From: a virus
Taxonomy: Duplodnaviria; Heunggongvirae; Uroviricota; Caudoviricetes
DNA length: 4,506 nt
Strand: one strand, 5' to 3'
IMG/VR virus record: IMGVR_UViG_2706794692_000008
Shown here: piece after piece, positions 1 through 4,506 of the stretch
Layout: every line of letters starts with the position of its first letter
Numbering within the stretch: the stretch's first letter is position 1
The notes under the pieces: generated by a model
The model's database searches: none
Told to the model about the DNA's origin: nothing
What the model saw: only the letters and a program-made list of their open reading frames with translations
Position numbers and translations under genes: made by a program

Positions 1-69
1 CTTTAGAGTAACGTTGGGTTTTTCTGCTCATTATTAGCTCCTTCTGATGCCATTCTATTTCAGGAAGGA

Positions 70-772
70 GTGTCCGTTAAACTCAGGCTACCTCAGGTTA
101 TTCGCTTCTGGGCATGGGCGGATCAACAAATGATAGACGGTAATGCAGATTGTAACGCTCGCGGCGTTACAAAAAGTGCAATAGATCGCATCACTTTTAT
201 GTCTGGTTTTGCTGATGCGTTAATTCAGGTTGGATGGCTGGTCGAAAATGACGGAGGGCTTTCTCTACCTAACTTTGAACGTCATAACGGAAAAAGCTCT
301 AAAAAAAACGGGCGGTTACAAACGAGCGAGTAACAAAAATACGCGAACTGAAACGAAAAGGTAACGCTGCCAGCGTTACACAAACGGATCAAAAAGCGTT
401 ACCAGAGGAAGAGGAAGAGGAAGATCTAAATACTGATCTCCCCCTCGCCAAAAACGAGCGTCTAAAAAATTCGAGCCGGAGGCTATTGAGCTGCCCGATT
501 GGTTGCCGGAAACACTCTGGCATGAGTGGGTCCGGTTCAGACAGGCATTGCGAAAACCGATTCGAACGGAGCAGGGCGCTAACGGGGCGATACGGGAACT
601 GGAAAAATTCCGTCAGCAGGGTTTTACACCTGAGCAGGTGATTCGACACAGCATCGCCAATGAATACCAGGGCCTGTTCGCGCCGAAAGGTGTTCGGCCT
701 GAGACGTTGCTCCGACAGGTTAACACCGTCTCGTTGCCGGACAGTGCGATCCCGCCAGGCTTCAGGGGGTAA
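70..772 (+). pseudogene. DnaT-like phage replication/primosomal protein with interrupted reading frame (frame 1 70-333, frame 3 303-641 with no start, frame 2 437-772)
   Basis: GTG at 70 sits directly after AGGAAGGAG (62-69), and all three frames carry stops within nt 4-37, so the 5' end is uncertain. The last segment ends ...VNTVSLPDSAIPPGFRG, which matches my recollection of the E. coli DnaT C-terminus (...NTVSEPDSQIPPGFRG). The three overlapping open frames join into one coherent protein if one A is added to the A8 run (301-308) and one to the A6 run (464-469). The middle frame encodes a basic stretch (NERVTKIRELKRKGNAASVT) and an EEEEEE linker from (GAGGAA)3 at 405-422. Its stop (770-772) lies 6 nt before the dnaC-like start, the same adjacency as chromosomal dnaT-dnaC. 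Confidence 0.6.
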
Positions 773-778
773 CGGACC

Positions 779-1525
779 ATGAAAAATATTGCGACAGGCG
801 GCGTTCTGGAACGCATCCGCCGACTGACCCCGCCACATGTAACCGCCCCATTCAGAACGGTAGCGGAGTGGCGCGAGTGGCAACTTGCTGAAGGCCAGAA
901 ACGTAGCGAGGAGATCAACCGCCTGAATCGCCAGTTGCGGGTGGAAAAAATTCTGAATCGCTCAGGCATCCAGCCGTTGCACCGTAAATGCTCGTTTGCG
1001 AATTACCAGGTGCAGAACGACGGCCAGCGATACGCGTTAAGCCAGGCGAAATCCATCGCCGATGAACTGATGACCGGGTGTACAAATTTTGCGTTCAGCG
1101 GAAAACCTGGTACCGGGAAGAATCACTTAGCGGCAGCTATCGGGAATCGCCTGCTGAAAGACGGTCAGACAGTGATTGTGGTTACCGTGGCTGATGTTAT
1201 GAGCGCCCTGCACGCCAGCTATGACGACGGGCAGTCAGGCGAAAAATTTTTGCGGGAGCTGTGCGAAGTGGATCTGCTGGTTCTTGATGAAATTGGCATT
1301 CAGCGCGAGACGAAAAACGAGCAGGTGGTGCTGCACCAGATTGTTGATCGCCGGACAGCGTCGATGCGCAGCGTGGGGATGCTGACAAACCTGAACTATG
1401 AGGTGATGAAAACATTGCTCGGCGAGCGGGTGATGGATCGCATGGTCATGAACGGCGGGCGCTGGGTGAATTTTAACTGGGAGAGCTGGCGTCCGAATGT
1501 TAGCCATTCGAGGGTTGTTAAGTAG
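779..1525 (+). CDS. DnaC-like AAA+ helicase loader (phage replication protein)
   Basis: 248-aa ORF with ATG at 779 and a G-rich SD-like stretch (765-769). Walker A is FSGKPGTGKNHLAAAIG (G108 at nt 1100) and Walker B is LLVLDEIG. The overall pattern (CSFANY..., MLTNLN, LGERVMDRM, NFNW) closely matches E. coli DnaC as I recall it. Resembles the DnaC-like gene of Rac-type prophages (cf. ydaV), but the symbol is not asserted. Confidence 0.9.
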   Translation: MKNIATGGVLERIRRLTPPHVTAPFRTVAEWREWQLAEGQKRSEEINRLNRQLRVEKILNRSGIQPLHRKCSFANYQVQNDGQRYALSQAKSIADELMTGCTNFAFSGKPGTGKNHLAAAIGNRLLKDGQTVIVVTVADVMSALHASYDDGQSGEKFLRELCEVDLLVLDEIGIQRETKNEQVVLHQIVDRRTASMRSVGMLTNLNYEVMKTLLGERVMDRMVMNGGRWVNFNWESWRPNVSHSRVVK

Positions 1526-1539
1526 TTTCAGGAGGATTT

Positions 1540-1962
1540 ATGGCGAAACCTTTTACTCCCGAACAGCGGGAAGAACTGAAGACGCGAATTGTGGAACTCG
1601 TGCATCAGGACGGTCGGGTCACGATTCGGCAGTTGTCAGATGAAACAGGTATCAGTCGTGCGTCTGTCGGTCGCTTATGCATAGAACTGGTCGCAAGTGG
1701 TGATGTATATAATTCTGGCTACGGCTTATTCCCGTCTGAACAGGCTCGCAAGGACTGGCAAAGCGCCCGCAAAAAACTCTCGAGAGTAAAGGTGAGGAAA
1801 CCGGTTGTTGTTGATCCGGACCTTATCTGGTCATTACCTGACGGAGAAATACGCCGCTACGACAGGCGCCTGAATATAATCTGTCGCGAGTGCCGGAAGA
1901 GCGAAGCTATGCAGCGTGTACTGGCTTTCTATCAGGGTAATTTTCAGGAGGCGATACTGTGA
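1540..1962 (+). CDS. hypothetical protein, N-terminal winged-helix/HTH-like segment
   Basis: 140-aa ORF with AGGAGG (1530-1535) 4 nt before ATG 1540, starting 15 nt after the dnaC-like stop. The segment RVTIRQLSDETGISRASVGRLCIELVASGDV looks like a helix-turn-helix. Family not recognised. Confidence 0.6.
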   Translation: MAKPFTPEQREELKTRIVELVHQDGRVTIRQLSDETGISRASVGRLCIELVASGDVYNSGYGLFPSEQARKDWQSARKKLSRVKVRKPVVVDPDLIWSLPDGEIRRYDRRLNIICRECRKSEAMQRVLAFYQGNFQEAIL

Positions 1963-2019
1963 ATGAAATTAGCTATCAGGCTTCAATTACCGCTGGCATT
2001 CGCATCAAAGGAGAGGAGC

Positions 2020-2376
2020 ATGGAAATAAAACCAGAAGATGAGTTAAGCAATATCGTTTTATTTCCGGTAAAAGAGGATGACCCTCGTAATCAGGTTAAT
2101 TTTCTTTATGAGCCATCGGAAAGACCATATTGCCATCACGCCTCTGTACGGGTTGACGAAAAAGAGCGTCAGGTCCGCTGTAAAATCTGCGGTGCGGTTG
2201 TGGAGCCGTTTGACTGGATGCTCTCTGTGGCAAAAAGAGAAACCAGACTGGCAGATGATGTAAGGCTATTGCGCCAGGAGGAACAGGAAAGGCGGAGAAA
2301 TATAGAAAAGCTGATACAGATTGAGCGTAACGCGAAAGCGCGGATACGCAGGGCGACAAAATCCAGAACTGAATAA
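2020..2376 (+). CDS. hypothetical Cys/His-containing protein with basic coiled-coil-like C-terminus (alternative start ATG 1963)
   Basis: ATG 2020 is preceded by AGGAG (2009-2013) with a 6-nt spacer. The in-frame ATG 1963 directly abuts the TGA (1960-1962) of the upstream gene, with AGGAGG (1946-1951) 11 nt upstream, so a 137-aa form is possible. Contains YCHH...(17 aa)...CKICG, then a Glu/Arg-rich tail (RLLRQEEQERRRNIEKLIQIERNAKARIRR). Confidence 0.5.
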   Translation: MEIKPEDELSNIVLFPVKEDDPRNQVNFLYEPSERPYCHHASVRVDEKERQVRCKICGAVVEPFDWMLSVAKRETRLADDVRLLRQEEQERRRNIEKLIQIERNAKARIRRATKSRTE

Positions 2377-2413
2377 TTAAATTTAGCACTGTTAAAAATT
2401 TAATCCTTAACCG

Positions 2414-2444
2414 GAGGGATTTCTGCACCCTCAAATCATCAGGA
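2414..2444 (+). promoter_or_regulatory. candidate RNA hairpin with possible H-type pseudoknot, upstream of the queH-like gene
   Basis: Stem GAGGG (2414-2418) pairs with CCCUC (2428-2432) around a 9-nt loop AUUUCUGCA. Loop UUCUG (2421-2425) can pair with CAGGA (2440-2444) across an A-rich linker AAAUCAU. The downstream strand overlaps an AGGAG that has no start codon after it. Confidence 0.15.
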
Positions 2445-2523
2445 GACCACCCGAAAGGGCGGGGAGCAGTCACACATCTGTTTCCGATAGCCCCGTTCTA
2501 ATGCTACACTCTTTGATATTTTT

Positions 2524-3210
2524 ATGACCCCAATAAACATATTTATGACAGTTGCTGATTTCAAACGGCCCAAATTGGAGCTCCCAAACGGGGCAAACAA
2601 ACTACTACTGCACTCTTGCTGTGCTCCATGTTCCGGTGAGGTGATGGAGGCGCTTCAGGCCTCGGGAATCGACTACACCATCTTTTTCTACAACCCGAAC
2701 ATTCATCCTCAGAAAGAGTATTTAATTCGTAAGGATGAGAATATTCGCTTTGCTGAACAACACGGCGTGCCGTTTATTGATGCTGATTACGACACAGACA
2801 ACTGGTTTGAACGAGCCAAAGGAATGGAATGGGAGCCCGAACGAGGGATCCGTTGCACCATGTGTTTTGACATGCGTTTTGAGCGGACAGCGCTGTACGC
2901 CGCTGAAAATGGTTTCAGTGTGATCAGCAGTTCACTGGGCATTTCACGCTGGAAAAATATGCAGCAGGTTAACGACTGTGGGCGGCGAGCCGTCGCGCAT
3001 TATCCGGGCATGGTGTACTGGGATTATAACTGGCGCAAGCAGGGCGGCTCGTCCCGTATGATTGAAATCAGCAAGCGCGAAAAATTCTATCAGCAGGAAT
3101 ATTGTGGCTGTGTGTATTCTCTGCGCGATACCAATCTACACCGCAAATCTCAGGGACGCCCTCTTATCAAAATTGGTCAACTCCACTACGGTAAAGAAGA
3201 GAAGGAGTGA
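2524..3210 (+). CDS. queH: QueH-like (DUF208 family) epoxyqueuosine reductase
   Basis: 228-aa ORF with the [11 protein letters not shown] motif (Cys codons 2617-2631), the hallmark I associate with DUF208/QueH, plus further conserved-looking Cys pairs (CTMCFD, YCGCVY). No clear SD before ATG 2524; an in-frame ATG at 2545 is an alternative start. Possible weak promoter TTCCGA (2482-2487), 17 nt, TACACT (2505-2510). Confidence 0.75.
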
Positions 3211-3231
3211 TTTTATGGGGCACCTTTCTGA

Positions 3232-3261
3232 TTGATTTCATATTGGCGAGGTAAGTAGAAT
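3232..3261 (+). promoter_or_regulatory. candidate sigma70 promoter reading into the masked region
   Basis: TTGATT (3232-3237), 18-nt spacer, TAGAAT (3256-3261). Predicted transcription start near 3268, just before the hairpin at 3280-3316. Confidence 0.35.
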
Positions 3262-3355
3262 GACTGCGGGTGCTTGAGGCTATCTGCTTCAGGCATGAAC
3301 ACCAAAAGGCAGATAGAGAAAAGCCCCAGTTAACATTACGCGTCCGGCAAGACGC

Positions 3356-3605
3356 NNNNNNNNNNNNNNNNNNNNNNNNNNNNNNNNNNNNNNNNNNNNN
3401 NNNNNNNNNNNNNNNNNNNNNNNNNNNNNNNNNNNNNNNNNNNNNNNNNNNNNNNNNNNNNNNNNNNNNNNNNNNNNNNNNNNNNNNNNNNNNNNNNNNN
3501 NNNNNNNNNNNNNNNNNNNNNNNNNNNNNNNNNNNNNNNNNNNNNNNNNNNNNNNNNNNNNNNNNNNNNNNNNNNNNNNNNNNNNNNNNNNNNNNNNNNN
3601 NNNNN
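3356..3605. other. run of 250 N (masked or unresolved sequence)
   Basis: Directly visible. Content and true length are unknown; any ORF drawn across it is uninterpretable. Confidence 1.
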
Positions 3606-3629
3606 CATCCTCAACGCACCCGCACTTAA

Positions 3630-3672
3630 CCCGCCCATCGCTGTGATCTCTCAGCGTTTCGGCGGGTTTTTT
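3630..3672 (+). terminator. intrinsic (Rho-independent) terminator
   Basis: CCCGCC (3630-3635) pairs with GGCGGG (3661-3666), with an inner helix CGCUG (3639-3643) / CAGCG (3652-3656), followed by T6 (3667-3672). The reverse complement has no T-run, so it is + oriented. Confidence 0.6.
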
Positions 3673-3692
3673 GTTGTTTATTTCCGGTGAAT

Positions 3693-3720
3693 TTGATTCG
3701 CGCACCTTCGCAGATAGAAT
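3693..3720 (+). promoter_or_regulatory. candidate sigma70 promoter for the 95-aa ORF and DUF1367-like gene
   Basis: TTGATT (3693-3698), 16-nt spacer, TAGAAT (3715-3720), the same hexamers as the promoter candidate at 3232-3261. It lies about 80 nt upstream of ATG 3802. Confidence 0.4.
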
Positions 3721-3801
3721 CGACTCACTTAAGTAGCGCGCAGGGAGAAGAGGGATGGACCCCGAACAGGGGAGAGCTATTTATCTGGAAGGATTCTGAA
3801 G

Positions 3802-4089
3802 ATGAAAATCGAAGAATTGCGTGAAATTTTTAGTGAAAATGGCCTCTATGCTGTGCGCGTTGAGAATGGAGCGATTGTCAGCCATTGCCGCATTAGATGT
3901 TTGCAATCTCAACAAAGGAAGAGCGGTGCTGTGTTATTTTATTTTTGTAATGGACTTCTGACGGACGGTTTTATTTTGCGTGAGGACGAATTTGTCACAT
4001 CATTACGGGTTTTGAAAGAGATTGGTTTTAAGGCTGGTTTTCTGCTTTTGCTGAAGAATAAACTCATCTACAATCTTGAGCAGGATTGA
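3802..4089 (+). CDS. hypothetical protein (95 aa), AT-rich
   Basis: ATG 3802 is preceded by GGAAGGA (3787-3793) with an 8-nt spacer. Composition is noticeably more AT-rich than the replication genes. The stop TGA (4087-4089) is 38 nt upstream of the next gene's probable start. No family recognised. Confidence 0.5.
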   Translation: MKIEELREIFSENGLYAVRVENGAIVSHCRIRCLQSQQRKSGAVLFYFCNGLLTDGFILREDEFVTSLRVLKEIGFKAGFLLLLKNKLIYNLEQD

Positions 4090-4127
4090 ACTCCTGCTGT
4101 GTAACACCGTGCCACCGGAGAAAGCCG

Positions 4128-4481
4128 ATGGCACATATACAACTGGTCAAACAAACCTCTTCCGGATTACTTCTCCCGGCGACGCCGGAGAGTTGCGATT
4201 TTCTGCATCAAATCAAAATAGGTGAGTGGATACACGCAGACTTTAAGCGTGTGTGTAACTACGCATTCCACAAGCGTTTTTTCAAACTCCTGCAACTGGG
4301 TTTCGATTACTGGACTCCGGTCGGTGGGGCGATCACGCCTCGCGAACGAAAACTGGTGTCCGGTTTCGTTGATTACCTGTGTGAATCAGTAGGCCGGGAA
4401 CATACGCCAGCTCTGAGCGAAGCCGCAGAGCAATTGAGGTGTACTGGCAATAGCGGACACTACCATTTGTTCTTTTTTTAA
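4128..4481 (+). CDS. DUF1367-like phage nin-region protein (tentative family call)
   Basis: ATG 4128 is preceded by GGAG (4117-4120) with a 7-nt spacer; the track's longer ORF begins at TTG 4086. The N-terminal pattern (HIQLVKQTSSGLLLPATPESCDFLHQIKIGEWIHADFKRVCNYAFHKRFFKLLQLGFDYW) resembles what I recall of DUF1367 proteins in lambdoid nin regions. The stop TAA (4479-4481) follows a T7 run, 25 nt from the window end. Confidence 0.55.
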   Translation: MAHIQLVKQTSSGLLLPATPESCDFLHQIKIGEWIHADFKRVCNYAFHKRFFKLLQLGFDYWTPVGGAITPRERKLVSGFVDYLCESVGREHTPALSEAAEQLRCTGNSGHYHLFFF

Positions 4482-4506
4482 GCAGCCATCTGATGATATT
4501 TTTCCC

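Follow-up and report, generated by a model that had tools for sequence, protein, structure and literature searches.

The window analysed here, that is, the whole stretch of 4,506 nucleotides of a tailed-phage record in IMG/VR (Caudoviricetes; IMGVR_UViG_2706794692_000008), contains a Zn-ribbon-like ORF, a conserved non-coding linker, an intact queH gene, a hok/mok/sok locus with a masked core and a rem-family ORF, followed by the 5' half of a DUF1367 gene (Table 1). The initial annotation had singled out the interval 2377-4089 and placed in it a queH-like gene, a masked unit with its own terminator, a second promoter and an AT-rich ORF, and each of these was recovered at or near the position given there. 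queH, hok/sok and rem all belong to known kinds, and the mosaicism of the interval is that predicted for lambdoid phages. The window begins and ends within copies of IS600, the full element of which matches an annotated 'IS3-like element IS600 family transposase' at 99.5% identity. The end sequence occurs in both orientations in related contigs, and in one of them (L246) the transposase genes lie on the minus strand. The right-hand copy interrupts the DUF1367 gene (PF07105, E 9.8e-47, profile positions 1-102 of 198) at 4434/4435. The prophage in this genome is a dead remnant bracketed by IS600; it is without any late genes, and the queH cassette is intact in it. In Shigella, the queH-hok-rem block was seen intact in an IS600-gutted prophage remnant in hundreds of assemblies.

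Table 1. Features of the 4,506-nucleotide window, in order of position.
Feature	Coordinates	Strand	Evidence or remarks
End of IS600 copy	1-94	-	Truncates ydaU-like replication initiator gene
Zn-ribbon-like ORF	2020-2376	+	phrog_1621 (PHROGs label 'unknown function'), E 3e-56
Conserved non-coding linker, ~60 nt	2401-2462	+	Two small hairpins and an AGGAG motif
queH cassette, 743 bp, present-or-absent unit	2474-3216	+	Alignment edges among relatives
Putative extended -10 promoter element of queH, TGCTACACT	2502-2510	+	Conservation across genera
queH, epoxyqueuosine reductase, 221 aa, intact	2545-3210	+	PF02677; RefSeq name QueH
Six-codon remnant MGHLSD* of small hydrophobic ORF	3215-3235	+	Marks right edge of cassette
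Promoter of hok mRNA, TTGATT-18-TAGAAT	3232-3261	+	Consensus scan and position
hokD-type hok/mok mRNA	3268-3674	+	Rfam RF01794; leader, masked core, fbi, terminator
hok 5' tac stem-loop	3268-3327	+	Rfam RF01794
Putative 3' hairpin and U-run of antisense Sok RNA	3318-3355	-	5' part inside mask
Masked core (N run)	3356-3605	+	Sister contigs have mok/hok coding sequence here
fbi element, CCTCAACGCACCC	3609-3621	+	3' part of hok mRNA
Intrinsic terminator	3628-3674	+	dG -24.2 kcal/mol, z -5.65, then U6
Promoter-like site upstream of rem, TTGATT-16-TAGAAT	3693-3720	+	Consensus level only
rem-family ORF, 95 aa, AT-rich	3802-4089	+	Pfam Rem PF27490 (precomputed hit, exact protein); GC 39.6%
DUF1367 (NinB/Orf-like) nin gene, 5' half	4128-4434	+	PF07105, phrog_319; conserved right flank
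End of second IS600 copy	4435-4506	-	Repeats in related contigs

The distribution of these features was determined among the 80 IMG/VR loci that best matched a single DUF1367 allele. As these samples are non-independent and were picked by that one allele, the frequencies given in the following are rough. The DUF1367 gene was found in all 80 loci, and the Zn-ribbon-like ORF (2020-2376), whose match to the TFIIB Zn-ribbon is weak and under the Pfam cut-off, was covered in only 15-17 of them. This ORF, previously taken for the last replication-associated gene, is thus part of the accessory tract and not of a proven replication module. Since the ORF at 1963/2020-2376 is itself variable, the variable tract begins near 1960-1990 and not at 2377.

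The linker downstream of this ORF is present in 40-47 of the 80 loci, the sequence on either side being unrelated. A count over 5,426 E. coli genomes gave 1,798 occurrences of the linker, spread over 1,511 of the genomes and annotated nowhere. Among 30 distinct copies, 28 columns are invariant, and 96% of the cells of its two hairpins (GAGGG/CCCTC and CCGCCC-GAAA-GGGCGG) are paired; the copy in the window carries a G-to-A change in the second hairpin. Covariation among the 30 copies was not above that of shuffles, the window's copy folded no better than shuffled sequence (z 0.05), and a scan against Rfam gave no match at the linker. The two hairpins are therefore at most a candidate RNA structure. 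The linker is the left recombination boundary of an exchangeable cassette site, and different cassettes are joined immediately 3' of its terminal GAAA-loop hairpin.

In the window, the cassette joined at this site carries queH, and 61 alignments begin exactly at 2474. The encoded protein matches PF02677 with its residues 27-201 over positions 1-174 of the 175 in the profile (E 1.9e-65; 220.6 bits against a cut-off of 23.5). Alignment to QueH of T. maritima (DUF208; PDB 7lc5) revealed that the CCAPx, RCxxC and YCGC cysteine motifs, which serve as ligands of the metal centres in this family, are conserved; the two proteins differ in that the prophage protein has CCAPC where T. maritima has CCAPD, and in that the gene in the window resides on a prophage in a host already having QueG. 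In PHROGs, the phage family of QueH (phrog_3217) is labelled 'unknown function'. Homologues in Enterobacter, Erwinia, Serratia and other Enterobacterales are 78-93% identical and have none of the tested phage marker genes nearby, and the three nearest loci examined lie among ordinary genes of metabolism and regulation. Among the best 80 matching loci in genome_contigs, phage context occurred only in those from Escherichia and Shigella. Homology at the DNA level to the queH genes on Enterobacter and Scandinavium chromosomes extends only from 2481/2497 to 3214/3217, and the ATG start codon at 2545 is conserved across genera. Upstream of seven queH genes from Escherichia, Enterobacter, Scandinavium and Kluyvera, TGCTAC is invariant within diverging surroundings, consistent with an extended -10 element that was missed by a two-hexamer consensus scan. 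By sequence, queH appears to be a chromosomal gene of Enterobacteriaceae that was captured together with its own conserved extended -10 promoter; the capture would have included about 50-70 nt of the native 5' flank, and queH may thereby be transcribed in the lysogen without need of the phage early promoter, which is repressed there.

queH is present in 995 of the 5,426 E. coli genomes. Phage-borne copies mostly lie at most 400 nt downstream of the DUF977 gene or the Zn-ribbon ORF (68/74) and at most 700 nt upstream of hok (64/78), and the same cassette was found inside another mosaic in E. coli A10. A comparison of 62 distinct loci over the sequence leading up to the hok 5' end showed that, where queH is absent, hok is preceded by a small hydrophobic ORF; of this ORF six codons remain at the right edge of the cassette in the window.

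The hok locus follows directly. Its central part is masked by 250 N, and all contigs with identical flanks have 291 nt there; no tRNA genes were found in the mask, and its flanks are those of hok. With the Rfam model RF01794 (gathering score 59), the window reaches 53.9 bits, only model positions 1-58 being left visible by the mask; contig L007, which is identical to the window on either side of the mask, reaches 117 bits over positions 1-157. A Hok ORF of 51 aa (PF01848; RefSeq name hokD) is present in the identical-flank contigs L246-L251 and in L003/L007 and is masked in the window. Both tac (GGGUGCUUGAGG, 3268-3279) and fbi (CCUCAACGCACCC) are unmasked, and they pair with each other in the minimum-energy fold of the full-length L007 transcript (z -8.78). 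The Rfam hok-leader model starts 7 nt after the end of the -10 of the hok promoter, and the -10 region is conserved in most hok loci. On the reverse strand, a hairpin (TTAATGTTAAGCGTC..GACGCGTAATGTTAA), followed by GGGGCTTTT, would form the 3' end of the antisense Sok RNA, for which a weak promoter match (7/12 of the consensus), unreported by the promoter scan, was read by eye. The masked unit is thus in all likelihood the core of a hokD-type hok/mok/sok locus, which is presumably as intact as in the identical-flank contigs. With hok/sok of plasmid R1 and with chromosomal or prophage hok loci (hokD/relF of Qin, hokW/sokW of 933W) it shares the tac/fbi pairing and the intrinsic terminator and, as judged from those contigs, would also share the RF01794 leader, the 51-aa Hok and an upstream in-frame extension annotated as Mok. 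It differs from these loci in that its core is masked in the window and its Sok promoter is a weak consensus match. The locus would constitute a complete type I toxin-antitoxin system with its own promoter, a tac-fbi lock between the 5' and 3' ends and a terminator, and probably acts by post-segregational killing. Penalising loss of the element in this way could explain its persistence in the remnant.

The rem ORF belongs to phrog_340, for which the PHROGs label is 'unknown function', and in a homologue search its family was confined to Escherichia and Shigella and consisted of hypothetical proteins throughout. An AlphaFold model built from 15 sequences reached a pLDDT of 71.7, and a Foldseek search with this model against PDB and BFVD returned nothing below E 0.1. 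The gene itself is mosaic, with a common 5' half (26/80 loci) and a rare 3' half (9/80), and the region 3645-3870 is common to 22-26 of the 80 loci. As a small ORF restricted to these two genera and provided with a promoter-like site, rem may be regarded as a separate module of the tract.

The space between the DUF977 gene and the DUF1367 gene is hypervariable. Among the 64 loci with both flanks, 56 distinct versions with lengths of 1.7-4.9 kb were found. Of the 5,426 E. coli genomes, all complete, just 2 have the full arrangement, with at least 80% of the window covered. The breakpoints, at 2462/2474, near 3216 and near 3870, are sharp. A search among the relatives for an empty site, in which the linker would be joined straight to hok, identified none, the distance between the two always being 0.8-3.2 kb. 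Counted in the 64 DUF1367-anchored loci having at least 2.6 kb of upstream sequence, hok/sok was present in 55, queH in 5 and rem in 8. The proposal of a variable cargo slot is thereby supported, also by the defence systems of relatives described below; the notion that the segment is one cargo unit is not, as three modules with very different frequencies are present. Conservation of the same content in most relatives had been named as the finding that would speak against cargo: queH and rem proved variable, being present in some close relatives and absent from others at the same position as is characteristic of morons, whereas hok/sok is almost fixed in the slot and behaves like near-core backbone. 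The interval is therefore probably an accessory-gene (moron) tract in the early-right region of a Rac-type lambdoid prophage, a mosaic whose modules would sit independently between the DUF977 and DUF1367 (NinB-like) genes. With morons and accessory slots of the nin region and early operon of lambdoid phages it has in common the presence/absence polymorphism between conserved flanks, the abrupt joints of the mosaic at an intergenic linker that is conserved, the occurrence of defence and toxin-antitoxin systems in the slot of relatives, and cargo potentially expressed from its own promoter in the lysogen. It differs in that queH is without its own terminator and without deviant composition, and in that a near-fixed resident is combined with rare inserts.

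Regulatory signals are unevenly distributed over the tract. Consensus promoter matches in the window were not above chance (4 found, 4.6 expected), so that support for promoters comes from position in the case of hok and from conservation in the case of queH, and no terminators were found after queH or after rem. The suggestion that each item has its own regulatory signals is therefore correct for hok, with promoter and terminator, and holds in part for queH, with its extended -10 element and no terminator, and for rem, with a consensus promoter only and likewise no terminator. In GC content, which had been proposed as a check, solely rem deviates (39.6%) from the prophage (49%); queH (49.2%) is not foreign-looking, and the hok locus (52.7%) is prophage-like as well. 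With no terminator and a prophage-like composition, queH departs from classical morons in two respects. In addition, all genes are co-oriented with the early-right operon, so that induction would bring transcription from the phage early promoter across them too. These properties, together with the near-fixation of hok/sok, are those expected if the segment were ordinary, conserved backbone of the operon leading from replication through nin to Q, co-transcribed from the early promoter, and not cargo. However, such a reading is unlikely: for queH and rem, the pattern of presence and absence refutes it in large part, and it is at odds with the rarity of the full arrangement, the number of slot versions, the sharp cassette breakpoints, the strong intrinsic terminator inside the tract and a queH promoter element that is conserved with chromosomal homologues.

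In relatives, the same slot contains IetA/IetS, RmrT/RmrA (RosmerTA), a type II REase with a C5-methylase and cll (cll/sce7726 protein), all recognised by PADLOC, and also a NACHT protein and a Doc toxin. Among the proteins of the window, PADLOC gave no match for QueH, Hok, Rem, the Zn-ribbon ORF and DUF1367; DUF977 yielded two sub-threshold matches (Csa3, E 0.0017; mad1, E 0.0067). Of the earlier description as accessory or defence-related cargo, the first part thus stands, supported by the slot and its defence systems in relatives, and the second is not borne out by the window's own proteins. The locus resembles the defence hotspots of P2/P4-like prophages in its conserved flanks and interchangeable cargo, including IetAS, RosmerTA, restriction-modification and NACHT, but differs in phage family and position and in that the window holds no recognised defence system besides the candidate hok/sok. 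hok/sok of plasmid R1 reportedly excludes T4, and the locus described here may likewise abort infection by other phages, which makes it a candidate defence system. It is conceivable that the three loci make up an anti-phage defence island, or are part of one, into which QueH was recruited, comparable to the QueC-like QatC or to the 7-deazaguanine system Dpd. The Qat defence system contains QueC-family enzymes (PMC13639016), and both the bona fide systems in the slot of relatives and the T4 exclusion would agree with this. We nevertheless regard such an island as very unlikely, given that no PADLOC model matches and that QueH is full length, has kept its catalytic cysteines and is closely similar to chromosomal copies. 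Moreover, queH occurs without hok in 14 of 78 loci and without rem in 59 of 75, and hok mostly occurs without queH, showing that the three are not a co-inherited system.

QueG depends on cobalamin and QueH is independent of it, and E. coli already carries QueG. As we also know of no phenotype that distinguishes epoxyqueuosine from queuosine, a benefit of QueH is conjectural. The last step of queuosine synthesis is carried out by QueG or QueH (PMC9508795). The prophage enzyme would act at position 34 of tRNA-Asp, -Asn, -His and -Tyr, where it would reduce epoxyqueuosine to queuosine with no need of cobalamin and thereby back up QueG of the host. Alternatively, queH might serve the phage itself, either by 7-deazaguanine modification of phage DNA or by tuning the decoding of NAU/NAC codons in lytic growth. 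The preQ0 pathway serves DNA modification in phages (PMC6884629, PMC10516641). The prophage family also carries tRNA genes downstream of Q. The annotation of the 25-kb prophage of the near-identical L003 includes no DpdA/TGT-like or preQ0-synthesis gene, and on these grounds a role of queH in DNA modification was rejected. In addition, QueH acts on tRNA-bound epoxyqueuosine, which is to our knowledge not an intermediate of the known DNA-modification pathways. Finally, the cassette is intact in an IS600-truncated remnant without late genes, which points to a host-side or selfish benefit rather than a lytic one, and a benefit to the phage is accordingly most improbable.

A more far-reaching reading of the accessory tract, which we regard as less likely than not, is that prophage QueH brings about lysogenic conversion of the translation apparatus. 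Completion of the queuosine modification of tRNA would then no longer require vitamin B12 in about 18% of E. coli and in Shigella, and selection on queH, beyond addiction to hok, would explain retention of the remnant. In Shigella, queuosine is needed for full translation of virulence genes. If QueH is active, a common cargo gene of temperate phages would lift the vitamin B12 requirement from a universal tRNA modification, and this would represent an under-appreciated kind of lysogenic conversion; in the literature searched, nothing relevant on prophage-borne queH and no paper describing such a case was found.

Irrespective of the role of queH, the analysis maps a cassette-exchange site of Rac-type prophages, with the linker of about 60 nt on the left and hok/sok and DUF1367 on the right. 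Together, these elements can serve as a simple anchor when thousands of E. coli genomes are searched for defence and accessory genes. The order hok-rem-DUF1367 is the same in phage Rac as in the window.

The window, 4,506 nt long, represents the early-right region of a lambdoid prophage of the Rac type, with all genes between 95 and 4434 on the plus strand. Two IS600 copies bracket this prophage fragment, cutting ydaU at its 5' side and DUF1367 at its 3' side. An unmasked copy, 99.5% identical to the window, was identified in E. coli FDAARGOS_944 (contig L003) within a full prophage adjoining ybhA/modC. Relative to this copy, the ydaU fragment (95-772) carries two additional nucleotides in an A-run (~301-308), resulting in a frameshift, and a 10-nt deletion at ~439, so that the replication module is dead in the window. 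In the lineage that the window comes from, only a remnant of the prophage is left, from which the 3' half of DUF1367 and everything onward, i.e., DUF1364, Q, and the lysis and structural genes, have been lost. In contigs with the same IS600 junction, the remnant adjoins an integrase fragment and modC, and 521 blocks are indexed for its DUF1367-IS fusion ORF in the assembly collection. In related prophages, tRNA arrays are located 3' of a Q-like antiterminator (Ile-Arg-Thr-Gly at L003 17713-18023; Thr-Gly at 10088-10241 of the related contig L004), none of them including a queuosine-modified tRNA.

Features of the window and their rough frequency among DUF1367-anchored loci (in parentheses, loci with enough upstream sequence)
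Feature	Position	Strand	Loci	Remark
IS600 end	1-94			window end
ydaU-like initiator fragment	95-772	+		
ydaV, DnaC-like helicase loader	779-1525	+		
DUF977 gene	1540-1962	+		PHROGs 'Ren-like' family
Zn-ribbon-like ORF	2020-2376	+		unknown function
linker	~2372-2462		40-47/80	
queH cassette	2474-3216		6/80 (5/64)	
queH	2545-3210	+		
hok/sok locus	3232-3674	+	56-66/80 (55/64)	mask within
hok terminator tail, promoter-like site and rem 5' half	~3645-3870		22-26/80	
rem-family ORF	3802-4089	+		
rem 3' half	~3870-4089		9/80	
DUF1367 (NinB/Orf-like) gene, 5' half	4128-4434	+	80/80 (from 4128)	
IS600 end	4435-4506			window end

Marker proteins and DNA homology were mapped on two sets of 80 IMG/VR loci, one with DUF1367 and the other with QueH as anchor; the loci are non-independent samples and yield rough fractions only. 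The interval resolves into modules of very different frequencies. The initial annotation had described 2377-4089 as a cargo-like segment between the replication module and the nin region, and all features it listed are present: queH, the masked unit, the terminator, a second promoter-like site and an AT-rich ORF. However, it took the ORF at 2020-2376 for the final replication gene, whereas this ORF, too, is accessory and variable. The content of the slot between DUF977 and DUF1367 was variable among the aligned relatives, as anticipated, with 56 distinct versions in 64 loci and lengths of 1.7-4.9 kb, but hok/sok was nearly fixed. The opposite reading, that the segment belongs to the phage backbone, therefore holds for hok/sok only. 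A direct junction of linker and hok did not occur among the loci, as alternative cargo of 0.8-3.2 kb always lay between them. Of 5,426 complete E. coli genomes, 995 carried queH, 959 rem-like DNA, 1,324 the DUF1367 allele of the window and 1,511 the linker, and at least 80% of the window was covered in only two.

The alternative cargo includes IetA/IetS, RmrT/RmrA, a type II restriction enzyme with a C5-methylase, a NACHT NTPase and a cll/sce7726 protein, and a Doc toxin is located 3' of queH and hok in APEC O1. The slot as such may thus be regarded as a defence island, and the tract behaves like classical lambdoid moron/mosaic regions and like the prophage defence hotspots of other phage families. 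The proposed defence-type cargo is not supported for the genes of the window, however, as none of them was matched by PADLOC and queH, hok and rem are not inherited together. In one IMG/VR contig (L032 7646-12603), three successive DUF1367 copies, ~2.2 kb apart, occur downstream of queH-hok-rem, with a DUF1364 copy after each of the first two, which could represent a tandem duplication or an assembly artefact.

QueH matched PF02677 with an E-value of 1.9e-65 and shares its cysteine motifs with the T. maritima enzyme of known structure. The left edge of its cassette is sharp, with 61 alignments starting exactly at 2474, 11 nt past the linker hairpin. The right edge at ~3216 leaves the six-codon remnant MGHLSD* (3215-3235), the 3' end of a small hydrophobic ORF (ending in AIYCLVIVLMDHLSD and the stop codon) which in loci without queH is located directly 5' of the hok promoter; the stop codon overlaps the hok -35 hexamer. 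Phage-borne queH followed DUF977 or the Zn-ribbon ORF at a distance of at most 400 nt at 68 of 74 loci and preceded hok by at most 700 nt at 64 of 78, e.g., in ST131. E. coli A10 (NZ_CP028764.1; L243 3957-4677) carries a 91%-identical cassette with almost unchanged boundaries, located in another mosaic of the slot, which lacks hok and includes a TehB-like/DUF1971 gene on the opposite strand, indicating that the cassette was moved or exchanged as a unit.

Among the 80 best-matching loci of a collection with one genome per species, queH had a phage context only in Escherichia and Shigella. Homologues 78-93% identical occurred in Enterobacter, Scandinavium, Kluyvera, Erwinia, Serratia, Pectobacterium, Rahnella and others; none of the tested phage markers was present beside these, and at the three nearest loci inspected the neighbouring genes were ordinary metabolic and regulatory ones. 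DNA homology to the nearest chromosomal queH is restricted to 2481-3217. Within the short shared upstream stretch, TGCTAC of the extended -10 element (TGCTACACT or TGCTACAAT) is invariant across genera, as is the start ATG at 2545. From these sequence comparisons we conclude that a chromosomal queH was probably captured together with its own promoter. The capture is not visible in base composition, as the GC content of queH (49.2%) equals the prophage average; compositional deviation was confined to rem (39.6%). The phage QueH family in PHROGs, phrog_3217, is labelled 'unknown function', and the profile covers the 228-aa ORF (2524-3210, start 2524) only from residue 41 onward, past the CCAPC motif, which suggests that phage records contain truncated calls of the gene and points to a gap in annotation.

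The last step of queuosine synthesis is carried out by QueG or QueH (PMC9508795), and the phage-borne QueH would complete this synthesis on tRNA. A role in phage DNA modification fails as an alternative, because neither DpdA nor preQ0 genes are annotated in the 25-kb prophage of L003. Both an intact queH, preceded by a conserved promoter element, and a Rem-family ORF are present in the window. Cobalamin is needed by QueG but not by QueH, and E. coli is unable to synthesize it de novo; a lysogen would therefore gain B12-independent queuosine. Hok/sok, QueH and Rem are known families, the first two already named by RefSeq at this locus. In the literature searched, we found no description of the systematic occurrence, in ~18% of E. 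coli genomes, of a tRNA-modification reductase forming a discrete cassette that bears a promoter, of its fixed position after a conserved linker, or of its retention in Shigella remnants, and these aspects of queH appear to be undescribed there.

The left flank of the N run corresponds to the 5' leader of hok mRNA (Rfam RF01794 positions 1-58, 53.9 bits, cut by the mask) and the right flank to its 3' end. Contig L007 matches the window with 100% identity on both sides of the mask; here the leader scored 117 bits against a gathering score of 59 and is followed by a 51-aa Hok ORF, and PF01848 was found at the masked position in other identical-flank contigs. The mask (3356-3605) is not length-preserving, as its 250 N correspond to 291 nt between the same anchors in all contigs with identical flanks (L007, L246, L249) and in L003. 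At the promoter-like site (3232-3261), the -10 hexamer ends 7 nt upstream of RF01794 model position 1. The 5' GGGUGCUUGAGG and 3' CCUCAACGCACCC of the mRNA, both unmasked, are base-paired with each other when the full transcript is folded to minimum energy (z -8.78), resembling the tac-fbi lock of R1 hok mRNA, and a strong terminator (dG -24.2 kcal/mol, z -5.65) lies at 3628-3674. Judged from the identical-flank contigs, the hok/sok architecture of the window is likely complete. Hok/sok would penalize loss of the element, in agreement both with its nearly fixed state in the slot and with queH-hok-rem having survived in the IS600-gutted remnant.

The rem ORF is itself mosaic. Its 5' half is shared together with the upstream promoter-like region (second site, 3693-3720) by ~26 of the 80 loci, the 3' half by far fewer, and its C-terminal tail reads LLLLKNKLIYNLEQD instead of the common ...GFSAFEDE. 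Rem homologues were restricted to Escherichia and Shigella, and the exact protein of the window is named from Shigella sonnei; a moderate-confidence alpha/beta model had no fold neighbours. Promoter-consensus matches in the window were not in excess over shuffled sequence, and the window contains no terminator of queH or rem. As the phage early promoter would be repressed in a lysogen, the modules would depend on promoters of their own.

The linker (2401-2462) is a 60-nt intergenic element that contains an AGGAG motif as well as a hairpin with a GAAA loop, and is also present at L003 14316-14376 and at 3501-3561 in both L244 and L245, two further contigs. Across 30 distinct copies, 28 columns are invariant (consensus TCCTTAACCGGAGGG..GCACCCTCA..CAGGAGGCCGCCCGAAAGGGCGG), with unrelated sequence on either side. 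It occurs at 1,798 places in the E. coli genomes carrying it (28% of those searched), about one per genome, and is never annotated there. In the Stx phage ArgO145 and in mEp460 it is located in a different operon, within the early-left accessory region, and is followed by the start of the next annotated gene at a distance of 7-10 nt; most copies have an ATG 3-14 nt downstream. The linker could be a translation-initiation region with a hairpin between Shine-Dalgarno motif and start codon, an RNA processing or stability signal, or a mere boundary sequence guiding homologous exchange; covariation did not support its hairpins. Linker and sok sequences of E. coli type were also detected at ~95% identity in PP818812.1, 'Actinobacillus phage vB_Apl-pPE4' (hits H19 and H185), a record whose host assignment or purity may be doubtful.

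Follow-up and report, generated by a model that had tools for sequence, protein, structure and literature searches.

Completion of queuosine (Q) in tRNA, the reduction of its epoxy precursor (oQ), depends on a cobamide in E. coli and Salmonella, according to the title of Frey et al. (1988). A second kind of reductase, QueH, reportedly works without cobalamin (Zallot et al., 2017); the titles of its PDB entries describe a [4Fe-4S] cluster with an adjacent iron, details of which are reportedly given by Li et al. (2021). The enzyme of E. coli, QueG, is a cobalamin/[4Fe-4S] protein (PMC5175355, PMC4646009), and the oQ-tRNA on which it acts is supplied by an upstream pathway that includes tgt and queA (summarized in PMC9508795 and PMC10570037). 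The QueH family, its reaction and its structure are known already, and RefSeq applies the label to a protein identical to the one considered here (PGAP product name "epoxyqueuosine reductase QueH"). What appears not to have been described is a widespread queH moron of Escherichia lambdoid prophages, apparently of single origin, carrying its own candidate promoter and residing beside QueG: we found no account in the literature of QueH, DUF208, COG1636 or epoxyqueuosine reductase in a phage or prophage.

The gene was met in a stretch of 4,506 nucleotides of viral DNA (the window; IMG/VR record IMGVR_UViG_2706794692_000008, Caudoviricetes), where an uninterrupted open reading frame extends on the + strand from 2524 to 3210. 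Coordinates of this gene, its putative signals and its principal neighbors are collected in Table 1.

Table 1. Features of the queH locus, in positions of the window
Feature	Position	Strand	Remarks
DUF977/Ren-like gene, left neighbor marking the cargo slot	1540..1962	+	PF06163 116.5 bits; phrog_142
Small Zn-ribbon/coiled-coil protein gene	2020..2376	+	phrog_1621 E 5e-56; PGAP CDS in L001
Conserved upstream part of the queH cassette	2474..2544	+	putative promoter region and short A/U-rich leader
Candidate extended -10 element TGcTACACT	2502..2510	+	TG at 2502-2503, hexamer at 2505-2510
Alternative queH start	upstream ATG 2524	+	228-aa reading
queH CDS (most likely start)	2545..3210	+	221 aa and stop; QueH-type epoxyqueuosine reductase (DUF208, PF02677)
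hok/sok type I toxin-antitoxin locus, right neighbor	3232..3700	+	Rfam RF01794 sok 117 bits; hokD annotated in L001
DUF1367 (NinB/Orf-like) nin-region gene, 5' part	4128..4434	+	PF07105 159 bits; phrog_319; cut by IS600

The original prediction recognized the product as QueH, and profile HMM, homology to a solved structure, invariant residues and fold all bear this out. PF02677 (QueH, formerly DUF208) matches it over its full length at 220.6 bits (E 1.9e-65; gathering score 23.5), profile positions 1-174 of 175 aligning with residues 27-201, and T. maritima QueH (PDB 7lc5) matches in sequence at E 5e-22. An HSCCAPC motif occupies residues 30-36 of the 228-aa reading. When the protein was aligned with T. 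maritima QueH and 37 representatives of a library clustered at 50% identity, 14 columns were invariant among these 39 diverse members, and the window protein keeps every one of them: C25, C26, P28, N52, R62, E99 and R103 in the first half (221-aa numbering), C104, C107, K137, Q184, C187, G188 and C189 in the second. Six of these are cysteines, arranged in three motifs (CC-x-P, C-x-x-C and C-G-C).

The same prediction expected metal-binding Cys, His and Asp residues; the six invariant cysteines are in place, and the Asp is not, its position being held by a Cys. This is the position directly after CCAP, Cys29 in the window protein (CCAPC) and Asp13 in T. maritima QueH, and the residue there ligates the extra iron of the enzyme. 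Crystal entries in the PDB for D13N and C9S mutants of T. maritima QueH mark the Asp13 site as one that has been functionally probed. Among full-length representatives at 50% identity the position is Cys in 64/67 and Asp in 3/67, and all 120 close homologues examined have Cys; judged by these alignments, Cys in place of Asp is the majority state of the family rather than a loss. An AlphaFold2 model of the protein (pLDDT 95.6, pTM 0.91) superimposes on 7lc5, 9d86 and 7lc7 in Foldseek with a target-normalized TM of 0.92 and an rmsd of 1.2 A over about 179 columns, the next-best folds being the related PP-loop/[4Fe-4S] tRNA thiolases. With profile, six cysteines, seventh ligand position and fold all as in QueH, which exhausts the family characters that can be computed, the open reading frame very probably encodes a functional QueH enzyme, the activity being a prediction from sequence and model.

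Phage-oriented annotation has mostly missed this identity. A search of NCBIfam release 20 with the product returned no QueH model; in PHROGs v4 the protein belongs to phrog_3217, "unknown function," whose profile starts at residue 41, past the CCAPC motif; and the record of the temperate phage HannyBb (PP925841.1, 33011-33697) lists queH as "hypothetical protein." PHROGs and the HannyBb record share an annotation gap in not recognizing QueH.

The full 2524-3210 extent given in the original prediction needs revision at its 5' end. PGAP begins queH at the second ATG, 2545, and this start is favored over 2524 because the E. coli allele of locus L005 is interrupted by an in-frame stop between 2524 and 2545, the amino acid differences between alleles fall mostly within the seven codons of that stretch, and the alignment of chromosomal homologues from other genera begins only at ATG 2545. 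The gene thus most likely starts at 2545 as judged from these comparisons. No Shine-Dalgarno sequence is recognizable 5' of either ATG.

The elements that carry queH are lambdoid (Rac/Qin-like) prophages. Upstream of the gene, the window contains a ydaU-like replication gene, the C-terminus of which is primosomal/DnaT-like, together with a loader of the DnaC-like kind (510 bits to NCBIfam PRK12377), the DUF977 gene and the Zn-ribbon gene; downstream follow sok/hok, a phrog_340 gene and the DUF1367 gene (NinB/Orf-like per PHROGs). Of the annotated relatives, the nearest (99.5-99.9% identity) is a prophage that E. coli FDAARGOS_944 carries beside ybhA. Its order runs from cI/cro-like regulators through YdaT, a ydaU-like replication protein and ydaV (DnaC-like loader) to DUF977 (Ren-like), the Zn-ribbon protein (phrog_1621), queH, sok/hokD and the phrog_340 gene, and continues with DUF1367, DUF1364, DUF1133, four tRNA genes, and lysis and head genes. 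The phrog_1621 protein (window 1963-2376) has a CxxC...CxxC Zn-ribbon followed by a charged coiled-coil tail and is without functional annotation.

In the window itself the prophage is a remnant. Termini of IS600 (IS3 family) stand at both ends, 1-94 and 4435-4506, in the same orientation, and bracket 4.34 kb of prophage; homology with locus L001 stops at 4434, and IMG/VR loci such as L091 show the same IS600-bracketed arrangement. The ydaU-like replication-initiator gene (95-772) is a pseudogene that has lost its 5' end to the left IS600 and that differs from the intact copy of FDAARGOS_944 by two extra A residues in the A-run at 301-308 and by the loss of 10 bp near 438. The queH gene is intact, its protein 100% identical to the copy in the intact prophage. 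A run of N at 3356-3605 masks the hok toxin part, and with it most, of the hok/sok locus; in the 99.9%-identical locus L001 the sequence in its place is 41 nt longer. IS600 in abundance would be a sign of a Shigella-like or otherwise IS-rich Escherichia genome.

The gene is common. A search of 5426 complete E. coli genomes recovers it, together with a 70-nt leader, from 995 (~18%), nearly always as a single chromosomal copy and mostly at 95-97% DNA identity; 985 of the 995 copies are essentially full-length and bear the PGAP name QueH. Carriers in the sample include ST131, ST95/APEC, EAEC 042 and some O157:H7 genomes, and the gene is also present in the E. albertii reference. One isolated temperate phage, HannyBb, carries it as well, as do at least 189 IMG/VR contigs; among these contigs, the 80 best matches all encode an intact protein of 221 aa.

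Reading 88 loci in full supported the view, put forward originally from the window, that queH is cargo inserted between a replication module (dnaT-like, dnaC-like) and a nin-region gene, and it showed that related prophages use the same slot. The DUF977 gene lies just upstream in 81/88 loci, directly adjacent in most of these and separated by one small ORF in the rest, as in the window; the phrog_1621 gene fills this gap in 13/88 (cluster c18), only in the prophage subtype to which the window belongs. On the other side the contents change. A hok/mok ORF directly follows queH in about 70/88 loci, a Dcm methylase with an NgoMIV-family endonuclease lies downstream in 14/88, and Doc or DUF1971 is found next to queH in individual genomes. 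Replication modules (YdaU/YdaV, O-like and others), immunity regions and nin/Q modules likewise vary among loci. Because the slot is constant while the surrounding modules differ, queH is a fixed resident bordering, on the left, a hotspot of variable cargo and defense genes in mosaic lambdoid prophages; like other accessory genes, it lies between conserved phage modules and occurs in only a subset of related prophages.

Several individual arrangements may be recorded here. The Dcm and NgoMIV-family pair was seen in O157:H7 Z852 (L004, 4922-6932) and in 13 IMG/VR loci. A complete Kiwa system comes right after queH in the ST131-type strain MS14384 (L003, 4946-6585), where PADLOC identifies KwaA at E 1e-101 and KwaB at E 1.5e-159. 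In APEC O1, hok and a Doc toxin lie 3' of the gene (L007, 5538-6023).

Where the gene came from can be approached through its chromosomal relatives. The nearest QueH proteins outside prophages (89-92% identical in amino acids, 78-87% in nucleotides) belong to Scandinavium, Kluyvera ascorbata and Enterobacter species, and in a neighbor-joining tree (no bootstrap) the prophage alleles form one clade, sister to the Enterobacteriaceae chromosomal copies. This topology points to a single capture of queH by prophages. The chromosomal copies nearest to it are neighbored by metabolic genes (SDR, metallo-beta-lactamase fold, DHDPS, GH28, chorismate mutase), with no phage marker proteins around them. 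Across families there is no conserved synteny around non-prophage queH, so the neighbors give no functional clue. Identity to copies from Sphingomonas, Pseudomonas and Stenotrophomonas is still 75-86% in amino acids, and in a set of loci that also covers Rhizobium, Paracoccus and Neisseriaceae it is 75-82%. Such high conservation across Proteobacteria implies either extreme constraint or frequent horizontal transfer, and a few QueH records, filed under odd organisms (Bacillus subtilis, "Avacidaminococcus"), look like contaminants.

These surveys also qualify the statement, made with the original prediction, that enterobacteria normally use QueG. It holds for E. coli, full-length queG being present in 5426 of the 5426 genomes, so that every carrier of the prophage gene has both QueG and QueH. 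Chromosomal queH, however, occurs in many Enterobacterales, among them Kluyvera, Scandinavium, Enterobacter spp., Erwinia, Pantoea, Serratia, Photorhabdus, Providencia and Dickeya.

The captured segment seems to have been more than a coding sequence. Homology among prophages with differing upstream neighbors starts at 2474, and matches in E. coli to the window segment 2400-3355 begin at query position 75, which is the same point. Within the shared leader, the sequence ATGCTACA(C/A)T is equally far from the start codon in 7/7 prophage alleles and takes the same position 5' of chromosomal queH in Scandinavium, Kluyvera, Enterobacter and Symbiopectobacterium; it reads as an extended -10 element (TGnTACACT/TACAAT) and lies about 35 nt upstream of ATG 2545. 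We infer that the TGCTACACT element acts as a promoter of queH, with transcription starting near 2517, and that it could drive expression in lysogens; the gene seems to have brought its native promoter region along. A generic two-hexamer promoter scan did not call this -10 element, and an Rfam E-value scan of the equivalent 2.5 kb of L001 around queH recovered only sok and no riboswitch. Between the Zn-ribbon gene and the queH cassette, at 2445-2466, there is a GC-rich stem with a GAAA tetraloop (CCGCCC-GAAA-GGGCGG in L001, with one mismatch, CCACCC, in the window) and no T-run after it on either strand.

Our preferred reading, to which as a whole we give a probability of about 0.6, is that the prophages carry a functional QueH, captured once, which provides B12-independent Q in the lysogen and benefits the lysogen by doing so. 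An Enterobacteriaceae relative, of the Kluyvera/Scandinavium/Enterobacter lineage, would have supplied the gene and its native promoter from its chromosome, and the pair would have landed in Escherichia lambdoid prophages, in the accessory slot that follows the replication module and the DUF977/Ren-like gene and precedes the nin region. From there, mosaic recombination may have carried the gene between phages that differ in their immunity, replication and nin modules. The product, a cobalamin-independent iron-sulfur/iron enzyme, is predicted to convert oQ34 to Q34 in tRNA-Asp, -Asn, -His and -Tyr. Since QueG needs cobalamin and E. coli has no de novo cobalamin synthesis, prophage queH would be a lysogenic-conversion gene that makes Q completion in the lysogen independent of B12 supply, with the same activity exerted incidentally during lytic growth. 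Both the activity and the advantage of B12 independence are predicted here, and prophage queH can be regarded as a credible back-up for QueG. Since every E. coli has queG and corrinoids are usually available in the gut, little may be gained, or gained only in particular niches; to our knowledge, no phenotype distinguishing oQ from Q has been established in E. coli.

A different beneficiary can be envisioned, namely the lytic phage. In this account queH would be read through from the early-right promoter, raising Q relative to oQ and improving the decoding of NAU and NAC codons in phage late genes. By place and orientation the gene does belong to the early-right operon, and neither side of it has a terminator (no terminator-like sites were seen in 2300-3355); because the promoter scan missed the -10 element and no terminator follows, it may be expressed mainly on the early-right phage transcript. 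Translation of NAU codons is reported to be modulated by Q (PMC10570037), and a Shewanella preprint describes oQ-to-Q conversion responding to phage infection, with queG induced, Q up and oQ down (bioRxiv 10.64898/2026.03.05.709803). NAU usage, however, is 0.57 in HannyBb late genes and 0.50 in L001 head genes against 0.57 in a small E. coli sample, which is no enrichment, and the codon-usage rationale was rejected for that reason. Retention of the native chromosomal promoter motif, and of an intact queH in a dead, IS-bracketed remnant, also argues for a benefit to the lysogen rather than to the lytic phage alone. We consider translation tuning in the lytic cycle an unlikely explanation of the gene's presence.

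Alternatively, queH could be a nearly neutral passenger, picked up by illegitimate recombination and kept chiefly through linkage to hok/sok and the spread of its phages, with no meaningful effect of its own. Its full redundancy with a universal queG would agree with this, as would the adjacency of hok/sok in most loci and an undistinctive base composition (GC 0.493 for queH against 0.492 for the window). Whatever the benefit of the gene, linkage to hok/sok could aid its retention. Neutral carriage does not sit well with the pattern of substitution, however: pairwise Nei-Gojobori comparison of the 7 distinct prophage alleles gives dN/dS of 0.02-0.10 with dS up to 0.45, values that show strong and long-term purifying selection on QueH while it was phage-borne. 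Moreover, none of the 88 fully read loci has a disrupted copy, and the gene persists where the restriction-modification pair or other cargo replaces hok/sok. A passenger without effect is accordingly improbable in our estimation.

Retention of queH for the benefit of the lysogen, as preferred here, could be given a stronger form, in which the gene is selected as a means of host manipulation: uncoupling Q from cobalamin would change lysogen physiology in B12-poor niches, perhaps making loss of BtuB cheaper or altering sensitivity to anticodon nucleases that attack Q-tRNAs. If true, this would explain the fixed place of the gene in a defense and addiction hotspot in roughly one E. coli genome in five; we hold it to be distinctly unlikely.

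More unlikely still is a role in conflict proper, whereby the Q or oQ state of the wobble position would alter susceptibility to an anticodon nuclease or to some defense or counter-defense function, or whereby BtuB could be lost at lower cost. There is a rationale for both. The four Q-tRNAs are exactly those that colicin E5 cuts, next to position 34, and BtuB, the B12 receptor, is also the receptor for BF23 and the E colicins. The slot is itself a hotspot for defense and addiction, with Kiwa, Dcm plus NgoMIV-family endonuclease, Doc and hok/sok directly beside queH. This association is by position only, however; QueH has no match among PADLOC profiles at E <= 0.001, for want of which its identity as a defense protein was rejected, and the 80-92% identity to chromosomal housekeeping QueH gives no sign of neofunctionalization.

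Hardly credible, finally, is the phage deazapurine pathway that the original prediction offered as one of two speculative roles, here taken as 7-deazaguanine DNA modification against restriction: queC/D/E and folE are common in phages for DNA modification (general literature), but neither a DpdA/TGT-type transglycosylase nor preQ0-synthesis genes are annotated in HannyBb (complete, 90 features) or in 25 kb of prophage L001, because of which we find this role unsupported and have rejected it, the known substrate of QueH is oQ already in tRNA, we know of no epoxyqueuosine-type DNA base, and of the two roles the one in tRNA is favored.

Should the prophage enzyme be active, as the preferred reading of B12-independent Q completion in lysogens predicts, about 18% of E. 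coli strains would complete queuosine without vitamin B12, which K-12 cannot do, and the B12 dependence of oQ reduction would become a strain-dependent property of the species. Such strains would allow any physiological difference between oQ and Q to be studied in a clean natural setting, and a tRNA-modification enzyme would join the functions known from lysogenic conversion.

The gene can be compared with several known systems. With T. maritima QueH (7lc5) the prophage protein shares a full-length HMM match, the fold (TM 0.92) and the invariant residues, and it differs in having Cys at the Asp13 ligand position. It is 80-92% identical in amino acids to the chromosomal QueH of Kluyvera, Scandinavium, Enterobacter, Erwinia, Providencia and others, whereas its location is unlike theirs, in a lambdoid cargo slot and beside QueG in every host genome examined. 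With QueG it shares the predicted reaction (oQ34-tRNA to Q34-tRNA) and the cells in which this takes place; unlike QueG, which requires cobalamin (PMC5175355, PMC4646009) and is not homologous to it, it would carry out that reaction with a [4Fe-4S] cluster and an adjacent iron.

Among phage genes, the resemblances are equally partial. Like the lambdoid morons of the ren-to-nin slot (lambda ren, hok/sok, restriction-modification genes, Kiwa), queH occupies a position of swappable cargo and has a candidate promoter of its own, although it shows neither the terminator nor the atypical base composition by which morons are recognized, and its cargo is a tRNA-modification housekeeping enzyme instead of an exclusion, defense or virulence function. 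Like folE, queD, queE, queC and dpdA, it is a Q-pathway gene found in phages; unlike the clusters formed by those genes, which make preQ0-derived DNA bases with the help of a DNA transglycosylase, queH stands by itself as a lone tRNA enzyme from late in the pathway.

Follow-up and report, generated by a model that had tools for sequence, protein, structure and literature searches.

What is hidden beneath the run of undetermined bases that interrupts an otherwise compact transcription unit in this phage-derived DNA? The window (the whole stretch of 4,506 nucleotides analysed here, IMG/VR record IMGVR_UViG_2706794692_000008) contains a promoter, a short leader, a run of 250 N and an intrinsic terminator, and an initial annotation, made from the letters alone, took this to be a small RNA gene or a small protein gene in a cargo position. 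By combining features of the visible flanks with unmasked relatives in public genomes, we identify the unit, almost certainly, as a hokD-type hok/sok toxin–antisense-RNA module situated in a decaying lambdoid prophage. The locus itself is already known: RefSeq names the gene hokD, and the mechanism of such modules is textbook knowledge from plasmid R1. Taken as a whole, the initial interpretation is partly supported; what it missed is the family, the antisense gene, whose 3' end is visible on the minus strand at 3316-3355, and a long-range pairing between 3268-3279 and 3609-3621.

Visible boundaries of the masked unit

The coordinates of all features are collected in Table 1. The N-run, which is the only one in the window, comprises exactly 250 N as the initial annotation had it, and is preceded by the sigma70-like promoter described there, which matches 9 of 12 consensus positions in a promoter scan that returned two sites within 3100-3900 against 0.5 expected from shuffles. 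The -10 hexamer ends 7 nt upstream of the point at which the RNA family model RF01794 begins (model position 1) and, in an alignment made with the unmasked proxy sequence described below, falls on the -10 of the R1-type hok promoter, for which the hexamer TATGAT is reported (PMC9841398). A second promoter-like site, TTGATT-16-TAGAAT at 3693-3720, has both hexamers in common with the hok promoter; it follows the hok terminator directly and precedes rem (3802-4089, PF27490) by ~80 nt.

The 8-bp hairpin noted initially between promoter and mask is also present, CTATCTGC (3280-3287) being the exact reverse complement of GCAGATAG (3309-3316) when read directly from the sequence; in the minimum free energy (MFE) fold it grows to 10 bp (3280-3289/3307-3316) by addition of a G-U and an A-U pair. 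This stem-loop lies inside the consensus structure of RF01794, and its counterpart in the aligned R1-type locus is CTTTCTGCC...GGCAGAAAG. At the far end of the unit the clean intrinsic terminator of the initial annotation proved to be real, folding of 3606-3675 giving a G+C-rich outer stem of 8 bp and an inner stem of 5 bp with an energy of -24.7 kcal/mol (z -4.7) that none of 200 shuffles equalled. A simple terminator scan of 3100-3900 flagged no terminator, because the loop, with the inner stem that it contains, exceeds the 3-8 nt limit of such a scan. The loop (3636-3660) holds a 23-nt insertion, found in 5 of 71 viral loci, that forms the inner CGCUG/CAGCG stem, whereas relatives without this insertion have at the same position a simple CCCGC-UUCG-GCGGG-U6 hairpin. 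Neither queH nor rem, the two flanking genes, was found to continue into the unit, and the open reading frame at 3270..3629 listed with the initial annotation is purely an artefact, which exists only because the Ns were read through.

Table 1. Positions of the features of the masked unit, numbered from the first letter of the window
Feature	Position	Strand	Details
hok mRNA promoter	3232..3261	+	-35 TTGATT 3232-3237, 18-nt spacer, -10 TAGAAT 3256-3261
tac (translational activator), predicted hok mRNA 5' end	3268..3279	+	GGGUGCUUGAGG; RF01794 position 1 at 3268
hok mRNA 5' leader stem-loop	3280..3316	+	8 perfect bp, 3280-3287/3309-3316
Sok antisense RNA gene (candidate), visible 3' part	3316..3355	-	Descending terminator-hairpin arm and U-rich tail
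Alternative local tac partner (putative ucb / anti-SD, R1 nomenclature)	3321..3327	+	AAGCCCC
250-N mask	3356..3605	+	Replaced by one identical 291-nt sequence in 10/10 identical-flank loci
fbi (fold-back inhibitory)	3609..3621	+	CCUCAACGCACCC; 12 bp and one bulged C with tac
hok mRNA intrinsic terminator	3628..3672	+	Outer stem 3628-3635/3661-3668, inner stem 3639-3643/3652-3656, U6 run 3667-3672

In an E-value search of 3200-3355, positions 1-58 of the 157-position RF01794 model matched 3268-3327 with 57.6 bits (E 8e-13); the match is on the plus strand, in the sense of hok, and starts at GGGUGCUUGA, 7 nt after the -10 hexamer. Model position 1 thereby coincides with the transcript start that the initial annotation had predicted near 3268. 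At the gathering threshold (score 59) the window gave no match to RF01794, because two thirds of the model lie under the mask; in the unmasked relative L001 (3469-3644) the full model, 1-157, is matched with 117 bits (E 1e-26). No tRNA and no match to another Rfam family was found. Although RF01794 carries the name 'sok antitoxin', it matches the hok-sense strand, from tac to the hok AUG, and scores 13 bits only on the antisense strand.

The predicted 5' end of the transcript, tac, finds its best partner in the whole window on the other side of the mask, in the segment corresponding to fbi. When the right flank was shuffled 2000 times with its dinucleotide content kept, 3 shuffles attained the energy of this duplex, -21.5 kcal/mol; the same pairing forms the closing helix in the MFE fold of the full-length proxy mRNA. 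Amongst unique viral hokD-type loci tac is near-invariant (50 of 51), and the pairing is retained in ~46 of the 50 unique viral relatives with a recognisable tac, the bulged base being variously C, U or A. Covariation of tac with fbi was not found within the hokD subfamily (51 unique viral loci), in which tac is almost invariant; in comparison with the R1 type, one pair is changed on both sides, being C-G in R1 and U-A here. The RF01794 consensus structure additionally pairs model positions 1-8 with 52-58, equivalent to 3268-3275 with 3321-3327 of the window, and homology to the R1 model suggests that the latter segment may act as ucb, or anti-SD (PMC9841398). The leader match and the tac–fbi pairing exceed chance, and what can be seen of the flanks, namely tac, the leader stem, the 3' end of Sok, fbi and the terminator, suffices to diagnose a masked hok locus.

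The masked interior in unmasked relatives

Megablast of 2400-4506 against complete E. coli genomes returned two records, 99.8-99.9% identical and spanning both sides of the mask, each of which has 'hokD' annotated under the match. As proxy for the hidden part we used E. coli FDAARGOS_944 (locus L001, with the unit at L001 3433-3915), whose identity to the window is 99.5% left of the mask and 99.9% right of it, the 200 nt next to each mask edge being free of mismatches; its window-type gene is annotated as hokD by RefSeq. Ten further contigs were obtained by exact-protein lookup of the 95-aa ORF of the window (Rem, PF27490). One locus, L094, matches the window at 100% throughout 1-424, 404-3355 and 3606-4506, both IS junctions included, and differs from it only in the number of GAGGAA repeats; this hexamer repeat (window 404-424) is 18 nt longer in L093 and 30 nt longer in L094 than in the window and L001. 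A scan of genome contigs with a 34-nt left-flank anchor yielded four loci (E. coli, Shigella flexneri and two MAGs), all unmasked and all with hok, of which none is identical to the window.

In all 10 public loci that have the exact 40-nt flanks of the window on both sides, the interior is one identical sequence of 291 nt, which contains the rest of Sok with its putative promoter region, the mok Shine-Dalgarno (SD) sequence and ATG, the 51-aa hok ORF and a 3'-UTR hairpin. In L001, 291 nt (3557-3847) thus separate the flanks that are separated by 250 N in the window, and since the N-run is 41 nt shorter than this interior, coordinates inside the mask do not correspond 1:1 to those of relatives. 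No interior variant of ~250 nt was present amongst 4637 matching E. coli records, sampled by spread, in which matches to both flanks span 652 nt as against 611 nt in the window. Given ten loci with a single 291-nt interior and no ~250-nt variant, the N-run is most likely a placeholder of fixed size rather than a length-preserving mask. As the masked 250 nt of the window are unreadable, and the interior of relatives measures 291 nt, we infer the identity of the hidden part from these relatives, and put the chance that the hidden sequence is something other than the hok/sok interior at a few per cent.

The alternative to be weighed here is that the hidden 250 nt differ from those of relatives, by virtue of a private 41-nt deletion, other cargo or a genuine assembly gap, and hold no intact hok/sok. 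The discrepancy in length applies to every relative with the same flanks, and no recovered record is identical to the whole window, even L094 still differing in GAGGAA number; both points would accord with a divergent interior. Nevertheless, we consider it very improbable, as the flanks are 100% identical over at least 200 nt on each side in loci that have one common interior, the mask separates the two halves of long-range structures specific to hok (tac from fbi, as well as the arm of the Sok hairpin), a round 250 N has the look of a placeholder, and the E. coli sample contained no interior of that length. The view that the interesting part is exactly what is hidden was, on this evidence, overrated, for that part can be recovered from public genomes, where it is annotated as hokD.

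Read in the proxy, the interior encodes a 51-aa Hok, MKQQKAMLIALIVICLTVIVTALVTRKDLCEVRIRTGQTEVAVFVDYESRK, the ATG of which lies 83 nt past the left mask edge and the stop codon of which ends 53 nt before the right edge. The protein scores 81.1 bits (E 4e-23) against Pfam HOK_GEF, PF01848 (cut-off 22 bits), for the interior of the 10 identical-flank loci, and is identical to K-12 HokD at 47 of 51 residues. The codon for Tyr47 is situated in CUACGAA (L001 3774-3782, under the mask), which resembles a tRNA-Arg(ACG) anticodon loop; A-to-I editing of hokD mRNA, converting Tyr to Cys at this C-terminal position, is described in the literature. A mok ATG with a GAGG Shine-Dalgarno sequence occurs 57 nt upstream of the hok ATG in the proxy, in frame with it and with a 70-aa product. 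From predicted start to U-run the proxy mRNA measures 445 nt and folds with an energy of -189.6 kcal/mol (z -8.3), the 5' 12 nt being paired to the fbi segment and the terminator forming a separate 3' hairpin.

The arrangement of mok varies amongst relatives. In 40 of 56 unique loci (L001 3582-3794 and the viral loci L009-L088) it begins at -57, in frame with hok (70 aa); in 8 it is out of frame at -58 (68 aa), and in 4 it takes the form of a 19-codon uORF whose UGA overlaps the hok AUG (AUGA). These shifts of frame between close relatives suggest that selection favours translation across the region, not the Mok peptide as such. The idea that an in-frame mok is in itself unusual was rejected, this being the majority form and also that of the R1-type locus examined.

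The opposite strand of the proxy contains a candidate for Sok, of ~70-75 nt (L001 3517-3591, minus strand), in which a single-stranded 5' tail, able to pair with the mok AUG and SD, is followed by a long hairpin and UUUUCUC; its folding energy is -30.4 kcal/mol (z -5.1). The last 40 nt of this candidate (L001 3517-3556) are those visible in the window at 3316-3355, with 0 mismatches. The conserved TAGCCTCTTAC...CAAGGAGAAG block of the proxy contains, in minus-strand orientation, a putative Sok promoter, TTGCCT-17-TAACCT, which has only 7 of 12 consensus matches and was not flagged by a consensus scan of the minus strand. It aligns with TTGCGC-17-TATCCT of the R1-type locus, hexamers that we take to be the R1 Sok promoter, and the putative promoter is assigned by this homology and by position.

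The two options of the initial annotation, a small RNA gene or a small protein gene, turn out to apply together: the 51-aa hok toxin within a structured mRNA of ~445 nt, and an antisense Sok of ~70 nt on the opposite strand. That the unit is instead a stand-alone plus-strand gene for a small non-coding RNA, or a small protein gene of the ordinary kind, with no antisense control, is barely credible. The compact promoter-to-terminator layout would suit such a gene, as would a visible 5' part without a credible ORF; against this, a PF01848 toxin is encoded in the interior of all identical-flank relatives, the visible leader is a hok 5' UTR (E 8e-13), and a Sok-like hairpin with U-tail is present on the opposite strand.

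Prophage setting and relation to known hok loci

With its QueH–hok–rem–DUF1367 setting the unit belongs to the late-early (nin) region of a lambdoid prophage remnant of Rac/Qin-like type, where hok/sok, as a moron, is flanked by queH and rem; the initial description of a compact, discrete transcription unit in a cargo (moron-like) position was correct. Genes in L001 run in the order YdaT-like, hypothetical, ydaV, DUF977, second hypothetical, QueH and hokD, continuing after hokD with the 95-aa ORF, DUF1367, DUF1364, DUF1133 (Q-like), four tRNAs, holin and lysozyme. The QueH epoxyqueuosine reductase gene (2524-3210; PF02677, 221 bits) is prophage cargo immediately upstream of hok, and the four-tRNA cluster (Ile, Arg, Thr, Gly) of L001 is found further downstream in the same prophage.

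Both ends of the window are derived from an insertion sequence: 1-96 and 4435-4506 are the two termini of an IS3-family element of ~1265 bp and match L092 2209-2304 and 1040-1111, respectively, at 100%. With IS termini at both ends of the window, the prophage fragment 97-4434 is placed between two IS copies. The DUF1367 gene is cut at 4434. At the other end, 70-772 is a broken homologue of the 262-aa gene that lies upstream of ydaV in L001, its lesions being a gain of 2 nt at 299-306 (A8 in place of A6) and a loss of 10 nt after ~442; the ORFs at 70-333 and 503-772 are fragments of this pseudogene.

For comparison with the classical system, an R1-type locus was found by means of the R1 Hok peptide, which has 100% matches in many IncF plasmids. 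The hok/sok (parB) locus of plasmid R1 and R1-type IncF plasmids aligns with the proxy end to end, from the -10 box to the terminator. Common to both types on the 5' side are tac at +1, the 5' stem, ucb, the Sok target and the mok SD (GAGG); these are joined by the TAGCCTCTTAC and CAAGGAGAAG blocks, with the putative Sok promoter region and hok SD, and on the 3' side by a ~51-aa Hok (PF01848) and by fbi followed by the terminator. Differences are found in the tac–fbi helix, which in the R1 type consists of 7 contiguous bp (tac GGCGCUU with AAGCGCC) but in the window type is extended by GAGG/CCUC to 12 bp and a bulge, and in the leader, where the Sok-target/Sok hairpin of the window type is longer by ~18 nt at its tip. 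The window-type mRNA measures ~445 nt, whereas R1 hok mRNA is ~398 nt in length, and the locus resides in a prophage here and on a plasmid in the case of R1. The proxy Hok is far closer to K-12 HokD than to the R1-type Hok.

The hokD (relF) gene in the Qin prophage of E. coli K-12 is homologous to the window-type locus only over a stretch that opens 14 nt before the ATG and runs to the fbi region, with 90% DNA identity, and likewise has rem as its neighbour. The K-12 copy, however, has none of the 5' leader, be it promoter, tac, Sok target or mok, and is located directly downstream of relBE. As the window type keeps the full regulatory apparatus, whilst K-12 hokD is without the leader, the former looks like the complete and unrearranged version of a locus of which K-12 has a truncated copy.

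The annotated gene order in the Rac-type phage MN652886 (Rac-SA53), mok, hok, rem, irsA (DUF1367), ybcO, Q, is the one seen here, and the mok/hok loci of Rac-type and Stx/PPompW-type lambdoid prophages show 84-95% DNA identity. The present locus differs from loci of both types in the upstream neighbour of hok, which is queH here, and in the 23-nt insertion in the terminator loop; its mok is in frame with hok at -57, as against out of frame at -58 in Rac. Homologues of Hok are reported to be enriched in prophages and to be present in 9.3% of Escherichia phages (bioRxiv 10.1101/2025.08.07.668861). A more distant parallel is provided by aapA/IsoA of Helicobacter pylori, which follows the same logic in that an inert mRNA, closed by a long-range 5'–3' interaction, is activated by 3' trimming and the antisense RNA acts on the trimmed form, as in hok/sok (PMC9841398); its sequences, toxin family and antisense geometry are unrelated to those of hok/sok, so that the resemblance is one of analogy only.

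Proposed regulation and biological role

The promoter, leader fold, tac–fbi closure, Sok-like antisense hairpin, mok and hok ORFs and terminator were observed in the window or its proxy. The mechanism set out here is supported at the level of sequence and structure, and its remaining elements are taken from the plasmid R1 paradigm (PMC9841398). Transcription from the sigma-70 promoter at 3232-3261 would give rise to a hok mRNA of ~445 nt, starting near 3268, in which tac (3268-3279) is locked to fbi (3609-3621) and the mok/hok ribosome-binding region is kept closed, so that the full-length RNA would be neither translated nor bound by Sok. Slow 3'-exonucleolytic trimming would then remove the terminator and fbi, whereupon the 5' end may refold onto 3321-3327 (the ucb region) and open the mok start and SD; translation of the mok leader ORF would be coupled to that of the 51-aa membrane toxin Hok. 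The short, unstable Sok, transcribed from the opposite strand, with its putative promoter under the mask and its 3' end at ~3316-3320, would base-pair to the trimmed mRNA around the mok start and bring about its destruction through RNase III cleavage. Because Sok would in this way destroy the trimmed mRNA, killing is proposed to occur only once replenishment of Sok stops, either through loss of the element or through transcription shut-off. The inert full-length mRNA, its 3' processing, RNase III cleavage of the Sok–hok duplex and killing once Sok is lost are known for R1 (PMC9841398).

Prophage stabilisation or phage exclusion is a possible biological role. The main doubt on this point is whether the module, though hok/sok by descent, is a functionally silent relic, still transcribed and regulated but incapable of killing or of stabilising anything, as has been reported for several chromosomal hok loci of E. 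coli; this reading concerns function alone and is compatible with the hok/sok identification. The surrounding prophage is decaying, as evidenced by its IS3-family ends, truncated DUF1367 gene and frameshifted replication gene, and Tyr occupies, in the proxy Hok, the C-terminal position that is reported in the literature to be edited to Cys in hokD mRNA, the disulfide formed with the corresponding Cys in HokB being needed for toxicity according to the literature. Past tests of chromosomal hok/sok loci, as recounted in the introduction to a recent preprint, detected no post-segregational killing (bioRxiv 10.1101/2025.08.07.668861), so that intact anatomy is no proof of activity and loss of function remains a serious proposition. 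Nevertheless, we consider it the less likely case, since the promoter, tac, fbi, mok start, hok ORF, Sok hairpin and terminator are all intact in the proxy, the 291-nt interior is identical across 10 independent loci, the HokD peptide was toxic in the assays of a 2026 preprint, and it is the classic 'rearranged' copy, K-12 hokD, that is without the whole 5' leader present here.

Stronger claims for this particular copy appear distinctly doubtful, namely that an intact hokD/Sok keeps the decaying IS-flanked fragment fixed, through addiction or anti-phage abortive infection, that the lineage-specific 23-nt insertion alters the kinetics of 3' trimming and hence toxin timing, or that a private 41-nt deletion is present. 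Were the reading of the terminator-loop insertion true, the timing of toxin activation would be changed. On the preferred hok/sok reading the mask conceals no unknown RNA or protein gene, and its resolution matters little beyond housekeeping. The locus would nonetheless serve as an example of a complete, unrearranged hokD, the leader of which has been lost from the reference copy in K-12.
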